NCBI GenBank assembly: GCA_035764545.1
Contig: DASTYZ010000037.1
Location: 119 to 64,118, forward strand
DNA from: Solirubrobacterales bacterium
Lineage (GTDB): Bacteria; Actinomycetota; Thermoleophilia; Solirubrobacterales; 70-9
Length of the DNA stretch: 64,000 bases
Reading direction: 5' to 3'
In this document: positions 1 to 64,000 of the stretch, piece after piece
Numbering within the stretch: the stretch's first letter is position 1
Layout: each line of letters begins with the position of its first letter
The notes under the pieces: model-generated
What the model saw: the letters and a program-made list of their open reading frames with translations, nothing else
Told to the model about the DNA's origin: nothing
Databases searched by the model: none
Made by a program: the position numbers and the translations under genes

Positions 1-237
1 CCCGACGCGCTTGATGTTCTCGCGCTCTTCCAGCACCGGCACCCGCGGGATGCCACCCGCCTGGGCGGCGGCGCGGCGGGTCAGCTTGCGCATCCCCTCG
101 GCGTAGGGCCGCATGTCGGAGATCCGCTGTTCGGCCCGGCGCAGGCGCGCCGCCGCAACCATCTCCATCGCTCGCGTGATCTTGTTGATGTTCTTGACCG
201 ACGCGATGCGGTTCTTGACTTCCTTCTGCGTTGCCAT
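1..237 (-). CDS. atpG: F1Fo ATP synthase gamma subunit, N-terminal part (gene runs off the left edge)
   Basis: Not in the ORF track. The reverse complement of 1..237 reads MATQKEVKNRIASVKNINKITRAMEMVAAARLRRAEQRISDMRPYAEGM..., the canonical gamma N-terminus. It starts 18 nt after the atpA stop on the same strand. Confidence 0.85.
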   Translation of the reverse strand, partial: MATQKEVKNRIASVKNINKITRAMEMVAAARLRRAEQRISDMRPYAEGMRKLTRRAAAQAGGIPRVPVLEERENIKRVG

Positions 238-255
238 AGCGGAGCTCCGGACGAA

Positions 256-1932
256 CTAGGCCGGGGTCGCCTCCTGGCTGCTGTCGGACTGCTCGGTCTC
301 GTCCGAGTCCTCGGAGTCACCCTCATCCCCGGAGGAGGTGCGGCCGGGGGCCTCGCGCTCCTCTTTGGAGTGGACGCGGTCGGACTCGCCCTCCTCGAGC
401 GCGTCGCCATGCTCGTCGAAGTCGGGGCCGAAATCGTCGACGAAGTCGGCGATCGCCTCGCCGAGCTCCTTCTCGTCGTCCTCCTCGAGCTTGCCGGTCT
501 CTTCGATCCGGCTCAGCAGCTCGGACTTCTCCGAGTGCAGGCGGGTCCGCAGGTCGGCGAGGAACTCGCCGACGCGCTCGACTTTGATCCGGTCGAGGTA
601 GCCGCCGGTGCCCGAGTAGATCGAGGCGACCTGGTCGCCGACCGAAAGCGGTTCGCGCTCTTTCTGTTTCAGCAGCTCGACCAGCCGTTCGCCGCGGGTC
701 AGCGCTTTCTGGGTCTCGGCGTCGAGCTCGGAGCCGAACTGGGCGAAGGCCTCGAGGTCGCGGTACTGGGAGAGGTCGAGGCGCAGTTTTCCGGCGACCT
801 TCTTCATCGCCTTCGTCTGCGCGTTACCGCCGACGCGGGAGACCGAGATGCCGACGTTGATCGCCGGCCGGACGCCGGAGAAGAAGAGGTCGGACTCGAG
901 GAAGATCTGACCGTCGGTGATCGAGATCACGTTGGTCGGGATGTAGGCGGAGACGTCGGAGGCCTGGGTCTCGATGATCGGCAGCGCCGTCAGCGAGCCG
1001 CCGCCGAGCTCGTCGTTCAGTTTCACCGCCCGCTCCAGCAGGCGCGAGTGCAGGTAGAAGACGTCTCCCGGGTAGGCCTCGCGACCGGGCGGGCGCCGCA
1101 GCAGCAGCGACATCTGCCGGTAGGCGGAAGCGTGTTTGGTGAGGTCGTCGTAGACGCAGAGCGCGGCTTTGCCGTTGTAGAGGAAGTACTCGCCCATCGC
1201 GCAGCCGGCGTAGGGGGCGATGTACTTGATCGGGGCCGCCTCGTCGGCGGGGGCGGCGACGATGATGGTGTTCTCCATCGCGCCGTTTTCCTCGAGCGTC
1301 TCTTTCAGCTGCACGACCGTCGACATCCGCTGCCCGATCGCGACGTAGATGCAGATCAGGTCCTTGTCCTTGTTGTTGATGATCGTGTCGATCGCGATCG
1401 CGGTCTTGCCGGTCTGGCGGTCGCCGATGATCAGCTCTCGCTGGCCGCGGCCGATCGGGATCATTCCGTCGATCGACATCAGCCCGGTCTGGACGGGTTC
1501 CTCGACCGGCTGGCGCTGGACGACGCCGGGGGCTTTGAACTCGGCCGGGCGGGTCTCGGTCGTGGCGATCTCACCGCGGTCGTCGAGCGGGCGGCCGAGC
1601 GGGTCGACCATGCGGCCGAGCAGCTCCTCGCCGACAGGGATCTCGAGCAGTTTGCCGGTCCGTTTGACGGTGTCGCCCTCGACGATCTTGTCCCAGTCGC
1701 CGAACAGCACGGCGCCGACGTTGTCGGACTCGAGGTTCAGCGCCAGGCCGGTGACCCCGTGCGGCAGCTCGAGCATCTCCAGCGCCATGCAGTTGTCGAG
1801 CCCGTGGATGCGGGCGATTCCGTCGGCGACGGACAGGACCGTGCCGACCTCGGTGAGGTCTGCGGAACCGGTCTCCAGTCCCTCGATCCGCTCTCGCAGG
1901 ATGCTTGCGATCTCGTCGGGCTTGATCTCCAT
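256..1932 (-). CDS. atpA: F1Fo ATP synthase alpha subunit with about 57-aa acidic/Ser-rich C-terminal extension
   Basis: 558 aa with Walker A GDRQTGKT and the alpha-type core ([27 protein letters not shown]). Lies between the delta and gamma genes. Confidence 0.97.
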
Positions 1933-1950
1933 CGGGTGCTCTCTGCCTCC

Positions 1951-2484
1951 TTACGCCGCGGTGGCGACGCTCTTTCGAAGTTTCTCCAGGCGACTGCGGA
2001 TGCTCGCGTCCAGGACCATGTTGCCGACCTGGAGGACGATGCCGCCGAGGATCCGGTCGTCGACCGCGCTCGAGAGGTCGACCTCCTCCCCGGTCTGACG
2101 TTCGACCTCCTGGCCGATTTTGGCGACGACCTCCGGGTCCAGCTCGACGGCACTGGTGACGGTGACGTCGATACGACGGTTCTCTTGTTTCCAGAGCTCC
2201 TCGAACTCGCGGCGGATGCGGAAGATCTCCGGCATCCGCTGCTTGTCGACGAGCAGCTCGAGGAAGTTGATCAGCTCGGGCTCGGCGCCCGAGATCGCGC
2301 GCTTCAGCCCCTGCACCTTCTCCTCTGAGGAGAGGTAGGGACTGAAGAAGAAGACCTGCAGCTCGTGGTTGCGGTCGATGGCGTCGGTGAACTCGCTGAG
2401 CTGCTGCTGCAGCGTGTCCAGCTTGCCTTTCTCGCGGCCCACTTCGAAGAGTGCGCCGGCGTATACATGAGCTGCGTCGGCCAT
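1951..2484 (-). CDS. atpH: F1Fo ATP synthase delta (OSCP) subunit
   Basis: 177 aa. Size and position between the b and alpha genes fit, and the sequence pattern is OSCP-like (YAGALFEV..., C-terminal ...GGIVLQVGNMVLDASIRSRLEKL). Confidence 0.85.
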   Translation of the reverse strand: MADAAHVYAGALFEVGREKGKLDTLQQQLSEFTDAIDRNHELQVFFFSPYLSSEEKVQGLKRAISGAEPELINFLELLVDKQRMPEIFRIRREFEELWKQENRRIDVTVTSAVELDPEVVAKIGQEVERQTGEEVDLSSAVDDRILGGIVLQVGNMVLDASIRSRLEKLRKSVATAA

Positions 2485-2487
2485 GGC

Positions 2488-3072
2488 CTAGTTCTTCTCC
2501 GACCCCGACAGCGTCGAGAAGTCGACCTCGCTGAGCGCCTCCTCGACGAGGCGTTTCTGGTCCTCGCCGGTGAGCGATTTGCGGGTCACCCGCTCGGTGG
2601 CGAGCACGGTCAGGTCGGCGACCTCCTGGCGGATCTGGTCGAGCGAGCGACGCGTCTCCGCTTCGATGTCCCGTTTCGCGGCGGCGACCAGCTCCTCGCG
2701 TTTCTCTTTACCGGCAGCGGCGGCCTCAGCTTCGGCGGTCTCGGCCGATTTACGGGCGCGGACCATGATGTCGTCGGCCTGCTCCCGAGCCTCGGCGAGG
2801 CGGGCGCGGTACTCGGCCAGCAGCTCATCCGATTCTTTGCGCTGCCTTTCGGCGGCGTCGATCGACTCGCTGATCGCGCTTGCGCGTTTGTCGAGCGCTT
2901 CCTGGATTTTCGGGAAGGCGACCTTGCTCAACACCCACATCGTGATCAGGAAGAGGACGAGCGTCCAGATCATCAGGCCCAGGCCCGGGCTGACCAGGAA
3001 GCTGCCGCCGCTTTCCTCGCCGTGCTCCGCCGCCTCTGCGGCGAGCGGGACTATGTAACCGAGCAGCTCCAT
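2488..3072 (-). CDS. atpF: F1Fo ATP synthase b subunit
   Basis: 194 aa with a single N-terminal TM segment (LMIWTLVLFLITMWVL) followed by a long charged Ala/Glu/Arg-rich helix. Located between the c and delta genes. Confidence 0.85.
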   Translation of the reverse strand: MELLGYIVPLAAEAAEHGEESGGSFLVSPGLGLMIWTLVLFLITMWVLSKVAFPKIQEALDKRASAISESIDAAERQRKESDELLAEYRARLAEAREQADDIMVRARKSAETAEAEAAAAGKEKREELVAAAKRDIEAETRRSLDQIRQEVADLTVLATERVTRKSLTGEDQKRLVEEALSEVDFSTLSGSEKN

Positions 3073-3078
3073 ACCGGC

Positions 3079-3351
3079 CTAGGCGAGGAAGAAGGCGATC
3101 AGACCGAAGATGAAGGTGTAGAAGGCGACCGCCTCGGTCAGCGCGAAGCCGAGCCAGCGGATGCTTTCCAGGTCGCTTTTCATCTCCGGCTGGCGGGCGA
3201 CCGACTCGATCTCCTTACCGAAGATGAAGCCCACGCCGATACCGGCGCCGATCGAACCGAGCCCGGCACCGACGCCGAGGGCGATCGCTTTGCCGGCGCT
3301 TTCCACAGCTTCGCTGCTTACCTCAGCGACGGGCAACAAGGTGGGATCCAT
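3079..3351 (-). CDS. atpE: F1Fo ATP synthase c subunit (proteolipid)
   Basis: Start trimmed to the internal ATG (MDPTLLPV...). Two-TM hairpin with Gly motif GVGAGLGSIGAGIGVG and a helix-2 carboxylate (LTEAVAF). The upstream part of the 122-aa track ORF is Arg/Ser-rich noise. Confidence 0.9.
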   Translation of the reverse strand: MDPTLLPVAEVSSEAVESAGKAIALGVGAGLGSIGAGIGVGFIFGKEIESVARQPEMKSDLESIRWLGFALTEAVAFYTFIFGLIAFFLA

Positions 3352-3370
3352 TTGAGAGTTGACTCCTTTT

Positions 3371-4348
3371 CTAGTGAGAGGCGGAGGTCGCTCCGCCGAT
3401 GTAGATAGCGCTAAGCGTCGAGAAGATGAATGCCTGCAGGGTCGCAACCAGCCCGACCTCGAAGATGAAGAAGGCGAAGGCGAGCGGGAACGTCAATGCC
3501 CCGAGGGCGGCGATCCCCAGCAGCACCGCCAACCCGCCGCCCATGAAGAGCAGCAGCAGATGGCCGGCGAGGATGTTGGCGAAAAGACGAACGGAGAGGC
3601 TGATCAGCCGCACGAAGTGGGAGATCACCTCAATGATGAAGATCGCGGCCTTGCCGACCGGGTGCATGTCCTCGAGGCCCGGGGGCAGCCAGCTCTTGAA
3701 GTAGGGCAGCGCCCCCTTGGCCCGGATGCCCTCGACGTGGTAGCTGAGCCAGACGACGAGGGTGAGGACGAGCGGGATCGCGATGTTGGCGGTGGCGGCG
3801 TAGATCGCGAAGGAGGGGATCTCGAGGCCGCCGATCGAGAAGGTGTGCTCGGTGTTGGTCGGCAGCGGCAGGAAGCCGAGCATGTTCGAGAACCAGATCC
3901 AGAAGAAGAGGGCGCCGATGAAGGGGAACCACTTGCGGGCCAGCTCGCCATGGAGGCTGCCGCCGGTGATCGTGTTCTTGGTCAGGTCGTAGGCGACCTC
4001 GACGGCGGTCTGGACCCGGTTGGGCTTTTCGACCATCCGCTTGGCGATCCAGGTCATCACCGCGATCGTCAGGGCGCTGGCGAGGAAGAGGTAGAGGACA
4101 GCCTTGTTGATGCTGAAGTCGATGCCGGCGAGTTCGATCGTCACCCACGGTTCGAGTTTGAACTCGTTCTGGGGCTTGAAGGCTTCGTTCTTGCCGTCGT
4201 TGCCGAAGATCAGGATCAGCAGGATCGCGACGGCGACGTAGACGCCAAAGCCGATCAGAACCTTGAGCTTGGTGCTCATCCCCTTCTTCTCGGGGTCGCT
4301 GTTCCCGGTGACGCCGCCCGGCGCCCCCTGCACGGTTGCCGACTCCAT
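3371..4348 (-). CDS. atpB: F1Fo ATP synthase a subunit
   Basis: 325 aa polytopic membrane protein with the conserved stator arginine context LSVRLFANILAGH. The start could instead be the internal MSTKLKV. Confidence 0.9.
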   Translation of the reverse strand: MESATVQGAPGGVTGNSDPEKKGMSTKLKVLIGFGVYVAVAILLILIFGNDGKNEAFKPQNEFKLEPWVTIELAGIDFSINKAVLYLFLASALTIAVMTWIAKRMVEKPNRVQTAVEVAYDLTKNTITGGSLHGELARKWFPFIGALFFWIWFSNMLGFLPLPTNTEHTFSIGGLEIPSFAIYAATANIAIPLVLTLVVWLSYHVEGIRAKGALPYFKSWLPPGLEDMHPVGKAAIFIIEVISHFVRLISLSVRLFANILAGHLLLLFMGGGLAVLLGIAALGALTFPLAFAFFIFEVGLVATLQAFIFSTLSAIYIGGATSASH

Positions 4349-4728
4349 CAGACGACCCCTTGTCCTTCGGGCTGGTCGTCGAGGAGGTGGGTCAGCCCCT
4401 GGGCGGCGAAGGAGAGCGTGAAGAGGGCGAGGAGGAGGATCGCGGCGGCGAGGCCGGCCTCCCGTTCGGCGATGCCGACGAGGAGGACGGAGGTGGCCAT
4501 CAGCCAGACGCGGCCGAGGCCGGTGGCGGCGACGATGCCCATCGCCTTCTGCCGGTTGCCGGCCGCCAGCTCCTGCTTCATCCGGCGCTGGGCGAGCATG
4601 TGGATGCCGCGCTGGGCGAGCCAGGCCGCGGCGGCCACCGCGTAGCCGAGCAGGGGCAGATCGCCGATCACGAAAACGGCGAGAGCAATGAGCAGCGCGA
4701 GTAGATCGACGTACTTGGGAGGAGACAT
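4348..4728 (-). CDS. small 4-TM membrane protein, AtpI-like position at the head of the atp operon
   Basis: 126 aa and hydrophobic. Its stop overlaps the atpB start. Assigned only from position and topology. Confidence 0.45.
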   Translation of the reverse strand: MSPPKYVDLLALLIALAVFVIGDLPLLGYAVAAAAWLAQRGIHMLAQRRMKQELAAGNRQKAMGIVAATGLGRVWLMATSVLLVGIAEREAGLAAAILLLALFTLSFAAQGLTHLLDDQPEGQGVV

Positions 4729-4852
4729 TAATCAGGAACAGCAGGCCGCGTAAGACAGAAATACGCCCAGCTCGGGGCAGAGCGGACGCATGCCGACTAT
4801 ATAGAAGTGGCCCCGGGAATGGCTCTGTGAAGCCACTTCGTGAGGGTTGCCA

Positions 4853-6100
4853 CTACTTGATCGCCTCGAACTCCCCCGTTTCCGGGTCGACCGCGGGGAA
4901 GGAGCCGGTCTCCAACTCCTGCTCGACCGCGGCATTGACCTCGCCCAGCTCGGGCTCGGGCGCCCCGGTGGTGCGGCGCAGGGTGACCAGTTGGCGGAGG
5001 CGGGTCTGGCGCAGCTTCAGGATCTCAAGCACCTCGACCAGGTAGACGCTGGCGGCGAGGGCGAGGACGCCGAAGAAGGCGATTACCGCGGTCCAGAGCG
5101 GGTCGAAGTTGCCGTGGTCGTCGCTGTAGGGGACGAAGCGCAGAGCCAGCGCCAGCAGCGCCATCACCGCGGTCCAGCCGTAGAGGTAGAGCAGCGTGCG
5201 GCGCTGGGAGAAGCCGATGTCGGCCATCCGGTGGTGGAAGTGCCAGCGGTCGGCTTTGTAGATCGGTTTCCCGTATTTGAGCCGCTTGGCGACGACGAAG
5301 CCGGTATCGAGGATCGGCACCGCGAGGATGATCAGCGGCAGAAAGAGGGCGATAACCGCGTTCGTCTTCAGCGCCCCCTGCACCGCCACCGCCCCGAGCA
5401 AGTAGCCGAGCAGGTTCGAGCCGGTGTCCCCCATGAAGGTGCTGGCGGGCGGGAAGCCCCAGCGCAGGTAGCCGAGCGCGGCGCCGGCGGTCAGCGCGGC
5501 GAGGACGCCGGCGGCGGTGCGGTCGAGCGAGAGCGCGATCGTCGCCAGGGTGATGCCGGAGATGACGGCGACGCCGGCGGCGAGGCCGTCGACGCCGTCG
5601 ATCAGGTTGATGACGTTGATCACGGCGACGAAGGCGAGCACGGTGGCGACGTCACCGAGGTGGACGACGCCGCCGCCCGGCAGGGTGAGGAGGTCAACCG
5701 TCCCCGGCGTGAGGCGGCCGAAGAAGGGAAAGGTGAAGTTGTCGACGGTGACGCCGACGGAGACCGGGATGACGACGGCAACGACCTGGCCGAGCAGCTT
5801 TGGGGCCGCTGGGAGGTCGAAGATGTCGTCGAGGACGCCGATCCAGGCGATCGCCACGGCGCCGATCAGGATTGCGTGGCTTTCGGTGTCGTTCGGCAGG
5901 AAGAGCAGCCCGGCGACGGCGACGCCGCCGAGGATGCCGAGACCGCCGAGCTTCGGCGTCGGGGCGAGGTGGAGCTTGCGCTCGCTCGGGTAGTCGATCG
6001 CCCCCACCCGTAGCGCCAGCCACTTCGTCAGCGGCACCAGCAGCAGGGCGAGGACGCCGGCGACCAGGAAGGCGAGGAGGGCGTCGGTGTCAGTGGGCAT
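4853..6100 (-). CDS. polyprenyl-phosphate N-acetylhexosamine-1-phosphate transferase (MraY/WecA family, GT4)
   Basis: 415 aa polytopic protein with motifs NLIDGVDGLA and FMGDTGSN. It sits directly upstream of the atp operon, as rfe/wecA does in mycobacteria. Confidence 0.85.
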   Translation of the reverse strand: MPTDTDALLAFLVAGVLALLLVPLTKWLALRVGAIDYPSERKLHLAPTPKLGGLGILGGVAVAGLLFLPNDTESHAILIGAVAIAWIGVLDDIFDLPAAPKLLGQVVAVVIPVSVGVTVDNFTFPFFGRLTPGTVDLLTLPGGGVVHLGDVATVLAFVAVINVINLIDGVDGLAAGVAVISGITLATIALSLDRTAAGVLAALTAGAALGYLRWGFPPASTFMGDTGSNLLGYLLGAVAVQGALKTNAVIALFLPLIILAVPILDTGFVVAKRLKYGKPIYKADRWHFHHRMADIGFSQRRTLLYLYGWTAVMALLALALRFVPYSDDHGNFDPLWTAVIAFFGVLALAASVYLVEVLEILKLRQTRLRQLVTLRRTTGAPEPELGEVNAAVEQELETGSFPAVDPETGEFEAIK

Positions 6101-7946
6101 AGCGGTCGAACCAGAGGGTAAGCGCCATCAGGCCCCAGATCTGGCGGCTGAGGTCCTCCTGCCCGGAGCAGTGGCGGTCGAGGATCGGGGTGACGGCAGT
6201 GGGATCGAGCAGACCCTGCCGCTCGACCGCCCCCGCTGAGAGCACCTCGCGGGCGAACGGCTCCAGCGGCCCCCGCAGCCAGGCGGCGATCGGGATCGAG
6301 AAGCCCTGCTTGCGGCCATGGGTGATCTCCCGCGGCAGCAGCGGGTCCAAGGCCTTGCGCAGCAGCCGCTTCTTGGCGAAGCCCCGCACTTTCATCCGCC
6401 GCGGCAGCGAGAAGGCGAACTCGGCGACCTTGGGGTCGAGGAAGGGAACGCGCGTCTCCAGCGAGTGGGCCATGCTCGCCCGGTCGGTCTTGACCAGGAG
6501 GTCGTCGACGAGGTAGATGCCGAGGTCGACGTCCTGCATCCGCGCCAGCGGGTCGGCGCCCGCGGTCTCGGCGTAGCGCTCGCGGTAGACGTCAACGGGG
6601 TCCCAACCGGAGGCGCCGGCCAGCTCTGCCCGCTGCCCGGCGGAGAAGATCTCCTTCCAGGCGTGGTGGCGCTCCAGCGGAGGCAGGGCCGCGGCGCGGG
6701 CGAAGCGCTTGGCTTTGTAGTCGAAGCCGACGCGGTCGGTGCGGCTCGGCAGCGCCTCGGCGAGCGGCCGGGCAAGCGGGGCGAGGCGACCGACGCGGCG
6801 GGCGAGGAGGTCGGCGACGTAGGTGTAGTAGCCGCCGAAGAGCTCGTCGCCGCCCTCGCCGGAGAGGGCGACCTTGACGTGGCCGGCGGCGAGCTCGGAG
6901 ACGAGGTGGGTCGGCAGCGCCGAGGAGTCGCCGAAGGGCTCGTCGAAGGCCTCGACCAGCTTCGGCAGCAGCTCGACGGCGTCGGGGCGGACGATCAGCT
7001 CGTGGTGGTCGGTGCCGTAGCGCTCGGCGACGAGGCGGGCGCGGGAGAGCTCGTTGAAGCCGGCCTCCTCGAAGCCGATCGAGAAGGTGCGTACGGGCTC
7101 ACCAGCATGCTCGCTGGCGAGGGCGGCGAGGCCGCCGGAGTCGACGCCGCCGGAGAGGAGGACGCCGACCGGGACGTCGGCGACGAGGTGGGCGCGGACG
7201 CTGTCGTCGAGGACTTCGCGCAGCTCCGCCGCAAGCTCCTCTTCGGACCCTCCGCGCTCTCCGTCGGAGACGGCCCCGGGGCGCGCGTACTGCCGCAGCT
7301 CCACCTCTCCCCCCTCCCAGACGAGCAGGTGCCCCGGGGGCAGCTTGCGAGCCTCGGCGAAGATCGTCAGCGGCGCCGGGATCGAGTTGAAGGCGAGGTA
7401 GGCGGAGAGGGCGCGGGGGTCGATCTCCCGTGAGAAGCCGGGCTGCTCGAGCATCGCCTTCAGCTCCGAGGCGAAGGAGAGGCCGCCGTCCTTGACCCGG
7501 TAGTACAGGGGCTTGATCCCGAAGCGGTCGCGCGCCAGCAGCAGCCGCTGCCGCCGCTTGTCCCAGAGGGCGATCGCGAACATCCCCCGCAGCCGCTCGA
7601 CGAAGCGCTCGCCCTCCTCCTCCCAGAGGTGGACGAGGACCTCGGTGTCGCAGTCGGTGGCAAAGCGGTGGCCCTTGCCCTCGAGCTCGCGCTTGAGCTC
7701 GCGGTAGTTGTAGATCTCACCGTTCTGGACGACGACCGCGCTGCCGTCCTCGTTTTCGATTGGCTGATGGCCGTGGGCGAGGTCGATGATCGAGAGTCGC
7801 CGTGCCGCCAGCGCCGCCGGCCCCTCGCAGAACATTCCCTCGTCGTCGGGGCCGCGGTGAACGAGCCGCCCGCTCATCCGCGCCACTGCCTCGCGGTCGG
7901 GCCCGCGCTCTCGCTCAGCGGCGACGACGCCGCAGATACCGCACAT
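6090..7946 (-). CDS. asnB: asparagine synthetase (glutamine-hydrolysing) family amidotransferase
   Basis: 618 aa with N-terminal MCGI (Cys2 Ntn nucleophile) and PP-loop SGGVDS. Confidence 0.9.
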   Translation of the reverse strand: MCGICGVVAAERERGPDREAVARMSGRLVHRGPDDEGMFCEGPAALAARRLSIIDLAHGHQPIENEDGSAVVVQNGEIYNYRELKRELEGKGHRFATDCDTEVLVHLWEEEGERFVERLRGMFAIALWDKRRQRLLLARDRFGIKPLYYRVKDGGLSFASELKAMLEQPGFSREIDPRALSAYLAFNSIPAPLTIFAEARKLPPGHLLVWEGGEVELRQYARPGAVSDGERGGSEEELAAELREVLDDSVRAHLVADVPVGVLLSGGVDSGGLAALASEHAGEPVRTFSIGFEEAGFNELSRARLVAERYGTDHHELIVRPDAVELLPKLVEAFDEPFGDSSALPTHLVSELAAGHVKVALSGEGGDELFGGYYTYVADLLARRVGRLAPLARPLAEALPSRTDRVGFDYKAKRFARAAALPPLERHHAWKEIFSAGQRAELAGASGWDPVDVYRERYAETAGADPLARMQDVDLGIYLVDDLLVKTDRASMAHSLETRVPFLDPKVAEFAFSLPRRMKVRGFAKKRLLRKALDPLLPREITHGRKQGFSIPIAAWLRGPLEPFAREVLSAGAVERQGLLDPTAVTPILDRHCSGQEDLSRQIWGLMALTLWFDRYAH

Positions 7947-8017
7947 GGGCGGCAGTCTCGCAGCAGTCCCGGGCGTGGCGCTTTTGTTGCCTATAGGACC
8001 ACAAAGGCGACAACCGA

Positions 8018-8148
8018 GGCGCTGGGAGGGTCGAGGTACCCGTCTACCTTCGCTGGGTTATTCGCCAGAAGCGGCCGGCGCCGTCCGAGTTTAGCGGTGG
8101 TGCGAATAGCTAACGCCGCTCGTACGACGGGTACCTCGACCCTCACCC
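8018..8148. repeat. structured hairpin repeat, copy 1 (left inverted repeat of the cassette)
   Basis: Outer stem GGGAGGGTCGAGGTACCCGTC (8024-8044) pairs with GACGGGTACCTCGACCCTC (8126-8144). Inner stem is TATTCGC/GCGAATA. Conserved blocks CTACCTTCGCTGGG and GCTAACGCCGCTCGTACG are shared with copy 2 in inverted orientation. Confidence 0.75.
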
Positions 8149-8222
8149 GATGCAAAATTGCTTACGTCCCATCAGCGTAGGACTCGCTGGGCCCACTCGA
8201 TCCTTGACAAAAAGAGAAGCGG

Positions 8223-9542
8223 TCAGTCAGCAAAGCCTTTGGTCCGGCGAAGCTCCTTTTCAGCACGGCGCAGGCTTGCGGGCAATATTTGCACCATCTC
8301 CCAGCGGTAGTCGTGCTCCTCATCAGGAAAATCGACTTTCAGCGCGTCGGCAAGGTCAGTCAACCTCGGCTGTGCTGCGAGGTCGGACCGCATCTCTCGC
8401 ATGACGGCAGAAGTGGCTTCTTTTGCCCTAACCGCGTCTGCTGCCGAATAGCTCTGCCCTTCGTGTACGGCTCCATTTCGCATCCGATAGGTCGTTGACC
8501 ACCAGGTGCCCCAAACCGATCCCTGGTCGTCCACCCTGATTTTCCTATTCAGCACTTTCGCGAGATGAACCGTCACGCACTCTTTGAGCCAGGCAGCAGA
8601 TGCCGCCTCGCGCTCCTCCGCCGACCAACCCAAGCGTTCGGCTCCCTCGCGGACGGTCGTGCTGACAAGCCCCTCAACGGCCATTCCGAGGGTGATGATG
8701 CAGCGGGTTGCCTCTCCCAACAGCGAGTACGCCCAAGCATCCTCTACGAAGCTAAAGAACTGCAGATATGGCTCGGCACCCTTATTCGCAGCGCTAACCA
8801 TGGCGCTCGCTTGCCAAGCAAAATCCGGGGGAGGTTCATCTTCAACCGCGACATCAAGAAGCTCGGGGCGGATTGACACGACGCAGTGAATCGGCCATTG
8901 ACCGGGCTCCTCTCCGGGCGATACGTGGTCGATGATGATCGGCAGGAGCGGTGGTAGTTGGCCTGCTGAGAGTCGACCGATTCGCCAGTCCCGCGAGGTC
9001 ATACTCAGCGCGGTCAGAAAGCGGTTCAGGTCCGCGAGGCAAACGAAGAACTGAGATCGAAGCCAGTCCAGCTCTTCCTCTCGGCCGGTCTCGTCTGGAA
9101 TTTCGGACGGCGGAATGAAGGACGAGAGGGAAACCACTGAGCGCGTCAGCATTACCCCTCGTCGATCAGCACTCCGTAGACCCCGCCGTCTGGTCAGTCG
9201 CTCACGCCAGTTCAGAAATGGCAGGACTTTGTCGCCAAACGCCTCATCTGCGGCTCGAAGCGGGGGAATGGACTTGACTCTGGCTCGCCGAAATCGGATC
9301 TGAGTTCCCGGCATCAAGTTTTCGGGAATTTCTTTGGCGCCGGGCCATTCCAGGAGCGTCCAAAGATCCTCTCCCGCCCAACCCTCCCACGCGGGTGATC
9401 GCTCCAGAAGTGGGGCCATCTGCCAGTTATTGGGAACCGGAAGGGCGAAGGGAAGCTCAAGGATGTAAGTGATGACCCTCGCTTGAAGGCGTGCGTCCCC
9501 CACACACCTGATGCTGCCGAAGCCGCCGGATGAGTCGAGCAA
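8223..9542 (-). CDS. orphan hypothetical protein with C-terminal HEPN-like RNxxxH motif (candidate RNase or abortive-infection protein)
   Basis: 439-aa ORF, the only long ORF in the lower-GC interval. The motif YRMRNGAVHEG at 8463-8486 fits the HEPN pattern Rx4-6H with Asn after Arg. The start codon is uncertain (TTG at 9542). Confidence 0.55.
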   Translation of the reverse strand: MLDSSGGFGSIRCVGDARLQARVITYILELPFALPVPNNWQMAPLLERSPAWEGWAGEDLWTLLEWPGAKEIPENLMPGTQIRFRRARVKSIPPLRAADEAFGDKVLPFLNWRERLTRRRGLRSADRRGVMLTRSVVSLSSFIPPSEIPDETGREEELDWLRSQFFVCLADLNRFLTALSMTSRDWRIGRLSAGQLPPLLPIIIDHVSPGEEPGQWPIHCVVSIRPELLDVAVEDEPPPDFAWQASAMVSAANKGAEPYLQFFSFVEDAWAYSLLGEATRCIITLGMAVEGLVSTTVREGAERLGWSAEEREAASAAWLKECVTVHLAKVLNRKIRVDDQGSVWGTWWSTTYRMRNGAVHEGQSYSAADAVRAKEATSAVMREMRSDLAAQPRLTDLADALKVDFPDEEHDYRWEMVQILPASLRRAEKELRRTKGFAD

Positions 9543-9682
9543 CCCCTGCGTTGGTCCTCTGATCCGTCACAAATTCGCATGGCACCCGATTCGCTCGCCA
9601 TCACTGGCATGTTTCCCTCAGGGCCGCGCGCCAGTTCGACTGTAGCTGTCGGGGTCAGGCGAAGCTACAGTTCGGATCGCCC

Positions 9683-9807
9683 GGGAAGGGGGGCACCCTC
9701 CGTACGAGCGGCGTTAGCTTTTCGCACCTGCCGGAACTAGGACAGCTGTAGCCGTCTCTGGGCGAAAGCCCAGCGAAGGTAGGTGGTGCCCCCCTTCCCC
9801 CAGCGCC
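9683..9807. repeat. structured hairpin repeat, copy 2 (right inverted repeat of the cassette)
   Basis: Outer stem is GGGAAGGGGGGCACC ... GGTGCCCCCCTTCCC and inner stem GCGAAA/TTTCGC. The reverse complement aligns block for block with copy 1 (GGCGCTGGG, CTACCTTCGCTGGG, GTGCGAAnAGCTAACGCCGCTCGTACG). Confidence 0.75.
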
Positions 9808-9887
9808 AAAGGGCTCGGAACCCGCACCGCTTCCGACATTCGCCCCACCAGGGTGTGCTCAATCTCGGAAGCGTTGAGGGCTGGACT

Positions 9888-10553
9888 TCAGGAGGTCGGC
9901 TGCCCCCGGCCCATCACCTTGGCAACCGTCGCCAGCAGGACTTGGACGTAAAGCTGGACCGAGCGGTCGGCGATGTACTCCATGTCGTGGGCGAGCTTGT
10001 CGGCCCAGGTCTCCTCGCGGGTGATCCGGGTCTGGGCGAAGCCGGTGACGCCGGGGCGGACGACGAGGCGCTGCCAGTACTGGGGGATCTCGCGGCAGAG
10101 CTCGGCGTAGAAGGTCGGCCTGATCGGGCGCGGGCCGACGATCGACATGTCGCCGCGCAGCACGTTCCAGAGCTGCGGCACCTCGTCGAGGTGGGTTTTG
10201 CGCAGGGCGCCGCCGATCCGGGTCCGCTCCTGCTCGGTCCGCCGGGTCAGCTCCTCGCCGTAATAGGGGCCGAGCCGGGTTTCCGCGTCGGGCTTCAGGG
10301 TGCGGAACTTGTACATCCAGAAGAGGTGGCCGGCCTTGCCGACACGGGCGCCGCGGTAGAGGACCGGCCGCCCGGAGTCGAGGGAGATGACGAGGGCGAT
10401 CAGCGCCAGCAGCGGCGAGAGGACGAGCAGGATCGAGGCGGAGATGAGGATGTCGAGCGCCCGCAGGACGGGGTCGATCGGACGCGGGTCGCCATCCGCC
10501 GCGGGCGCGACGAGTTCTTCGAGGCCGGCCTCGGCCTCGGGCAGCTCGCTCAA
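9888..10553 (-). CDS. undecaprenyl-phosphate sugar phosphotransferase (bacterial sugar transferase family)
   Basis: 221 aa with one N-terminal TM segment and motifs GPRPIRP and [10 protein letters not shown], typical of WbaP/PglC-type initiating transferases. Confidence 0.85.
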
Positions 10554-11599
10554 GAAGGCGTTACGGGATGAGGCTCTTCGCGCAATGGTTGGGCTCCGAC
10601 GGTACCGAGGATGGTCTCGACCAGGAAGGCGGGATCGCGGCGTGTCGGCGTCGCCTCGGCGGTCCGCTTCTCCAGCACGAGCGCGCGGGGGTCGGTCAGC
10701 GGGCGCAGGCGACCGGAGCGGATCAAGGCTTCGTCGACGCCGCCGAGGCGGCCGCCGTAGGTGGTGTAGACCGGCGTCGCCAGGGCGGCGGCCTCGCGGT
10801 TCATCGTGCCGCCGGCGGAGAGGACGAGGTCGGCGAGCGCGACCAGGCTCTGCGCCTCGACCGCGCCCGGGGGGACGATCACCGAAGGCAGACCGAGGCC
10901 GGTGATGAACTCGCGCTGCGCCTGCGTGCGCGGCAGGACGACGGCATGGACGCCCTCGTCGCGGCCGAGGCGGTCGAGCACCTTGGGGAACAGCGGGTTC
11001 GACTTGCGGTGGTAGAGAGAGACGTCGGGTGGCGGCCGAACGATGACGACGACGCGCTCGGTCTCGACCCCGAGCTTCGTCAGCGCCTCAGGATCCGGCT
11101 CGAAATCGAAGAGGTAGTACTCCTCCTTCAGGCCCGGATAAGGGAAGAACTTGGCCTCGGTGACGCCGAAGCGGCGCAGGCGGTCGAGCGGCACCGAGTC
11201 CGGGAACATCACCCGCCGCGAGAGGCGGCAGCCGATCCGGTGCTGGGTGACCGCGTACTCGTAGTCATGCATGTTGGCCTCGGGGACGCCGAGCGTCTTC
11301 GCCGCGATCGCGAGGTCGTTAGAGCCGTGGGCGAGCGCCAAGTCGAAGCCGCGGCCGCGGCCGAAGCGCAGCATGCCGCTGCTGCGGCCGGCGAGAGCCG
11401 CGGCCTTGCGCAGCCGCGAGGCGCCGCCGTGGCGGCCGATCGGGGTGTGATCGAGGCCGTGGAGCTCGAGCAGCTGCTGGGTCTGCGCGTAGTCGCGGGA
11501 GGTGATCTCCACCTTGTGCCCTTCGCCCCGCAGCCGCTCGATGATCGGCCGCAGCACGAGGACGTGCGCCGGAGCGCTCATGTCCACCCAGACCTTCAA
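10550..11599 (-). CDS. DUF354-family protein (glycosyltransferase-like)
   Basis: 349 aa. The N-terminus MKVWVDMSAPAHVLVLRPIIERLRGEGHKVEITSRDY matches my recollection of the DUF354 pattern. Overlaps the downstream sugar transferase start by 4 nt. Confidence 0.6.
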   Translation of the reverse strand: MKVWVDMSAPAHVLVLRPIIERLRGEGHKVEITSRDYAQTQQLLELHGLDHTPIGRHGGASRLRKAAALAGRSSGMLRFGRGRGFDLALAHGSNDLAIAAKTLGVPEANMHDYEYAVTQHRIGCRLSRRVMFPDSVPLDRLRRFGVTEAKFFPYPGLKEEYYLFDFEPDPEALTKLGVETERVVVIVRPPPDVSLYHRKSNPLFPKVLDRLGRDEGVHAVVLPRTQAQREFITGLGLPSVIVPPGAVEAQSLVALADLVLSAGGTMNREAAALATPVYTTYGGRLGGVDEALIRSGRLRPLTDPRALVLEKRTAEATPTRRDPAFLVETILGTVGAQPLREEPHPVTPS

Positions 11600-11603
11600 G
11601 GGC

Positions 11604-12881
11604 CTAAACGGTCGCAGCTAGCTCGGCGTAAAGCGGGAAGCGGTCCATCAAGGCGCCGGTGCGGGAGGCGAGCTCGTCCTTCTTTGCCTCGAAGTCGGGG
11701 CCGAGGGCGGTGACGATCACCTCGGCGATCTCGCTCATCTCCTCCTCGCCCATCCCGCGCGTGGTCAGCGCCGGAGTGCCGATCCGCAGGCCGGAGGGGT
11801 TCATCGGCGGCCGCTCGTCGAAGGGGATCGCGTTGCGGTTGACGGTGATCCCGACCGCATCCAGCCGGTCCTCCCCGGTCTGGCCGTCGAGGCCGGTCGG
11901 GGTGAGGTCCACGAGGACAAGGTGGACGTCGGTGCCGCCGGTGATCACCGGCACGCCGCCGGCTTCGAGCCCGGCCGCCAGCGCCCGCGCGTTGGCGATC
12001 GTCTGCCGCTGGCGCTGCTCGAACTCCTCGCTGGCGGCGATGTGGAGGGCGACGGCCTTGGCGGCGACCGTGTGCATCAACGGACCCCCCTGCTGGCCGG
12101 GGAAGATCGCCTTGTCGATCGCTTTCGCGTGCTCCCCTTTGCTGAGGATCATGCCGCTGCGCGGGCCGCAGAGAGTCTTGTGGATCGTCGTCGTGACTAC
12201 GTCGGCGTGCTCGACCGGATTTGGGTGCTCGCCGGCGGCGACGAGCCCGGCGAAGTGGGCCATGTCGACCATCAGCTTCGCCCCGACCGAGTCGGCGATC
12301 TCGCGGAAGGCGGCGAAGTCGAGCTGGCGCGGGTAGGCCGACCAGCCGGTGACGATCAGCGCCGGCTTGTGCTCCTGCGCCAGGCGCTCTACCTCGTCCA
12401 TGTCGACGAGGTAGTCCTCGCGACTGACGTGGTAGGGCACCGGGTTGTAGAGCTTGCCGCTGACGTTGATTTTCATCCCATGGCTGAGGTGGCCGCCGTG
12501 GTCGAGGGCGAGGCCGAGGAAGGTGTCCCCCGGTTCCAGCAGCGCCATGTAGACGGCGTTGTTGGCCTGGGCGCCGGCGTGGGCCTGGACGTTGGCGTGC
12601 TCAGCGCCGAACAGGCTCTTGGCGCGGTCGATCGCGAGTTGCTCGGCGACGTCGACCTCCTCGCAGCCGCCGTAGTAGCGACGACCGGGGTAGCCCTCGG
12701 CGTACTTGTTGGTCAGCACCGAGCCGACCGCTTCCAGCACCGCCTGGGGCACGAAGTTCTCCGAGGCGATCATCTCCAGCGTCCGCTGCTGGCGCCGCAG
12801 CTCCGCCTCGAGGACGTCGGCGATCTCGGGATCGACCTCGCTCAGCGGCGCGTTTTGGAAGTTCTCGGGAAGATCGGCCAT
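11604..12881 (-). CDS. glyA: serine hydroxymethyltransferase
   Basis: 425 aa with the PLP-lysine context [16 protein letters not shown] and [12 protein letters not shown]. Confidence 0.97.
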
Positions 12882-12923
12882 CGTCGGCCGACCATAGCAA
12901 CGGGTCGGGATATTCTGGGGCCG

Positions 12924-13685
12924 GTGAGAGCCAGAGTTCTGCTCGCTCCGCTGGCCCTTCTACTGGTCTCAGCACTTCCCGCCGCCGCTTCCGCGGCGGT
13001 CGAGAACCCATGCGAAAGCGCCGAAGCCCGGCTGCTGCTCTGCCCGAACCTGCGGATCGCACCGCCGAGCGAGCTCTACGTCCAGGAGCTCGGCGGCCGC
13101 GTACTGCTGCGGGCGACCAGCGACGTCCAGAGCCGCGGCAAGGGGCCGATGGAGCTGCACGGCCTCCGCGACGGTCCCCGCTCGATGAGGACCAACCAGT
13201 GGATCCACAGGAAGGGCGGTGGCCACGTCACCGTGCCGAGCGAGGCGAAGCTGCGCTTCACCTACGTCGGCACCTACTTCGGCGGCTCCTACTGGAAGGT
13301 CCACCAGCTGGCCAACTTCGAGCTGCGCCGGGTCGGTCCCGACGGCGCGGTCGGCGATGTCGTCCGCACCAGCCCGAAGCTCAACTACTGCCTGCGCGAC
13401 CTCACCCACACCCGCCCGGGCCGCCGTTCCCCCAGCCACTGGGTCTATCCCGGCTGCAACCAGAACCCCTTCCAGGACCGGGTCAGGCTCGGCACCTCGG
13501 TCGGCTGGTCGGACATCTACCCGGCCGCCTACCACCAGCAGTGGATCGAGGTCTCAGGCCTGCGTGGCTGCTTCGCCTACCGGATGATCGTCGACCCGAA
13601 GGAAAGCCTCTTCGAGTCGAACGAGAGCGACAACATGTCCCAGCGCCTGGTCCGCCTGCCCTACCGCGGCAAGCCCGGCTGCTGA
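12924..13685 (+). CDS. secreted lysyl-oxidase-like domain protein
   Basis: Start set to a GTG in frame with the long track ORF. The signal peptide is [23 protein letters not shown]. The C-terminal pattern [20 protein letters not shown]...[14 protein letters not shown] resembles the LOX pattern GCYDTY..QWIDIT...ESDYTNN. Confidence 0.5.
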
Positions 13686-13688
13686 GCC

Positions 13689-14330
13689 TCAGCCGAGCCC
13701 GACCGAGGCCAGCTTGCTGGCGAGGTCGCCCGGGGAGAGGGCGCCGTCGCGGAGAACCTGCCAGCTGCCCTGCTCCTCGAGGGCGGTGATGTCGACGACG
13801 GTCGACGGCAGACCGGGCAGCTCGCCCCCGTCGATGGCGAGGTCGGCGCCGTCGCGGATCGAGTCCGGCACGTCCTCGAAGCGAGCCGGCGCCGGCTCGC
13901 CGCTGAGGTTGGCCGAGGTCTGGAAGACCGGGCACATCGTCCCGGCCAAAGGACCGCCGATCAGCCGGATCCCGAGCCGTTCGGGGTCCTGGCGACAGGC
14001 AAGCGGGTAGCGCCGCTGCGGGTTGGCGATGACGAGGGTGACCGGGCCCGGCATCAGGGCACTGACGGCCGCTTTGGTTCGCGGCCCGAGGCCCCCGACC
14101 AGCTCACGAATCGCCAGCGGCGAGAAGTACATGACCGCCGAGGGCTTGCCGTCGTCGCGGCCCTTGAGCCGGTGGATCTTGGCGATCGCCCCCGCGTCGA
14201 GTGGGTCGCATGCGAGGCCATAAAGACCATCGGAGGGAAAGACGGCAACGCCGCCGCGGGAGATCGTCCCTTCCAGCGCCTTCCGGGCCACGTCCGCCTC
14301 ACCGCTGCGCAGCTGCAGGACCTCGGTCAC
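13689..14330 (-). CDS. tsaC: L-threonylcarbamoyladenylate synthase (YrdC/Sua5 family, short form)
   Basis: 213 aa with FPSDGLYGLACD, KGRDDGKP and TSANLSGEP motifs. Sits downstream of prmC as in many genomes. Confidence 0.85.
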   Translation of the reverse strand: MTEVLQLRSGEADVARKALEGTISRGGVAVFPSDGLYGLACDPLDAGAIAKIHRLKGRDDGKPSAVMYFSPLAIRELVGGLGPRTKAAVSALMPGPVTLVIANPQRRYPLACRQDPERLGIRLIGGPLAGTMCPVFQTSANLSGEPAPARFEDVPDSIRDGADLAIDGGELPGLPSTVVDITALEEQGSWQVLRDGALSPGDLASKLASVGLG

Positions 14331-15193
14331 GCTGCCTCCCCTACCCGGCGAGCCACGACGACCCGCTCGATCCCCGCCAGGTCGCGCCGGGTCTCAACCT
14401 GCCCGAAGCCGCTCTCCCGCATCAGCCCCACCACCGCCTCGGCCTGCCCCTCCCCGACCTCGACAGCAAGCGCCGTAGAGCTTTTCATCCCTATGGGTGC
14501 AAAAGCTCTACGGCAGTCGGGAATGAAGGCGCGGTAAGCGTCGAGGCCGTCGGGGCCGGCAAGGAGCGCTTTGCGAGGCTCCCATTGCGTGACCTCGGGC
14601 TGGAGTGAGGTCCAGTCGCGTTCGGCAACGTAGGGGAGGTTGGCGAGGACGAGGTCGAACTCGCCTTCGGGCAGGGTCCCTTCCACGAACTCGACGCGGT
14701 TGGCGAGGCCGAGGCGCTCGGCGTTGGCGCGGGCGACTTCAAGCGCTCCGGGCGAGGTGTCGGTCGCGGTCACGGCGCACTTCGGCAGCTCGTCGGCGAT
14801 CGCGAGCGCAATCGCGCCCGATCCGGTGCCGACGTCGAGCACCCGCGCCGGTTGAATCTCCAGCGCCAGTTCGACCAAGAGCTCGGTCTCTGGCCGCGGG
14901 ATCAGCACCCGCGAATCGACCGCTAGCTCCAAGTCGCGAAACCCTTTCCGCCCGAGGATGTAAGCGACCGGCTCGCGCCGCAGCCGCCGCCGCACCATCT
15001 CCCCGAACGACCGCGCCGCGGGCGCCGGAACCTCCGCCCCGCCATCGGCCACCAGCGCAGCTCGCCCGAGCCCCATCGCCTCACCCAGCAGCAGTTCCGC
15101 ATCCAAGCGCGGGTCTTCGACGCCCGCCGCCCGCAGCCCGTCGACAGCCGCATCCAGCGCCTCGCGCACGCTCGAGCTGGTCATCGTCGCCAC
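14327..15193 (-). CDS. prmC: release-factor glutamine N5-methyltransferase
   Basis: 288 aa with SAM motif VLDVGTGSGAIA and substrate motif NLPY(V). Directly follows prfA. Confidence 0.9.
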   Translation of the reverse strand: MATMTSSSVREALDAAVDGLRAAGVEDPRLDAELLLGEAMGLGRAALVADGGAEVPAPAARSFGEMVRRRLRREPVAYILGRKGFRDLELAVDSRVLIPRPETELLVELALEIQPARVLDVGTGSGAIALAIADELPKCAVTATDTSPGALEVARANAERLGLANRVEFVEGTLPEGEFDLVLANLPYVAERDWTSLQPEVTQWEPRKALLAGPDGLDAYRAFIPDCRRAFAPIGMKSSTALAVEVGEGQAEAVVGLMRESGFGQVETRRDLAGIERVVVARRVGEAA

Positions 15194-15196
15194 TGC

Positions 15197-16264
15197 TCAG
15201 GCGGCCGAGGCCGCGGCCTCGAGGCGCTGGCGCTTCTCCTCCGCTGACAGCGCGTCGGTGAACTCCCCCAACTGGCCCGCCAGCACGCCCTCGAGGTTGT
15301 GGGAGGTGTGCTTGATCCGGTGGTCGGTGACCCGGCCCTGGGGGAAGTTGTAGGTGCGGATCTTCTCCGAGCGCTCGCCGCTTCCGACCTGGGCCTTGCG
15401 CTCGGAGGCGATCTTCGCCTGCTGCTCGGCCAGCTCGCGCTCGTAGAGGCGCGCACGCAGGACCCGCATCGCCCGGTCCTTGTTCTGGAGCTGGGACTTC
15501 TCGTCCTGCATCGAGACGACGATCCCGGTCGGTTTGTGGGTTATCCGCACGGCCGAGTCGGTGGTGTTGACCGACTGCCCGCCGGGCCCGGAGGACCGGT
15601 AGACATCGATCTGGAGGTCGTTTTGGTCGACATGGACCTCCACGTCCTCGACCTCGGGCAGGACGGCCACGGTGGCAGTCGAGGTGTGGATGCGGCCCTG
15701 GGACTCGGTCTCGGGAACGCGCTGGACGCGGTGGGTTCCGCCCTCGAACTTGAAGACCGAGTAGGCGCCCTCGCCCTTGACCTCGAAGGTGACGTCCTTG
15801 AACCCGCCCGAGTCCGAGCCCGACTGCGACAGCGCTTCGGTCGAGTAGCCGAGCTCGTCGGCGTAGCGGGTCAGCATCTTGTAGAGGTCGCCGGCGAAAA
15901 GCGCCGCCTCGTCGCCGCCGGTGCCGGCGCGAATCTCGACAATCACGTTCTTGGCGTCGTTCGGGTCGCGCTCGACCATCGCCAGGCGAATCTCCTCTTC
16001 CAATGCCTCCAGCTGCCCCGGCGCCTCCTCGACCACCTGCCGCATTTCCGCGTCCTCGCCCTCGGCCAGAAGCTCCCGCGCTCCTTCGAGGTCGTCACGC
16101 AGCGTCCGCCACCGCCCCGCCAGTTCACTCGCCGGCTGCAGCTCCCGATATTCACGACCGACCTCGGCGTACCGAGCCCGATCCGAAATCACCTCCGGGT
16201 CAGACATCTGCGCCTCGAGCTCGCCAAAGCGCGACTCGATCTGGTCGACCAGTTGCTCGATCAT
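15197..16264 (-). CDS. prfA: peptide chain release factor 1
   Basis: 355 aa with the GGQ loop SSGPGGQSVNTT and the decoding region QRVPETESQGRIHTS. Confidence 0.97.
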   Translation of the reverse strand: MIEQLVDQIESRFGELEAQMSDPEVISDRARYAEVGREYRELQPASELAGRWRTLRDDLEGARELLAEGEDAEMRQVVEEAPGQLEALEEEIRLAMVERDPNDAKNVIVEIRAGTGGDEAALFAGDLYKMLTRYADELGYSTEALSQSGSDSGGFKDVTFEVKGEGAYSVFKFEGGTHRVQRVPETESQGRIHTSTATVAVLPEVEDVEVHVDQNDLQIDVYRSSGPGGQSVNTTDSAVRITHKPTGIVVSMQDEKSQLQNKDRAMRVLRARLYERELAEQQAKIASERKAQVGSGERSEKIRTYNFPQGRVTDHRIKHTSHNLEGVLAGQLGEFTDALSAEEKRQRLEAAASAA

Positions 16265-16291
16265 GGAGCGAAGACTAGAGCGGAAGGTCGC

Positions 16292-17308
16292 TTAAGCGAC
16301 GATCTCGATGTGCGGCTTTTTCGCCGCCTCCTCGGGGGTCTCCCGAGCGAGGACGGCGTTGAGGGAGGCGATCGCGACCACGAGCTGCTCTTCGTCGGGC
16401 TCGCGGGTGGTCAGGTTCTGCAGCATCAGCCCCGGCCACATCACCGCCCGCACCCAGCGTTTGCGCCGGTTCTTGCCGGCCCACTTGATCACCTCATAGG
16501 AGAGGCCGGCGATCAGCGGGATGCCGAGGATGCGCGAGGCGAGCAGCCAGTACCAGGCCGGCAGCCCGATCGGAGCGAAGACGAAGATCGCCAGCACCAT
16601 CACGATCAGCAGGAAGCTGGTCCCGCAGCGGGGGTGCAGGCGCGAGTAAAGCTTCGCCCTGGCGGGCACGAGTTCGTCTTCGGCCTCGTAACAGGAGATC
16701 GTCTTGTGCTCGGCCCCGTGGTACTCGAAGACGCGCCGCAGGTCGGGCATTTTGCTGATCGCGAGGATGTAGCCGATGAAGATCGCCGTTCGCAGGACTC
16801 CCTCGACCAACCAGAACAGCAGCGAGGAGCCGAGCTGGTCCTTGATCAGGCTGGTGAGGCCGACCGGGACGACGAAGAAGAGGCCGACCGCGAGCAGCAT
16901 CGAGAGGACGATCGTCAGCCCCCAGATCCAGCCGCCGATTTCTTCCTTCTCGCCCTCCTCGTCCTCCTCCATCTGCGCGTTGGCGGAGATCGCCAGGGCC
17001 TTGAAGCCGATCTTCAGCGACTCGCCGAGGGCGACGACGCCGCGGATCACCGGCAGGCGCCAGAGCCGGTGCCGCTGCGCCCAGGGGACGAGCTGCTCGG
17101 ACTCGACCTCGATCTGCCCCTCGGGGGTGCGGACCGCGACGGCCCAGACCGAGATGCCGCGCATCATCACGCCCTCGAGGACGGCCTGACCGCCGACGGG
17201 GGCGTCGCGCTTGGCGACAAGAGCCCCATCGGGCATGCGCACAGGGTCCCCTCCGTTGCCAGAGGGGGTTTCGTGGGATGCCAGTGCCGAGCCCGAGGGC
17301 GGGCTCAC
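16292..17308 (-). CDS. DUF1385-family membrane protein (YqhQ-like)
   Basis: 338 aa with N-terminal GGQAVLEGVMMRG, a central HGAEHK motif and several TM segments. Located between rpmE and prfA. Confidence 0.7.
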   Translation of the reverse strand: MSPPSGSALASHETPSGNGGDPVRMPDGALVAKRDAPVGGQAVLEGVMMRGISVWAVAVRTPEGQIEVESEQLVPWAQRHRLWRLPVIRGVVALGESLKIGFKALAISANAQMEEDEEGEKEEIGGWIWGLTIVLSMLLAVGLFFVVPVGLTSLIKDQLGSSLLFWLVEGVLRTAIFIGYILAISKMPDLRRVFEYHGAEHKTISCYEAEDELVPARAKLYSRLHPRCGTSFLLIVMVLAIFVFAPIGLPAWYWLLASRILGIPLIAGLSYEVIKWAGKNRRKRWVRAVMWPGLMLQNLTTREPDEEQLVVAIASLNAVLARETPEEAAKKPHIEIVA

Positions 17309-17311
17309 GCG

Positions 17312-17524
17312 CTACTTCCCGGCCCGGTGCTTAGCGGCGCGGCGCTGGAAGCGCTCGACTCGACCGCCGGTGTCGACCAGCTTCTGCTTGCCCGTGTAAA
17401 AGGGGTGGCACTCGGAGCAAAGCTCTACATGCAAGTCCTCTTTCGTAGAGCGCGTGTAGAACTGGTTGCCGCACGAGCAATGCACGTTGGCAAGCGTGTA
17501 ATTGGGGTGGATCTCCGTCTTCAT
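17312..17524 (-). CDS. rpmE: 50S ribosomal protein L31 (Zn-ribbon type)
   Basis: Start trimmed to [22 protein letters not shown]...[13 protein letters not shown]. The upstream 52 codons of the track ORF look non-coding. Confidence 0.95.
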
Positions 17525-17570
17525 CTCCACCAAGTCTAGAGAACCGCGCAAGCCTTGCCGATAGGTCCCT

Positions 17571-19019
17571 GTGCGGAACCTTGTTTCAGCGGTCCTATTC
17601 GGTGGCGCGGCGCTCGTCATCCTCCACGACTGGGTCGGAATCGGCGGCCCCGCGCTCGACACCGCGGTCAACGGCGTCATCTATGACGCGGTCGTCATCA
17701 GCGCCGGCCTCGCCTGTCTGCTCCGCGCCCGCCGCGGCGGCCCTGAGCGGGGCGCCTGGATCGCGATCGGCGCCTCGATCCTGGCCTGGGCGGCGGGTGA
17801 GATCTGGTGGACCCTCTACATCGAAGGCAACGCCGACGCGCCCTATCCCTCCCCAGCGGACATCGGCTACCTCGCCTTCTACCCGCTGGCGATCCTCGGG
17901 CTCTACCTGCTGGTCCGCGCCCGCGCCGGCGAGCTCGACAAGCGACTTTGGATGGACGGCCTGGTCGCCGCGCTCGGCACCGGCGCCATTGGAGCCGCCT
18001 TCCTCGTCGAGTTCGTCGCCGACCACACCGAAGGCTCAGGGGTGGAAGTCGCGACCACGCTCGCCTACCCCTTCGGCGACGTCGTCCTGGTGGCGTTGAT
18101 CGTCGGCATCATCGCCCTCACCCGCTGGCGCCCCGGACGGACCTGGACGCTGCTGCTCGGCGGCCTCGCGGTGATGGCCGTGGCCGACGTCGCCTTCACC
18201 CTGCAGACCTACGAAGCGTCGGTGCCCGGCGGTGACTGGGTCGAACCGATCTACCTGCTCTCCGCGGTCCTCCTCGGCTCCGAGGTATGGCAACCGGACG
18301 CCGACCGCATCCTCCCCGACGCCCGCTTCGACGGCTGGCGGGAAATGGTCGTGCCGGGGATCGTCGCCGCGGCGATGATCGCCCTCGTCGTCCTCCAGTA
18401 CTTCAGCCACGCCAGCGCCCTGACCACGGTGCTCTGGTCGGCGACGATGCTCTCGGTGATCGGGCGCCTGGCGCTGAGCCTGCGCGAGAACAAGCGGCTG
18501 CTGGAACAGGTCCGCACCGACCCGCTGACCGGCCTCGGCAGCCAGGCGCGGCTGCAGATGGACCTCGAGCAGCGGGAACGGACCCCGGGCGCGCCGTTGA
18601 CCGTGGTCCTCTTCGACCTCAACGGCTTCAAGCGCTACAACGACACCTTCGGCCACCCGGCCGGGAACAAGATGCTGTCGATGCTGGGCCGGCGCCTGAA
18701 GGTGGCCGTGGAGCCTCCGGCGACCGCCTACCGCCTTGGCGGCGACGAGTTCCTGGTGATGGTCAGCGGCGGCATCGTCTCCAAAGGAATGGAGGCTCGC
18801 GACGAGCTCGCGGTGAAGGCGGCGGAAGCGCTGACCTCCCGCGGCAAGGGTTACGAGCTCAGCGCCTCCTGGGGTATCGCTTCTGTCCCCGAGGAGGCCG
18901 ATTCGCCGGCGGAGGCGATGCAGCTGGCCGACGTGCGGATGTACGCGCAGAAGGAGTCGCGACGCCTCTCGAAGTCGCTAGGCCCGCTCGACCGCGAAGC
19001 TGTCGAGCAGCGCCACTAG
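17571..19019 (+). CDS. membrane-anchored diguanylate cyclase (GGDEF domain)
   Basis: 482 aa with about 9 N-terminal TM segments. The C-terminal part reads [12 protein letters not shown]...[22 protein letters not shown]...LGGDEF. GTG start. Confidence 0.85.
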
Positions 19020-19583
19020 GACCTCGGTCACTTCGGCCCGGCTCTGCGGGCGCTCGTCGCGGGCGAGCAGCATCGCCGCCTCGTCGAGGGCGCCCATCAG
19101 CAGGTGGGCGAGCGGCTTCACCGGCAGCGGCCTGATCTCCCCCGCCTCGATCGCCGCCGCGACGCTCGCTTCGATCAGCCCCAAGCCGTTGGCGGCGCCG
19201 ATCTCACGCCAGCGCTCCCAGCCCAGCACCGCGGGGGCGTCGTGGAGGGCGATCTGGCGCAGCTCGGGCTCGGCGCACTCGTCGAGGAACGCCTCCACCC
19301 CGGCCTTCATCGCGTCCAGCGGGCTGTGCAGCTCCGAGCCGAGGACGACGCGGGCGACGCGCTCGGTCGATTCCGCCTCGATCCGCTCGTACACCGCCCG
19401 CAGCAGGCTCGCCTTGTCGCCGAACTGGTGGTAGAGGGCGCCGCGAGTGACCCCGGCGGCGCGGACGATCTCCTCGGTGCCGACGTTCTCGTAGCCCCGC
19501 TCGGTGAAGAGCTTGCGGGCGGCGGCAATCAAGGCCTCGCGGGTGGCTTCGGTCCTTTCAACCTGAGTACGCCGCTCAGCCAT
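18978..19583 (-). CDS. TetR family transcriptional regulator
   Basis: 201 aa with N-terminal HTH YENVGTEEIVRAAGVTRGALYHQF. Its 3' end overlaps the convergent GGDEF gene by 42 nt. Confidence 0.85.
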   Translation of the reverse strand: MAERRTQVERTEATREALIAAARKLFTERGYENVGTEEIVRAAGVTRGALYHQFGDKASLLRAVYERIEAESTERVARVVLGSELHSPLDAMKAGVEAFLDECAEPELRQIALHDAPAVLGWERWREIGAANGLGLIEASVAAAIEAGEIRPLPVKPLAHLLMGALDEAAMLLARDERPQSRAEVTEVLVALLDSFAVERA

Positions 19584-19591
19584 CGGAGCAC

Positions 19592-19619
19592 CCGGAAAAG
19601 CCGGCTAAGGCTTTTCCGG
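19592..19619. promoter_or_regulatory. perfect 11-bp inverted repeat, candidate TetR operator
   Basis: CCGGAAAAGCC-ggctaa-GGCTTTTCCGG lies 9 nt upstream of the tetR start, in the divergent intergenic region shared with the hydrolase gene. Confidence 0.4.
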
Positions 19620-19689
19620 AATTCATTCTTTCTGGATTTACGTTCATGCTGTATGTATGTTAGATGCTCAAACCGCGAAGGAGGCCATC

Positions 19690-20526
19690 GTGACTGACCA
19701 GCGCAAGGAAGTGCAACTGCCACAGGGACCAATCCGCTATCGCGAAGCGGGCGAGGGCAAGCCGGTCGTCTTCGTCCATGGCTTCCTCGTCGACGGCCGC
19801 CTCTGGGACGGCGTCGTCGATCGCCTCTCCGACCGCTACCGCTGCATCGCCCCGGACTGGCCGATCGCCGCCCACCGCGCCCCGATGAACCCCGACGCCG
19901 ACCTCTCCCCTCCCGGCATCGCCCGCTTGATCGCCGACTTCCTGACCAAGCTCGAGCTCGAGGACGTGACGATCGTCGGCAACGACTCCGGCGGGGCGAT
20001 GTCACAGGTCCTGGTGACGAGCTATCCGGACCGGATCGGCCGCTTGGTCCTGACCAACTGCGACACCCACGAGAACTTCCCGCCAGGGATGTTCAAATGG
20101 ATGCCGCCGGTGGCGAAGCTGCCGGGCGGGATGCGCGTCCTCGCGGCGCCGTTCCGGATCGAAGCCCTGGCTCGCCGCGCCTTTGCCCCGTTCGCGAAGA
20201 CGAAGATCCCCGACGATCTAATCGCCTCCTGGATGGAGCCGACGAAGACCGACAAGGAGATCATGCGGGACGCGGGCAAGGTCACCGCGGGGATGAACAA
20301 GCGCCACACCCTCGCCGCCGCCGAGAAGCTGCGCGGCTCGCAGCTGCCGATCCGGCTGCTCTGGGCACCGGGCGACAAGTACTTCCCCATCTCCTACGCC
20401 GAACGTCTCACCGATGAAGCCGGGAACGCCGAACTGGTGCGGATTGCCGACGCGAAAACGTTCGTCGCGCTCGATCAACCGCAGCGCGTGGCCGACGAGA
20501 TCGCGGAGTTTGCGGCTTCGTCCTGA
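19690..20526 (+). CDS. alpha/beta-fold hydrolase
   Basis: HGFLVDG near the N-terminus and a nucleophile-elbow-like VGNDSGG. GTG at 19690 is preferred because AAGGAGG lies 5 nt upstream; the track ATG at 19657 sits in AT-rich sequence. Confidence 0.8.
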   Translation: MTDQRKEVQLPQGPIRYREAGEGKPVVFVHGFLVDGRLWDGVVDRLSDRYRCIAPDWPIAAHRAPMNPDADLSPPGIARLIADFLTKLELEDVTIVGNDSGGAMSQVLVTSYPDRIGRLVLTNCDTHENFPPGMFKWMPPVAKLPGGMRVLAAPFRIEALARRAFAPFAKTKIPDDLIASWMEPTKTDKEIMRDAGKVTAGMNKRHTLAAAEKLRGSQLPIRLLWAPGDKYFPISYAERLTDEAGNAELVRIADAKTFVALDQPQRVADEIAEFAASS

Positions 20527-20629
20527 GCCGCTGAACGAACAAACGTTCCCAAACAATCGCAAAGTGCATATTTTTCGTCCGACGGGCGGGGGGAAACTTC
20601 ACCAACCCCCGACCCAGGACGGAGCAGCG

Positions 20630-20836
20630 ATGTCCCAGCAGATCTTCGATCAGGATCGCCCCCGCAGCACCATGGCCCAGCGCCTCGACGAAGCGTTCGC
20701 GGGTTGCGACGAGTGGACGGTGATCGCGGCTCACCGTCGCCGCAACACCCTCGACTTCAAGCCGACCGCCTCCCGCGCCGCCCAGATCTTCGACGGCTCC
20801 TCGATGCTGCAAGCCGAGGAAGCCGAAGCGCTTTAA
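20630..20836 (+). CDS. small hypothetical protein (68 aa)
   Basis: The ATG is preceded by GGACGGAG. No recognisable motif, and the coding status is uncertain. Confidence 0.3.
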   Translation: MSQQIFDQDRPRSTMAQRLDEAFAGCDEWTVIAAHRRRNTLDFKPTASRAAQIFDGSSMLQAEEAEAL

Positions 20837-20848
20837 GTTCGTCCTGCC

Positions 20849-21034
20849 TCAGCGGCGGTCGTAGCGCATACCGATGCGCGACATCTGGTCAACCCCGATT
20901 CCGAGGCCGAGCAACATCGCAGCCGCGGCGAGTTCCCCTCCACCGCCCAGCAGCACAACGGCAAGCCACCCTCCGACACTGAGCACGACCGTGCCAATTC
21001 CGGCCAGAGTCGTTGCCTTGCCTTCACTCATCAT
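20849..21034 (-). CDS. small 2-TM hypothetical membrane protein (61 aa)
   Basis: Gly/Ala/Leu-rich hydrophobic ORF in a locally lower-GC stretch, in tandem with a similar ORF. Confidence 0.3.
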   Translation of the reverse strand: MMSEGKATTLAGIGTVVLSVGGWLAVVLLGGGGELAAAAMLLGLGIGVDQMSRIGMRYDRR

Positions 21035-21043
21035 CTCTCGATT

Positions 21044-21250
21044 CTAGTCGGTTGCCGCAGACAAAACAATCACCATGAGGGCGATGCCACTCCCCCAGAT
21101 TCCACCTCGCACGGTCGCCCTTCTCAGCTGTTGCTCATCAGCACCCGAAAGAGCTGGGCGAACATGAGCAAGGAAGCCACCGACAGCGATCGCCGCGGCG
21201 GTCAGCCCGGCGGCGCTGGTCGCATAGCTCATCAAGGTCGCGACGATCAC
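21044..21250 (-). CDS. small 2-TM hypothetical membrane protein (68 aa)
   Basis: Hydrophobic ORF 9 nt upstream of the 61-aa ORF on the same strand. Confidence 0.3.
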   Translation of the reverse strand: MIVATLMSYATSAAGLTAAAIAVGGFLAHVRPALSGADEQQLRRATVRGGIWGSGIALMVIVLSAATD

Positions 21251-21269
21251 ATCGCAACCCTAGGCGGCA

Positions 21270-21294
21270 GATCCGCACACGTGGTGCGCGGATC
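21270..21294 (-). terminator. GC-rich hairpin downstream of the ETF-QO gene
   Basis: GATCCGCACAC-gtg-GTGCGCGGATC forms an 11-bp stem with one mismatch, 24 nt after the stop. There is no U-tract, so function is uncertain. Confidence 0.3.
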
Positions 21295-21317
21295 GTGCCG
21301 TTAGGCGAACAGCTTTC

Positions 21318-23021
21318 CTACGTCTCTTGGTAAAGCGGGCCGTCGCCACCCTCGGGGAGGGTGAGGCGGCCGCCCTTGGCGGTGATCGCTCCGCACTGGA
21401 CGCAGTTGGAGGCGGTGATGTGGACGTCGACCTCGGCCGCTCCGCTCTCCAGCTGGTCCTCGGGGATCTCGTAGACCTGGGCGGGGCACATCGAGACCCA
21501 GGTCTGGGCGACCTCGCGGGGGACGTGGGTCTGGACGCGGACGTGGTTGGGGGCGTCGTCGCGGGTGGCGTTGCCGGAGAGAAAGACCGAGTCGAGCTTG
21601 TTGAAGGTCAGCTCGTTGTCGGCCTTGGGGTAGGTGTCCCCCGCCTTGCCGAGGTCCATCTTCACCTCGGAGTCGTGCTCCTGGCTCCAGTGACCGCCCG
21701 GGAAGGCGCCTTTGGTGATCGTCATCGCCGAGGCGATCGCGCCACCCATGAAGAAGCCTTTGGAGAAGGGCTGGCGCATGTTGCGGGACTGCTTCAGGTC
21801 CTTCTCGATCATCGACTTGCGGACCTTCTCGTCGTAGGCCTCGAAGTTGACCGAGTCGATGTCCTGCTTGAGCGAGTTGACGATCGTTTCCGCCGCGTAC
21901 ATGCCGGCGTGCATCGCGTAGTGGACACCCTTCAGCGTCGGCACGTTGACCATGCTGGCGGCGTCGCCGGCGACGACCATGCCGGGGACCGCGAGGCGCT
22001 TCGGCATCGCGAAGTAGCCGCCGGAGGGGATCGTCTTCGCGCCCCAGGCAACCCGCTTGCCGCCGTCGATCAGCTTTTTGATGAAGGGGTGGGTCTTCAG
22101 CAGCTGCAGGGCGTCGTGGACGGAGAAAGTGGCGTCGGTGTAGTCGAGACCGGCGACGAGGCCGATGCAGATCTTGTCCTCGCCCATCGGATAGATGAAG
22201 CTGCCGCCGAACTCGTTGAAGCGCGGCGATTTGCGCAGCGGCCAACCCATCGTGTGGATCACGCGGTCGAGCGGCTCCTTGACCTCCCAGACCTCTTTGA
22301 CCCCGAGCTCCCAGCGCATCGGGTCGGCCCCGTGCATGTCGAAGTAGTCGTAGGCGGCGTAGGTGAGGTGGCCGACGGTGCCCTCGGCGAGGACGGTCGC
22401 CTTGGCGACGACGTCGGAGCCGGGCTCGAAGTTGGCGAGCTCCTGGCCCTCCTTGCCGCGGCCGCGGTCGCCCGAGCGGACGCCCTTGACGATCCGATCC
22501 TCGACCAGCAGTTTGGTCGCGGCGGTCTCAGAGAGGATGTAGGCGCCGGCCTCTTCGGCTTTCTCAGCGAGGAAGCGGCCGAGTTTCGAGACCGAGGTGA
22601 CGTAGTTGCCGTGGTTTTTGAAGTTCGGCGGCATCGGCTTCAACGGCAGCGCCGCCTTCGAGGTGAGGAGGTAGACCGCGTCCTTGGTTACCTCCTGGTA
22701 GACCGGCCACTCCTCCTTCGGCAGGTCGGGGAACAGCTCTTCCATCGCCGAGGGCTTCATGTTCGCCCCCGAGAGCAGATGCGCTCCAGCGACTTTGCCC
22801 TTCTCGATCACCGCAACCGGGACTTCGCCCAGCTTCTCGGTCAGCTCCGGCTCGTTCTCGAGCAGCTGCAGGAGCTTGTTGGCGCAAGCGAGACCCGCGG
22901 GCCCGCCGCCGACGATCGCAACCCCTACCTCGATTCGATCCTCGGGCGCGTCGGTCGGCGGACCGACGACGTCGTTGGAGTCGAATGGGGGCGGGAACTC
23001 AGCAGGTGCGACGGCGGGCAT
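21318..23021 (-). CDS. electron-transfer flavoprotein:quinone oxidoreductase (ETF-QO)
   Basis: 567 aa with FAD motif VGGGPAGLA and a C-terminal ferredoxin-like cluster CPAQVYE...CVQCGAI. Follows etfBA. Confidence 0.9.
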   Translation of the reverse strand: MPAVAPAEFPPPFDSNDVVGPPTDAPEDRIEVGVAIVGGGPAGLACANKLLQLLENEPELTEKLGEVPVAVIEKGKVAGAHLLSGANMKPSAMEELFPDLPKEEWPVYQEVTKDAVYLLTSKAALPLKPMPPNFKNHGNYVTSVSKLGRFLAEKAEEAGAYILSETAATKLLVEDRIVKGVRSGDRGRGKEGQELANFEPGSDVVAKATVLAEGTVGHLTYAAYDYFDMHGADPMRWELGVKEVWEVKEPLDRVIHTMGWPLRKSPRFNEFGGSFIYPMGEDKICIGLVAGLDYTDATFSVHDALQLLKTHPFIKKLIDGGKRVAWGAKTIPSGGYFAMPKRLAVPGMVVAGDAASMVNVPTLKGVHYAMHAGMYAAETIVNSLKQDIDSVNFEAYDEKVRKSMIEKDLKQSRNMRQPFSKGFFMGGAIASAMTITKGAFPGGHWSQEHDSEVKMDLGKAGDTYPKADNELTFNKLDSVFLSGNATRDDAPNHVRVQTHVPREVAQTWVSMCPAQVYEIPEDQLESGAAEVDVHITASNCVQCGAITAKGGRLTLPEGGDGPLYQET

Positions 23022-23032
23022 GGAGGCTCCTT

Positions 23033-24004
23033 TCAGCCCTTCTTGGCTTTGATCGCCTCGGTCAGCTTGGGGACGATCTTGTGGAGATCGCCGACCACGC
23101 CGAGGTCCGAGAACTCGAAGATCGGCGCGTTCGGGTCCTTGTTGATCGCAAGGATGTTCTCCGAGTTCTGCATTCCGACCTTGTGCTGGATCGCCCCGGA
23201 GACGCCGGCGGCGAGGTACAGCTTCGGCGCCACCGTCTTCCCGGTCTGGCCGATCTGGGCCGCGTAGGGGTACCAGCCCGCGTCAACCACGGCGCGGGTC
23301 GCGGCGACAGCGCCGCCCATCGAGTCGGCCAGCTGCTCGCAGAGCTCGAAGCCCTCTTTGGCGCCGAGACCGCGGCCGCCGCCGACGAGGATGTCGGCGT
23401 CCTCGATGTTGACGTCGGCGCCGCGCTGCTCGCCGCGCTGGACCAGCTTCGCCTTGCTCGACCACTCGGAGAGCTCGACGTCGACGTCGACAACCTCAGC
23501 CGTGCCGCCGGACTCCTTGGTGTCGAAGGCGTTGAGGCGGCCGATGATGATGCCGGGCTCGGAGACGTAGCCGACGTCGGCGATCTCGGAGTCCTGCAGG
23601 ATCGGCCGCTCGACGACCAGTTTCCCGCCGTCGACCTTGACCGCAGTGACCTCCATCGTCACGCCGGCGTTGAGGCGGGCGGTGAGGCCGGCGCCGATCT
23701 CGAAGCCGAGCAGACCGCCGCCGAACAGTGCGTAGGAGATGCCGTTCTCCTGGATGACCTTGGCCATCGCATCGACGATCGGCTGCGCCAGGCCCTCCGG
23801 CACGCTCTTGGCCCGGTAGACCTTGGCGGCGCCGTAGTTGCCGAGCGAAGCGCAGGCATCGTCGGCGATGTCACCGACCACCAGCGCAGCGGCCTCGCCG
23901 CCGACTTCGCCGGCCAGCTTGGCCGCCTCGGAGATCGCCCCGAGTGAGTTCTTGTTGAAGTTGCCCTCGTCGTCGTGGAGGGCGTAAACCAGAATCCCTG
24001 CCAT
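23033..24004 (-). CDS. etfA: electron transfer flavoprotein alpha subunit
   Basis: 323 aa with the C-terminal FAD-binding region PKLYLAAGVSGAIQHKVGM. Confidence 0.93.
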   Translation of the reverse strand: MAGILVYALHDDEGNFNKNSLGAISEAAKLAGEVGGEAAALVVGDIADDACASLGNYGAAKVYRAKSVPEGLAQPIVDAMAKVIQENGISYALFGGGLLGFEIGAGLTARLNAGVTMEVTAVKVDGGKLVVERPILQDSEIADVGYVSEPGIIIGRLNAFDTKESGGTAEVVDVDVELSEWSSKAKLVQRGEQRGADVNIEDADILVGGGRGLGAKEGFELCEQLADSMGGAVAATRAVVDAGWYPYAAQIGQTGKTVAPKLYLAAGVSGAIQHKVGMQNSENILAINKDPNAPIFEFSDLGVVGDLHKIVPKLTEAIKAKKG

Positions 24005-24796
24005 CTAGATCAGCTTCCTCTCGTCGAGCCAAGCGACGATCTTTTCGACCGTCTCGTTGGTGTCCTCGTCCTCGATGATCTCGCCCGCTTCCTTCGCCGG
24101 CGGCGGGTTCAGGCCGAGGACTTTGGTCTTGGAACCGCCCTCGCCGACCTGGCCGGCCTCGATGCCGACGTCTCCGGTCGCTTTCGAGTCAAGCGGTTTC
24201 TTTTTCGCGCCCATGATCGCTTTCAGGCTCGGGTAGCGCGGCTCGTTGATCGCGTCACCGACGCTGATCACGGCCGGCAACTCGACCTCGACGGTGTCGT
24301 AGCCGTACTCGGCCTGACGCTCGCAGCGCAGTTTGCCGTCGGTGACGTCGATCTGGATCACCTGGGTCAGCGAGGGCATCTTCAGGTGGTCGGCGACAAC
24401 GGCGCCGATCGTGTAGCACTCGCCGTCATCGGACTGTTGGCCCAGCAGGACCAGGTCGGGGTTCTCCGACTCGAGCACCTTCGCCAGCGCATAACCGGTC
24501 GCACAGACGTCAGAGCCGGACAGCGCGTCGTCGGAGAGGTGGACCGAACGGTCGGCGCCGAGGGCGACGGCCTTGTGCAGCGCGCGGACCGCGGAACTCG
24601 GGCCCATCGTCACCGCCACGACCTCCTCGACCGGGATCGCGCCACCCTCCTTGATCTGCATGGCCGCCTCGAGGGCGTGCGTGTCGAAGGGGTTGAGGTT
24701 TTTCTCGCCGCCGCGGTCCAGTCGCATCGTGCTTGGGTCGATGCGCTTCTGAACGGCGGCGTCCGGGACCTCCTTGACCAGGACGCAGATCTTCAA
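24005..24796 (-). CDS. etfB: electron transfer flavoprotein beta subunit
   Basis: 263 aa with N-terminus MKICVLVKEVPD. Abuts the etfA start. Confidence 0.93.
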   Translation of the reverse strand: MKICVLVKEVPDAAVQKRIDPSTMRLDRGGEKNLNPFDTHALEAAMQIKEGGAIPVEEVVAVTMGPSSAVRALHKAVALGADRSVHLSDDALSGSDVCATGYALAKVLESENPDLVLLGQQSDDGECYTIGAVVADHLKMPSLTQVIQIDVTDGKLRCERQAEYGYDTVEVELPAVISVGDAINEPRYPSLKAIMGAKKKPLDSKATGDVGIEAGQVGEGGSKTKVLGLNPPPAKEAGEIIEDEDTNETVEKIVAWLDERKLI

Positions 24797-24861
24797 AACA
24801 AAGCCTCCTTGGGGACGATTCTCAGGTCTTCGCGGGGCGCGATCTTAACGGCTCGCCGCGG

Positions 24862-24877
24862 TTGACTGACGAGTCAA
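24862..24877. promoter_or_regulatory. palindrome TTGACTgacgAGTCAA upstream of etfB
   Basis: Perfect 6+6 inverted repeat 66 nt upstream of the etfB start, in a 161-nt intergenic region. Confidence 0.25.
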
Positions 24878-24957
24878 TCAAGATGATACCCGGATCGGTC
24901 GGACCTATGCACCGATCAGTGTCGAATGTCACGGACCGCGCGCAGCGCGGTTTGCGC

Positions 24958-25380
24958 TCAGCCCTCGGCGTGGCGGGCGGTCGCCCGCTCCTGGATGAAC
25001 TCGACGATGTCGTCGGTTCCAGAACCGGGGGTGAAGACCTCGGCGACCCCGAGCTGCTTTAGCTCGGGGATGTCGTCGGCCGGGATCGTGCCGCCGACGG
25101 TGACGAGGACGTCGTCGACGCCCTGGGCCTTCAGCAGCTCGACAACTTTCGGGACCAGGGTCATGTGCGCCCCGGAGAGGATCGAGAGGCCGACGGCGTC
25201 GGCGTCCTCCTGGATCACCGTCTCGGCGATCTGCTCAGGGGTCTGGTGCAGTCCCGTGTAGATCACCTCCATGCCGGCGTCGCGCAGGGCGCGGGCGATG
25301 ATCTTGGCGCCGCGATCGTGCCCGTCGAGACCGGGCTTGGCGACGACGACGCGGATCTTGCGTGCGGTAGCTGCCTCCAT
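24958..25380 (-). CDS. cobalamin (B12)-binding domain protein, acyl-CoA mutase small subunit type
   Basis: Start trimmed to [13 protein letters not shown]. Contains the DxHxxG motif [13 protein letters not shown] and SILSGAH. Confidence 0.85.
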
Positions 25381-25393
25381 CCGGCCCGGAACC

Positions 25394-26206
25394 CTAGCGG
25401 GGGCGAAGCCGCCGCGGGGGCGGCACCCGGCGGCGGGCGGCAACTCGCGTAGCGCCGAAGCCGGCGACCGTGGCGAGGAAGGTGACGGCGAGGGCGACGA
25501 GGCGGCGGCCGAGGCGCTCGAAGCGCAGCGTCTGCCAGCCCTCCTCGCGGGCGATCGCCGCCAGTGGCGGGTCGGGGTTGACGGCGACGGGGTTGCCGAC
25601 GGCGCGCAGCATCGGCAGGTCAGAGAGCGAATCGGAGTAGGCGTAGGACTCCCCCAGCTCGATCTCGTGCCGGGCGGCGAATTCCTCCATCGCCGTCACC
25701 TTGCCCTCGCCGTAGACGAAGGGGCCGTCGAGGCGGCCGGTGTAGCTGCCCTCGGCGTCGACCTCGTAACGGGTGCCGATGCCGCCGTCCATGCCGAGTA
25801 CGTGGGCGAGCTGCTCGACGACGCCGTTGCCGGCGGCGCTGACGATGAAGGTCGGCCGACCCGCGTCCTGGTGGGCGTAGACCTCATCCAGCATCTGCGG
25901 GAAGACGCGGGGCAGGATCGCCGCCATCACTTCCGGGCCCATGCGATCGATCGTCTTTGCCGGCAGGCCGCGGATCAGCTCCCGGGCGACTTTCAGCACC
26001 TCGGCGGTGCGCTCGTCGGTGGTGCCGCGAAGGCGGTAGCGCAGGTGCTCCCAGCCCCAGCTAACCAGCAGCCGGCGGCTGACGACGCCCTGCTTGGCGG
26101 CGATGCGGGCGAACTGCATCCCGCTCGACCCCGCCATCAGGGTCTTATCCAGATCGAAGAAAGCGGCAGCCCGCGGCGCGCTCTCGCTCGCGGGCTGCTC
26201 GCTCAA
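25394..26206 (-). CDS. HAD-superfamily subfamily IB hydrolase (SerB-like)
   Basis: 270 aa with motif I FFDLDKTL, a later SDSLSDLP, and a C-terminal TM-like tail. Confidence 0.75.
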
Positions 26207-26208
26207 GA

Positions 26209-27393
<1,185 letters not shown>

Positions 27394-27488
27394 CTACTGC
27401 CTTTCCTTTCCGAAGTTCGCCGACCTGGCCCCTGTCCGCCAGGTCCAGCGGGTGACGATACCGACAGGGCAACGTAAACTCGCGGCCG

Positions 27489-28919
27489 ATGAAGGTCGAG
27501 GTAAAGCAGGCGGGGCTGGCCGATTGCGGCGCCGAGCTGCTTGCGGTCGGGCTCTTCGAGGGTGGCGAGCTGCCGGAGGGGGTTGCCGCTGCCGCCGGCG
27601 CTGACGACGTCCGTCCCGGCTTCAAGAAGCTCTCGCTGCTGCGTCCCGACGGCTTCCCGGCGGTGCTCGTGGTCGGCCTGGGCAAGCGCGAGGAGATCGA
27701 CGCCGAGAAGCTGCGGGTCGCTGCTGCCGTCGCCGCCAAGGAGGCGGCGCGGATCGAGGCCGGCTCGTTGGCCTGGGCGCTGCCGGAGGCGCCCGAGTCC
27801 GCCGCGGCCGCCGAGGCGCTCGTCAGCGGCACGGTCCTCGCCTCCTACCGCTTCGACCGCTTCAAGTCCGGCGACGGCGACGATTCGCCCCGGCTGGAGA
27901 CGCTGACGCTGCTCGGCCCCGCCGAGATCGAGAACGTCGTCACGATTGCGCGGATCGCCGCCGAGGCCCAGAACCGGGCTCGCGACCTCCAGCTCACCCC
28001 CGCCAACGTCGCCACCCCGACCTACCTCGCCGAGCGTGCCGAAGAGATCGCCGCCGGCTCGGACTCGCTCTCTGTCGAGGTCCTCGGCCGCGCCGAGCTC
28101 GAGCAGAAGGGGATGGGCGGCATCCTCGCCGTCAGCCAGGGCGGGCCGCAGGAGCCGAAGCTGATCGTCCTCCGCTACAGCGGCGGCGGCTCCGGCCAGA
28201 CCCTCGCCTACGTCGGCAAGGGCGTCACCTTCGACACCGGCGGCATCTCGCTCAAGCCCGGCGCCGGGATGCAGGAGATGAAGATGGACATGTCCGGCGC
28301 CGCCGCGGTGCTGGAGGCGACCGCGGCGATCGCCGAGCTGGGGCTGGCGCTCGAGCTGATCGCCCTCGTCCCCACTACCGAGAACATGCCTTCCGGGACC
28401 GCGATCAAGCCCGGCGACATCATCACCCAGTACAACGGCAAGACGGTCGAGGTCAACAACACCGACGCCGAGGGCCGGCTGATCCTCGCCGACGCCCTCG
28501 CCTACGCGGTCGAGCTCGGGGCCGAGCGACTGGTCGACATCGCGACCCTGACCGGCGCGGTCGAGATCGCCCTCGGCTCGACCTACGCGGGCCTGATCTC
28601 CAACGACGACGACCTCGCGGCGGCGGTCACCGAGGCCAGTGAGACGACCGGCGAGCTCTCCTGGCGGCTGCCGCTGCACCCCGAGTACAAGGAGCTGATG
28701 AAGGGGACGGTCGCCGACCTCTCCAACCTCGGCAAAAAGCGCAAGGCCGGGACGATCACCGCCGCCTCCTTCCTCGAGGAGTTCGTCGGCGAGACGCCCT
28801 GGGCGCACCTCGACATCGCCGGCAGCGCCTGGGACATCGGCCGCGCCTATGTCGGCAACGAAGCCAACGGCTTCGGCGTGCGGCTCCTGGTCGAGCTCGC
28901 GCGCCACAGCGTCTCCTAG
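27489..28919 (+). CDS. pepA: leucyl aminopeptidase (M17)
   Basis: 476 aa with VGKGVTFDTGGISLKP and NTDAEGRL motifs. Confidence 0.93.
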   Translation: MKVEVKQAGLADCGAELLAVGLFEGGELPEGVAAAAGADDVRPGFKKLSLLRPDGFPAVLVVGLGKREEIDAEKLRVAAAVAAKEAARIEAGSLAWALPEAPESAAAAEALVSGTVLASYRFDRFKSGDGDDSPRLETLTLLGPAEIENVVTIARIAAEAQNRARDLQLTPANVATPTYLAERAEEIAAGSDSLSVEVLGRAELEQKGMGGILAVSQGGPQEPKLIVLRYSGGGSGQTLAYVGKGVTFDTGGISLKPGAGMQEMKMDMSGAAAVLEATAAIAELGLALELIALVPTTENMPSGTAIKPGDIITQYNGKTVEVNNTDAEGRLILADALAYAVELGAERLVDIATLTGAVEIALGSTYAGLISNDDDLAAAVTEASETTGELSWRLPLHPEYKELMKGTVADLSNLGKKRKAGTITAASFLEEFVGETPWAHLDIAGSAWDIGRAYVGNEANGFGVRLLVELARHSVS

Positions 28920-29488
28920 GCCTCTCCGAGGATCATGCAGGTGGCGACGCCGTGGGCAAGCAGCTTGCCGCTGTCGGCGGCGGTCAGCGTCGCCTCCGAG
29001 GTCGCCTGTTTTCGGCCGCGGTAGAGGACGGTCGCCTCGCAGAGGACGCGGCCGGTGTCGCGGGTGATCGGGCGCACGAACTTCGCCTCCAGCCCGAGCG
29101 AGGTGTAGCCGACGCCGGCCGGCAGCGTGGTGTGGACGGCGCATCCGAGGGCTGAGTCGAGCAGGGTCGCGGCGTAGCCACCGTGGACGACGCCGATCGG
29201 GTTGTAGTGCTCCTCGCCGGGTTCGCCCTCGAAGACCACCCTCCCCTCCTCCAGCTCGACCGGGCGCAGCCGCATCGTCACCGCGATCGGCGGCGGCGGC
29301 ATCTGGCCGGTGACGACCGCGGTCATGTACTCCATCCCGGTCATCGTCGCCCCGGCTGCCGCGGTCGGCACCGGGTCCTGCCAGACCAAGGTGCGGCTGC
29401 GGGAGTTATCCGGGTCGGACGCCGCGAAGGCTTCCGCGACGTCCGCCGCCGTGCCTTCGGGCGCGGTCACCACGCCGTTGTCGCTCAC
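28916..29488 (-). CDS. PaaI-type hotdog-fold thioesterase
   Basis: 190 aa with NPIGVVHGGYAATLLDSALG. Confidence 0.75.
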   Translation of the reverse strand: MSDNGVVTAPEGTAADVAEAFAASDPDNSRSRTLVWQDPVPTAAAGATMTGMEYMTAVVTGQMPPPPIAVTMRLRPVELEEGRVVFEGEPGEEHYNPIGVVHGGYAATLLDSALGCAVHTTLPAGVGYTSLGLEAKFVRPITRDTGRVLCEATVLYRGRKQATSEATLTAADSGKLLAHGVATCMILGEA

Positions 29489-29651
29489 CTGACCGAAAGC
29501 CTCTGGGCGTCGGCCGTGCGTCGCGGGCGCTGCCTGCTCGCGGGGTAGTGCAGGTCGGCGCTGATCTCCGCCTCGCTGATCGCGATCCGCGGACCCTTCG
29601 GGCGCCTGTGCCTATGTCGTGGAATCAGCCTCATCTGGGCCTCCAATCGGA

Positions 29652-29717
29652 CTAGGTTGCATCAAGCAACTCTGGACAGCCGGAGCCTACCGTGGTCAGT
29701 TGCTTGATGCAACCTAG
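29652..29717. promoter_or_regulatory. perfect 20-bp inverted repeat pair, candidate HxlR operator or structured leader
   Basis: CTAGGTTGCATCAAGCAACT (29652-29671) and its exact reverse complement (29698-29717) are separated by 26 nt. The second arm ends on the annotated GTG of the HxlR gene. Confidence 0.45.
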
Positions 29718-30217
29718 TGTGCGAAGATTCACACGTGCTCCGTCGCGATTACCCCGCCCTCGACTGCTCGGTTGCCAAGGCGCTGGAGGTCATCGGCGAG
29801 CGCTGGTCGCTGCTGATCGTGCGCTCGGTGATGCACGGCAACCGCCGCTTCGGCGAGATGCAGGAGTCCCTCGGCATCGCCCGCAACGTGCTCTCAGCGC
29901 GCCTGCAGCGGCTGATCGACGAAGAGATCCTCGAGCGCCGCGCCTACCAGGAGAACCCGCCCCGCTACGAGTACTTCCTCACCCAGAAGGGCCTCGACCT
30001 CTGGCCCGCCCTGATCGCCCTCCTCCACTGGGGCGAGCGCTACTCCCCCGCCCCCGCCGGCCCCCGCCGCTTGATCGTCCACAAGCAGTGCGGCGGCACC
30101 GTCAGCGAGCGCGGCATCTGCGAAAGCTGCGGCAAGGTGCTGACGGCGCGCGACGCGAAGCAGATGCCGGGACCGGGCGCCGAGGCAGAGGCCGACGCGC
30201 TGACGACGGCTGTTTAG
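29717..30217 (+). CDS. HxlR family transcriptional regulator
   Basis: CSVAKALEVIGERWSLLIVR...YEYFLTQKG winged-helix pattern. The start may instead be GTG at 29735. Confidence 0.85.
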   Translation: MCEDSHVLRRDYPALDCSVAKALEVIGERWSLLIVRSVMHGNRRFGEMQESLGIARNVLSARLQRLIDEEILERRAYQENPPRYEYFLTQKGLDLWPALIALLHWGERYSPAPAGPRRLIVHKQCGGTVSERGICESCGKVLTARDAKQMPGPGAEAEADALTTAV

Positions 30218-30285
30218 CGTTCAGGCGCCTTTTCGCCGAGCGGGCGCTACGTTGTTAAGCAACCAGCGGGCAACTAGGAGGACGT

Positions 30286-31722
30286 ATGGCGACGGCGGCT
30301 GAGCTTCAGGTCAAGGACAGGATCTTCATCGGTGGCGAGTGGGTCGAGCCCAGCGGCGCCGATCCGATCGAGGTGGTGAACCCGACCACCGAGGAGGTAA
30401 TGGGGACGGTGCCGGGCTGCACTCCCGTGGACGCCGACCGTGCGGTCGCCGCCGCCCGTGAGGCGTTCGAGTCCTGGTCGCAGACCCCGCGCGAGGAGCG
30501 GGCCCGCTTCATTGCCACGATCGCCGAGGGGCTGAACGAGCGGGCCGACGAGATCGCCGCGACGATCTCCCAGGAGCTGGGGATGCCGCTGAAGCTGAGC
30601 CGGATCATTCAGGTGGGCCTGCCGGCCTCGCAGTTCGCCTCGATGCCGAAGCTGATGGAGGAGGTCGCCTGGGAGGAGGAGATCGGCAACTCGCGGGTAC
30701 TGCGGGAGCCGATCGGCGTCCTCGGCGCGATCACCCCCTGGAACTACCCGCTGAACCAGATCGCCGCCAAGGTCGCCCCCGCCCTCGCCGCTGGCTGCAC
30801 CGTTGTCTTGAAGCCGAGCGAGGTGACGCCGCTGAACGCCTTCCTGCTGGCGGAGGTCGTCGAGGCCGCCGGCCTCCCCGCCGGCGTCTTCAACCTCGTC
30901 ACCGGCACCGGCCCCGTGGTCGGCGAGGCGATCGCCGCCCACCCCGGCGTCGGCATGGTCTCCTTCACCGGCTCGACCCGCGCCGGCCGCCGCGTCTCCG
31001 AGCTCGCCTCGGCGACGGTGAAGCCGGTGGCGATGGAGCTCGGCGGCAAGTCGCCGAACGTGATCCTCGACGACGCCGACCTCGAGCGGGCGGTGCCCGA
31101 CGGGGTCGCCAAGTGCTTCCTCAACAGCGGCCAGACCTGCAGCGCCCTGACCCGGATGCTGGTCCCACGCCAGCGCCTCGCCGAGGCCGAGGAACTGGCC
31201 AAGTCCGCGGCCGAGACCTTTACGCCGGGGGACCCGTTCGAGTCCTCCACCCGCCTCGGACCGCTCGTCTCCGAGGTCCAGCGCGAGCGCGTCCGCGGCT
31301 ACATCGAGAAGGGCGTCGAGGAGGGAGCGCGGCTGCTGACCGGCGGCGCCGAGCCGCCCGAGGGCCTCGGGCGCGGCTTCTTCGTCCGCCCAACCGTCTT
31401 CTCCGAGGTCGAGCCGGAGATGACGATCGGCCAGGAGGAGATCTTCGGCCCGGTCTTAGCGATCCAGCCCTACGAAGGCGAGGAGGATGCGGTCCGGATT
31501 GCCAACTCGACCGATTACGGGCTCGCCGGCGGCGTCTGGTCGGGCGACGAGGAGCGGGCGATCGCCGTCGCCCGCCGCATCCGCACCGGCCAGATCGAGA
31601 TCAACGGCGGCGCCTTCAACCCGCTGGCGCCATTCGGCGGCTACGGCCAGTCGGGCCACGGCCGCGAGAACGGCCGCTACGGGATCGAGGAGTTGCTGCA
31701 GGTCAAGAGCCTGCAGCTGTAG
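30286..31722 (+). CDS. NAD(P)-dependent aldehyde dehydrogenase
   Basis: 478 aa with ELGGKSP and catalytic Cys in [20 protein letters not shown] lies 4 nt upstream of the ATG. Confidence 0.93.
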
Positions 31723-31725
31723 GGC

Positions 31726-32751
31726 CTACGCTCCCAGTCCGCCAGCAAGCACCTCCGAGGAGGTCAGCTTCCCCTTGACGAGCCCTTCCTGGTGCATCCA
31801 TTCGAGCAACTCTTCGGTGCTGTCAGCGTCAACGATCCCGGTCGTTGAGAGCAGCGGCAGCGTTTCCCCCACTTCAGCCTTCCTTGCCTGAGGATCGGTC
31901 TCGGGGTTGGCTTCGAGGTCTTCCTGCAACACCTCGACGGCGGCAGCAGGGTCGTCAACCGCCGCATCGACTCCCCTCACCACCGCGGACATGAAGTCGC
32001 GGACCAGCCGCGGGTCTTCGGCGACCCGGTCCGCGCGCCCAACTACCACGAGCTCTTCGTAATCGGGGCCGCCAAGTGACCGCAGGCGCGTCACTTCCGG
32101 GCTCTCCCCCCGTGCCTCCAACTCAACCCCCTCCTGATTCCAGGAACCGAGGATGGCGTCGGCGCGACCATCGAGCAGGGACGGGACCAACTCATAACCG
32201 ACGCGCCTAAGCCGCACATCGTCAAGGGCTAGGCCCTCCTTTCTCAGCACGCTCTCGAGGAATCCTTCTTCGAACGGCAGGCCGGCGATGGCGATCCTCT
32301 TGCCCTTCAAGTCGGCAACGGACCGGATCCCCGACCCCGGCAGCCAGATCAACGACATGGTCGGCTGGGAGATCAGACTGCCGACGGCGACGACCTTGAC
32401 CCCTTCTGCCCGCGACATCGCCGCCTGGGGCAACCGCGTCACTCCGAAGGCGCTGGATCCGGAGGCCACATAGGCGATCGACCGGATCGGAGCAGCGGGG
32501 GCGAGCACCGTGGCGCTGATGCCAGCGTCGGCGAAGAAGCCGCGCTTCTCGGCCATCAGGATGCCGAGATCAGACGCGCTCTCCAGTCCCTCCACGGTGA
32601 CGAACACGTCGCGCGGCGGACCCGACCACCTGGGCGCCGGCCTGGCATCTCCATCTCCCCGAGCCTTCGCGCTCTCGCCCCCTCCCCCTCCACAACCGGC
32701 GACGAGCAGGGCGGTGAAGGCGAGCAGGCAGAGAAGACGGACCGATTTCAC
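31726..32751 (-). CDS. ABC-transporter substrate-binding lipoprotein (NMT1/THI5-like)
   Basis: 341 aa with lipobox LLVAGCGGG. The periplasmic-binding-protein-like sequence is a family call from general pattern only. Confidence 0.65.
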   Translation of the reverse strand: MKSVRLLCLLAFTALLVAGCGGGGGESAKARGDGDARPAPRWSGPPRDVFVTVEGLESASDLGILMAEKRGFFADAGISATVLAPAAPIRSIAYVASGSSAFGVTRLPQAAMSRAEGVKVVAVGSLISQPTMSLIWLPGSGIRSVADLKGKRIAIAGLPFEEGFLESVLRKEGLALDDVRLRRVGYELVPSLLDGRADAILGSWNQEGVELEARGESPEVTRLRSLGGPDYEELVVVGRADRVAEDPRLVRDFMSAVVRGVDAAVDDPAAAVEVLQEDLEANPETDPQARKAEVGETLPLLSTTGIVDADSTEELLEWMHQEGLVKGKLTSSEVLAGGLGA

Positions 32752-32774
32752 CGCCCAAGTCTAAATCTCTCTGA

Positions 32775-33179
32775 CTAATGAGGCGGCGCTGCAGTGATGC
32801 TGCCCTCTTCGCGGCTGGCGACGAGGGCAGCGCGGCCGACCTTCTCGCCGATCCCGAAGTGGGCGCAGATCGTCAGCTCGTGCTCGCGCCGCAGAGGCCG
32901 GGTCGGGTCGACGACCGGGGCGCTGCGGATCGCGTCGCCCTCCTGGGCCACCCAGACGCCAAACGGGGCGCCGGCGCAGTTGGAGACGGGAAGGGCGACG
33001 ACCCGGGCGCGGCGGCGGCGGCCGAGGCGGGCGATCAGCCAGGCCGGCTCGCCGCTCTCGGCGTCGACGTAGAGGCCCTGGACCTCGCCGACCGAGGAAC
33101 CGCTCAGCTCGGCGACCTCGGCCCCGAGCCAGCCCATCGCCTCGGCGGCGGTGGGTCGATCGCCCTCAGTCATCCACAT
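32775..33179 (-). CDS. PRC-barrel-like hypothetical protein
   Basis: 134 aa. The pattern VGEVQGLYVDAESGEPAWLIARLG...VALPV resembles PRC-barrel proteins. Weak call. Confidence 0.4.
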   Translation of the reverse strand: MWMTEGDRPTAAEAMGWLGAEVAELSGSSVGEVQGLYVDAESGEPAWLIARLGRRRRARVVALPVSNCAGAPFGVWVAQEGDAIRSAPVVDPTRPLRREHELTICAHFGIGEKVGRAALVASREEGSITAAPPH

Positions 33180-34128
33180 GCCTAATCAGCAGCTCACTCG
33201 CCGCGGTCGCGGGGTCGAGCTCGCGGCGCACGACCCGGTCGAGCAGGTCGGCCGTCGCCGGGTCCTCGGAGACGGTCTGTTCGAGGCGGCGGCGCATCCG
33301 CGAGGTGGCGATCCCGAGCACCTCGCTGCGGAGGTTGCGGGCGCGGCGCTCGGCCAGCGTCCCTTTCTCCTCGATGAACTCGCGGTGCTCCTTGATCTTC
33401 ACCGCCAGCTCGTCAACCCCCTCGCCGCGGGCCGCCTCGGTGCGCAGGATCGGCACCTTCCAGCCCTCGGGGTCCTGGGAGAGCGCGAGGACGCCGCGCA
33501 CCTCGCGGACCATCGTGTCGGTCATCGGGTGATCGGCCTTGTTGACGACGATCACGTCGGGAATCTCCATCACGCCGGCCTTCAGCGCCTGGATCGAGTC
33601 ACCGGAGCCCGGCATCAGCGCCAGCACAATCGTGTCGGCGTGGTCGACGATGTCGATCTCCGCCTGGCCGACGCCGACGGTCTCGATCAGGACGTCGTCT
33701 TTGCCGGCGGCGTCCATGATCAGCGCCACCTGCAGCGCCGCCTCGCTGAGGCCGCCGAGGGCGCCGCGCGAGGCCATCGAGCGGATGAAGACGCCCTGGT
33801 CGAGGAAGTGGTCGGAGAGCCTGATCCGGTCGCCGAGCAGGGCACCGTGGGTGAACGGGCTAGAAGGGTCGATCGAGAGCACGGCGACCTCGCGCTCGGC
33901 TTTGCGCAGCTCCCCCGTCAGCGCTCCGATCAAGGTGCTCTTGCCGACCCCCGGAGGGCCGGTGAAGCCGATGATCCGCGCCTTGCCGGTACGCGGGTAG
34001 ACCTCACGGACCAGCTCCCAGCCGGCCGGGTCGTCGGACTCGATCAAGGTGATCGCCCGCGCCAGCGCCCGCTTTTCGCCTGCGACGAGGCGCTCGGCGA
34101 GCGGGGCGGTTTTGGCGGCGTCGGCCAA
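33166..34128 (-). CDS. meaB: methylmalonyl-CoA mutase-associated GTPase (MeaB/ArgK)
   Basis: 320 aa with P-loop GPPGVGKST, ETVGVGQ and NKAD. Confidence 0.9.
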   Translation of the reverse strand: MADAAKTAPLAERLVAGEKRALARAITLIESDDPAGWELVREVYPRTGKARIIGFTGPPGVGKSTLIGALTGELRKAEREVAVLSIDPSSPFTHGALLGDRIRLSDHFLDQGVFIRSMASRGALGGLSEAALQVALIMDAAGKDDVLIETVGVGQAEIDIVDHADTIVLALMPGSGDSIQALKAGVMEIPDVIVVNKADHPMTDTMVREVRGVLALSQDPEGWKVPILRTEAARGEGVDELAVKIKEHREFIEEKGTLAERRARNLRSEVLGIATSRMRRRLEQTVSEDPATADLLDRVVRRELDPATAASELLIRHVDD

Positions 34129-34170
34129 GGCCGGGCCAGTCTAAGAGGCGCCGTCTAAAGTTGCCCCGCC

Positions 34171-34836
34171 GTGCTCCGCTTCCTGGCCCGCAATCGGATG
34201 CTGAGACCGCGCTACGCGCGGCTCTTCTGGCGCTACCTCTGGCGCCGCCTGCTGACGCCCGCCGGTTGGCGCTGGCGCTCGGACGGTCCCTTCTTCCTCG
34301 GCCGAGGGCTGGAACTGAAGATCGAGCCGCGCGGTGAGATCCGTTTCGGTCGCTTCGTCTGGATCGGCGACGGGACCAAGATCCGCTGCCACGAGGGTGT
34401 GGTCGAGGTCGGCGCGAAGACGGTGATGGGCCAGGAGTGCACGATCTCGGCCTACCAGCGGGTGCGGATCGGCGAGGAGTGCGTGATCGCCGACCGGGCG
34501 ATGTTCATCGACTTCGACCACGGCATCGTCGAGGTCGAGCGGCCGATCCGCTCGCAGGGCATCTACAAGCGTGATGTCGAGGTCGGCAACAACGTCTGGA
34601 TCGGTTACGGGGCCTGCATCCTCCGCGGCGTCAGCGTCGGTGACAACTCGGTGATCGGGACCAACTCGGTCGTCACCAAGGACGTGCCGGCCAACGCCGT
34701 CGTCGGCGGCATCCCGGCGCGGATCATCCGCATGCGCGAGGCGCCGACGGAGCTGCGCTGGGGGCGGCCGGTGGAGCCAGACCCGGGGGCCTGGACGACG
34801 ATGCAGCCGCCCCACCTGGCAGAGCACGGCGAGTAG
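34171..34836 (+). CDS. hexapeptide-repeat (LbH) acyltransferase
   Basis: 221 aa with repeated [LIV]G-x4 turns (VGNNVWIGYGACILRGVSVGDNSVIGTNSVV) and C-terminal GGIPARII. Confidence 0.75.
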   Translation: MLRFLARNRMLRPRYARLFWRYLWRRLLTPAGWRWRSDGPFFLGRGLELKIEPRGEIRFGRFVWIGDGTKIRCHEGVVEVGAKTVMGQECTISAYQRVRIGEECVIADRAMFIDFDHGIVEVERPIRSQGIYKRDVEVGNNVWIGYGACILRGVSVGDNSVIGTNSVVTKDVPANAVVGGIPARIIRMREAPTELRWGRPVEPDPGAWTTMQPPHLAEHGE

Positions 34837-34864
34837 GGAATCGCCGCGCCGGGTAGGCGGGGGC

Positions 34865-35302
34865 ATGCCCGACTCAGAAGAGAAGCTCGACGAGAAGGAG
34901 GCGGTCAAGCGCCTCAACGCCGCCCTCGAGCTGCAGTACCGCTCTGCGCTGCAGTACTCCCTTACCGCATCCAGCCTGACCGGGATCGAGGCCCAGGCGC
35001 TGGGATCGCATTTGACCGGGTTCGGAGATTTGGAGCTGGCCGACGCCCGGCGCCTGGTTGAGAAAATCGTCTCCTTCGGCGGCGATCCGACGACGAAGGT
35101 CGCCGAGCTCCGCTTCGACAGGAACGCCAAGAGCGCCCTGCGCTGGCTGGCCGAGTGCGAGGAAGCCGCCGTCGAGGCGCTGCAGGAAGCGATCGAGCCG
35201 ACCGGCCGCGACGGCCGCTCGGAGGCGCTCGAGCATCTGATGGAGCACCTGATCCTGCGCAAGCAGACCCAGGTCGACTTCCTCAACCGCACCGTCGCCT
35301 GA
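34865..35302 (+). CDS. ferritin-like four-helix-bundle protein
   Basis: 145 aa. The N-terminal LNAALELQYRSALQY... and later EALEHLMEH resemble bacterioferritin-type helices, but the metal ligands are incomplete. Confidence 0.4.
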   Translation: MPDSEEKLDEKEAVKRLNAALELQYRSALQYSLTASSLTGIEAQALGSHLTGFGDLELADARRLVEKIVSFGGDPTTKVAELRFDRNAKSALRWLAECEEAAVEALQEAIEPTGRDGRSEALEHLMEHLILRKQTQVDFLNRTVA

Positions 35303-35388
35303 GCCGAGACTCTTCGTCTGCAAGAAGCCTGTCAGCTTTGATGCCTATTGTCTGGCTGACAATGAATGTCCGGCGACAAGCTGTCTGC

Positions 35389-35706
35389 ATGGCCCCTGAC
35401 GGGAGAATCCGATCCGAGGAGGTCGCGACCAAGTTCGGCCGCAACCTCTACCGCTGCCGGCGCCGGGCGGCAATGTCGCAGGAAGAACTGGGAACGCTCT
35501 CCTCGCTGCACCGGACCGAGATCGGGATGCTCGAGCAGGGGACCCGCCTCGCCCGCGTCGACACGCTGATGAAGCTGGCCGGGGCTCTCTCGGTCTCCCC
35601 CCTGGAGCTGCTCGACGGCATCCACTGGGTCCCGGGTAACAGCCCCGAAGGCAGCTTCAGCATCACCGACCGCAGCCTCGCCCGCCGCCGGCGCGACGGC
35701 TGCTAG
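35389..35706 (+). CDS. XRE-family helix-turn-helix protein
   Basis: LYRCRRRAAMSQEELGTLSSLHRTEIGMLEQG is a typical HTH_3 pattern. The start is ambiguous (ATGs at 35341, 35362 and 35389). Confidence 0.65.
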   Translation: MAPDGRIRSEEVATKFGRNLYRCRRRAAMSQEELGTLSSLHRTEIGMLEQGTRLARVDTLMKLAGALSVSPLELLDGIHWVPGNSPEGSFSITDRSLARRRRDGC

Positions 35707-36893
35707 GCGGTCTTGGCGCCGGCCAGTTCGGCGTAGACGACCGCCGTCTGCTCGGCGACGTCGCCCCAGTCGAAGCGACGTAGGTGCTCGTAGGCTTCGG
35801 CGACGAGACGGCGGCCGAGCTCGTCGTCGGAGAGGACGCGGATCGCCACCTCGGCCAGCGCTTCGGGGTCGTGGGCACGGAAGCGCAATCCCGCTTCCTC
35901 GTGGGGGACGACCTCGCGGAGGCCGCCGGTGTCGGCGACGATGCAAGGGCAGCCGGAGGCCATCGCCTCCAGCGCGACGAGGCCGAAGGGCTCGTAGATC
36001 GAGGGGACCACGGTGAGGTCGGCGATCCGGTAGAGCGAGTGGAGGACGTCGTCGCCGATCCAGCCGAGGAAGGTGCCGTGCTCCATCAGCCCGAGCTCAC
36101 TCGCCTGGCGCTTCAGTTCGGCCTCGTGGGTGCCGGAGCCGGCGACGAGGAAGCGCGTCCCCGGCGCCTCTTCGAGCACCCGCGGCATCGCCTCCAGCGC
36201 CAGCTGGAAGCCCTTCTCGTAGACGAGGCGGCCGATCAGCAGGACCAGCTTCTCGTCCGGTGTGGCGAACTCGGAGCGCAGGCGGGCCAGGTCCTCGGCG
36301 GGCTGGTCGGGCAGGTCGTCGGGGTCGATCCCGTTCGGGATCACGGTCACGCGCTGCTCCTCGACACCGAAGATGTCGGCGACCTGTTCGCGCATGTAGT
36401 GGGAGCAGGTGATCACCCGCTGGGAGCGGTTGGTGATCCAGCGCTCGACCCCGTGGATATAGGTCTGCGGGTGCTTGTCGACCCAGCCCTGGTGGCGGCC
36501 GTACTCGGTCGCGTGGATCGTCGTCACCAGCGGCGCGTCGAAGCGCTTGGCGAGGTGGTCGCAGGCGTTGGCGACGAGCCAGTCGTGGCCGTGGACGAGG
36601 TCGAAGCTGTAGCGGTCGCCGAGCTCGACCCCGGCGGCGAGCATGTCGGAGTTCATCCGCTCGACCCAGGCGACGAACTCGCCGAGGTCGGTCGGCCGTT
36701 TCGGCTCGCGGATGCGGTGGATGATCACCCCGTCGCGGTTCTCCTGCGCAGGCGACTCCTCTCCCCCGCGGGTCAGCACGTGGACCTCGACCTCGCGTTC
36801 GACCAGCGCCTCGGAGAGCTTGCGGACGTGGCGGGCCAGGCCACCCTCGATCAGCGGCGGGTACTCCCAGGAGAGGATCAGGACGCGGGTCAA
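35703..36893 (-). CDS. GT4-family glycosyltransferase (alpha-glucosyltransferase-like)
   Basis: 396 aa with the C-terminal EX7E region PSIYEPFGLVALEAMASGCP. Confidence 0.85.
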   Translation of the reverse strand: MTRVLILSWEYPPLIEGGLARHVRKLSEALVEREVEVHVLTRGGEESPAQENRDGVIIHRIREPKRPTDLGEFVAWVERMNSDMLAAGVELGDRYSFDLVHGHDWLVANACDHLAKRFDAPLVTTIHATEYGRHQGWVDKHPQTYIHGVERWITNRSQRVITCSHYMREQVADIFGVEEQRVTVIPNGIDPDDLPDQPAEDLARLRSEFATPDEKLVLLIGRLVYEKGFQLALEAMPRVLEEAPGTRFLVAGSGTHEAELKRQASELGLMEHGTFLGWIGDDVLHSLYRIADLTVVPSIYEPFGLVALEAMASGCPCIVADTGGLREVVPHEEAGLRFRAHDPEALAEVAIRVLSDDELGRRLVAEAYEHLRRFDWGDVAEQTAVVYAELAGAKTA

Positions 36894-36906
36894 GTTCGGT
36901 GGCTGG

Positions 36907-38334
36907 TCAGGGCTCCAGCAAGGGAGCGATGCTGAGGTCCGGGGCGAGGGAACGCATATGCGGGTTGGTGACGCGGGGGTGGGTGGCGCGGTCGCAGTCT
37001 ATGGCCTCCAACAACGCCTGTGAGTGATCGGTGGCCCGCTGCCAGGCGTAGTCGCCCGCCTGCTTGCGCTGGTCGAGGAAGGCCCAGTCGCTCGACTGCA
37101 GGGCGAGGAGCTCGCGGCTCGCCCGCGCCAGGCGCTCGCCGCGGAGGCCGCCAGAGACCGCTCGCAGCAGCCGCAGCTCCGCCCGCCGGGCGCCCCAGGC
37201 GAGGTCGGCCACTGCGGGCGAATCCCAGGTGTGGAGGTTCTTGTCCTCGCCCCAGGTCGAGGCAAGGAGGGGACGCTCGACCGGCTCGTGCTCAGCCAGT
37301 GCCTGCGGCACGGTGAGGAGACGCACTCCCGCGGCCTCGGCTCCATCGAGGACGGTCCGCAGCCAGATCGGCCCCTCCGACCACCAGTGGCCGAGCAGCT
37401 CGGTGTCGATCGCGAAGACGAGGAGACCGCGGCGATCGCGGCTATCAGCGTAGGTGCGGAGCCGCTCGGCGGCGGCGGCAAGAAACTCCTCGCCCTGGCG
37501 ACGCGCTGCCGCCTCGGCCGCGGCCGGGTCGTAGGCGCCGCCGCCGACCTTCCAGATCCGGATCCCGCGCAGGGATTTGCCGGCGAACTGGGCGTGGGCT
37601 GGGTCGGAGGGGTAGCCATCGAGGGACCAGAGCCAGGAGATCGCCTCCCAGTCGATCGGCAGGGCGACCGGGCCGGCCTCGGTCGCAACCGGCACCAGGG
37701 CCTCCAACGGCTCGGTGTGGGCGCTCTGGTCGATGCAGAACCAGCGCACGCCGTTTTCCGCCAGTCGCCACTCCAGGCCGGGCGCGTAGGCGCACTCCGG
37801 CAGCCAGAAGCCGCCGTCCCAGCCGAAGCGGCGGCGGTGGGAGCGGATCCCGGTCTCAAGCTGGAGGCGCAGCCCCGGCCGCGTCGCCAACAGCGGCAGC
37901 ACCGCGTGGGTCGCGGCCGAGGTGGCGAGGGCAATCCGTCCCTCGGCCGCGGCCCGCTGGAAGGGCGCGAGCGGGTCGCCGCCAGCGGCGTCGAGCAGCT
38001 CCAAAGCGTGCGAGTAGCGGCGCTGCTCCCCTTCGCAGGCGGCGCGGCACTCCTCGGGCACCTGCGGCAGGTCGGCTTCGGCGGCGCCGATCCGCCACTC
38101 GACCAGGAAGCGCCGCAGGCGCTCGGCAGCGCCGGCGTCCTCGAGCTGGTCGGCCAGCACCGGCGTCACGGTCATCGTCAGGTCCCGCGCCATCTCCAGG
38201 ACGGGCAGGTAGGAGCGGATCACCGCGTCGAACAGCCACTCCTCGCCGAAGGGATAGGTGCCGAAGCCCTCGACGTAGGGCATGTGGCTGTGCAGGACGA
38301 TCGCCAGGTCGCCGGCGGTCCCCTCCCGGGCCAT
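36907..38334 (-). CDS. GH57-family glycoside hydrolase / DUF1957 (branching-enzyme-like)
   Basis: 475 aa. N-terminal AIVLHSHMPYVEGFGTYPFGEEWLF is typical of GH57 branching enzymes. Confidence 0.8.
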   Translation of the reverse strand: MAREGTAGDLAIVLHSHMPYVEGFGTYPFGEEWLFDAVIRSYLPVLEMARDLTMTVTPVLADQLEDAGAAERLRRFLVEWRIGAAEADLPQVPEECRAACEGEQRRYSHALELLDAAGGDPLAPFQRAAAEGRIALATSAATHAVLPLLATRPGLRLQLETGIRSHRRRFGWDGGFWLPECAYAPGLEWRLAENGVRWFCIDQSAHTEPLEALVPVATEAGPVALPIDWEAISWLWSLDGYPSDPAHAQFAGKSLRGIRIWKVGGGAYDPAAAEAAARRQGEEFLAAAAERLRTYADSRDRRGLLVFAIDTELLGHWWSEGPIWLRTVLDGAEAAGVRLLTVPQALAEHEPVERPLLASTWGEDKNLHTWDSPAVADLAWGARRAELRLLRAVSGGLRGERLARASRELLALQSSDWAFLDQRKQAGDYAWQRATDHSQALLEAIDCDRATHPRVTNPHMRSLAPDLSIAPLLEP

Positions 38335-39128
38335 TACCCGGCGTGGCAGACCGCGAGGAAGTCGAGGGCGCGGTCGAGGTCGCCGGCGCGCAGGCTGAAG
38401 TCGGCGGCGGAGATCGCCGGGGTGAAGCGGTCGTAGAAGGGCTTGGTCAGCCGCAGCCGTTTGTGGACGGCGTCCCAGCCGAGCTTGATCGCTAACTCGT
38501 GCGCCCTCAGCTTGCGGGCGTGGAAGAGGCCGAGCATCTCGACCCGGGGGAAGTGGCCCTCGCAGAGCTCGCGGAACTCCTCGGCGCGGTACTCCTTCAC
38601 GTGCCAGGGGTTGTCGGACTTCTCCGCCCCCGGCGGCGCCAGCGTCAGCAGGTTCGGGGTCGAGACGAAGGCGGTGCCGCCGGGCGCCAGCATCGACTTG
38701 AAGTGCTCGAGAATCGCCCCCGGATCCTGGACATGCTCGATCGTCTGCAGGAAGACGACGGCGTCGCAGGGCTCGCTGAAGGACTCGACCAAGTCGCGCT
38801 CGAAGCGCAGGCTCGGCCGCTGGTACCGAAGCCGCGCGTGCTCGTGCGCCTCGGGGTTGGCGTCGACCCCGACGACGCTCCCAGCGGTGCGGGCGAGGAC
38901 GTCAGAGCCGTACCCCTCGCCACAGGCCATGTCGACGACCCGCTTCCCCCCAACCCGCTCGGCGATCCACTCGTAGACGACCAGATGGCGGCGGAACCAG
39001 TAGTTCTCCTCCGGCACGTCAGGCAGCGTCCGCTCGCCCGTCAGCGGCAGCGGCGGCACCCCGGGCGGCTGGTTCTCCTGGAGGTAGTGACGCTCCACGG
39101 GCCGGACGCTATTAGAGTTCCGCGCCAT
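38334..39128 (-). CDS. class I SAM-dependent methyltransferase
   Basis: Motif I is VVDMACGEGYG. Start set to MARNSN (39128) rather than the upstream alternative at 39176. Confidence 0.75.
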   Translation of the reverse strand: MARNSNSVRPVERHYLQENQPPGVPPLPLTGERTLPDVPEENYWFRRHLVVYEWIAERVGGKRVVDMACGEGYGSDVLARTAGSVVGVDANPEAHEHARLRYQRPSLRFERDLVESFSEPCDAVVFLQTIEHVQDPGAILEHFKSMLAPGGTAFVSTPNLLTLAPPGAEKSDNPWHVKEYRAEEFRELCEGHFPRVEMLGLFHARKLRAHELAIKLGWDAVHKRLRLTKPFYDRFTPAISAADFSLRAGDLDRALDFLAVCHAG

Positions 39129-40047
39129 GCCGGCCTCCCCCACCGCCACCCATGACCACATCAAGGACGTCAACACCCGCTACCACGACGCGGCCGCCGA
39201 GGAGTACGACGCCAAGTGGGGCATCGACTTCGGCGAGGTCGGCCAGCGGCAGGTGCGGCTGAAGCTGGTCAAGGCGCTGGGCGGGAAGAAGGGCCGTTCA
39301 TTCGGCGACGCGCTGGAGATCGGCTCGGGGACCGGCTACTTCTCGCTCAACCTCGTCCAGCTCGGGGTGATCGAGCGGCTGACCGCGACCGATATCTCGC
39401 CGGGGATGCTGAAGCGGCTGGCGGCGACCGCTGACGCGCTCGGGCTCGACGGCGTGACGACCGTGGAGACCGAGGCCGAGACGCTGCCCTTTGAGGACGA
39501 AAGCTTCGACCTCGTCCTCGGCCACGCCGTCCTCCACCACATCCCCGACCTCGACAAGGCCTTCGCTGAATTCCGCCGCGTCCTGCGGCCCGGCGGGATG
39601 ATCGCCTTCGCCGGTGAGCCCTCCCGCTACGGCGACACCCTGGCGGCGCTGCCGAAGCGCGCCGGGCTGGCGCTGGCGCCGATCTGGCGCCGGGCGGTCG
39701 GCGCCGAGGAGCGCGCCGTCGCCGAAGGCGATCAGTCCCACGACCACTCGCTCGAGGCTGAGGTCGACGTCCACGCCTTCGCTCCCGCCGACCTCCGCCG
39801 CCTGCTCAAGAGTGCCGGCTTCGAGCAGCGACACGTCGGCGGCGAGGAGCTCCTCTCCAATGCCTGGGGCTGGGGCCTGCGCACGGTCGAGTCCAGCGCC
39901 GAGCCGGAATCGGTCTCCTTCCGCTGGCGCCGCTTCGCCTTCAACAGCTACATCGCCCTGCAGAAGGTCGACACCAAAGTGCTCGAGCCCTACCTGCCGG
40001 CCGAGCTCTTCTACAACCTGCTCGTCTCGGCGCGCAAGCCCGCTTAG
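39127..40047 (+). CDS. class I SAM-dependent methyltransferase
   Basis: 306 aa with motif I ALEIGSGTGYF and a later LRPGGMIAFAGEP. Confidence 0.8.
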   Translation: MPASPTATHDHIKDVNTRYHDAAAEEYDAKWGIDFGEVGQRQVRLKLVKALGGKKGRSFGDALEIGSGTGYFSLNLVQLGVIERLTATDISPGMLKRLAATADALGLDGVTTVETEAETLPFEDESFDLVLGHAVLHHIPDLDKAFAEFRRVLRPGGMIAFAGEPSRYGDTLAALPKRAGLALAPIWRRAVGAEERAVAEGDQSHDHSLEAEVDVHAFAPADLRRLLKSAGFEQRHVGGEELLSNAWGWGLRTVESSAEPESVSFRWRRFAFNSYIALQKVDTKVLEPYLPAELFYNLLVSARKPA

Positions 40048-40052
40048 CCATT

Positions 40053-40179
40053 GCGGTAGGGAGGGACGGGTGTCCCCTGGCCTTCCTGGGTTCCTCGCCG
40101 GGCGCGTGGCATCTCTCTGTGAGTGGTCAGTGCGAGGAACAGGACGCCGGTCGGCCAGGGGACACCCGTCCCTCCTTGC
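40053..40179. repeat. structured hairpin repeat, copy 3 (diverged), between convergent genes
   Basis: Perfect 23-bp outer stem GGAGGGACGGGTGTCCCCTGGCC (40060-40082 with 40153-40175) and 9-bp inner stem GTTCCTCGC/GCGAGGAAC. Shares the blocks GGGAGGG, CCTTCnCTGGGTT, GTGCGA and ACGCCGnTCG with copies 1 and 2. Confidence 0.55.
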
Positions 40180-40206
40180 GACAGTCCCGAAGATTCGGAT
40201 TTCATC

Positions 40207-40249
40207 GAGTCCGCGAAAAAGCTCGTATAGCGACGCTTTTCGCGGACTC
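40207..40249 (-). terminator. hairpin downstream of the cyclase gene
   Basis: GAGTCCGCGAAAAAGC-loop-GCTTTTCGCGGACTC forms a 15-bp stem with a one-base bulge, starting 6 nt after the cyclase stop. Confidence 0.45.
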
Positions 40250-40254
40250 GGTGA

Positions 40255-41400
40255 TTAGCGGCCGCGGCCGCCCTCGCGGCGTTCGCCTGGGGCGCGGGCG
40301 CGGAACAGCTTCACCCGGTAGTCGAGGCCCTTGAGGCGGCGTTCGCCTACGTAGGAGTAGTCGAAGCCCTCGGCCGCTTCTTTCGTTGCCTCGTCGAGGA
40401 CGACGCTGCCGGGGCGGGCTACGTTGGTGATGCGGCTGGCTAGGTTGACGGCGCGGCCGTAGTAGTCGCCGGACTGCGGCAGGGTCGGGCCGGAGGCGAT
40501 GCCGGCGCGGAGCCAGGGGAACTGTTGGCCTTCCTGCTCGGCGGCGTGGATCAGCTCCAGTGCCGCTGCGACCATCGGCTCGGGCTCCGCTGAGACCAGC
40601 ATCACCGCGTCGCCGATCGTCTTCACCAGGCGCACCGGGGGTTGGGCGACGGCGGTTGCCATCTCCTCCAGGCGCCCGGCGACCATGCCCAGCTCCTCGG
40701 GGGCGATCTCCTCTCCCAGCCGAGTGAACTCGACGAGGTCGGCGAAGCAGACGGTGAGATCGACGGCGCCGCCGATCTCCCCCGAAGCGAGGTCGGTGGC
40801 GCCGATCACGTCGCGGCGGATCTGTTCGAGCAGGTGCTGCTGCAGGGAGTAGACGACGGTCGGGCCAGCGAGCGGCAGCATGTACTCGGCGGCGGCGGCG
40901 AAGCGCAGGGCAACGTCGCGCTCGGTGTCGCCGGGCTGGGTCAGGGTGCGGATGATCAGCTCGCGATTGGCTTCGGCGATCCGCGCCGTCCCCATCCCGA
41001 TCGTCCGCGCCACCTGCAGCATCCCGTCTTCGGGCAGGCCGAGCTCGAGGAAGCGTTTCATCGCCCGCGCCGCCTCGACGTCGGCGTCGGTGCCGAGGTG
41101 CTCGTCGGGGTCGGGAACCGGAATTCCCAGGGCGGAGCGGAAGCGGAGCAGCATCTCGAGGTCGATGTCAGCGATCCCGGCGACTTCGCGAGCGGTGTAC
41201 CGCGGTCCTTGGCCGGCAACGGCTCGCTCCACCGGCAACAGCGTCAAGCGGTGCGACGCGACCGCCTCTTTCAGCTCCTCCAGCGTGCAGCCTTCACCGT
41301 GCAGCTGCTCGAGCAGCTCCAGCCGCGCCTGCCGCGCCTCCCCCTCGACACCGTCGAGCAGGCCCTCCGCCTCGAAGTCGATCTTCGGCCCCGCCGCCAT
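40255..41400 (-). CDS. class III adenylate/guanylate cyclase domain protein
   Basis: 381 aa with C-terminal VCFADLVEFTRLGE...KTIGDAVMLV...GRAVNLASRI. Confidence 0.8.
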   Translation of the reverse strand: MAAGPKIDFEAEGLLDGVEGEARQARLELLEQLHGEGCTLEELKEAVASHRLTLLPVERAVAGQGPRYTAREVAGIADIDLEMLLRFRSALGIPVPDPDEHLGTDADVEAARAMKRFLELGLPEDGMLQVARTIGMGTARIAEANRELIIRTLTQPGDTERDVALRFAAAAEYMLPLAGPTVVYSLQQHLLEQIRRDVIGATDLASGEIGGAVDLTVCFADLVEFTRLGEEIAPEELGMVAGRLEEMATAVAQPPVRLVKTIGDAVMLVSAEPEPMVAAALELIHAAEQEGQQFPWLRAGIASGPTLPQSGDYYGRAVNLASRITNVARPGSVVLDEATKEAAEGFDYSYVGERRLKGLDYRVKLFRARAPGERREGGRGR

Positions 41401-41403
41401 CGG

Positions 41404-42912
41404 TCAGTCAGCGTATGCGACGGCGCCGCCGCGACGGGGGTCGCCGCCGCCGCTCAGCTCGCCCGTCGCGGGATCGCGGGAGACCGCTTGGACGCCCCCG
41501 AAGAAAAGGTTCAGCGAAGGCCAGCGGGCGACCTCCCAGCCGCGCTGCTCGAGGCGGTCGAGCGCCTCGTGGTCGACCCCCTTCTCCGCCTGGACGACGC
41601 CCTGCTCGAAGTGCAGGCGCGGCGCCTCCACCGCGGCCGCCACCGGGTAGCCCTGCTCGACCGCCCGCACCACCGTCTGCAGGATCGCCGAGCGGATCCG
41701 GTTGGAGCCAGCGCTGCCGAGCGCGAGGACGATCTCGCCGTCGCGGAGGACAACGGTCGGCGCCATCATCGAGGGGACGCGCCGTCCCGGCGTGATCAGG
41801 TGGAACCCGGCCGGGTTGAGGTCCTCCTCGCCGAGCATGTTGTTGAGGATGACGCCGGTGCCGGGAACCAGCACGCCGGAGCCCGAGCCGTTGGAGCAGG
41901 TGACGGTGGCGCAGTTGCCGTCGCCATCGAGGACGGAGATGTGGGTCGTCGAGCCGAGCAGGTCGGCGGCGGCGAGGTCGAGGCCGATCGGGTCGAGGAA
42001 GCCGACCTCCATCCCCTCCTTGTAGAGCGCCTCGGCGAAGGCGAGGTCGCGGCGGTCGTTGGCGGCCTCCATCGCCAGGACCAGCTGCTCGGGCCCGCTG
42101 CTGGAGCCGAAGCGCTCGAGCAGCCCAAGGGTGTAGGCGATCAGGATCCCCCCCGAGGACGGCGGCGGGTTGGTGAGGACTTCGGTGCCCCGGAACGGGG
42201 TGTCGATCGGCTTGCGCTCGATCGCCTCGTAGGAGGCGAGGTCGCCGGCGCCGATCAAGCCACCGTGGCCAACGACGAAGTCGCTGATCGCCGCCGCCAC
42301 CTCGCCGCGGTAGAAGGTCTCGGCCCCCTCGGCGCCATAGCGTTCCAGCGCTTCGGCAAGTTCAGGGAAACGAAAGACGTCCCCCTCCGCCAGCGGCCGA
42401 CCTTGCGGCGCGTAGAGCTCGCGGGTGCCCGGCATCCGCTCGTGGATCGGGGCAAGGATGTCGAGGATGTAGGCCTGGCCGCGATTGATCGGCGCCCCCT
42501 CGCGGGCAAGGCGCACCCCCGGTCCCACCAGCTCAGAGAGGGAGCGGGACCCGAACCGCTCGAGCGCATGGGCGAGGCCGGCGGCGGTTCCGGGCACTCC
42601 GCAGGAGGCCGGCCCGACATAGAACGTCTGCGTCGTCTCGGCGTCGAAGCGGACCGGGACCGGGACCAGCTCGGTCCCGCGCTCGACCCCGTCGAGCCCG
42701 GGGGCGGCGACGAAGAAGTCGATCAGGGTCGTCTCGCCACCCCGGTGAACCATCATGTGGCCGCCAGCCCCGAAGCCGGTCAGCGGGCTCTCGACCGCGA
42801 ACGAGGCGAGTACCGCGCAGACGGCGGCGTCGACCGCGTTGCCGCCGTCGCGGAGGACCTCGGCGCCTGCCTCGGCGGTAAGCGGATGGCCGGCTGCGAC
42901 GACCCCTCGCAT
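41404..42912 (-). CDS. ggt: gamma-glutamyltransferase
   Basis: Start trimmed to MRGVVAAGHPLT (the upstream 58 codons are Arg/Pro noise overlapping ftsZ). The autoprocessing Thr context is GSTTHISVLD. Confidence 0.9.
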   Translation of the reverse strand: MRGVVAAGHPLTAEAGAEVLRDGGNAVDAAVCAVLASFAVESPLTGFGAGGHMMVHRGGETTLIDFFVAAPGLDGVERGTELVPVPVRFDAETTQTFYVGPASCGVPGTAAGLAHALERFGSRSLSELVGPGVRLAREGAPINRGQAYILDILAPIHERMPGTRELYAPQGRPLAEGDVFRFPELAEALERYGAEGAETFYRGEVAAAISDFVVGHGGLIGAGDLASYEAIERKPIDTPFRGTEVLTNPPPSSGGILIAYTLGLLERFGSSSGPEQLVLAMEAANDRRDLAFAEALYKEGMEVGFLDPIGLDLAAADLLGSTTHISVLDGDGNCATVTCSNGSGSGVLVPGTGVILNNMLGEEDLNPAGFHLITPGRRVPSMMAPTVVLRDGEIVLALGSAGSNRIRSAILQTVVRAVEQGYPVAAAVEAPRLHFEQGVVQAEKGVDHEALDRLEQRGWEVARWPSLNLFFGGVQAVSRDPATGELSGGGDPRRGGAVAYAD

Positions 42913-42923
42913 GGGGCCGCGGC

Positions 42924-44450
42924 TCAGCCCGGGAGGAACTCTGGGACGTCGATGCCGAGCTCGCGGTCGCCGCCACGACCGCGGCGGCCGGACTCGGCCT
43001 CTTTGGTGCGGCGGATCGTCGGCTCGGCGGCGCGACGCTGCGGCTGGGCGCGGCCGTCGAAGCGGGTGGCGACGACGGTGACCCAAATCTGCTCGGAGAG
43101 CTCCTCGTCGACGTTGGCGCCGAAGATGATGTTGGCGTCGGGGTGGGCGGCCTCGCCGACCACCTTCGCGGCCTCGGAGACCTCGACCAGCGAGAGGTCA
43201 GCGCCGCCGGTGATCGAGAGCAGGATCGAGCGGGCGCCCTCCATCGAGGTCTCCAGCAGCGGCGAGGAGATCGCTTTTTCGGCTGCGAGGACGGCGCGGT
43301 CGTCGCCGTAGGCCATGCCGATCCCGAGCAGGGCCCGGCCGGCTTCGGACATGATCGAGCGGACGTCGGCGAAATCGAGGTTGATCACCGCGGGCAGGGT
43401 GACCAGGTCGGAGATGCCCTGGACGCCCTGGCGGAGGACGTCGTCGGCGACCTTGAAGGCCTCGACCATCGAGGTCTGCTGGTCGAGGACGTCGAGCAGG
43501 CGGTCGTTGGGGACGACGATCAAGGTGTCGACCTCGGCGGCGAGCTCCTCGATGCCCTTGTTCGCCTGGTCGCCGCGACGGCTGCCCTCGAAGCTGAACG
43601 GCTTGGTGACTATGCCGACGGTCAAGGCGCCGACCTCGCGGGCGAGGCGGGCGACGACCGGGGCGGCGCCCGAGCCGGTACCGCCGCCGGCACCGGCGGC
43701 GACGAAGACCATGTCGGAGCCCTTCAGCAGGCGCTTGATCTTGTCCTGCTCCTCGAAGGCGGAGCGGTGGCCGACCTCGGGGTCGGCGCCGGCGCCAAGG
43801 CCGCGCGTCTGCTCGTCGCCGATGTGGACGGTGACGTCGGCGACGCAGAGCTGCAGCGACTGAAGATCGGTGTTGACGGCCATGAACTCGACCCCGGGGA
43901 TGCGGGCGTCGACCATCCGGTTGACCGCGTTGACCCCGGCCCCACCGACGCCGACGACCTTGATCACCGGCTGATGCGGCTCCCCACTACCCGGCGGCTC
44001 ATACTCAGGCTCTTCCCGCCCGTAGCGCGGGTTTTCCGGCTGAAACTGCTCGCGCCGAGGAGCAGGCTCCTCACTGAAAACCCTCTTCAGCCGCTCAGGC
44101 GGAGACTCACTGGAAGACTCAATATTCCGCTCCGACCCCACAACCTCTTGGTCGTAAAGAGCGGGCGCCTCCCCCTGCTGAAGCGGAATTTCCGCCTGAG
44201 CAGCATCCTCAGCGGCATCTGCCGCGGGTGGCGACGATGGGCCGCTCCCGCCAGTTGGCGGGAGGGGACTATCGGAGACAGGACCCGCGGCCCGATCCCC
44301 TTCGTCCTGCACCTTTTTTGCCTCGGCCGGATCGTCCCGCCCGTACCGAGGCGCCTCCGGCGGATCAATCGGAGCGTCCTCGCTAGTGGACCGAAACAGG
44401 TCGGACAGCGGCCCCTCGCGCATGCTTGCGCGCTTGTTACGCCGAGCCAT
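42924..44450 (-). CDS. ftsZ: cell-division GTPase FtsZ with about 160-aa N-terminal extension
   Basis: Tubulin signature [11 protein letters not shown], plus NTDLQSL and the C-terminal peptide IDVPEFL. The start at 44450 is supported by AAGGAGG 9 nt upstream. Confidence 0.92.
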
Positions 44451-45492
44451 GGGACAGAACCTCCTTCGCCAGCTCCCGGTAGTAGTTCGCTGCGCTCGAG
44501 CCTGAATCGTACTTGAGCACGGAGGCGCCTTTGACGGGAGCCTCGGCGAACTTGATCGCCTTTTTGATCCGGGACTGGAAAACAAGGTCGCCGAAGTTCT
44601 CCTCGAGGATCTCCACCGCCTCCTTGGCGTGGATCGTCCGCGAGTCGAGCATCGTCGGCAGGATCCCCTCGATCTTGACGTCGGGGTTGAGGTTCTCCTG
44701 GATCATCCGCAGCGTGTTCTGAAGCTGGACGAGGCCGCGCATCGAGAGGTACTCGCACTGGACCGGGACGATCACCTTGTTCGCCGCGGTGAGGGCGTTG
44801 ATCGTCAGCAGGCCGAGGCTCGGCGGCGTGTCGATGCAGACGAAGTCGTAATCGCCGGCGACCTCTTTCAGCGCTTTCTCGAGCGAGCGCTCGCGGCCGA
44901 TCTTGGTGCTCATCGCGATCTCGGCACCGGCCAGATCGATCGAGGCAACGGCGACGTCGATCTCCCGTTTGACGATGATCTCGGAGATCGGGATGTCGTT
45001 GACGAGGACGTCGTAGAGGCTTTTCTCGACCTTGTCGGGGTCGATCCCCTGGCTCATCGTCAGGTTCCCCTGCGGGTCGAGGTCGATGCAGAGCACGCGG
45101 TAGCCGGACTCAGCAAACGCCACAGCCAAGTTCAGCGTCGTAGTCGTCTTCGCGACCCCACCCTTCTGGTTGGCGAAAGCAATGACCTCAGCAGTCTTAA
45201 CCGGCGTCTCGTCCACCGCCTCCTTCTCAGCCAGGAAGTCAAGTCGAGTAGGCGCAATCAGATCAATCGCCTTCATCCGAGCATCGCCCCCATCCACCTC
45301 AGGGTCTTCAGCATTAAGAGCGGGCTCCTCAGCAACGTCCTCGGACGGCTCCTCCTCAACCACCACCTCGGTTGGCGGGAGGGGACCATCGGAGACAGGA
45401 CCCGTGGCCCAACTCCCTTGGTCCCTATCCTCGTCCCTGATCTCGTCCCTCAGCGGCACAGCCTCTTCCATCTCCTGGAGCTCGTCGACCAT
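44437..45492 (-). CDS. ParA/MinD-superfamily ATPase with acidic N-terminal extension
   Basis: Deviant Walker [13 protein letters not shown]. Start set to MVDELQEM (AGGAGGAG 6 nt upstream); the track start at 45555 is the alternative. The stop overlaps the ftsZ start by 14 nt. No parB is adjacent. Confidence 0.85.
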
Positions 45493-45554
45493 AGGCGACT
45501 CCTCCTGGATCTCGACGGGGGCAGGCTTCGGCTTCTTGCGGCTTAAAAATCCCA

Positions 45555-46541
45555 TTGCGCGGATATTCGTATGGGACCCCGCTTTTCCTGCCGGCCCCCG
45601 AAATTGCTAGGAATCAGCCAATCCCCGATCTCCTCGACAAGCGACTCGTAATCGTCACCGGCAAGGGTGGCGTCGGCAAGACGACGGTCGCGGTGGCCCT
45701 CGGCCTGCGCGCGGCGAGCGAAGGCAAGCGGACGATCGTCTGCGAGGTCTCCTCGCAGGAGAACGCCTCGCGGATGTTCGAGCACGCCTCCGTCGGCTTC
45801 CACGAGGTGGAAATGGAGGAGAATCTCTGGTCGATCTCGATCGACCCCGACGAGTCGATGCGCGAGTACGTGCTGCTGCAGCTGAAGGTACGGGCGATGC
45901 GGGACATGCTCTTCCGCAGCCGCATCTTCAACTACCTCGCCGCGGCGACCCCGGGCCTGAAGGAGCTGGTGACGATCGGCAAGATCTGGGAGCTGGCGCA
46001 GCTCGACCGCAAGGTCAAGAGCGGCCGTAAGTACGACTTGGTGATCGTCGACGCGCCGGCGACCGGCCACGGCGTCGGCTTCCTGCAGACGCCGCGCACC
46101 TTCGCCTCGATCGCCCGCGTCGGCCCGATCCACTCCCAGGCCCAGCAGCTCGACCGCTTCATCACCGACCACAAAAACACCGGCACTGCGATCGTCGCCC
46201 TGCCGGAGGAGATGCCGGTCAACGAGTCGATGGCGCTGGAGAAGGACCTGCGCGACGAGGTCGGGGTCGCGGTCGATCGCGTCTACCTCAACGGGCTCTA
46301 CCCGGAGCGGTTCAAGAAAGAAGAGGCGGAGAAGCTGTCGGCACTGGCCGAGAGCGAGAACGGCGCCAGCCGGGCGGCGGCGCGGGCGGCGCTCTCGGAG
46401 TTCGGTCGCGCCCGCTCCCAGCGCCAGCAGCTGGCGCGGCTGAAGCGCGGCGTCGAGGCGCCGGTGAAATCGCTGCCCTTCCTCTTCGAGCCCGAGCTCG
46501 ACGTCGAGGCGGCGCGCAAGCTGGCGGGGAAGCTCGGCTGA
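45555..46541 (+). CDS. ArsA/Get3-like P-loop ATPase
   Basis: 328 aa with VTGKGGVGKTTVAVALG. The only in-frame start candidate is TTG with no SD, so the start is uncertain. Confidence 0.75.
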   Translation: MRGYSYGTPLFLPAPEIARNQPIPDLLDKRLVIVTGKGGVGKTTVAVALGLRAASEGKRTIVCEVSSQENASRMFEHASVGFHEVEMEENLWSISIDPDESMREYVLLQLKVRAMRDMLFRSRIFNYLAAATPGLKELVTIGKIWELAQLDRKVKSGRKYDLVIVDAPATGHGVGFLQTPRTFASIARVGPIHSQAQQLDRFITDHKNTGTAIVALPEEMPVNESMALEKDLRDEVGVAVDRVYLNGLYPERFKKEEAEKLSALAESENGASRAAARAALSEFGRARSQRQQLARLKRGVEAPVKSLPFLFEPELDVEAARKLAGKLG

Positions 46542-47692
46542 TGGCCTCGCTGAACGAAGTCCTCGACGGCAAGTCGATCTGCATCTGCGCCGGCTCCGGC
46601 GGGGTCGGCAAGACGACCACCTCGGCCGCGATCGCGACCGGGATGGCGGCGCAGGGGCTGAAAGTCTGCGTGCTGACGATCGACCCGGCGAAGCGGCTGG
46701 CCGACTCGCTCGGGCTGGAGGAGCTCGGCAACGAAGCGCGCCGGGTCGACCCCGCCCTGATCGAGGAGCAGGGGGTCGAGATGAAGGGCGAGCTGTGGGC
46801 GATGATGCTCGACGCGAAGGCGACCTTCGACGAGCTGATCGCGCGCCAGGCGCCCGACGAGGAGTCCCGCGATCGGGTCCTCAACAACCGCATCTACCAG
46901 CAGATCTCCAGCGCCCTCGCCGGCTCGCAGGAGTACATGGCGATGGAGAAGCTCTTCGAGCTGCACACCGAAGGCGGCTTCGACCTGCTCGTCCTCGACA
47001 CGCCGCCGACCCGCAACGCCCTCGACTTCCTCGACGCGCCGAAACGGCTGACCCAGTTCATCGAGGGCAAATCCCTGCGCGTCTTCATGAAGCCGACCGG
47101 ACTGGCGGCGAAGGTGACCGGCCGCGGCGTCTCCGTCGTCCTCGGCGTCTTCAAGCGCCTCGTCGGCTTCGACCTGATCGCCGACCTGGCCGAGTTCTTC
47201 AACGCCTTCAGCAGCATGGTCGACGGCTTCCAGGCCCGGGCAAAACGCGTCAACAAACTGCTCGCCGACCCGGAGACCTGCTTCCTCGTCGTCTGCGGGC
47301 CCCAGGGAGAGCCGATCGACGAGGCCGTCTACTTCCACCGCAAACTGGTCGAGGCCAAGCTCCCCTTCGGCGGCGTCATAGTCAACAAGGTCCACTACCC
47401 CGCCGACGAGCTCGAGGCCGAGGTGGACGACCTCCCCTCCACACTCACCGAGAAGCTAGGCGACCAGAACCTCGCCAAGCGCGTGGCAGACAACTTCGCC
47501 GACTACCAGGCCCTAGCCGAGCGCGACGCCAACAACATCGACCACCTAGCCGGCGAGCTACGCACCAGCTGCGTGATCCGCGTCCCCTACCTAGACGAGG
47601 ACGTCCACGACCTCCGCGGCCTCACCGAGATCGACCGCTACCTCTTCGCGACGGCGGAGGAGCGGGTCGAGATGGCGGCGGGGCGGGCTTAA
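46541..47692 (+). CDS. ArsA/Get3-like P-loop ATPase
   Basis: 383 aa with CAGSGGVGKTTTSAAIA and DTPPTRNALDFL. The ATG overlaps the upstream stop (ATGA-type junction). Confidence 0.8.
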   Translation: MASLNEVLDGKSICICAGSGGVGKTTTSAAIATGMAAQGLKVCVLTIDPAKRLADSLGLEELGNEARRVDPALIEEQGVEMKGELWAMMLDAKATFDELIARQAPDEESRDRVLNNRIYQQISSALAGSQEYMAMEKLFELHTEGGFDLLVLDTPPTRNALDFLDAPKRLTQFIEGKSLRVFMKPTGLAAKVTGRGVSVVLGVFKRLVGFDLIADLAEFFNAFSSMVDGFQARAKRVNKLLADPETCFLVVCGPQGEPIDEAVYFHRKLVEAKLPFGGVIVNKVHYPADELEAEVDDLPSTLTEKLGDQNLAKRVADNFADYQALAERDANNIDHLAGELRTSCVIRVPYLDEDVHDLRGLTEIDRYLFATAEERVEMAAGRA

Positions 47693-47750
47693 TAGGTTCG
47701 CCTTCCCGCGCACTCAAGGGCTGCCCCGCCTATTCCGATATGGCTGGCAG

Positions 47751-48152
47751 ATGATGCACCGAGAAACCGGCCGTGGAAGGTTGATCGCACTAGCGACGCT
47801 AGGAGCGATGTTGTCGGCATTGGGAATTGCTGCCTGCGGTGGCAGCTCCAGCGGCGACTCGGGGCCCGTCGCCGTGTCCTTCGTCGACGCCCAGGTGGTC
47901 GATGGGGGGGTTGCCGTTACCTACCAGGCCTCAGGAACCACGGGCGAGGATTGGCCAGTGCTGAAAATCAGCGTTCGCAGAACCTCCACTTCGCTTCCTC
48001 CCAGCAGCGCAGAGGTACGTCCGATCGAGCAGGAAGACCTGGTGGTGGTATCCAGCGAGGCGCGGCCGGGCGAAGACCTGGTTGTCTACGGCAGCCTCTT
48101 CAGCGAAGACGGCAAACGGGTCCAGTTGCCCGAGCAGAACTTCCGTCCGTAG
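47751..48152 (+). CDS. hypothetical lipoprotein
   Basis: 133 aa with signal peptide and lipobox LGIAACGGSSSG. No other motif seen. Confidence 0.5.
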   Translation: MMHRETGRGRLIALATLGAMLSALGIAACGGSSSGDSGPVAVSFVDAQVVDGGVAVTYQASGTTGEDWPVLKISVRRTSTSLPPSSAEVRPIEQEDLVVVSSEARPGEDLVVYGSLFSEDGKRVQLPEQNFRP

Positions 48153-48168
48153 GTCAAACGGACAAGCG

Positions 48169-49839
48169 CTAGCGGGCGCGGCGCGTGTACTCGAACTCGA
48201 GGTGGCTGACTTCCCAGTCGGCGTCCTCGGGCACGGGGAACAAGTGGCGCACGCGGGGGGTGTCGACTTTCTCGCGGTGCTGAAGGTCGCGCTCGGAGTC
48301 CGCCGGCCACTGGATCGTGTCGCCACCGCGGGGGTCGGAGACCTCCTCCAGCCACGGCGTCGCGGTGATCCTGATCTCGTCTTCGGCCGGTACCGGCTCC
48401 ATGATGCGGGTCTCCTGCTCCACGTACTCCTCCTCCGGTAGTTCGTCGACGGGCAGTTGAAGTTCGGCGGACAGGTCGGGCTCGGGCTCGAAGGCCTCGA
48501 TCGAGATCTCCTCGTCCTCGGGCTCGGGGACGATCTGCGACTCCTCGCTGTAGGGCTCCTCTTCGGCGACCAGCTCCTCGGCGACGGAGACGCTGATCTG
48601 GGCGTCGCCTTCGGCGAGGCCGTCGACGATCAGGGTCTCGTCGGCGACGGTGCTGAGGTCGTTGCCAAGCTCGCCGAGGGCGGCTTCGCGCAGCAGGCGC
48701 CGGGTCCCCTCCTCGATCCAGGTCGCCAGCTCGACGGCCCGCTCGTGAGGACGGCCGTTCATCATCGCCCGCTCCAGCTCGAGCACCTGCTCGACCCGTT
48801 CGCCGGCCTCGATCCGGTCCATCTCCTCGTCGGCGATCAGGGCCGCGGCACGCAGGGGCAGCGAGGCTCCCACGGGACCGTGACCCTCGAGCACCGCACG
48901 CATCGCCAGCAGGTGGTCGCTGAGGCCCTCGAGCGCGGTCGGGCGCTCGCAGCCCATCTCGAAGCGCCCGACAGCCCAGGTGAGGGCGTTGTCGGGGTCG
49001 GGACGGGCCTCCAGGGAAGCGGCGAAGTCGATCAGCTCCTCGGCCTCGGCCTCGCTCAGGCGGTAGCCGCCGGGACGGGTCGCCGGGGCGCCGGTGGCAA
49101 GCCGCCGCCAGCAGCCCTCGCCGGTCGGGGCAAAGGCGTAGGGCCCAAGGCCGATGCCGCCGGCCTTGAACATCCTCATCACGCTGATCAGCTCGCGTAG
49201 TTGCTGCAGGGCGGTTTCGGCGCCGCCCTCGGAGTCCTGGTCGGCGACGGCGAGGTACTGCGGCTCCCATGCGGCGCGACCCATACCCTCGCTGCGCATC
49301 GCCTCAACCGGCGCCTCGATCGAGTCGGCGCGGACGATCCGCATGCCGTGCGGAAGCTGCAACCGCGGCATCGACATCCGCAGCCCGACGATCGGGGCGA
49401 TCAGGACTTCGGCGTCGTCGGCGTCGCGCGATTCCGCATCGAGCGTCGACAGAGCCGACTCGAGCCGCTCGCCGTCGAGCGTGAAGCCGGCAGAGCCCTC
49501 CCAAAGCTCGGAGAAGAAGGTGACGAGCATCAGCTCGGCGCGGGCGCCGGGGTCGGCGGGAACGGCCAAGCCGCGCTCCTCCAGATAAGCGGCGGCGACG
49601 CCTGCTTCGACCGTGGCCTCGCGAGCGGCGGCAAAGCTCGGCAGCGCACCCACCTCGTCCGCATGGTCGACCACGTAGCGGCCGGTCATCGGCACGTAGC
49701 TGTAGAAGGCCGAATCGTCGCCGGCGTCAGCGGCGACGTCGAACGGAATCTCCTCCCCCATCGCCACCATCGAACTCAGCCGCGAGGCGGTCTCGGTGGC
49801 AAGGCGCTTGATCGATTCGTTGAGGAGGAAGTCCCGCAC
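48169..49839 (-). CDS. hypothetical protein with strongly acidic C-terminal third
   Basis: 556-aa ORF with native high-GC third-position bias and no family recognised. The opposite-strand and alternate-frame ORFs here are Arg/Gly/Pro-rich shadows. Confidence 0.55.
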   Translation of the reverse strand: MRDFLLNESIKRLATETASRLSSMVAMGEEIPFDVAADAGDDSAFYSYVPMTGRYVVDHADEVGALPSFAAAREATVEAGVAAAYLEERGLAVPADPGARAELMLVTFFSELWEGSAGFTLDGERLESALSTLDAESRDADDAEVLIAPIVGLRMSMPRLQLPHGMRIVRADSIEAPVEAMRSEGMGRAAWEPQYLAVADQDSEGGAETALQQLRELISVMRMFKAGGIGLGPYAFAPTGEGCWRRLATGAPATRPGGYRLSEAEAEELIDFAASLEARPDPDNALTWAVGRFEMGCERPTALEGLSDHLLAMRAVLEGHGPVGASLPLRAAALIADEEMDRIEAGERVEQVLELERAMMNGRPHERAVELATWIEEGTRRLLREAALGELGNDLSTVADETLIVDGLAEGDAQISVSVAEELVAEEEPYSEESQIVPEPEDEEISIEAFEPEPDLSAELQLPVDELPEEEYVEQETRIMEPVPAEDEIRITATPWLEEVSDPRGGDTIQWPADSERDLQHREKVDTPRVRHLFPVPEDADWEVSHLEFEYTRRAR

Positions 49840-49965
49840 GGCTCAGGCTTCAGCCCGGCGGCACGCCCTCCTGCGACTGAATGATCGCTTGCAAGGGCAG
49901 CTGCGCGAGCTTGCGGCGACAGCCCCGCTGCGAGGAATCTAGAACTCCGCTTCGGCGGGGCTCAC

Positions 49966-50364
49966 CTAAGCCTCGCGGCTGTGTCGAAGCAAAGTGGCAA
50001 CTTCTTCTGCATCCTCGCGATGAAAGGAGATTGGCCAGTATGGCCTGCCGTCAACAACTAGATGGCCGCCGCACCACCGCGAGGCGACGGCCTCAAGTGA
50101 CGCATCTGCTTCTACGGTCGCCACTGATGCTCGAAAAATCCCAGGGCGCTTGAGAACGAGAATCAAGAGCTTTTTCGCCGTTACAACAACTACGTACTCG
50201 CGGCGGAGCATCAAGAAAGGGTTGAACAATCCGGAAGCGCGAGTTCGCCCTCGTCTTGCGATAAAAAATCCCTTCAGTTCTTCTGGTGCGAGTTGCTTGA
50301 AGAGGTTCTCCCTGAGCCGCGTATAACGCAGACCACCTTTTTGCCAATCGCTCGCCATGCGCAT
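49966..50364 (-). CDS. candidate immunity protein for the RHS C-terminal toxin
   Basis: 132-aa ORF starting 3 nt after the RHS stop on the same strand, with locally lower G+C. Has no TM segments and no recognised family. The call is positional. Confidence 0.5.
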   Translation of the reverse strand: MRMASDWQKGGLRYTRLRENLFKQLAPEELKGFFIARRGRTRASGLFNPFLMLRREYVVVVTAKKLLILVLKRPGIFRASVATVEADASLEAVASRWCGGHLVVDGRPYWPISFHREDAEEVATLLRHSREA

Positions 50365-50367
50365 TTC

Positions 50368-53300
50368 CTATTCGAGGAGTATCGCCGCGCCCGTCGCTCC
50401 GACGCAGCCGGCGCCGCCGCCAACCGCTCCGCCAACGGGGATCCCCTCTGGGCCGAAAAACGCTCCTACGACAGCCCCGCCGGGGGCGCCAGATTTAGCC
50501 CCTTCTCGACATTCTTGCCAGTGCGCCCCAGCGAAGTTATAGATGGACTCCAAGCGGTCTCCTTGCTTCTTCCAGAAATCTCTGCTCCGGTCTGCAACCC
50601 AGCCCCGGCCGGGAGCAGTCCAGTCCCAGGCCCCATCAGCCGCTGAACCAGCTGATGACGTGGCCGCATCTACCCCTTCTTCAGCGATGCCAAGGCCGCC
50701 TTCGAATTCTTCACCCACCGTCACGAGATCATCTGGTCCGACACAGGCGCCAAGTACACAGACATCGCGTCCGTCGAGGTCATAGAGGTTCATCGGGTTA
50801 TCCCACGCGTAGGGATAACGGTTCGTGGTGATGCCCAGGCCGATATGTCCCAGTACCGGGTCCTCGGCGAGGAAGCCACCGAGTTCCGGCGCATAGGAGC
50901 GCGCGCCCATCTGAACCAGGCCAGTAGCGGGGTCGGCGCGTCGCTGCTGAGCACCGAGCCAGCCCATCTCGAGGCCCGGACCGCCGAGTTGAGCGCCCCA
51001 AGGATCGAAGGTCTGTCGAGATGAGACTTCACCGGCTCCATCGAGCACTGCGGTGATATCTCCGTGGGCATCCGAGAGCGGGAAGCTAGTTGCTTCACCA
51101 GAGCGCTGCTCCATTAGCCCCTCCGGCCCCTGCACGTAGCTCATGATCGGCTGACCTTCGCCATCGGTATCTACTATTGGGAGGTCGGAGAGATCGCCGT
51201 AGTGGCTTAGCCGAATTGCCGAGCCGTCGTCTCTCGAGGCCTGCCGGCCCAGGGCGTCGAACGTGTAGGTGACGGGCTGAGTCCCGTCATCAATGTCCTC
51301 CAGCTCGTCGAGGGGACTCCATCCGTAGGTAGTGGCCTGTTCTCCGCTGTCAACTTCGATCAGTCGCCCCGCAGCGTCGTAGTCATAGGTTCTGCCGTCC
51401 GAGGCGCTGGTCAGCTGATTAAGCGCGTTGAAGCCGTAGGTGACCCCATCCGCTTCGGTGCGATTGCCCGCCGCGTCGTAGCCGTAGCTGGTCGAGCCTT
51501 CGCCGGGCGGGTCAAATTGGGTTAGGCGGTTCAAGGCGTCGTAGTCATAGGTGGTTTCCAGCGAGAGGCGGTTGACCTGGCCGATCCGATTTCCGTAAGG
51601 GTCGTAGTCGTATTCGAGCGATTCGAGGATCGCTTCTTCGGGATCGAGCGAGGTGATCGCGGCGACCCGGCCCCCATCGTCATAGACCTTCGTGGTCGTA
51701 ACCCCGTTCGGCAGTTCGACGCTGGTCAGGTTGCCCTCCGCGTCGTAGCCGAATTCCGAGACTTTGCTCTGCGGGTCGATGAGCGAGGTCATCCGGTTGA
51801 GGCTGTCGTAGCCGTAGGTGAGCGTGCCGCGGCCGTCGATCTGTTTGACCAAGTTCCCGCGCGAATCGTAGGCGCGGGAGACGGTCTGACCACGGTCGTC
51901 GTCGATCGATTCGACACGGCCGTCGTCGTCGTAGCCAACTTCGATTTCGTCGCCCTGGGCGTCCAGGGCTCCCGTCATCCGGTTGGCCGCGTCGTAACCG
52001 AAGTCCCGCAGCACCGTTTCGCCATCAACGATCTGCTGCAACCGGTCGGCGGCGTCGTAGGAGAAGCTCAGGGTTCCCTCCCCCGTATTTCGGGTCAACC
52101 GGTTGCCGACGCCGTCATAGGTGAAGCTCGTCGTCTTTTCCAGCGACTGAGCGATCTCGGTGATCCGGCCCAGCTCGTCGTATTCGAAAGAGGTCGTGTT
52201 TTCGCGCGGGTCAGTGAAAGAGGTGAGGTTGCCGGCGGCGTCGTAGCCGTAGCTCGTTTTGGTTTCGAGCGGCTCCTCGACGGCGGTCATCCTGTCGAGC
52301 AGGTCGTATTCGTAGATGGTCGCGTTCTCACGCGGTTCCACCATTTCGTCCCGGTTGCCGCGGGCGTCGTAGTCGAACTCCCAGTCGCCACCTTCAGGGG
52401 CGACGACTTCAGTCAGCTGATTCGCCAGGTCATAGCCGTAGGTGGTTTCCTTGCCGCGGCGGTCCGTGAGGGCGATGCGGTTGAGGTTGCCGTCGTAATC
52501 GATTTCCGTGCGGCCTTCGAGCGGGTCGACGAAGGCGGTCGGACGCTCCATCGCGTTGCGCTCGACTTTCCATAGTCCGCTGGCCGGGTCTTTGACCTGG
52601 GTCAGCATGCCGTTCCCGTCGTAGCTGTATTCGGTTTTGTTGCCCTCAGGCGTCGTCACCGAGATCAGCTCAGCGAGGGCGTTGCGGCCGTAGATCTCCG
52701 GTTCCAGCCCCGGAGCGGTCTTCGAGGTCAGCTGGTTGCGGGTGTTGTAGGTGAAGGCGGTCGTGTGTGCGAGGGGGTCTTTGGCGCTGAGGCGGTTGCC
52801 CCGCCCGTCGTAGGTGAAGGCGGTGGTGTGTTCGTTTGGATCGGTGATCGTTAGCGGCAGGCCGGCGGCGTCATGGGTGAAGGTCGTCTCGCCTTCGGCA
52901 GGGTCGGTGACCTTGACGAGGTCGTTGTCGCCGTCCCATTCGTAGGTCCAGGCCTCGCCACGCTCGTCGGTGAAGCTCGTGAGCCGGTTGAGGCCGTCGT
53001 ACGCGTAGCTGCGTTCCCCTTCCTCGGGATCGACTACCGAGGTCAAATTCCCAGCACCGTCGTAACCGAAAGTCCAAACAGCCCCTCCCGGCTTGACGAT
53101 TTCGTCGATGTTGCCGGCGGCGTCGTAGCTGGTCGTCGACGTGTGGCCAAGCTGGTCTTTCTCGGAGACCGTCCGCATCTGGCTGTCGAAGCCGTAGGTG
53201 ATCTCCCCACCCTCGGGTTCGGTGACGACGGTCTCGCCTTCTTTGTATTCGAGGGTCCAGAGGTTTTCGAGACCATCGCGCTGCTCGACCACCCGACCCT

Positions 53301-56079
53301 GGGCGTCGTAGACGTTTTTGAGGATGACGTTGCCGCGTGGATCTTTGATCGTTTTCAGGCGGTGGGCGGAGTCGTAGGTGTATTCAGTGACGCCGCCGAG
53401 GGCGTCGGTGACCGTCCCAAGGTCGCCGGCGGTGGTGTATCCGTATTTGACTTCGCGGCCGGTCGAGTCTTTGACTGCGGTGATGTGGTTGGAAGAGTCG
53501 TAGGAGAAGGTGAGGGTCTGCGCCGACGGGTCGGTGATGGTCGCTAGCCGACCGCTGGCGTTATAGCCATAGGTCGTTTTCAGGCCGTGGTCGTCGGTAA
53601 TCGATGCGATCCGGCCGCTGGCGTCGAAGCTGTAGACGGTTCCCCGGAGCGTCGTCAGCCTGAATTTCCCTTCGACCTTGGTAAGCATGTCGGTCACGCC
53701 TGAAGGGGCGTGGTAGCTGCCTTCAGAGTTCCCGTACAAATCCTGGCGTCCGTCCTGGCGCACCACGAGCACACCCCCTGAGGGGAGCTCGGAGACGTTG
53801 GCAAGTCCGGTTTGCGACCAACCCGGCCCGAGGCCGGTGTCGGCGCTCGAGCCGGAGCTGTAAGCACGGCTGAAGGCAAGAGGCACAGCGCTCTTATTAG
53901 AGAGGACGAGATCCCGGTGAGCGTAGGCGAGCTGACCGGTTGCGAGGCTGACCGGGTCGGCGCCTTCTCCGCATTGGGAATCCTCGCCGCGGCAGTGACC
54001 TGAGGGTTCGGGAAGCTGCACCGCCGGTTTCCAGTCGACATTGGCGCTTGCGGTATCGCCGCATCCGGCGGGCTTTGGCCCACTCCCACATCCCCAGTCG
54101 TTGTTCTTCGCGGCCAGGGTTCCCGTGCCGTTGTAGAAGACGCCGTAGCTGTTGGCGCGGAAAAGGTTCCTTTCAATCGTTGGGGAGCCCGATTCGAGGA
54201 CCTTGATGGCATAGCTGGCGTTCTTGCGAAACAGCGAGTTCTTGATCGTGGGATTGGTGGCTTTGATTTCGATCGCTCCCGAGCCATTGCCGCCGTTGGC
54301 AAGTTCGGCATATTCGATCGAGCCGTTGCTCCCTTTTTCGAACTTGATCCCGCCCCACTCGCCGGCAAGATTTTCGTTGAATCCCGTCAGTCGCACGAGA
54401 TCTTCGGCGGTCCCCTCGACGTTGAGCGTCCCTTTGACCGTGAATGCTGGTCTCAGGAGATGCACACCATGGGCAATTTTCAGCGTCACCCCCGTCGGGA
54501 TGGTCACTCCGATCAAACGCACTCTGGTGCCGCCGTCATTCCAGGTTGAGGATTGGGCGACCGTGCCGCTGACCAGGATGTAGTTGGAAGCGTTGCCAAT
54601 CAGCGTGTTTTCGGTGATGTTGCCCGGAACATCGTCCCCGGAATAGCTGAGTCCGGTGCCTTCAGTGCCCACCACCGAGTTGCCGGCGAGAACTTTGGCG
54701 GTAACCGTCGAGCCGCTGAAGGTTTCTATTTGGATTCCCTGCTTGCCGCCTTCGATGTAGTTGCCGTGGATGTTGATTTCGCCGGATTTCCCGGTGCCAG
54801 CGACATACCAGATGACATTGCGGGCGACCCCTGCGTTGATGAAGACGTTGTCTGCGATCTCGGGGGCGCCTCCTTCGGGGATCCTGATTCCGTAGCCGCC
54901 GCTGTCGCGGATCGTCGAGTTGGTGATCCTTGGGGAGGACGCCTCGATCTGGACCGAGCCGTTGTTGTACTGGGAGTAGCCCGAGTCGATGCCGCCGCCG
55001 TTGGCGAGTTCGACGTGATCGAGGACCGAGGCGCCGCTGCCCGGCTTGAAGAAGATCGCCTTCCATTCGCCGACTTTCGCTTCATACTTGCCGGTGAAGC
55101 GGACAGGATTTTCGGCCGTGCCTTCCGCGAGGAGGGTGCCTTGGACAGTCATCGTCGGCTGCAGCAGGTGGACCCCAGGCGAAATTTTCAGCGTCACGCC
55201 CGCAGGCACCGTCACTCCGCTCAAGAGGACCCTGCTCCCTCCGTCGTTCCAGGTCGAGGAGTGGGCGACCGTGCCACCGACCTGGATGTAGTTGGAGGCG
55301 TTTGCGATCAGCGTGTTTTCGGTGATGTTCCCTGGGATGTCGGGACCGGAGAACAGGATTCCGGTTGATTCGGTCCCTACGATCGTGTTGCCGCTCAGAA
55401 CTTTGGCGTTCACCGTTGAACCGCTGAAGATTTCAATTTGAATTCCCTCTTTGCCTCCTTCGATGTAGTTGTCGTGGATGTTGATTTCGCCGGACTTCCC
55501 GCTGCCGGCGATGTAGAAGATGGGATTGTGAGCGACGGCCGCATTAATGAAAGCGTTCCCGGCGATCTCCGGACTGCCGCCTTCAGGGATCCTTATGCCG
55601 TAGCCGCCACTGTCGCGGATCGTCGAGTTGGTGATCCTTGGGGAGGACGCCTCGATCTGGACCGAGCCGTTGTTGTAAGTGAACGAGTTGGAGTCCATTC
55701 CACCGCCGTTGGCGAGTTCGACGTGGTCGAGGACCGAGGCCCCACTGCCCGGTTTGAAGAAAATCGCCTTCCATTCACCGACGCCTTTTTCTTTGGATCC
55801 GGTGAAGCGGACTGGATTTTCTGCCGTGCCTTCGGCGAGGAGGGTGCCTTGAACCGTCAGCGAGCCGACGGTGAGATGCGTTCCGGGTTCGACTTTGACG
55901 GTCACCCCCGATGCAATCGTTGGGCTACCCGTGTAGGGGCTGCCAGCGGGAGTGAGGGTCGTGTTTGCGGAGATCGTGGCGGGGAGGGCCGTTGCCCCGG
56001 CCGAACTTGGCCCAAGGAGTGCCGAGATCAACAGAATGGCGCCGAGCAGGCACCCCGCGTGCTTTGCCATCCCTGCCAT
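50368..56079 (-). CDS. secreted RHS/YD-repeat polymorphic toxin (WapA-like architecture)
   Basis: 1903 aa with Sec signal MAGMAKHAGCLLGAILLISALLGPSSAGA. The N-terminus carries about 2.5 copies of a 236-aa parallel-beta-helix-like module, followed by dozens of YD repeats (for example YGYDAAGNLTS). The RHS core end is RYPYAWDNPMNLYDLDGR, followed by a 132-aa C-terminal domain. GGGGAGAGGAG lies 3 nt upstream of the ATG. Confidence 0.92.
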   Translation of the reverse strand: MAGMAKHAGCLLGAILLISALLGPSSAGATALPATISANTTLTPAGSPYTGSPTIASGVTVKVEPGTHLTVGSLTVQGTLLAEGTAENPVRFTGSKEKGVGEWKAIFFKPGSGASVLDHVELANGGGMDSNSFTYNNGSVQIEASSPRITNSTIRDSGGYGIRIPEGGSPEIAGNAFINAAVAHNPIFYIAGSGKSGEINIHDNYIEGGKEGIQIEIFSGSTVNAKVLSGNTIVGTESTGILFSGPDIPGNITENTLIANASNYIQVGGTVAHSSTWNDGGSRVLLSGVTVPAGVTLKISPGVHLLQPTMTVQGTLLAEGTAENPVRFTGKYEAKVGEWKAIFFKPGSGASVLDHVELANGGGIDSGYSQYNNGSVQIEASSPRITNSTIRDSGGYGIRIPEGGAPEIADNVFINAGVARNVIWYVAGTGKSGEINIHGNYIEGGKQGIQIETFSGSTVTAKVLAGNSVVGTEGTGLSYSGDDVPGNITENTLIGNASNYILVSGTVAQSSTWNDGGTRVRLIGVTIPTGVTLKIAHGVHLLRPAFTVKGTLNVEGTAEDLVRLTGFNENLAGEWGGIKFEKGSNGSIEYAELANGGNGSGAIEIKATNPTIKNSLFRKNASYAIKVLESGSPTIERNLFRANSYGVFYNGTGTLAAKNNDWGCGSGPKPAGCGDTASANVDWKPAVQLPEPSGHCRGEDSQCGEGADPVSLATGQLAYAHRDLVLSNKSAVPLAFSRAYSSGSSADTGLGPGWSQTGLANVSELPSGGVLVVRQDGRQDLYGNSEGSYHAPSGVTDMLTKVEGKFRLTTLRGTVYSFDASGRIASITDDHGLKTTYGYNASGRLATITDPSAQTLTFSYDSSNHITAVKDSTGREVKYGYTTAGDLGTVTDALGGVTEYTYDSAHRLKTIKDPRGNVILKNVYDAQGRVVEQRDGLENLWTLEYKEGETVVTEPEGGEITYGFDSQMRTVSEKDQLGHTSTTSYDAAGNIDEIVKPGGAVWTFGYDGAGNLTSVVDPEEGERSYAYDGLNRLTSFTDERGEAWTYEWDGDNDLVKVTDPAEGETTFTHDAAGLPLTITDPNEHTTAFTYDGRGNRLSAKDPLAHTTAFTYNTRNQLTSKTAPGLEPEIYGRNALAELISVTTPEGNKTEYSYDGNGMLTQVKDPASGLWKVERNAMERPTAFVDPLEGRTEIDYDGNLNRIALTDRRGKETTYGYDLANQLTEVVAPEGGDWEFDYDARGNRDEMVEPRENATIYEYDLLDRMTAVEEPLETKTSYGYDAAGNLTSFTDPRENTTSFEYDELGRITEIAQSLEKTTSFTYDGVGNRLTRNTGEGTLSFSYDAADRLQQIVDGETVLRDFGYDAANRMTGALDAQGDEIEVGYDDDGRVESIDDDRGQTVSRAYDSRGNLVKQIDGRGTLTYGYDSLNRMTSLIDPQSKVSEFGYDAEGNLTSVELPNGVTTTKVYDDGGRVAAITSLDPEEAILESLEYDYDPYGNRIGQVNRLSLETTYDYDALNRLTQFDPPGEGSTSYGYDAAGNRTEADGVTYGFNALNQLTSASDGRTYDYDAAGRLIEVDSGEQATTYGWSPLDELEDIDDGTQPVTYTFDALGRQASRDDGSAIRLSHYGDLSDLPIVDTDGEGQPIMSYVQGPEGLMEQRSGEATSFPLSDAHGDITAVLDGAGEVSSRQTFDPWGAQLGGPGLEMGWLGAQQRRADPATGLVQMGARSYAPELGGFLAEDPVLGHIGLGITTNRYPYAWDNPMNLYDLDGRDVCVLGACVGPDDLVTVGEEFEGGLGIAEEGVDAATSSAGSAADGAWDWTAPGRGWVADRSRDFWKKQGDRLESIYNFAGAHWQECREGAKSGAPGGAVVGAFFGPEGIPVGGAVGGGAGCVGATGAAILLE
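54442..55857 (-). repeat. in-frame 708-nt tandem duplication inside the RHS gene
   Basis: Protein residues 75-310 and 311-546 are near-identical (TVQGTLLAEGTAENPVRFTG...). The DNA matches with a 708-nt offset, for example CCGGTTTGAAGAAAATCGCCTTCCATTC against CCGGCTTGAAGAAGATCGCCTTCCATTC. A third, diverged partial unit follows, down to about 54039. Confidence 0.85.
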
Positions 56080-56216
56080 GAACTCCTCTCCCCTTTGGGA
56101 TTAGGAGGAACTCACGAGGGTGGGCTACTCCTGCTGGTCAGCTGGATGGTCCCCACTCAAATAGAAAAAGTCCATACCGAATTATTTAGAGCACGAACTT
56201 CTTGCGGTTAGAGCGG

Positions 56217-56573
56217 CTAGACGCGAACCGGCTGGCGCCCGTCCGCCTCGGCGGCATCACCCAGCAGCCAGCGCATGCCGTAGCTGCGCATGTCCTCGAC
56301 CAGCGGCACCAGCGCCTTGCCCTTGGCGGTCAGCGCGTACTCGACCCGGGGCGGGACCTCGGGGTAGGTGTGGCGCTCGACGATGCCCTCCTCCTCCAGC
56401 GCCCGCAGGCGCAGGGAGAGAGTGCGGGGACTGATGCCCTCCAGCGAGCGCTCGAGCTCGCAGAAGCGGGCGCTGCCCTCGGCGAGGTCGCGGATCAGCA
56501 GCAGCGTCCACTTGCCGCAGACGACTTCGGCGGTCTTACAGACGGGGCAGGTGGAATTGCTCTCAGCACTCAT
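56217..56573 (-). CDS. HxlR family transcriptional regulator
   Basis: 118 aa with CPVCKTAEVVCGKWTLLLIRDL...VEYALTAKG. Confidence 0.85.
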   Translation of the reverse strand: MSAESNSTCPVCKTAEVVCGKWTLLLIRDLAEGSARFCELERSLEGISPRTLSLRLRALEEEGIVERHTYPEVPPRVEYALTAKGKALVPLVEDMRSYGMRWLLGDAAEADGRQPVRV

Positions 56574-56667
56574 GATCCGAGCGGGACGGGCGATCAGACC
56601 GGTCTCGCTTCAACAAGTGTAGCGCTGTGGCTTCACTTACTGAAGTTTTGCTCAAACGGTGCTGGGA

Positions 56668-57537
56668 TCAGGGTTTGCCGCTGCGAACGACGTCGAGCTT
56701 GATGACGTTGAACTTGTACCGGACCTTGTTCGGCCCGTACTCGAAGGTCTCGGGGAAGCCTTTCTCGACTTCCATCAGCTCGCAGCTGTCGGTGCCGGAG
56801 ATGCATTCGGCGTCGCCGAAGGCGGCCGTCACATCTCTGGAGATCATGAAGATCGCTTTACCCGTTTCCAGGTTGGCGCCCAGGTAGGTGACGACCGGGG
56901 CTTTCTCCCCCGGCAGCGGCGTCAGCGGGCGGACGCCCTCGCGGACGACCGGCTCCCCCATCTTCTGACTGCCGTCCTCCTGCTCTTCGGTGTGCGATAT
57001 CTGCACCTTCATCGCGAAGGTGAAGGCCTGGGTTTGGGGACCGGCGGGGGATGGGTTCGCCCCACCAGGGTTGGCGGGCTCGCTGCCACCTTCAGAGCCG
57101 CCTTCGATGACGTCGGCGACGCTGCCGTCGGATGCACTGGTCGACGAGGTGGATTCGGGGGACGACCCGCCCGTTTCGGTGACGGAGCTGAGCTCCGCGC
57201 CCTTCAGCATCGGGCCGGAGAAGCGCTGGTGGAAGGGATCCGTGGGAGCGCGGCCGCGCAAGCGGCGGCGATAGTCGCGCAGATCGGGGTGCGCCTCGAC
57301 TACCGTCAGCGACGAAGCCTGCGCAGCTTCCGAGGGATCAGCGCTGCCGGTGCTCGCGGGCGAAGTTTCCGGTGGGGATTCGCTGAGAAGGAAGGGGACC
57401 GCGACGATGGCAACGAGGACAAGAGCGAGCAGCGGCAGCAGGCGCCGGTCGCGCAGGTCGCCGTAGAGGTCGCGCAAGACCGGCGGGATCTTCAACTCGG
57501 AGAGCTTCAGCTCGGGACCTTTTTTGAAACGTTTCAT
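56668..57537 (-). CDS. membrane-anchored hypothetical protein, last gene of the pilMNO operon
   Basis: 289 aa with a single TM segment (LLPLLALVLVAIVAVPFLL) followed by a Ser/Pro/Gly-rich linker. Its start overlaps the pilO stop by 4 nt. Confidence 0.5.
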   Translation of the reverse strand: MKRFKKGPELKLSELKIPPVLRDLYGDLRDRRLLPLLALVLVAIVAVPFLLSESPPETSPASTGSADPSEAAQASSLTVVEAHPDLRDYRRRLRGRAPTDPFHQRFSGPMLKGAELSSVTETGGSSPESTSSTSASDGSVADVIEGGSEGGSEPANPGGANPSPAGPQTQAFTFAMKVQISHTEEQEDGSQKMGEPVVREGVRPLTPLPGEKAPVVTYLGANLETGKAIFMISRDVTAAFGDAECISGTDSCELMEVEKGFPETFEYGPNKVRYKFNVIKLDVVRSGKP

Positions 57538-58286
57538 GGGGTCCCTTCGACAATGGCGGCGGCCGGCGTCGCGACCGCGGTTTCGGGACTGACCGGCGAA
57601 GCGCCGCCGGTTATCCCCTCACCCGGGGGGGTGATGAAGGTGGTGACGGCAAAGCTGCCTTCGAGGGCGGGAAAGCCCTTCTCCTCGTCGGGCACAAGCG
57701 AGAAGCCGTCGATGGTCAGGAGCCGGCCGTCGACCAAGACGTCTTCGTTCTCGGTCTTGACCAACGCGTCAAGCTTGGCGATGAAGTCGGCGATCGTGAA
57801 GAAGTTGCCGTCGAAGGTGAGCGTGTATGGCATCGCTGCCAGACCCGCCGGCCCCACGCTCGCCCCGAGTGGAAGGAGCGCCGCGGCTGCCTCGGTCGGC
57901 GAGGTTTCCGCCGGCGGAGGGGTCGCTTCTTCTGCTTCGCCTCCATCGGAGTTCAATTTGATGTCGCGGAATTCCACTTCGGTCTTCTCTGCGATGCGAT
58001 TGATCTGCACAAGGAGGGAGGCGGTGTCGTCATCGCCCGGTACGGCCTTTCCGAGGACGACCAGCTCCTGGTAGGCGGTGTCGAACTCTTCTCGGGCGAC
58101 TTCCCCCTGGGTCACTTCCCCCTGATGGATCGACAAGGACGTTTCCAAGCTCGCCGCTTCGCGGTCGAGTTTTGCCGCTTCCTCCCGCTTCGGGCTGACG
58201 GCGAGCATCCAGAAGGCGATGCCGACGACGACGATCAGGACGGCGCCGACGATCACCGTGTTGTTCGATTTGAGGTCGAGCTTCAT
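57534..58286 (-). CDS. pilO: type IV pilus assembly protein PilO-like
   Basis: Start trimmed to MKLDLKSNNTVIVGAVLIVVVGIAF. Has an N-terminal TM segment, a coiled coil and a C-terminal ferredoxin-like part (PYTLTFDGNFFTIADFIAKL). Starts 1 nt after the pilN stop. Confidence 0.7.
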   Translation of the reverse strand: MKLDLKSNNTVIVGAVLIVVVGIAFWMLAVSPKREEAAKLDREAASLETSLSIHQGEVTQGEVAREEFDTAYQELVVLGKAVPGDDDTASLLVQINRIAEKTEVEFRDIKLNSDGGEAEEATPPPAETSPTEAAAALLPLGASVGPAGLAAMPYTLTFDGNFFTIADFIAKLDALVKTENEDVLVDGRLLTIDGFSLVPDEEKGFPALEGSFAVTTFITPPGEGITGGASPVSPETAVATPAAAIVEGTP

Positions 58287-58287
58287 C

Positions 58288-59025
58288 TCAGCCTTCTTCC
58301 GAGCTTTCTTCGGATTCGGGCGCCGGTTCTTCGACCGGGGCCGCCACTTCGCCTTCCGCAGAGGTGACCGGGACGGGGGCGGCGTCGAAGGTGACGACCA
58401 TTTCGAATTTGGTGATGAAGGCACGGGTGCGACAGTCCGCGTTCGAACCGGTGCCGGCGCCGCCATCGGCGGCGATTTCCGACGAAGGCATGCCGACGCG
58501 GGTGACGCCATCGATGTCCTTGACGTCGGTGACGAAGCCTGCCAGCGCCTCCTGCCCGGTAGCGCACCCGGTCAGCTGCAGCGCCGGGCCCGGCGCTTCT
58601 TCTCTCAAGCTGCCGGCTCCACCAGAGGCACCCTCAACGGTCAGCCCCGGTGCCGCGGTGGCGGTCAGATCGATCAGCCAGACGTCGTCGGGGAGGACGA
58701 GTGAGAGTTCACGCATCACCCGCTCCCAGTCGAAGCGGCTATCGGCGAGGCTCTTGACGGTTTCCACCCGCTGATCCGCGAGAACCTTGAACTGGACGTA
58801 GGGGGCGAGCTGCTGCGCCTTCGCGGTGGCGGCGGCGTCTTCGCTTTCGAGCTGGGCGACGTCCGCCTTGCGGTCGGCGATCTTGTTGCCCATCAGGACC
58901 ATCGCCGTCACCCCGACGAGGACGGCGACGCAGGCGCCGACGACGAGGTAGACGAGGGCGCCGGTGCGCAGCGGCGCGGTTTCGCCGCGGCGGTCCTCCG
59001 GCGGGATCAGGTTGACCGGCCTCAT
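58288..59025 (-). CDS. pilN: type IV pilus assembly protein PilN-like
   Basis: 245 aa with the typical N-terminus MRPVNLIPPE followed by one TM segment. Overlaps the pilM stop. Confidence 0.8.
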   Translation of the reverse strand: MRPVNLIPPEDRRGETAPLRTGALVYLVVGACVAVLVGVTAMVLMGNKIADRKADVAQLESEDAAATAKAQQLAPYVQFKVLADQRVETVKSLADSRFDWERVMRELSLVLPDDVWLIDLTATAAPGLTVEGASGGAGSLREEAPGPALQLTGCATGQEALAGFVTDVKDIDGVTRVGMPSSEIAADGGAGTGSNADCRTRAFITKFEMVVTFDAAPVPVTSAEGEVAAPVEEPAPESEESSEEG

Positions 59026-60119
59026 CGACCCTCCAGTGCCAGTCCGAAGGGCAGGGTCAGGCGCGCGGCCGTGGCGGGGTCGAAGCCCTCGAGCGCGGCC
59101 GGCAACGCCGGCTCGATGCGGAGGCTAAGCGCCGCCTCCATCCGTTGCGACAAGCCGGGGATCGCGCTGCCGGGTCCGCAGAGAACGATGCGCTCGACCG
59201 GAAGCGCGGCCTCCTGGGCGCCGTAGTAATCGAGCGAGAGCCGCAGCTCGTCGACGAGGTCGCTGAGGCCGGCTTCGAGCACCCGCCTCACCTCGGCGAC
59301 CATCGCGGGATCGCCCTCGATCTCCTCGACCGGTTGTTCGAGCCCGACGTGGTTCAACCACTGCCGGGCATGGACTGCGACGAGGCCGAGCGAGGATTCG
59401 AGGCTGGTGACGACCCCCTCGAGGCCGACGTGGGAGACGCGGGTGAAGAGGCAGGACGAGCCGCGGGCGACTGCCAGGTTGGTGACGTCGCCGAGGTTGC
59501 AGTAGAGGGTCGCCTGATCCGGGGTGTCCGTCCCGTCGGGCGAGGGCGACCCATTCGAGAGAGCGCGGATCATCCCGAACGCCGCCAGGTCCACCCCGGC
59601 GGGATGAAGGCCGGCGCGGCGCACCGGCTCGACGACGGAGGCGATCATCTCCCGGCGGGCGGCGACGACGAGCACGTCCACCTGAGGCGCTCCACCTTCC
59701 TCGCCAGGAATGGCGCCAACCACCTGGTGCTCGAGCACGGCCTGGTCCAGCGGCATCGGGATCTGCTCCTGCGCCTGGAACCGGATGGCGGCATCGAGCT
59801 CCTTGGGGTCCTCGATCGCCGGCAGCCGCAGGGTCCTGACGATCACCCGCTGGTTGCCGACGCCAAGCCGCACCTGCTTTGGAAGCTTGTTTTCGGCGAA
59901 GAGGTCCTTCAGTGAGTCGGCCAGGACATCGGGATCGAGCACCTCACCCTCGTGGAAGGTGCCGGGCGGCAGCGGCGCAATTCCCGATGCTCCGAGGCTG
60001 GCGACGCCGTTGACCCGGACTTCGGCCGCGGCGATGCTGCCGGCCTCGATGTCGAGGCCGACGACGGCTTTTGCCTTCTTCTTGGTGGTTGGGAGATTCA
60101 GTCGCATCTGAACATGCAT
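59022..60119 (-). CDS. pilM: type IV pilus assembly ATPase-fold protein PilM
   Basis: Actin-like fold pattern VGLDIEAGSIAAAEV ... VERIVLCGPGSAIPGL. The start is ambiguous (TTG 60152, ATG 60119 or ATG 60107). Confidence 0.85.
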   Translation of the reverse strand: MHVQMRLNLPTTKKKAKAVVGLDIEAGSIAAAEVRVNGVASLGASGIAPLPPGTFHEGEVLDPDVLADSLKDLFAENKLPKQVRLGVGNQRVIVRTLRLPAIEDPKELDAAIRFQAQEQIPMPLDQAVLEHQVVGAIPGEEGGAPQVDVLVVAARREMIASVVEPVRRAGLHPAGVDLAAFGMIRALSNGSPSPDGTDTPDQATLYCNLGDVTNLAVARGSSCLFTRVSHVGLEGVVTSLESSLGLVAVHARQWLNHVGLEQPVEEIEGDPAMVAEVRRVLEAGLSDLVDELRLSLDYYGAQEAALPVERIVLCGPGSAIPGLSQRMEAALSLRIEPALPAALEGFDPATAARLTLPFGLALEGR

Positions 60120-60180
60120 CGACAGCTGGGGCGAAAACCTTTCGCCCTGCAACTACCGATTTCTGGAAGAACCCGCACGG

Positions 60181-60933
60181 CTAGAAAGTGCTCAGGTAGA
60201 GGTCGATCAGCTCGTCGCCGGCGAAGAGGGCGACAACGCCACCGAGGGCGAGAAACGGCCCGAAAGGGATCCCTTGCTTACGGGCGGCGGCGCCCTCTCG
60301 CGCCATCAGCGCCAGGCCGACCAGCGCACCTGCGAGCAGGGCGATCATCAGCGCCGGCGCCACGTTGCGGCCGAGGAACAGGCCCATGGTCGCCGCCAGC
60401 TTCACGTCTCCCAGCCCCATCCCCTTCGGGTAGGCCAGGGCCGCCGCGAACAGCAGCCCCCCTGCACCGGCAGCGGCGGCAAGGCGCTCAGGCATGCTGC
60501 CGGGGTCTCCGATCAGGACGATGGCTGCCCCCAGGATCGAGGCGACGAGAAGGATCTTGTTGGGGATCAGCTTCAGCTCGAGGTCGGTCAGGGTGACGGC
60601 GACGAGCGTGCTGACGAAGACCAGGCCGAGGGCGATCTCCCAGGGCTCGTCCCAGAATGCGGCCGTGACCGCGGCGAACAGCAGGGCCACCACGATCTCG
60701 GTCAGCGGGTAGCGGGCGGAAATACCGGCGCCGCAGCAGCGGGCTCGGCCGCGCAGGGCAAGCCAGGAGAAGAGGGGCACGTTGTCGTAGGCGGCGATCT
60801 GCGTTCCGCAGCCGGGACACCGCGAACGGGGCCCGACGACGGATTCAGCCCGCGGAACGCGGTGCGCGACGACGGTGAGGAAGCTGCCGACCAGCAACCC
60901 CATGAGCAGGGCGTAGGTCACTCCCATGACCAA
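60181..60933 (-). CDS. pilD: prepilin peptidase (A24 family)
   Basis: 250 aa polytopic protein with N-terminal Cys pairs RSRCPGCG...CCGAGI and a catalytic Asp context GMGLGDVKL. Confidence 0.9.
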   Translation of the reverse strand: MVMGVTYALLMGLLVGSFLTVVAHRVPRAESVVGPRSRCPGCGTQIAAYDNVPLFSWLALRGRARCCGAGISARYPLTEIVVALLFAAVTAAFWDEPWEIALGLVFVSTLVAVTLTDLELKLIPNKILLVASILGAAIVLIGDPGSMPERLAAAAGAGGLLFAAALAYPKGMGLGDVKLAATMGLFLGRNVAPALMIALLAGALVGLALMAREGAAARKQGIPFGPFLALGGVVALFAGDELIDLYLSTF

Positions 60934-60936
60934 CTC

Positions 60937-62361
60937 CTAGCCGCCTCCGCTGGAGGCGGGCGTCTCGACCTCGAGCCGGCTCGGGTAGTTCGGGTGGTCG
61001 TACATGAACCCCAGCGCATCGCCGTCGGTGCCGGCGAAGTCGACGCTCAAGGCGATCCCGAGGCGATGTTCCGGTGCGATCACATACGGGGCATCGGCGA
61101 ATTCGATCGTTCGCCGAACCTTGGTCCACTTGTTGCGCGGCCAGAAGCCCACCTGATCACCCGGTTCGTAGCTCCAGTAGGTCGCCCCCTGGTCGGTTTT
61201 GAGAAAGGTGTCCGTCGCCACCGGTTTTTCACCGCTGCTTTCCGAGCGGTCGAAGAGGTAGATGCAGAGCCGGCCCCGGTGGATGGCGTCGTTGAGGGTG
61301 CGGGTGTAGAACTCGAGCGTCGCCGAGCCCGACATGACGAAGGCTTTCGCCATCTTGTCGCTGACCCAGCGATGCACCTGGCTCTCCGGGGCCGCCGTGC
61401 CGGTCGGGTCGTAGTTGCAGCCCTCGCTGTCGTCGTGGCGGATCTGCAGGCCCTTGTCGGTATCGGGGTTGGGCTCCAGGTAGAGGTCGTCGGAGTAGTC
61501 GAAGAAGCCGGGGACGAGGTCGTTTTCGAGATCGGGATCCGGCGGCGAGGTCGTCTGCAGGCTGTCTGGCGCCCCGGCGATCCCGCCGGTCTGCGGGCCG
61601 CTGGAGCAGGTGCCGAGGGTGTTGTGGAGCAGGTGATCGGAGGCGATCGTCTGTCGAGCCGTGGCCCCGGTTTTCGCGCACGGCGTATCGGAGAGGTAGA
61701 ACTGCACTGCGGTGAGCCCATCCGGGGTGCCGCCGCCGGTCCCGCCCTGAGTGGGCTCCGGTTCATTCAATGCCGCGGGGTCGATCCGCTTCGCCTGCAC
61801 TTCGACGTAGCCGCGTTCGGCCTGTCCGACGAGGCCTTTCGGCTGCACCGCGACGACAACCTGTTTGTAGTCGTGTTCGCCGGGGCACTGCGCATCCGGA
61901 CAGCTGGGGTCGTTTCGCCAAGCGACGTAGCGGTAGATCTTCCCGGAGACGCCGCCGTCGCCGCTCGTTTTGCCGCTCGAGTAGGCGGATTCGGGACTGA
62001 AGCCGATGTCGCTGCTGACCACGAGCGGCGCCGGTTCTCCGATCGGGTTGCGCCGCAGAGAGAAATTGCCGCTTTCGACGCGGAAGTTGGGGTTGAGGCT
62101 GCTCGGCGAGTGCGTCGGCAGGTTGGTGATCGCGAGTTCGTCGTAGGGGACGCCGCGCAGGCGCTCGATCTCTTCCTGCGCCAGGTCCAGCGCCACCTGG
62201 CTTGCCTTCGCCCGCTGCGCGTTACGGGTCGCGGAGGCGAGGATGCCGAAGGTGGCGAGGGCGGCGAGGGAAAGCACGAGGATCGCGACGACGACCTCGA
62301 CCATGGTCAATCCCTCCTCGCCTGCCAGCGGCCGTAGATGTGCTTGCACCCGTCGCATCAT
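60937..62361 (-). CDS. large minor pilin / pseudopilin (prepilin-type N-terminal methylation domain)
   Basis: 474 aa with class III signal ...GEEG|LTMVEVVVAILVLSLAAL (Glu at +5). Confidence 0.65.
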   Translation of the reverse strand: MMRRVQAHLRPLAGEEGLTMVEVVVAILVLSLAALATFGILASATRNAQRAKASQVALDLAQEEIERLRGVPYDELAITNLPTHSPSSLNPNFRVESGNFSLRRNPIGEPAPLVVSSDIGFSPESAYSSGKTSGDGGVSGKIYRYVAWRNDPSCPDAQCPGEHDYKQVVVAVQPKGLVGQAERGYVEVQAKRIDPAALNEPEPTQGGTGGGTPDGLTAVQFYLSDTPCAKTGATARQTIASDHLLHNTLGTCSSGPQTGGIAGAPDSLQTTSPPDPDLENDLVPGFFDYSDDLYLEPNPDTDKGLQIRHDDSEGCNYDPTGTAAPESQVHRWVSDKMAKAFVMSGSATLEFYTRTLNDAIHRGRLCIYLFDRSESSGEKPVATDTFLKTDQGATYWSYEPGDQVGFWPRNKWTKVRRTIEFADAPYVIAPEHRLGIALSVDFAGTDGDALGFMYDHPNYPSRLEVETPASSGGG

Positions 62362-62942
62362 TCGAAAGGGTTCCCGCCCCTCAGGGTGGCCCCGTCGGAG
62401 ATGGTGAGATGTTCATCTCCATCGTGCTCTGGAATCCGGAAGTTGACGCCGACGAAGGTGGCTTCTTCGAGGTCAGGCGAGTAGCTGAAGACTTTGGCGT
62501 TGTCGATGCCGCCGATCAGGGGCACGGCGGTGCCGGCACCGGTCGAGGACGAGTCGGTCTCGGCACGCGTGCAGCCCGTAGCGCTGCAGCTATAGGTGAT
62601 CTTGCAGACACGCGCCGATTCCCCAGGCGCCAAGCTGCCGGTGCCGCCGCAGGTCGCATGGCGCGTGTAGGCGGTAAAGGCCACGGTCGAGGCGCTCGAC
62701 TCTTTGGCGACGACGGTGATTCCGTTGCGGATCTCCCGGGTCATCCGCTCCAGCACGTAACGGGCGGTGGAGATGTCCTGCGAGCTCTGGCTGATCTCCG
62801 GCTGCTGGCGGACGGCGCTGATCAGCATCGAGGTGGCGGCGCCGACGACGATCACGCTCATCGTCGCGGCGACGAGCAGCTCGATCAGCGTCAACCCGGC
62901 CTCCGCATCGGAGCGACGAACCCGCTGGATCAAGGCCTTCAC
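62358..62942 (-). CDS. minor pilin (PilW-like prepilin-type protein)
   Basis: Start set to a GTG overlapping the upstream stop (GTGA). The signal is ...DAEAG|LTLIELLVAATMSVIVVG. Confidence 0.7.
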   Translation of the reverse strand: MKALIQRVRRSDAEAGLTLIELLVAATMSVIVVGAATSMLISAVRQQPEISQSSQDISTARYVLERMTREIRNGITVVAKESSASTVAFTAYTRHATCGGTGSLAPGESARVCKITYSCSATGCTRAETDSSSTGAGTAVPLIGGIDNAKVFSYSPDLEEATFVGVNFRIPEHDGDEHLTISDGATLRGGNPFE

Positions 62943-64000
62943 GGGGCGACCACCTTGAAGGCGCGGCTGGCCGGCCGGTCCTCGACGACGCCGATGGCGT
63001 TCACCGCTTTGACCCGGAAGACGTGACGGCCGAGGCCGAGGCGCTTGAGCTTGAAGGGCGATCCGCAGCTGCTCCAGCGACGGCGATCGACCTTGCACTG
63101 GAAACGCGTCCCCGGCTGCGCGGTCGCGTCGGTGAAGCGGAAGACCGGGCGGCGGCTGCGGGTCTTGGCGGCCGGGCCGAAGGTGATCCGGCTCAGCGGC
63201 TTCACGTAGGCGATCCCGTCGTGCCTCTTCACTTCCTCGCTCGGCGGCTTCGAGGTTGATCCGGAGTTGCCGGCGGGGGAGCCGTCGCCCGGGCCTTCAC
63301 CGCCACTGGAGGGGGAAGCCTGCTGCGTGTAGCTGACTGGGTTCGAGCAGAGCGAGGTGAAGCCGTCCGCTTCCGCGGTTGCCCAGAAGGTGGTCGTGGC
63401 TGCGGTTGCTGCTTTGACGAGGATTCCCGGCGACCCCAGTTCCTCCGCGGTGCCGGTCGCCACCGGTTCGCCGAAGCAACCGGAGTTGGGGTAGATCTTG
63501 ATTGAGGAGCCCGGCTCGGCGCTGCCGAGCAACCGCGGTTCCGTGCTCTCCGCGGGGCTGGCCGGAGAAGTGCTCTGCAACAGCGGCGGCTGTGGCCCAA
63601 GGTCGAGATCGGAGGAGTTGCCGGTCGACACCAGCCGCGTGACCTCTCCCCCCACCTCCGGGTCAAAGGCGCGCTCGTAGATGTCGGCTTCGGAGTCGAC
63701 GTCCTCGGCGGCGAGGCGCTCTTCGGTCTGGAACATCGCGTGCTCGCCGTCGTTCGAAGCGTCGACGAAGATCGCGTTGCAGGCGGCCACCGGGCAGAGC
63801 CCGGGAGGCGGCGTCCAGAGGGTGGTCTCCCCCGCGCCGATATCGCGGGCGTAGATGTCGTCGTCGTTGTCGAAGTCCTGCGGCGAGAGCGCCTCTTTGG
63901 TGGTGAAGAAGACGCGGTCACCATCGGCGGTGGCGCGGTTGAAGCGCGCCGGCACCTCCCCGCTACCGCACGGCGAGCAAGCGGCCGCGCCGGCCGAGAT
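62939..64000 (-). CDS. large secreted repeat protein, C-terminal part (open to the window edge), co-oriented with the pilin genes
   Basis: The reading frame stays open through 64000. It has repeated units of the type DGDRVFFTTKEALSPQDFDNDDDIYARD / DGEHAMFQTEERLAAEDVDSEADIYERA and a C-terminal Ig-like end. The stop overlaps the next gene's start. Confidence 0.5.
   Translation of the reverse strand: MSAGAAACSPCGSGEVPARFNRATADGDRVFFTTKEALSPQDFDNDDDIYARDIGAGETTLWTPPPGLCPVAACNAIFVDASNDGEHAMFQTEERLAAEDVDSEADIYERAFDPEVGGEVTRLVSTGNSSDLDLGPQPPLLQSTSPASPAESTEPRLLGSAEPGSSIKIYPNSGCFGEPVATGTAEELGSPGILVKAATAATTTFWATAEADGFTSLCSNPVSYTQQASPSSGGEGPGDGSPAGNSGSTSKPPSEEVKRHDGIAYVKPLSRITFGPAAKTRSRRPVFRFTDATAQPGTRFQCKVDRRRWSSCGSPFKLKRLGLGRHVFRVKAVNAIGVVEDRPASRAFKVVAP

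What the first reader, a model, noticed from the sequence alone, without database searches (positions are those of the whole stretch)
8018..9807. Lower-GC single-gene cassette bounded by about 125-bp structured inverted repeats, inserted in an envelope-glycan cluster
A 1.8-kb interval lies between asnB and the sugar-transferase/DUF354 genes, which are all native-looking, very GC-rich and on the same strand. This interval is visibly richer in A/T and holds one orphan ORF. It is delimited by GGCGCTGGG at 8018 and its exact complement CCCAGCGCC ending at 9807. Inside these ends are imperfect inverted repeats of roughly 125 bp (8018-8148 and 9683-9807), each of which folds on itself. An extra perfect 8-bp hairpin (CTGTAGCT/AGCTACAG, 9640-9670) sits just inside the right repeat. 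No transposase, integrase or obvious target-site duplication is present. It therefore looks like a non-autonomous, MITE-like or recombination-delivered cargo cassette rather than a classical IS. Its cargo looks defence-like (see the HEPN finding), which is the most system-like novelty in the window.
Basis: seen in the sequence. Interest (0 to 1): 0.75.

Follow-up and report, generated by a model that had tools for sequence, protein, structure and literature searches.

The report
Foreign gene inside resident palindrome pair
A horizontally acquired gene, probably an RNA-cutting defence or toxin gene, sits in the gap between two copies of a hairpin-forming intergenic repeat that related genomes already carry at this spot, so the inverted repeats are resident sequence and not the ends of a mobile cassette.

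Summary
A low-GC interval (GC3 0.64 against 0.91-0.95 in neighbours) holds one 426-aa ORF between two ~135-nt self-folding inverted repeats.

The repeats belong to an undescribed structured repeat family of Solirubrobacterales/Thermoleophilia. It almost always occurs as tail-to-tail '+ then -' doublets, mostly at a few conserved intergenic sites just after stop codons, which resembles REP/BIME elements.

At least five relatives carry the same doublet at the same asnB/sugar-transferase junction with no ORF (about eight counting metagenome loci). The ~1.43-kb insert (8152-9582) lies in the doublet's spacer and is flanked by an 8-bp direct repeat, CACCCGAT. The closest relative keeps the ORF but has lost the repeats. 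None of eight other ORF-homologue loci has the repeat. Other lineages hold unrelated cargo in this doublet, and an IS sits in a doublet at another site.

So this is a permissive insertion hotspot between two resident palindromes, not a MITE-like cassette.

The cargo belongs to an unannotated family (236 representatives) with an invariant RNxxxH motif and a HEPN-like C-terminal domain. Its homologues lie in defence-island or mobile-element contexts. Interest is moderate.

The parts
8018..8152 (+). Resident repeat copy, 'B' subtype (interior GCCGTCCGAG), next to the asnB start. It has a 19-bp perfect outer stem at 8026-8044/8126-8144.
   Evidence: R1 covariance model 126.6 bits. Fold -72.9 kcal/mol, z -4.4. 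Orthologous copies with near-identical stems occur at the same place in L053, L054 and L034.
9675..9807 (-). Resident repeat copy, 'A' subtype (interior GCTGTCCTAG), downstream of the Bac_transf stop and in the sense of that gene. It has a 15-bp perfect outer stem.
   Evidence: R1 103.8 bits. Fold -73.1 kcal/mol, z -4.4. A nearly identical orthologous copy is in L109, and orthologous A copies are in L053, L054 and L047.
9591..9674 (.). Resident doublet spacer plus the tail of the A copy. It includes the 8-bp hairpin CTGTAGCT/AGCTACAG at 9640-9670.
   Evidence: Aligns to the spacer and A-tail of the empty doublet L053 (ACTGGCA..TCCCT..GGGCC.., CGAAGC..TCGAAC).
8144..8151 (.). Left copy of the 8-bp direct repeat CACCCGAT, at the base of the B copy's outer stem. 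Candidate target-site duplication.
   Evidence: These are the only two CACCCGAT occurrences in 7900-9950, and they lie exactly where homology to empty sites breaks and resumes.
9583..9590 (.). Right copy of the 8-bp direct repeat CACCCGAT. Resident spacer sequence resumes directly after it.
8152..9582 (-). Inserted foreign segment, 1431 bp, GC 0.59, carrying only the ORF with 71 bp of 3' and 79 bp of 5' non-coding sequence.
   Evidence: Absent from orthologous doublets. Composition. L001 shares 8218-9564 at 93%.
8223..9503 (-). Cargo ORF, 426 aa from the GTG at 9503. It has an N-terminal alpha/beta domain of unknown fold (~1-240) and a C-terminal HEPN-like helical domain (~245-385).
   Evidence: Homologues. 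AF2 pLDDT 92.9, pTM 0.86. Foldseek compact hits are HEPN proteins 2hsb, 1wol and 1ufb. No library annotation.
8463..8480 (-). Codons for R-N-G-A-V-H, the Rx4H HEPN-type motif (R340/N341/H345 in alignment numbering).
   Evidence: Invariant or nearly invariant in 23 close relatives and at least 90% conserved in 65 distant family members, together with E275, W332 and Y337.
40052..40183 (+). Third, divergent copy of the same repeat family, with a 23-bp perfect outer stem. It starts 5 nt after the stop of gene 39127-40047 (+).
   Evidence: R1 59.4 bits, E 4e-10. Sequence. The site is orthologous to 12 doublet-bearing loci. Gene context.

Best explanation
The two ~135-nt inverted repeats are the two halves of a resident intergenic doublet. 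The doublet is two copies of a hairpin-forming repeat family of Solirubrobacterales/Thermoleophilia arranged tail to tail. It is present at the orthologous asnB/sugar-transferase junction in many related genomes.

These elements behave like REP/BIME-type extragenic palindromes. They begin a few nucleotides after stop codons, in the sense of the adjacent gene. They usually sit back to back between convergent genes. Their long outer stems stay perfectly Watson-Crick while the sequence changes, which suggests a constraint at DNA level or on both strands. Their likely role, which is inferred and not shown, is as 3'-end or terminator-type structures.

A 1.43-kb piece of foreign, lower-GC DNA carrying a single gene was inserted into the short, unconstrained spacer between the two copies, at the base of the B copy's stem. 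This produced an 8-bp direct duplication (CACCCGAT). That points to a staggered-cut (transposition-like) or microhomology-mediated integration, and this step is also inferred. The insert carries no recombinase and no conserved ends.

The spacer of this doublet is a permissive hotspot. Other lineages carry unrelated small genes there, and an IS sits in the spacer of a doublet at another site. Copies and cargo are later lost by deletion, as in L001, L109 and L034.

The cargo encodes a member of an unannotated ~400-aa protein family with a C-terminal HEPN-type domain. It is most likely an RNase-type toxin or anti-phage effector whose N-terminal domain acts as sensor or regulator. That function is inferred from the motif, the fold and the genomic neighbourhood.
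For: Repeats are resident:
- Orthologous junctions in L053, L054, L047, L049 and L045 (80-89% nt identity in the flanks), and in metagenome loci L105, L116 and L090, hold both copies 45-149 bp apart with no ORF.
- The window's B copy has the same stem sequence as those of L053 and L034.

Family properties:
- About 63 true hits in genomes and most of 49 in metagenomes, almost all Solirubrobacterales/Thermoleophilia.
- 28 plus about 24 doublets, all '+ then -', with gaps of 33-159 bp in the genome set.
- About 5 conserved orthologous sites, plus a burst in one MAG.
- Copies start 5-45 nt after stop codons, in the sense of the adjacent gene.
- 98% of cells are paired. 23 of 31 pairs have double-sided changes, against 15.1 in shuffles (0/500 reached the observed value) and 4-10 in slid controls. 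G-U intermediates are almost absent.

Insertion:
- Homology to the empty site breaks at 8151 and resumes at 9583, with CACCCGAT on both sides.
- GC3 is 0.64 against 0.91-0.95.

Repeats are not tied to the gene:
- L001 has the ORF at 93% nt identity but no repeats.
- 0 of 8 homologue loci has a model hit.
- No conserved UTRs or ends are shared with L074 or L075.

Hotspot:
- L034 has a different 232-aa ORF.
- L088 has a zinc-ribbon ORF plus a small membrane ORF.
- L109 has a decayed remnant of the L088-type cargo.
- The L020 doublet is split by an IS with a DDE_Tnp_1 transposase and a 19-bp TIR.

Cargo:
- 236 family representatives.
- Near-invariant E275, W332, Y337, R340, N341 and H345.
- High-confidence model. 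The only compact fold matches are HEPN proteins, with prob 0.94 and target TM 0.58-0.61.
- Neighbours include Lamassu-type genes, HEPN/MNT, AAA_21/AAA_15 ATPase, PIN, GmrSD and T4SS genes.
Against: - The 8-bp direct repeat is a single instance. My rough, uncomputed estimate of its chance probability, given the junction search space, is a few percent.
- The candidate terminal inverted repeat of the insert is not significant (75/1000 shuffles).
- The L034 and L088 inserts show no comparable duplication and sit at other positions in the spacer, so the integration mechanism is not established.
- The terminator or 3'-end role of the repeats is inferred from placement only. No U-tract or consensus terminator was found. 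At the asnB site the genes are tandem, not convergent.
- Repeat copies are only slightly more conserved than third codon positions (76-87% against 72-77%).
- The HEPN assignment rests on a motif plus fold matches with Foldseek E above 0.1. Pfam HEPN models and PADLOC do not match, and a profile search of PDB sequences found no HEPN protein.
- The genome scan used an exact 18-mer, so copy numbers and the apparent invariance of that core are biased.
Confidence: 0.72

Rival explanations
1. One reading: the 1.8-kb unit 8018-9807 is a non-autonomous, MITE-like mobile cassette whose ends are the ~125-bp inverted repeats.
For: The repeats are real, inverted and flank a foreign-composition gene. The repeat family did proliferate in one MAG.
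Against: The empty orthologous sites contain both repeats. The nearest relative has the gene without the repeats. No homologue locus has the repeat. No duplication flanks 8018 and 9807. The stems differ between the two copies, whereas transposase-recognised TIRs would be alike.
Confidence: 0.04
2. Cassette exchange by homologous recombination. Genes lying between an A and a B copy are swapped between genomes by crossovers in the conserved repeat copies, so the repeats act as portable homology arms without being transposon ends.
For: At least three unrelated cargos occupy the same doublet in related lineages. The repeat cores are highly conserved across genomes, which offers homology. Locus similarity is mosaic: L109 is closer to the window than L001 on the Bac_transf side but not in asnB.
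Against: The window's B copy and its flanks are clearly orthologous to those of relatives. The insert junction shows an 8-bp duplication inside the spacer rather than a crossover within the copies. The three cargos occupy different spacer positions. ORF homologues elsewhere never lie between repeats.
Confidence: 0.12
3. The ORF is ancestral at this junction and was deleted in relatives, so the doublet-only state is derived.
For: Deletions do occur here: L001 lost both copies, L109 lost the B copy and L034 lost the A-copy interior.
Against: ORF GC3 is 0.64 in a genome with GC3 of 0.91-0.95. At least five to eight relatives spanning 80-89% identity have compact doublets. The duplicated CACCCGAT is the signature of a gain. 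Homologues occur at unrelated sites in other genomes.
Confidence: 0.06
4. The repeats are genes for a structured non-coding RNA that works with the ORF, for example as an antitoxin or guide RNA for the HEPN protein, so repeat and gene form one system.
For: Structure and covariation are strong. HEPN proteins often partner with RNAs or antitoxins (general knowledge).
Against: The repeat occurs at several conserved sites and at more than 20 sites in one MAG without the ORF. The ORF family occurs without the repeat in 8 of 8 loci. The near-total lack of G-U pairs is atypical for an RNA-only constraint. There is no Rfam match.
Confidence: 0.03

Closest known systems
REP/BIME and REPIN extragenic palindromes of Proteobacteria (PMC2817692, PMC3116915, PMC3333891)
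   Same: They are intergenic and placed just after gene ends. They are hairpin-forming. They are organised as inverted pairs of two alternating subtypes with a short variable linker. They are vertically persistent at orthologous sites with occasional bursts, and they form mosaics with other palindromic modules.
   Different: The unit is about 135-200 nt with a multi-helix interior and conserved unpaired strands, against a 20-40 nt simple REP hairpin. Most genomes in the sample show only a handful of sites rather than hundreds. No RAYT association was tested. The clade is Actinomycetota (Thermoleophilia). The outer stem varies freely in sequence between sites.
Insertion of IS elements into REP/BIME sequences (PMC1525189; IS1397, ISPpu9 in PMC12288879)
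   Same: Foreign DNA sits inside a palindromic repeat cluster. One doublet (L020) really does hold an IS with TIRs.
   Different: The window's insert has no transposase and no significant TIR. Insert positions differ between lineages, so there is no evidence for a dedicated targeting enzyme.
MITEs and composite non-autonomous transposons
   Same: Inverted repeats flank a short segment, and no transposase lies inside.
   Different: The repeats are present in the empty site, are not duplicated with the insertion, and are not associated with the gene elsewhere.
Integron gene cassettes with attC sites (for example Vibrio VCRs)
   Same: Single promoter-less-looking ORFs of foreign composition lie next to ~120-nt imperfect palindromes conserved in structure more than in sequence.
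   Different: The copies are inverted relative to each other, not in a head-to-tail array. No cassette-borne attC lies in the insert, and the repeats pre-exist at the site. An integrase was not searched for.
HEPN-domain toxins and abortive-infection effectors (small HEPN proteins 2hsb, 1wol, 1ufb; AbiV 9bj7)
   Same: A conserved Rx4H motif with an upstream conserved acidic residue, a helical-bundle fold match, and defence-island neighbourhoods.
   Different: There is no match to any Pfam HEPN family or PADLOC model. The protein has a ~240-aa N-terminal alpha/beta domain with no structural match. It is a single gene with no adjacent MNT-type antitoxin.

Membership tests
MITE / IR-bounded non-autonomous transposon | The inverted repeats are the termini of the mobile unit, so they are absent from the empty site | tested here: not met
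   Empty orthologous junctions carry both repeat copies.
MITE / IR-bounded non-autonomous transposon | A target-site duplication lies immediately outside the inverted repeats | tested here: not met
   There is no direct repeat outside 8018 and 9807. The only junction duplication lies inside the repeats, at 8144-8151 and 9583-9590.
MITE / IR-bounded non-autonomous transposon | The same repeat-cargo unit recurs at other loci | tested here: not met
   0 of 8 ORF-homologue loci has a repeat.
REP/BIME/REPIN-type extragenic palindromes | Intergenic, hairpin-forming, located at the 3' ends of genes | tested here: met
   Copies begin 5-45 nt after stop codons, in the sense of the adjacent gene. Folds.
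REP/BIME/REPIN-type extragenic palindromes | Organised as inverted pairs of alternating subtypes with short linkers | tested here: met
   About 52 doublets, all '+ then -', typically A plus B subtypes, with gaps of 33-159 bp in the genome set.
REP/BIME/REPIN-type extragenic palindromes | Short (20-40 nt) REP unit with a conserved 5' tetranucleotide, in hundreds of copies per genome | tested here: not met
   The unit is ~135 nt with an inner helix and conserved loops. Most MAGs in the sample show only a few sites, and one shows more than 20. The copy census is limited by the exact-core search.
REP/BIME/REPIN-type extragenic palindromes | A cognate RAYT (Y1 HUH transposase) flanked by the repeats | not tested
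   No whole-genome protein scan was possible with the loci held.
Integron cassette / attC | attC sites in one orientation at cassette boundaries, with an IntI integrase and attI nearby | tested here: not met
   The copies are always inverted pairs, and no additional element lies inside the insert. An integrase was not searched for genome-wide.
Structured RNA families of Rfam 15 | A covariance-model match at the gathering score or with a plausible E-value | tested here: not met
   No hit over the repeats at the gathering threshold or at E up to 10.
HEPN superfamily | A conserved Rx4-6H motif | tested here: met
   R340-N341-x3-H345 is at least 90% conserved over 65 divergent members.
HEPN superfamily | The HEPN alpha-helical bundle fold | tested here: inconclusive
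   The only compact Foldseek matches are HEPN proteins (2hsb prob 0.94, target TM 0.59; 1wol 0.58; 1ufb 0.61), but E-values are 0.3-3.
HEPN superfamily | Sequence-profile membership (Pfam HEPN families) or similarity to solved HEPN proteins | tested here: not met
   No Pfam hit in any of 65 members other than TPR-type families in a few long members, plus three marginal single-member hits. No HEPN chain was found in the PDB profile search.
HEPN superfamily | Metal-independent RNase activity | not testable with these tools
   Needs biochemistry.
Known anti-phage defence systems (PADLOC-DB 2.0) | A match to a system component model | tested here: not met
   No PADLOC hit. Only guilt by association supports a defence role.

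The most novel reading that the evidence does not exclude
The tail-to-tail doublet may not be just a permissive gap. It could be a structure-specific gene-capture platform. In this reading, paired long perfect palindromes at a conserved site provoke breaks or are recognised by an unidentified enzyme, and they repeatedly acquire single, insulated, foreign genes of accessory or defence type. Three unrelated cargos at one doublet, plus an IS in a doublet at another site, are consistent with that. This would be a new kind of chromosomal integration hotspot in Thermoleophilia, delivering here a new HEPN-type effector family with an N-terminal domain of unmatched fold.
Probability: 0.12. Interest if true: 0.75.

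Novelty: new variant of a known kind. Interest (0 to 1): 0.45.

Why it matters
It corrects an attractive but wrong reading: inverted repeats around an odd gene do not make a mobile cassette. An empty-site comparison reverses the inference.

The work also defines three things that appear to be undescribed:
- A large, strongly covarying palindromic repeat family in Thermoleophilia. It has REP/BIME-like organisation, and a covariance model is now available for it.
- A recurrent insertion hotspot in the spacer of one such doublet inside a cell-envelope glycan cluster.
- An unannotated ~400-aa HEPN-type protein family with a confident structural model.

These are useful leads for people who study bacterial repeats, transcript 3' ends in high-GC Actinomycetota, and new defence or toxin genes. 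They extend known themes and do not open a new category.

Tried and rejected
- Rfam at the gathering and permissive thresholds, and tRNA/tmRNA scans, found nothing over the repeats.
- A hammerhead-like CUGANGA reading of the interior was rejected, because that position varies among copies (CUGGAGA, CUGGGGA).
- Terminal inverted repeats of the 1.43-kb insert: the best alignment (TGCAAAATTG.. / TGCGAATTTG..) is not significant (75/1000 shuffles).
- Conserved element ends: the UTRs are not shared with the 75%-identical homologue loci L074 and L075.
- A recurrent duplication at the L034 and L088 inserts: none was found.
- The sigma-70 promoter and intrinsic-terminator scan of 7900-9950 was uninformative.
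- Pfam, PADLOC, NCBIfam and PHROGs gave no hits for the ORF, the L034 cargo or the 393-aa paralogue.
- The profile search of PDB sequences gave only chance-level hits.
- Foldseek against viral structures gave nothing.
- The first AF2 run, with the shallow alignment, was poor (pLDDT 59) and was replaced by the deep-alignment run.
- A literature search for repeats in Solirubrobacterales found nothing relevant.
- The idea that the ORF is itself a transposase was considered and set aside. Each homologue cluster was seen on very few contigs (mostly one), there are no conserved ends, and the active-site pattern is HEPN-type rather than DDE.
Full report
**1. Checking the observation**

The interval is as described.
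- GC falls from about 0.70 to 0.57-0.61 between 8050 and 9550. GC3 of the only credible ORF is 0.64, against 0.91-0.95 for the five neighbouring genes.
- Those neighbours are asnB (6090-7946), a Bac_transf sugar transferase (9888-10553) and DUF354 (10550-11599), all on the minus strand.
- The two repeats (8018-8152 on +, 9675-9807 on -) align at 82% column identity.
- Each has a perfect closing stem, of 19 and 15 bp.
- Each folds about 4.3 standard deviations better than shuffles.
The closing stems differ completely in sequence between the two copies yet stay perfectly paired, while an inner core and short outer flanks are conserved.
- Neither Rfam nor the tRNA scan recognises them.

**2. What the repeats are**

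*Distribution and arrangement.* Scanning one genome per species with the 18-nt core returned 70 stretches. About 63 are true copies, almost all from Solirubrobacterales/Conexibacteraceae/Thermoleophilia MAGs. A metagenome scan gave 49 more stretches. A covariance model (R1) built from 55 copies then found partners that the exact search had missed.

Outside one MAG, nearly every copy belongs to a tail-to-tail pair that is always '+ then -'. There are 28 such pairs in genomes and about 24 in metagenomes. In the genome set the gaps are only 33-159 bp. Two subtypes, A and B, usually make up a pair.

*Structure.* On the model-based alignment:
- 98% of cells are paired.
- 23 of 31 pairs show changes on both sides. 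Shuffles average 15.1 and none of 500 reaches the observed value. Slid controls give 4-10.
- One-sided G-U changes are almost absent.

Perfect Watson-Crick arms that change together suggest a constraint at DNA level or on both strands, rather than an ordinary RNA helix. This is an inference.

*Sites.* Clustering loci by their flanks shows that these elements occupy about five conserved orthologous sites. One is the asnB junction (11 loci). Another (13 loci) includes a third, divergent copy in this window at 40052-40183. In addition, one MAG has more than 20 unique single-copy sites.

At three of the conserved sites the doublet lies between convergent genes. Each copy starts 5-45 nt after the adjacent stop codon, in the sense of that gene. 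In the burst MAG the copies abut stop codons and are followed by other palindromic modules.

Orthologous copies are 76-87% identical. asnB third codon positions are 72-77% identical, and the spacer is 25-50% identical over its length.

All of this is the organisation of REP/BIME/REPIN-type extragenic palindromes (PMC2817692, PMC3116915, PMC3333891). The unit here is much larger and more elaborate, and it occurs in a different phylum.

**3. The empty site**

Ten of the genome loci recovered through the repeat turned out to be orthologous asnB/sugar-transferase junctions.
- L053, L054, L047, L049 and L045 have both copies side by side and no ORF. The metagenome loci L105, L116 and L090 show the same state.
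- The window's B copy even shares its stem sequence with those of L053 and L034.
- Homology to the empty doublet runs to 8151 (..CCCTCACCCGAT). It resumes at 9583 (CACCCGAT-TCGCTCGCC-ATCACTGGCA..), continues through the resident spacer and A-copy tail, which include the 9640-9670 hairpin, and then enters the A copy.

The true insert is therefore 8152-9582 (1431 bp), flanked by an 8-bp direct repeat. This duplication suggests a staggered-cut or microhomology-mediated integration. It is a single instance, and the candidate terminal inverted repeat is not significant.

**4. The repeats do not travel with the gene**

- The closest relative (L001, ~92% nt identity, same synteny) has the ORF at 93% identity. 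The right copy is replaced by about 30 bp, and about 300 bp of unrelated sequence sits where the left copy should be. Its sugar-transferase 3' end is also altered, which points to secondary deletion.
- Homologues at 60-75% identity lie at unrelated sites, and none of eight loci has a model hit.
- The non-coding ends of the insert are not shared with the 75%-identical loci.

**5. A hotspot**

The same doublet holds other cargo in other lineages:
- L034: a 232-aa ORF with a hydrophobic N-terminus, on the opposite strand. The A copy there is reduced to its tail, one stem arm and its flank.
- L088: an FmdB-like zinc-ribbon ORF plus a small membrane ORF, at GC 0.57.
- L109: a decayed remnant of the L088-type cargo, with a cleanly deleted B copy. 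This locus is very close to the window in its flanks.

A doublet at another site (L020) is split by an IS that has a DDE_Tnp_1 transposase and a 19-bp perfect TIR. The inserts occupy different positions within the spacer. This argues for a permissive, unconstrained gap between two structured elements rather than a precise attachment site. REP clusters are known IS targets (PMC1525189).

**6. The cargo**

- The first search found only 26 close homologues, with no annotation.
- An exhaustive profile search found 236 cluster representatives, mostly 390-420 aa and matching over the full length.
- Across 65 divergent members the near-invariant residues are E275, W332, Y337, R340, N341 and H345, which form an Rx4H HEPN-type pattern, plus L15/P16 and L157/N158.
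- With the deep alignment AlphaFold2 gives pLDDT 92.9 and pTM 0.86.
- Foldseek finds no whole-protein match. Its only compact matches are small HEPN proteins (2hsb prob 0.94; 1wol; 1ufb) and, more weakly, AbiV.
- The ~240-aa N-terminal alpha/beta domain matches nothing in the PDB or the viral library.
- Pfam, PADLOC, NCBIfam and PHROGs are silent. A few of the long members carry TPR repeats.
- Homologues sit beside Lamassu-type genes and a HEPN/MNT pair (L076), an AAA_21/AAA_15 ATPase and a PIN gene (L077), and T4SS and GmrSD genes (L002).

A HEPN-type RNase toxin or defence effector is the best functional guess. It rests on the motif, the fold and the neighbourhood, not on membership in a described family.

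**7. Verdict**

It is a foreign, single-gene, probably defence-type insertion, and relatives have an empty site. The inverted repeats, however, are the two halves of a resident palindromic doublet into whose spacer the gene was inserted. The 'MITE-like cassette' reading fails every membership test.

What remains of interest:
- an apparently undescribed structured repeat family;
- a recurrent insertion hotspot within it;
- an unannotated HEPN-type protein family.

These are new variants of known kinds, of moderate interest.

Noticed in passing
window 40052-40183 (+), with the hairpin at about 40205-40245: This is a third, divergent copy of the repeat family, with a 23-bp perfect outer stem and a compensated inner helix (GGTTCCTCGC/GCGAGGAAC). 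It starts 5 nt after the stop of gene 39127-40047 and is followed by a separate terminator-like hairpin before the convergent gene 40255-41400. Relatives carry a full doublet at this orthologous site.
   Followed up: partly
L003 7311-8492 (-) and L076 7310-8491 (-): The conserved 393-aa gene convergent with the ORF homologue is itself a distant paralogue of it (24% identity, tblastn E 1e-21). The family can therefore occur as convergent paralogue pairs.
   Followed up: partly
L005-L071 (contigs of MAG CAYXFL01, uncultured Conexibacteraceae): This MAG has more than 20 near-identical single B-type copies at unique sites. Each abuts the stop codon of the upstream gene and is followed by other palindromic modules (for example GGCCCGGCCTCGGACGGCC and GGGCGCTATAGCGCCC). 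This is a lineage-specific burst with BIME-like mosaics. No cognate transposase was looked for.
   Followed up: partly
L034 4402-5100 (+): An unrelated 232-aa low-GC ORF (GC3 0.71 against about 0.9 expected for native genes, locus GC 0.70) with a hydrophobic N-terminus and no family match occupies the same doublet spacer. The A copy beside it has collapsed to its tail, one stem arm and its 5' flank, which is consistent with a hairpin-mediated deletion.
   Followed up: partly
L088 about 1660-2370, and L109 about 7090-7250: A third cargo sits in the same doublet: an FmdB-like zinc-ribbon ORF (MPIYEFRCPACGFEFEE..) plus a small membrane-protein ORF on the other strand. L109 keeps only a decayed piece of the latter and has precisely lost the B copy.
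   Followed up: partly
L001 5880-5940 and 7284-7586: In the closest relative the sugar-transferase C-terminus differs (226 against 221 aa) and its stop codon lies 2 nt before the ORF-proximal sequence. On the other side, 300 bp of unrelated sequence replaces the B copy. The origin of that 300 bp was not examined.
   Followed up: no
window 9821-9880: A 29-nt imperfect inverted repeat (76% complementary, 2-nt loop) lies directly after the Bac_transf stop codon, outside the A copy. It is conserved in L034 and L109 and may be the gene's own 3' hairpin.
   Followed up: no
alignment A6 columns 40/109 (window about 8056/8112): A G-U pair at the base of the inner helix is conserved in 70 of 75 copies. 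It is the only consistent wobble in an otherwise strictly Watson-Crick structure. It would be an A-C mismatch on the other strand, which is a possible hint that the sense strand matters.
   Followed up: no
L020 3988-4978: An IS of about 990 bp with a 19-bp perfect terminal inverted repeat (CTAGATGGTTGATTCCACG), a CTAG at both junctions and a DDE_Tnp_1 transposase is inserted in the spacer of a site-3 doublet.
   Followed up: yes

Follow-up and report, generated by a model that had tools for sequence, protein, structure and literature searches.

The window, by which the whole 64,000-nucleotide stretch of DNA analysed here is meant, carries a putative HEPN-family gene on its minus strand, set between two inverted hairpin elements (Table 1). 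The window copy sits amid housekeeping genes, with the hairpins, asnB and a sugar-transferase gene as its flanks, and no defence or mobile gene was found near it. A tRNA scan returned nothing, Rfam models found nothing around the gene at E<=1 and nothing across the whole window at the gathering threshold, and a scan for sigma-70 promoters and terminators gave nothing above background.

Table 1. Features of the locus, in window positions
Feature	Position	Strand	Basis or detail
HEPN-family gene	8223..9542	minus	ORF of 439 aa, TTG start at 9542
N-terminal alpha/beta domain, residues ~16-256	8775..9497	minus	AF2 model; no recognisable relatives
C-terminal HEPN domain, residues ~257-405	8328..8774	minus	Profile and Foldseek matches
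Putative catalytic Rx4H motif, R355-N356-G-A-V-H360	8463..8480	minus	Conservation and position in the model
E290, conserved acidic residue of HEPN helix 2	8673..8675	minus	E in 78/81, D in 3/81
Hairpin element A, in the gap between sugar-transferase and HEPN genes	9677..9804	minus	106.7 bits
Hairpin element B, convergent with A, in the gap between HEPN gene and asnB	8021..8150	plus	121.7 bits
Segment between hairpins A and B	8151..9676	.	blastn and sequence comparison

The open reading frame and the peptide TTYRMRNGAVHEGQSY named in the original prediction were both found, and R355 to H360 (8480..8463) fall within the 8463-8486 assigned to the motif. When the starts of homologues were compared, a GTG at 9503, giving a protein of 426 aa, emerged as the likelier start because most homologues begin 13 codons further in. 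The foreign composition claimed earlier was recovered as well: the GC content of the gene is 0.595 and its GC3 0.64, against a GC3 of 0.91-0.95 in five neighbouring genes.

The hairpin pair and the orthologous sites

One relative (L003) is a 96%-identical orthologue at the same locus, and in both cases the gene is flanked by genes for the cell envelope and for amino-acid biosynthesis. The window gene is under purifying selection, with a dN/dS of 0.08 against this orthologue. Its dS equals that of its flanks, which indicates that the window copy has been vertically inherited. The segment common to the two loci is limited to 8218-9564 (blastn), and past the 3' end of the gene their sequences are unrelated. 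Four orthologous sites (L034, L022, L037 and L038) are empty of the gene, which is thus present or absent among close relatives.

Hairpins A and B are inverted copies of an element of ~125 nt, whose closing stem covaries between copies. The gene could be read as the cargo of a mobile element, with the inverted hairpin repeats as its ends and movers, since two such repeats bracket it, the same pair recurs at at least 11 loci, and one of these (L021) holds different cargo between the hairpins. This reading is largely refuted, and we consider it very improbable. The same pair is found at the same locus in the gene-free relatives L034 and L022, where the hairpins stand only about 95 nt of spacer apart, so they are not the ends of a gene-carrying transposon; conversely, the gene-bearing L003 locus has neither hairpin. 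Furthermore, 31 other hairpin loci contain no gene of the family, no hairpin was found at the other family loci, and the covariation of the stems is unlike transposon ends. Hairpin A is a resident intergenic repeat, outside the gene's own unit. Of the repeat-bounded context described earlier, the bracketing by two inverted hairpins stands, but these are not the edges of a mobile unit.

A two-domain protein with a predicted HEPN nuclease

The original prediction of a HEPN ribonuclease started from a short motif, which alone is weak evidence because its strict form, R[NDH]x3-5H, arises in 12% of residue shuffles of the window protein (Rx4-6H in 78%). Conservation adds to it. An alignment of 81 sequences, with a mean column identity of 23%, has only nine nearly invariant columns, among them R355, N356, H360 and E290. 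R355 is kept in 79/81 sequences, N356 in 73/81, H360 in 75/81 and G362 in 72/81, the motif being embedded in a family signature, W-x4-Y-x2-R-N-x2-V-H-x-G. The arginine and histidine are thus conserved in distant homologues, as expected of the HEPN call, and the motif is retained in 144 of 174 retrieved proteins, including all five fusions to TPR modules.

The predicted structure is consistent with this assignment. The AF2 model used here has a pLDDT of 90.9 (mostly >90 in the N-domain); an earlier model from a shallow alignment (pLDDT 57) was set aside. The modelled HEPN domain comprises helices 260-274 and 278-303, inserts at 308-331, and then helices 343-361 and 367-389. The motif ends helix 343-361 (helix 3) and is followed by a loop (362-366) and helix 367-389, and so occupies, in the predicted structure, the helix 3 end required in HEPN domains (PMC3710099). 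E290, within helix 278-303, corresponds to the second acidic residue that has been described as conserved in HEPN domains (PMC3710099), and the exact Ex3[KR] spacing is absent around it.

Profile comparisons likewise recovered HEPN. The consensus of the C-terminal domain, an artificial sequence and not a real protein, matched Pfam PF05168 over profile positions 11-116 of 117 with 24.1 bits (E 4.3e-5), above the curated cut-off of 22 bits; no real sequence, the window protein included, matched a Pfam HEPN model significantly. The same consensus matched the HEPN half of the PADLOC Csx1/Csm6 model (PDLC01031) at E 2.5e-8, seven real family members also matched this HEPN region (best E 7.9e-6), and a match to phrog_37158 was obtained at E 2.2e-6. 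In Foldseek searches against the PDB, the matches included 2q00 (probability 0.97, TM over target 0.60), 2hsb (0.90, 0.59), 1wol, 1ufb and AbiV (9bj7), of which only the minimal HEPN proteins were geometrically sensible; the TM values of about 0.6 over the target come with E>0.1, and a whole-chain search of the PDB gave zero matches at E<=1e-3. These sequence and model comparisons show the C-terminal ~150 residues to be a HEPN domain with its catalytic residues intact.

The N-terminal domain has strands at 21-29, 81-91, 130-143, 199-207 and 218-223 in the model, and its F102 and N173 are nearly invariant in the 81-sequence alignment. Neither the sequence nor its consensus matched Pfam, PADLOC, NCBIfam or PHROGs, Foldseek gave no confident match, and a fold search of BFVD also returned nothing. 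Low-probability Foldseek matches to RAMP/Cas5, phage baseplate and chemokine-binding proteins were judged meaningless, and a CARF identity for the domain was rejected, its consensus having no Pfam or PADLOC match.

The profile similarities raise the question of a second-messenger accessory effector like Csm6/Csx1, whose N-domain would bind a cyclic oligonucleotide that comes from an unlinked type III CRISPR system, CBASS or similar. Among profiles, the HEPN domain is indeed most similar to Csx1/Csm6 and CARF_HEPN models, with a weak similarity to TIGR02710. Against this, models of CARF and other sensors gave no match to the N-domain consensus, the long strands and long helices of the modelled domain are not Rossmann-like, and 13 family neighbourhoods contain no cas, cyclase or CBASS gene. 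We therefore regard such an effector as highly improbable.

Family distribution and proposed function

The protein had been called an orphan. This holds for annotation, in that its homologues match nothing in Pfam, NCBIfam or PADLOC, but not for relatives. When the window protein itself was scanned against Pfam, PADLOC, NCBIfam and PDB sequences, nothing was found; 26 close homologues (59-96% identity) and 158 representative clusters (50% identity, E<=1e-3) were retrieved, none of them annotated; a word-index profile search with a diverse alignment added only one protein. The family, with its alpha/beta N-domain joined to a HEPN domain, is previously undescribed, and Pfam, NCBIfam, PADLOC and the PDB have no entry for it. 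Its distribution is extremely patchy: a pattern-limited scan found the close family in 4 of 185,579 species-representative genomes. Viral contigs searched with the close-family alignment yielded no viral or prophage copy.

The loci of family members are unrelated to one another. Defence or mobile-element genes lie within 8 kb at 8 of 13 of these, a count made by eye that does not include a background rate. The neighbours comprise XamI/Eco57I restriction-modification, HNH and HigBA genes; TIR_2 and TrwC; a T4SS and GmrSD; DUF4238; an AriA/PtuA-type ATPase, PIN, IS21 and cll; and a CAP12-PCTIR TIR protein, an Mrr-helicase and transposases. TPR proteins are fused to, or adjoin, some members, and tblastn found no TPR partner in the 64 kb of the window. 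The TPR protein at L058 was considered as a homologue of the TPR partner at L001 and L009 and rejected, blastp giving no match.

Some of these surroundings would also suit a selfish toxin or addiction module, in which the antitoxin of a HEPN RNase would be its own N-domain or an unlinked factor and the module would stabilise its carrier DNA or mobile element. HEPN toxins are common in toxin-antitoxin systems (PMC3710099), family members are found on conjugative or transposon-rich DNA, and PIN and HigBA modules lie near some loci. None of the 13 loci, however, has a conserved neighbour such as a small antitoxin partner, or an adjoining MNT (NTP_transf-type) nucleotidyltransferase gene, and the window copy is inherited vertically at a housekeeping locus, where addiction is unneeded. 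An addiction module is in our view rather unlikely.

The housekeeping setting of the window and L003 copies could instead point to a housekeeping or regulatory protein that binds or processes RNA, or to a non-catalytic HEPN, neither of which would take part in conflict. One relative lies downstream of another Bac_transf gene and overlaps a methyltransferase gene, and non-catalytic HEPN domains exist (PMC3710099). The conserved full catalytic signature, the patchiness of the family, the lack of the gene at the orthologous loci of close relatives, its foreign codon usage and the varying location of family members all speak against such a role, which we hold to be quite improbable.

The reading that we favour, with rather more confidence than doubt, is that of a stand-alone two-domain HEPN ribonuclease of an undescribed family, which was horizontally acquired and is maintained by selection in an accessory role, in conflict or defence. 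A single-gene defence role is plausible, given the accessory status of the gene and the defence or mobile-element neighbours of its relatives. By analogy with other HEPN nucleases, two subunits would pair via their HEPN domains, giving rise to a composite, metal-independent RNase site. This site may cut cellular or invader RNA, such as tRNA anticodon loops or mRNA and rRNA, and would leave 2',3'-cyclic phosphate ends. The tightly packed, family-specific N-domain might hold the nuclease off until an infection cue is sensed, and the TPR module could perform or share the sensing in some relatives. Activation would then lead to growth arrest or abortive infection.

A bolder version, which we consider a long shot, joins two proposals. 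The family would represent a novel type of immune sensor-effector made of a single protein, whose N-domain is a new trigger-binding fold gating a Csm6-like HEPN RNase, with TPR modules optionally added as a further sensor. The convergent, covarying hairpins that separate the sugar-transferase gene from asnB would, for their part, be the mark of an undescribed gene-capture hot spot of Solirubrobacterales, at which small accessory cassettes are swapped (no cargo, the HEPN gene, a zinc-ribbon ORF or a membrane peptide).

HEPN nucleases serve again and again as effectors in bacterial immunity (Cas13, Csm6, ApeA, DARNA and PrrC/RloC), and their sensing of infection depends on non-catalytic domains, few of which, to our knowledge, are understood. 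The present family adds a compact architecture from poorly studied soil Actinobacteria, a ~240-aa alpha/beta domain with a Csm6-like HEPN, and its solo, TPR-adjacent and TPR-fused natural forms allow experimental comparison. If it is a true defence gene, it would extend the libraries of defence finders and supply a new sensor fold; otherwise, about 160 clusters of 'hypothetical protein' would still be annotated as probable HEPN RNases.

Comparison with known HEPN systems

The original prediction had likened the architecture to that of ApeA (PF18739; Ec2ApeA, PDB 9hxb), which, like the window protein, is encoded by one gene and carries its HEPN at the C-terminus, behind a large N-terminal part that is not catalytic. 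The two also have near-identical catalytic signatures (YklRNrvVHeG in the family, YRTRNLIVHTG in ApeA). Cleavage of tRNA anticodons by ApeA is activated through a pocket to which its non-catalytic part contributes (bioRxiv 10.64898/2026.01.26.701840). The likeness of architecture was not borne out, given that the model has an alpha/beta N-domain whereas ApeA is nearly all alpha-helical. ApeA, of about 590 aa against about 425 aa for the window protein, has a catenin-like N domain, a PafA-like Mid domain and a HEPN split by insertions, and the AF2 model does not display such all-helical N-terminal and Mid domains on a split HEPN. The PF18739 profile gave no significant match, with one of 81 members reaching only E 0.088, and a sequence match to Ec2ApeA in the PDB (E 0.4) was confined to a 34-residue region around the motif.

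At the profile level, the closest HEPN is that of the CARF-HEPN proteins Csm6/Csx1 of type III CRISPR (the consensus match given above), which share the layout of a regulatory N-terminal domain and a C-terminal HEPN RNase. Unlike these, the window protein has no CARF detectable by PADLOC, Pfam or NCBIfam, and no cas gene lies in the 13 family neighbourhoods. At the fold level, the best matches are the minimal HEPN proteins and HepT of HEPN-MNT (PF05168; 2q00, 2hsb, 1wol and 1ufb). These are single domains of ~120-130 aa with a nucleotidyltransferase antitoxin as partner, whereas the HEPN of the window protein is fused to a 240-aa N-domain, with no MNT gene next to it.

LA2681-like HEPN (PF18733), for which fusions to TPR and operons with TPR have been described (PMC3710099), has this TPR association in common with the present family; one of 81 members matches its profile (E 0.02), and the family consensus does not. 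DARNA is a single-protein HEPN tRNase that is activated by SSB-bound ssDNA and acts abortively (bioRxiv 10.64898/2026.02.22.705581). It likewise combines a Csm6-like HEPN and a non-catalytic sensing domain in one polypeptide, but in reversed order, with the HEPN N-terminal, and its sensing domain is an all-helical Pds5-like fold. ApeA and DARNA, both single-protein HEPN tRNases switched on through their non-catalytic domains, are precedents for the reading favoured here (bioRxiv 10.64898/2026.01.26.701840, 10.64898/2026.02.22.705581).

Gene model, motif and protein family

The reading frame and the RNxxxH motif on which the original prediction was based are both present; the window protein contains TTYRMRNGAVHEGQSY, and the motif corresponds to R355-H360 (see table). 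Nearly all homologues start 13 codons downstream of the TTG, and the extra 13-codon stretch holds two differences from the closest orthologue, both non-synonymous. For these reasons, translation more likely begins at the GTG at 9503 (426 aa). The foreign composition that had been claimed is real and strong, with a GC content of 0.595 and a GC3 of 0.64 in the HEPN gene, against a GC3 of 0.91-0.95 in five neighbouring genes. The 140 nt upstream, which separate the gene from hairpin A, hold a perfect inverted repeat, a possible operator or small terminator that is missing from L003 (a contig of MAG JBJMKN01).

Taken by itself, the motif is weak evidence for a HEPN domain: Rx4-6H arose in 78% of residue shuffles of the window protein (n=5000), and 12% of them contained the strict form, in which R is followed by a polar residue. 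The protein had also been described as an orphan, yet a word-index search recovered 26 homologues (59-96% identity), all unnamed or ‘hypothetical’, and the named sources among them are Solirubrobacterales MAGs. With HMMER, an exhaustive search of 1.84 billion representatives returned 158 clusters (E<=1e-3), of which 101 reached <=1e-10. Most of the 158 span both protein halves at 22-35% identity, and none has a Pfam domain on record. The window protein itself matched nothing in Pfam, PADLOC, NCBIfam or PDB sequences.

Among close homologues, R355 and N356 never vary and H360 hardly does, which says little at a mean column identity of 71%. In a diverse alignment of 81 members (mean column identity 23%), conservation reaches 90% in only nine columns (F102, N173, A269, E290, W347, Y352, R355, N356 and H360). 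R is kept in 79/81, N in 73/81, H in 75/81 and G362 in 72/81, while position 290 is E in 78 members and D in three, so the proposed check on R and H conservation favours the motif. The family signature reads W-x4-Y-x2-R-N-x2-V-H-x-G. Furthermore, R[NDH]xx[h]H is retained in 144 of the 174 retrieved proteins, the remainder being mostly fragments, and in all five TPR-fused members. One close homologue, P0022, has a 10-residue deletion (columns ~359-368 of the close-family alignment A1) that removes the catalytic histidine, and may be an inactivated copy.

Structure and identity of the C-terminal domain

AlphaFold2 gave a poor model from a shallow alignment (pLDDT 57) and a pLDDT of 90.9 (pTM 0.84) from a diverse one, with an alpha/beta N-domain and an all-helical C-domain. 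The RNxxxH motif is placed at the end of helix 343-361, ahead of a short loop and the final long helix, and E290 lies within helix 278-303. The modelled motif position and the E290 helix agree exactly with the HEPN superfamily census (PMC3710099). Foldseek found no PDB match for the whole chain at E<=1e-3, and a BFVD fold search none; the geometrically sensible PDB matches were minimal HEPN proteins only, namely 2q00 (probability 0.97, TM over target 0.60), 2hsb (0.90, 0.59), 1wol, 1ufb and AbiV 9bj7.

A PDB profile search gave a single sub-significant match, the defence protein Ec2ApeA (E 0.4), whose alignment coincides exactly with the catalytic motif (YklRNrvVHeGyrP vs YRTRNLIVHTGKTP). Pfam scans of individual members gave scattered sub-threshold matches to six different HEPN-clan families. 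The decisive step was the searching of consensus sequences emitted from domain HMMs. Against HEPN PF05168, the C-domain consensus scored 24.1 bits, above the curated threshold of 22, with an E of 4.3e-5 and an alignment that covers positions 11-116 of the 117 in the profile; weak Pfam matches were to DUF4145, Hypoth_Ymh and RiboL-PSP. The same consensus matched phrog_37158 (E 2.2e-6) and, in PADLOC, the HEPN half of the Csx1/Csm6 model (E 2.5e-8). In addition, seven real members matched the Csx1/Csm6 model unaided (best E 7.9e-6). Therefore, the C-terminal domain can be assigned with high confidence, as originally proposed, to HEPN, with an intact active site and most similar to the Csm6/Csx1 type. 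Searches of Pfam, PADLOC, PHROGs and NCBIfam with the N-domain consensus gave no match.

Positions of features in the window, the window protein, gene-less relatives and family loci (L0xx, contigs or loci from other genomes or metagenomes)
Feature	Position	Strand	Description
asnB	6090-7946		flank of HEPN gene
Hairpin B	8021-8150	+	~125-nt element
HEPN-family gene	8223-9542	-	439 aa from TTG start
R355-H360	8480-8463	-	RNxxxH motif
Inverted repeat	9605-9655	-	9 bp, perfect, ACTGTAGCT ... AGCTACAGT, spacer ~17 nt
Hairpin A	9677-9804	-	~125-nt element, inverted relative to B
Bac_transf sugar transferase	9888-10553		other flank of HEPN gene
Third hairpin copy	40055-40181	+	diverged
Further hairpin	about 40200-40250		perfect, 15 bp (GAGTCCGCGAAAAGC...)
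N-domain	residues ~16-256		strands 21-29, 81-91, 130-143, 199-207, 218-223; long helices 112-128, 154-183
C-domain	residues ~257-405		helices 260-274, 278-303, 308-316, 319-331, 343-361, 367-389
Slot, L034	8150-8240		two hairpins and ~95-nt spacer only
Slot, L022	about 1150-1240		two hairpins and ~95-nt spacer only
Slot, L037			one hairpin
Slot, L038	7070-7250	reverse (ORF)	one hairpin, ~50-aa hydrophobic ORF
Slot, L021	1590-2400		~820 nt between hairpins: FmdB-like zinc-ribbon ORF (MPIYEFRCPACG...), same hydrophobic ORF
Locus 1, window and L003			housekeeping genes
Locus 2, L001	6042-7916 (TPR)		adjoining 624-aa TPR protein; S8 peptidase, AAA_16 gene, kinase nearby
Locus 3, L002			type IV secretion genes, GmrSD_N, deaminase
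Locus 4, L004-L007			XamI restriction enzyme, Eco57I-type methylase, HNH, DDE transposase, Gp49/HTH (HigBA-like) pair
Locus 5, L008			TIR_2, TrwC relaxase, kinase
Locus 6, L009	9245-11158 (TPR)		DUF4238; adjoining 637-aa TPR protein
Locus 7, L010			unknown ORFs only
Locus 8, L011			TPR-fused member; HNH gene nearby
Locus 9, L014			AAA_21/AAA_15 ATPase, matches AriA/PtuA models (E 3e-26)
Locus 10, L015			PIN, IS21-like genes, ‘cll’ defence component
Locus 11, L054/L055			1064-aa TPR fusion; CAP12-PCTIR TIR, Mrr-helicase, IS110 and Mu transposases, integrase fragment
Locus 12, L056			Bac_transf, methyltransferase
Locus 13, L058	6200-9429		family gene, TPR and Ser/Thr kinase, three-gene insertion in flagellar operon

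The variable slot and its hairpins

Housekeeping genes surround the HEPN gene, among them SHMT, DUF354, a MraY/WecA-like gene and those for ATP synthase, and MAG JBJMKN01 (L003/L012) encodes a protein of 96% identity in the same position. Because its dS between the two genomes (0.24) matches that of the genes on either side (0.18-0.29) and its dN/dS is 0.08, the gene was already present in their common ancestor and is under purifying selection. Five metagenome contigs (L034, L022, L037, L038 and L021) carry the same flanking genes, at 76-90% identity to the window, without the HEPN gene. Thus, the gene shows presence/absence polymorphism, and the intergenic slot that it occupies differs in content among relatives.

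Two inverted copies of a ~125-nt hairpin do bracket the gene, as the claim of a repeat-bounded context held, but they are not the ends of a gene-carrying unit. In gene-less relatives the same pair stands at the same locus, and in L003 the gene lacks both hairpins; family members are missing from all other hairpin loci, and the hairpin from all other family loci. The hairpins are therefore resident intergenic structures. Beyond the flanking genes, the only DNA common to the window and L003 is the ORF with about 25 nt at either end (8218-9564). The slot between the hairpins is a possible hot spot of recombination or insertion; it is an unexpected by-product of the analysis that merits its own study.

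A perfect stem of at least 15-19 bp, particular to each copy, closes the hairpin; interiors are conserved (CTACCTTCGCTGGGCTATTCGCC ... GCGAATAGCTAACGCCGCTCGTACG) and the closing stems of A and B differ in sequence. Copies of the 22-nt core are present on 38 soil-metagenome contigs (L016-L053), at no fewer than 11 distinct loci, and 16/30 predicted pairs show double-sided compensatory changes among 47 aligned copies. Covariance-model searching indicated convergent pairs 200-300 nt apart as the usual arrangement. Rfam gave no match to the element, for which a REP-like repeat, a terminator or insulator, and a small RNA are all candidates. The third window copy (57 bits, covariance model R1) has an inner helix of different, compensated sequence (GTTCCTCGC/GCGAGGAAC) and lies just past a gene’s stop codon, with another hairpin nearby.

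Relatives, putative function and known families

Thirteen independent loci were examined, and defence or mobile-element genes lie within 8 kb at eight of them, a raw count that makes the association supportive rather than statistical. The TPR neighbours in L001 and L009 share 51% identity from end to end, against just 33% for their HEPN partners, which indicates that family gene and TPR form a conserved optional two-gene module. The window HEPN gene has no TPR partner within the 64-kb window. C-terminal TPR fusions occur in the homologues P0109, P0140-P0142 and P0149, and L001 and L008 each have a kinase gene no more than about 4 kb away.

A defence role for the window protein is plausible and somewhat favoured. 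What the analysis shows is a HEPN domain whose active site is complete, a gene that is accessory, foreign and selected, neighbourhoods rich in mobile and defence genes, and the TPR association. The proposed mechanism is inferred from established HEPN biology: the HEPN domains would dimerise to form a composite, metal-independent RNase site (PMC3710099; ApeA, DARNA preprints). The non-catalytic N-domain, or the TPR module in some relatives, may gate this RNase upon an infection cue, and RNA cleavage would then lead to growth arrest or abortive infection.

ApeA, DARNA and Csm6 likewise combine a regulatory domain and a HEPN RNase in one polypeptide, but the window protein is not a member of any of the three. 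The fold of ApeA is helical throughout and its N and Mid domains are different; the window family does not match the ApeA profile. Csm6/Csx1 requires a CARF domain and CRISPR context, and HepT an MNT partner, all of which are absent here. LA2681-like HEPN shares the TPR association without a significant profile match. The window protein, with its unrecognised N-terminal domain, therefore represents a new family of the HEPN superfamily.

Follow-up and report, generated by a model that had tools for sequence, protein, structure and literature searches.

We asked why two overlapping genes of a Solirubrobacterales bacterium, one coding for a ParA-like ATPase and the other for FtsZ, share a nearly identical block of DNA in the parts that encode their N-terminal extensions. 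The original prediction read this block as a short linear motif, GPVSDxPLPPT, by which both proteins dock on a common partner. Analysis of the 64,000 nucleotide stretch of DNA that holds the two genes (the window), of related loci and of metagenome contigs leads us to a different answer, to which we give a probability of about 0.8: the block belongs to a dispersed repeat of the REP/RPE kind that forms hairpins and has colonised the coding DNA of disordered protein segments.

The two genes and their shared block

The features of the locus are collected in Table 1. FtsZ has the Pfam domains Tubulin (residues 163-322) and FtsZ_C (371-464) as well as the tubulin signature GGGTGSG, and it belongs to the NCBIfam equivalog TIGR00065 with 413 bits, the cut-off being 295. 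The upstream protein matches AAA_31 (9.5e-62), CbiA and MipZ in Pfam, and its deviant Walker A motif KGGxxK[ST] together with a ParA-type P-loop domain makes it a member of the ParA/MinD superfamily; it scores below all NCBIfam equivalog cut-offs and is assigned to the superfamily only.

A repeat search recovered the block twice in the window, at 44254-44307 and 45371-45424, with 89% identity over 54 nt, the copies being direct repeats 1117 nt apart. Allowing one degenerate position, a 32-nt core has two exact matches in the 64 kb while 0 are expected, and with none of 100 shuffles giving a match, chance is ruled out as the source of the similarity. As had been claimed, each copy translates in the frame of its own host gene and sits in an acidic extension ahead of the conserved core. 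The extensions contain 33 D+E against 19 K+R residues in FtsZ and 35 against 12 in the ParA-like protein, both are rich in Pro, Gly, Ser and Ala, and the domains start only at residue 163 (Tubulin) and residue 123 (AAA_31). Alignment of orthologs places the block where the extensions are variable. In all 76 related species the frame is open through both extensions, which range from 116 to 208 aa, and it runs from a conserved N-terminus to the core; this rules out non-coding extensions and downstream starts. The similarity seen earlier was thus real, but not the extent of about 55 nt given to the unit: the homologous unit is longer, as in the ftsZ copy, and parA has only a truncated remainder of it.

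Table 1. Features of the parA-like/ftsZ locus, in window coordinates.
Feature	Position	Strand	Description
ftsZ	42924-44450	-	508 aa: 160-aa N-terminal extension, Tubulin/FtsZ_C core, C-terminal DVPEFL peptide
parA-like ATPase gene (ParA/MinD superfamily)	44437-45555	-	372 aa: acidic N-terminal extension of about 120 aa, deviant Walker motif
Overlap of parA-like stop and ftsZ start	44437-44450	-	14 nt (ATGGCTCGGCGTAA), direct reading
Shine-Dalgarno-like AAGGAGG for ftsZ	44460-44466	-	Within the parA-like 3' end, 9 nt ahead of the ftsZ ATG
Conserved FtsZ N-terminal peptide	44382-44450	-	The linear motif that is truly conserved in the extension
Intact repeat copy, in frame in the ftsZ extension	44212-44299	-	Covariance model R1, 71 bits, E 2e-12
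ftsZ copy, helix P1	44283-44291 with 44221-44229	-	
ftsZ copy, CCTGTC	44277-44282	-	
ftsZ copy, hairpin	about 44233-44276	-	
ftsZ copy, GCC	44230-44232	-	
Truncated repeat copy in the parA-like extension	45371-45408	-	R1 22 bits, E 0.02 over 45323-45416

Anatomy of the repeat

The block is part of a structured palindromic repeat of about 80-110 nt. It has a covarying outer helix, P1 (CCGCGGGT/ACCCGCGG), made of a CGGGT/ACCCG core and 3-5 covarying pairs. Inside P1 lie two invariant, unpaired elements, CCTGTC on the 5' side and GCC(A) on the 3' side, and between them a long GC-rich hairpin that differs in sequence from subfamily to subfamily, with stems of 16-25 bp that start with G/C pairs. 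In essentially all of 86 aligned copies the variable hairpin is bracketed by CCTGTC and GCCA(CCC). RNAalifold on these copies returned the outer helix and the base of the hairpin with many compensatory changes; 92% of the cells are paired compared to 76% after shuffling, and the covariation score of 0.348 stands against 0.106 for shuffled alignments (0 of 500 reach it) and at most 0.119 for slid controls. One orientation and frame of the repeat is free of stops and reads AGPV...[ST]PPA[GA]E, a peptide rich in Pro, Ser, Gly, Ala and Glu.

The ftsZ copy is complete and folds with -53.5 kcal/mol on the plus strand (z -5.4) and -46 kcal/mol on the minus strand (z -4.45). The parA copy keeps the left half of P1 (GCCACGGGT), CCTGTC, the 5' arm and the loop, while the 3' arm and the right half of P1 are deleted, and its fold is insignificant (z -1.8 and -1.1). 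The full-length element is retained in parA-like orthologues such as P0141. Self-cleaving ribozymes (HDV-like, twister and hammerhead) were set aside since their helix order does not fit, and integron attC sites since the AAC/GTT boxes are absent, both judged by eye. A literature search with the literal sequence of the repeat gave nothing relevant.

Constraint on nucleotides rather than on the peptide

Over the 76 related Solirubrobacterales loci, parA carries the block 48 times and ftsZ 44 times, and its codon phase never changes. In a docking motif the peptide should be conserved and the synonymous sites free to vary. What we see is the reverse: at least three unrelated peptide types occupy the site (GPVSDSGLPLPGESSESSPPAG, GPVAAGDPPPPARQEGVPPTAPPAG and GPVAEDDSSSSQAAGEEPSSTPPAG), while particular codons are over-represented or nearly fixed. 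GGT is used in 90 of 92 copies, compared to 6.5% in the gene cores, CCT in 84 of 92 compared to 2%, and in 55 of 73 tallied flank combinations the PPA flank opens with the Pro codon CCA, compared to 3% in the cores. The constraint on the block therefore acts at the level of the nucleotides and not of the peptide. A docking motif should also be present wherever the two genes are paired, yet both genes have an intact copy in 29 species, while 17 species have one in ParA alone, 11 have one in FtsZ alone and the others have none. The repeat is missing as well from L201 and L202, two distant relatives that have the same operon.

A motif joining the two proteins to one partner would fit with the recurring AGPV and PPA flanks, and with two copies in frame within translated extensions whose frame stays open in 76 species despite the range of extension lengths. 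The same flanks, however, are the ones fixed at synonymous sites, and the peptide between them is exchanged for unrelated sequence in orthologues. Half of the ParA copy in the window is deleted, distant relatives keep the operon without the element, and the same DNA occurs between genes, antisense, in other frames and in at least ten unrelated proteins. We consider docking through GPVSDxPLPPT to be highly improbable: base pairing and synonymous sites are kept where the peptide is replaced, and the peptide is not conserved in the related genomes. The shared peptide is thus uninformative on how ParA and FtsZ might dock, which removes an attractive mechanism. It also gives a caution for motif hunting, as identical peptides in the disordered regions of neighboring genes can be repeat DNA.

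Dispersal among genes and genomes

The family is sparse in the genomes around this locus and strikingly persistent at its two sites there, since 925 kb around parA/ftsZ from 80 species contained one copy only beyond the two extensions. Strict termini confined to the two extensions across about 1 Mb had suggested an element specific to parA and ftsZ, an idea that was overturned by a scan of metagenomes. The pattern used, CGGGTCCTGTC-N40-68-CGCCACCCGC, matched more than 120 metagenome stretches, nearly all of them outside parA/ftsZ. On high-GC contigs about 65 of 113 copies lie between genes and 42 inside ORFs; 24 of these 42 share frame and orientation with the copies of the window, and in-gene copies are found in both orientations and in other frames. 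One contig carries identical 77-nt copies at unlinked sites, in an E2 linker and between genes. Two adjacent paralogous membrane-protein genes (unannotated, glycosyltransferase-like by eye) bear copies in opposite orientation, and inverted dimers of the repeat are seen.

Hosts confirmed by Pfam are ribosomal proteins S1, S2, S5, S9, S17 and L19, NusA, DnaX, RecG and the E2 acyltransferase, all of which carry it in frame within a linker or tail. The repeat lies outside the Pfam domain boundaries in all 10 of the hosts checked, as it does in FtsZ and ParA. Another copy is directly downstream of a 5S rRNA gene. The repeat is found in essential genes (ftsZ and several ribosomal protein genes), and it persists there structurally intact at orthologous sites across species.

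Origin of the two copies

These observations suggest the following course of events. An ancestor within the Solirubrobacterales would have gained two copies of the repeat, one in each N-terminal extension of the parA-like/ftsZ pair, where a flexible tail could tolerate the Pro/Ser/Gly/Ala/Glu-rich peptide read from it. Gene conversion between direct repeats 1.1 kb apart would then keep the copies partly alike. In the genome of the window the parA copy has lost its 3' half while the ftsZ copy stayed intact, and what still overlaps is the block of about 55 nt that was first noticed. We infer that the copies spread by transposition through some enzyme, by recombination or by both, and the encoded peptide is best seen as a by-product and probably not as a selected binding motif.

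Within genomes the ParA and FtsZ copies are homogenised. Their identity is 0.818 compared to 0.729±0.012 under random pairing (reached in 0 of 2000), and the partner copy is the nearest neighbor in 8-9 of 29 genomes. Copies of one genome are thus more alike than expected by chance, which indicates gene conversion. The same closeness, along with the direct-repeat arrangement at such short distance, would be in line with a strain-specific conversion or duplication accident between neighboring genes that has no wider meaning. Conversion accounts for the similarity but not for the origin of the copies, and an accident leaves unexplained why dozens of species have the element at matching positions and why it belongs to a family spread over many other genes and contigs. 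Comparison across species and with the metagenomes refutes the accident as sole explanation, and we give it next to no chance of being correct.

A search for a target-site duplication or a clean empty site found none; "empty" orthologues resemble decayed copies. A MITE with a target-site duplication was rejected as well, as the flanks are inverted and covarying rather than direct duplications and no parent insertion sequence was seen. Persistence of the repeat at two orthologous sites fits selective retention as well as selfish spread.

A possible regulatory role

It is possible, though we think it unlikely, that the element is a selected cis-acting structure, either a hairpin in mRNA or antisense RNA or a single-stranded DNA, that coordinates how growth-related genes are expressed or their transcripts processed, with its spread being secondary. 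Such a role would explain the unpaired invariant nucleotides and the covarying helices retained at orthologous sites. It would also agree with the confirmed hosts, which are strongly enriched for genes of translation, replication and division, although this enrichment may merely track where long disordered tails are located, and with the copy just 3' of the 5S rRNA gene. Where a copy follows the 3' end of a gene at a distance of up to 100 nt, it points the same way as that gene in 24 of 30 cases. The strand complementary to GGGTCCTGTC folds more stably in 85 of 86 parA/ftsZ copies, where the asymmetry amounts to 6.8-10.2 kcal/mol compared to 0.5-2.9 in controls, and 101 of 123 metagenome copies have the same asymmetry. 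On the other hand, Rfam 15 gave no match at E of 5 or below in the region and none at gathering score on the window or 18 copy-bearing loci, no conserved promoter or terminator adjoins the copies, those inside genes occur in both orientations, and the element is lost or degraded in many orthologues as well as in the ParA copy of the window. Pairing in a palindrome can moreover be preserved without selection by template-switch mutation.

A cis-antisense RNA gene, which the strand asymmetry had suggested, was rejected as a reading of its own, since the flanks on reading showed no conserved promoter or terminator and copies elsewhere lie both ways round relative to their host genes; it is retained as one form of the regulatory role. 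More specifically, the repeat could be a selected module, lodged in coding regions and at 3' ends, by which one RNA- or DNA-binding factor, or an antisense/ribonuclease pathway, co-regulates division, translation and replication genes in the Solirubrobacterales. This we find quite doubtful; if true, the ftsZ and parA-like copies would match because the two genes are co-controlled at the nucleic-acid and not the protein level. The genes placed under common control would be ftsZ, parA-like, rpsA/B/E/I/Q, rplS, nusA, dnaX, a 2-oxoacid dehydrogenase gene and the ends of rRNA operons. Compensatory upkeep of the hairpin pairing at orthologous sites over long divergence could reflect function.

Comparison with known repeats

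The closest known systems are the Rickettsia palindromic elements (RPEs) and the tagged REPs. RPEs (Ogata et al. 2000, 2002) are dispersed palindromic repeats of about 100 nt that are found in frame in many genes (PMC10969869). The repeat described here is like them in lying in frame inside many unrelated and often essential genes, outside the folded or conserved domains, where it adds a peptide, and in being intergenic as well. However, the hosts are different, free-living Actinomycetota of about 70% GC compared to AT-rich obligate intracellular Alphaproteobacteria, and the repeat is built from an outer helix, an asymmetric internal loop that is invariant, and a subfamily-variable hairpin. 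It also prefers long acidic tails and is kept at orthologous sites across many species. We group it with the RPEs by kind and not by family; given the composition, homology to the RPE families is unlikely.

With the CGTC/TGTC-tagged REPs the repeat shares a GC-rich hairpin that has an unpaired TGTC ahead of it and an unpaired, CCA-containing tail behind it (PMC3733652). It may also resemble them in its inverted (head-to-head) dimers, as in REPINs, and in a mostly intergenic location near gene ends with some intragenic copies (PMC3733652), although around parA/ftsZ it is sparse. The apparent lack of a dedicated transposase would be a further parallel (PMC3733652). The unit itself is not the short-stem unit of a REP. 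In the CGTC REPs described, stems are 8-9 bp long and open with A/T pairs and loops are of 4-5 nt, and Actinobacteria are absent from the phyla reported for tagged REP families (PMC3733652), while the longer stems seen here start with G/C and sit inside a second helix that covaries. The MITEs (Correia, ERIC and BOX) are likewise small, non-autonomous-looking dispersed repeats with inverted termini that allow in-frame fusions (PMC10969869). The "terminal inverted repeat" of our element differs in that it shows the covariation of an RNA or single-stranded DNA helix and is not a fixed transposase-binding sequence.

Coding palindromic repeats, earlier described as peculiar to Rickettsia, are thus present in free-living, high-GC soil Actinomycetota. 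This offers a system for asking how selfish or regulatory hairpins make and reshape disordered protein tails, how ribosomes handle in-frame hairpins of -40 to -60 kcal/mol, and what mobilises such elements.

The parA-like/ftsZ operon

The link between the ParA-like protein and FtsZ is independent of the shared block and is known here as a conserved operon linkage. Direct reading agreed with the predicted 14-nt overlap and the strong Shine-Dalgarno sequence for ftsZ within the parA-like 3' end, and the pairing is conserved in relatives, with an overlap of 14 or 17 nt in each of the 76 related species loci that cover the junction. L201 and L202, both distant Thermoleophilia loci, have the same arrangement and the same ArsA-like and GGT neighbors, and AAGGAGG is identical in L201. 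The comparison supports the view that parA-like and ftsZ form a conserved and translationally coupled operon across the Thermoleophilia, including relatives without the repeat. A ParB GERRxRA signature is found in no frame of the window, in agreement with the stated absence of parB, nor is a second FtsZ signature. None of the 8 flanking genes checked by Pfam is a dcw gene, and the window showed neither a Min system nor another division-site system. Many "partial" FtsZ matches in the search for relatives are probably an artefact of the search and not biology, because all of the matches listed are at most about 1.7 times the length of the query. Nothing relevant was found in the literature on FtsZ/ParA in Thermoleophilia.

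The locus resembles the Z-ring-positioning systems of MipZ, PomZ/PomXY, MinD and PldP in that an ATPase of the ParA/MinD superfamily is genetically tied to FtsZ (PMC7993993, PMC3989709, PMC4429545). It differs from these in the translational coupling of the ATPase gene to ftsZ, with no parB, minC/E or pomXY nearby. A further likeness is to PomX, as FtsZ here has a basic, conserved N-terminal peptide, the kind of element that PomX uses on PomZ. ParB activates its ATPase through such a peptide as well. PomX activates the ParA/MinD ATPase PomZ through a basic N-terminal peptide of this type (PMC7993993). In the MREGPLxDLFR sequence of FtsZ, an alignment of 37 orthologues, Thermoleophilaceae-like proteins among them, shows no variation at M, R, G, P, L, L and F, and the peptide is also present in L201, a locus without the repeat. 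On sequence grounds, the parA-like/ftsZ operon and this invariant peptide are a genuine candidate lead for division-site control.

The shared block and its genes

The block common to the parA-like gene and ftsZ belongs to a REP/RPE-like repeat family, undescribed as far as our searches show, that is carried by soil bacteria of Solirubrobacterales type. The two genes overlap by 14 nt, with AAGGAGG just 5' of the ftsZ ATG. That they share an in-frame block, as originally predicted, was borne out by a repeat search of the window, which aligned 54 nt at 89% identity, and by a 32-nt core with two exact matches in the 64-kb window (0 expected from shuffling). Each gene reads the block in its own frame as GPVSD[S/G]PLPPT, and the Pfam domains of both proteins begin downstream of it. 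The extensions that carry it are acidic, with Pro, Gly, Ser and Ala abundant.

Their low GC3 (0.5-0.8 in both, versus 0.9-1.0 in the cores) raised the possibility that they are non-coding DNA, but the homologues speak against this. Codon usage departs from that of the cores in 76 of 76 species (Gly GGC 29% versus 73%, with GGT, GGA and GGG up). The FtsZ extension as query returned many Solirubrobacterales FtsZ proteins with the same extension, whose alignment has invariant islands between variable linkers: the N-terminal MREGPLxDLFRST, a 16-residue island, ERLKRVFxEEP, and a 21-residue island immediately before the core. Close homologues of the ParA-like protein number in the hundreds and have a conserved start, MGFLSRKKPKPAPVE. 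Eighty loci were fetched via this protein, and 76 species-representative loci hold both genes intact; in these, parA is followed by ftsZ with an overlap of 14 or 17 nt, and between the conserved N-terminus and the core the frame stays open through an extension of 116 to 208 aa. From the open frame and overlap, together with the conserved islands and start, it follows that both extensions are translated and that the operon is conserved. In L064, the relative with the highest segment identity (92%), both genes have apparent frameshifts, which probably reflect faulty assembly of a long-read MAG. An internal repeat of the FtsZ extension (family D1) encodes two 11-residue islands, near the extension start and just before the core, both conserved in orthologues.

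Positions of the features discussed, in window coordinates unless a locus is named
Feature	Position	Strand	Remark
parA-like ORF	44437-45555	-	372 aa
ftsZ	42924-44450	-	508 aa
ParA-like extension (GC3)	45190-45555	-	
FtsZ extension (GC3)	43970-44450	-	
Block, parA-like copy	45371-45424		
Block, ftsZ copy	44254-44307		
ParA-like N-terminus	45511-45555	-	MGFLSRKKPKPAPVE
FtsZ N-terminus	44382-44450	-	M(A/S)RR(N)[10 protein letters not shown](S/A)DLFRST
D1 repeats	44008-44043, 44164-44199, 44329-44364	-	
Two divergent ArsA/Get3-like ATPase genes	45555-47692	+	upstream of operon; BagA/BagB-like, below cut-offs
Gamma-glutamyltranspeptidase (GGT) gene	41404-43086	-	downstream of operon
Lower-GC stretch	50000-56200		
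Gene pair with apparent frameshifts	L064 6260-8602		
Identical copies in paralogues	L156 8194-8291	+	
	L156 9604-9701	-	
FtsZ N-terminus, repeat-less locus	L201 5001-5070		
Tail-borne copies	L081, L083, L088, L093, L104, L117, L128, L144, L145, L150, L162, L192		

Constraint on nucleotides rather than peptide

In the FtsZ alignment the block falls in a variable linker. When the ParA and FtsZ extension DNAs were aligned with each other genome by genome, about 25-30 genomes had 80-126 nt in common, at 83-98% identity and in the same codon phase, and the peptide encoded is wholly different among genomes (type A, GPVSDSGLPLPGESSESSPPAG or similar; type B, GPVAAGDPPPPARQEGVPPTAPPAG; type C, GPVAEDDSSSSQAAGEEPSSTPPAG). 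The constant parts are the flanks, ..CCGCGGGTCCTGTC on the left and CGCCACCCGCGG.AGA on the right, with CCGCGGGT/ACCCGCGG halves that are exact reverse complements, and a long GC-rich hairpin is enclosed in every copy. The block uses codons that are rare in the cores, GGT in 90 of 92 copies (6.5% in cores) and CCT in 84 of 92 (2%), and the PPA flank usually has CCA as its first Pro codon (3%). RNAalifold recovered the outer helix and the hairpin base from 86 aligned parA/ftsZ copies of related species with many double changes, one pair being CG in 39, GC in 29 and UA in 2 copies, and another UA in 33, GC in 20 and AU in 19. By pair count 92% of cells are paired versus 76% after shuffling, and the covariation score is 0.348 versus 0.106 shuffled (0/500 as high) and at most 0.119 with the partners slid. 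The original prediction saw in GPVSDxPLPPT a docking motif for a common partner. Such a motif predicts the opposite pattern, with the peptide kept and the nucleotides free, so this reading is not supported: the peptide turns over while nucleotides and pairing stay.

The window's ftsZ copy has the family structure, with a folding energy of -53.5 kcal/mol (z -5.4) for the + strand and -46 kcal/mol (z -4.45) for the - strand. The parA copy retains the left half of the outer helix, CCTGTC, the 5' arm and the loop, the 3' arm and right helix half being gone; the 55 nt first noticed are the portion surviving in both. P0141 and similar ParA-like orthologues keep the full 21-residue stretch, nearly in the window's ftsZ sequence. 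Identity between the two copies of a genome averages 0.818 versus 0.729±0.012 for random pairing (0/2000; 29 species with the element intact in both genes). Of the 85 other copies, the partner copy is the most similar in 8-9 of the 29 genomes, and some genomes have different subfamilies in the two genes. Two processes are consistent with this: occasional gene conversion, the copies being direct repeats 1.1 kb apart, and replacement by the genome's currently active subfamily.

Dispersal of the element

In about 1 Mb made up of the parA/ftsZ loci and the window, the strict termini are confined to the two extensions. With a covariance model based on the 86 copies, just one further copy came to light in 925 kb, and in the window nothing beyond the ftsZ copy (71 bits) and the weak parA remnant (22 bits). 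In metagenomes the pattern CGGGTCCTGTC-N40-68-CGCCACCCGC matched at least 120 stretches, and nearly all copies among the matches listed lie outside parA/ftsZ contexts. The distal pairs of the outer helix covary in these copies (gcgcg/cgcgc, gccgg/ccggc, gcggg/cccgc, tgttg/caaca). Copies on the same contig are identical between about -5 and +8 relative to the pattern, with unrelated sequence outside it, and several contigs have inverted dimers 40-60 nt apart.

Among the matches listed on high-GC contigs, some 65 of 113 copies lie between genes, frequently no more than 40 nt from a gene end, and 42 lie within ORFs, 24 of them in the ftsZ-like orientation and frame. Hosts confirmed with Pfam are ribosomal proteins S9, S1, S2, S5, S17 and L19, NusA, RecG, DnaX and E2 acyltransferase, and in every one the element lies outside the Pfam domains. 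One contig (L085) has a copy in frame between both lipoyl domains of an E2/E1o fusion and a second, identical copy in a 93-nt intergenic gap. On L156, identical copies occupy the homologous loop of two adjacent paralogous membrane-protein genes, unannotated and by eye glycosyltransferase-like; their orientations are opposite, and therefore each gene translates another strand of the element. A few copies sit on contigs of 38-51% GC. Copies with the same termini are found on contigs of 38-55% GC (L087, L175, L134, L113, L089, L164/L115, L107/L169) as GC-rich islands in AT-rich intergenic surroundings, that of L107 just 3' of a 5S rRNA gene, which suggests hosts beyond Solirubrobacterales or horizontal transfer.

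In the repeat-bearing lineage long acidic Ala/Pro/Glu-rich tails, with the repeat inside them, are found on many housekeeping proteins: S1, S2, S5, S9, S17, L19 and NusA. These tails may themselves be partly decayed repeat copies.

It is unlikely, in our judgement, that the element is a selected RNA or single-stranded DNA structure: it is frequently lost, both orientations are found inside genes, and palindromes are known to tend to self-correct. Such a role would nevertheless suit the pairing that compensatory changes maintain at orthologous sites, the enrichment of translation, replication and division genes among confirmed hosts, and a bias between the strands. The strand complementary to GGGTCCTGTC, which has more G·U (G·T) pairs, folds better in 85 of 86 parA/ftsZ copies (6.8-10.2 kcal/mol versus 0.5-2.9 for control segments) and in 101 of the 123 metagenome copies listed, and of 30 listed copies that lie downstream of a gene, no more than 100 nt from its 3' end, 24 have the same orientation as the gene.

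We file the element as a new family of a known kind, dispersed palindromic repeats able to reside in frame. The closest described phenomena are the Rickettsia palindromic elements, repeats of about 100-150 bp found in frame in many unrelated genes (PMC10969869), and the CGTC/TGTC-tagged REP superfamily, whose elements combine an unpaired tag with a CCA-type tail, form head-to-head dimers, lie inside genes in some cases and lack a dedicated transposase (PMC3733652). The element described here likewise has a TGTC tag and a CCA tail, but the stem is much longer and there is an additional covarying outer helix, so it falls outside the published family definitions. Neither a target-site duplication nor a parent element was seen for the repeat, which is thus no classical MITE. 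Rfam holds no family matching the element.

The operon without the repeat

In two distant Thermoleophilia loci (L201 and L202) the parA-like gene, of 249-255 aa, has no extension; ftsZ follows, with an overlap of 14 nt and a Shine-Dalgarno site as in the window, and FtsZ retains MREGPLAALFR at its N-terminus and is free of the repeat. L202 has both ArsA-like genes clearly and ends inside ftsZ, and L201 has one weak ArsA-like match and a weak GGT gene fragment. The gene pairing is independent of the repeat, and it recurs in the 76 loci and in these two. The window's FtsZ passes the NCBIfam equivalog threshold. Since the pairing is repeat-independent, the ATPase is by NCBIfam a generic ParA/MinD-superfamily member, and a signature search of the window gave no second FtsZ and, as the original prediction had it, no parB, it is synteny that would speak for a ParA-like/FtsZ positioning module.

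ParB has an N-terminal ATPase-activating peptide. That of PomX activates its ATPase likewise (PMC7993993). The FtsZ studied here also has a basic N-terminal peptide, near-invariant across Solirubrobacterales (FtsZ orthologue alignment A2) and retained in the repeat-less Thermoleophilia. If a linear motif mediates the module, this peptide would be the candidate ParA-like contact, because it is basic like the peptides that activate ParA/MinD ATPases. The start of the ParA-like protein is conserved in 120 close homologues, and the proteins of L201 and L202 have no extension of this type. MinD has a short basic/hydrophobic membrane-targeting tail, which MGFLSRKKPKPAPVE resembles, although here it is N-terminal and precedes an acidic linker.

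Elsewhere in the window, about 6 kb at GC 0.60-0.63 (versus about 0.69), in which a simple caller found no high-GC3 ORFs and Rfam gave no match, may be foreign or unusual DNA.
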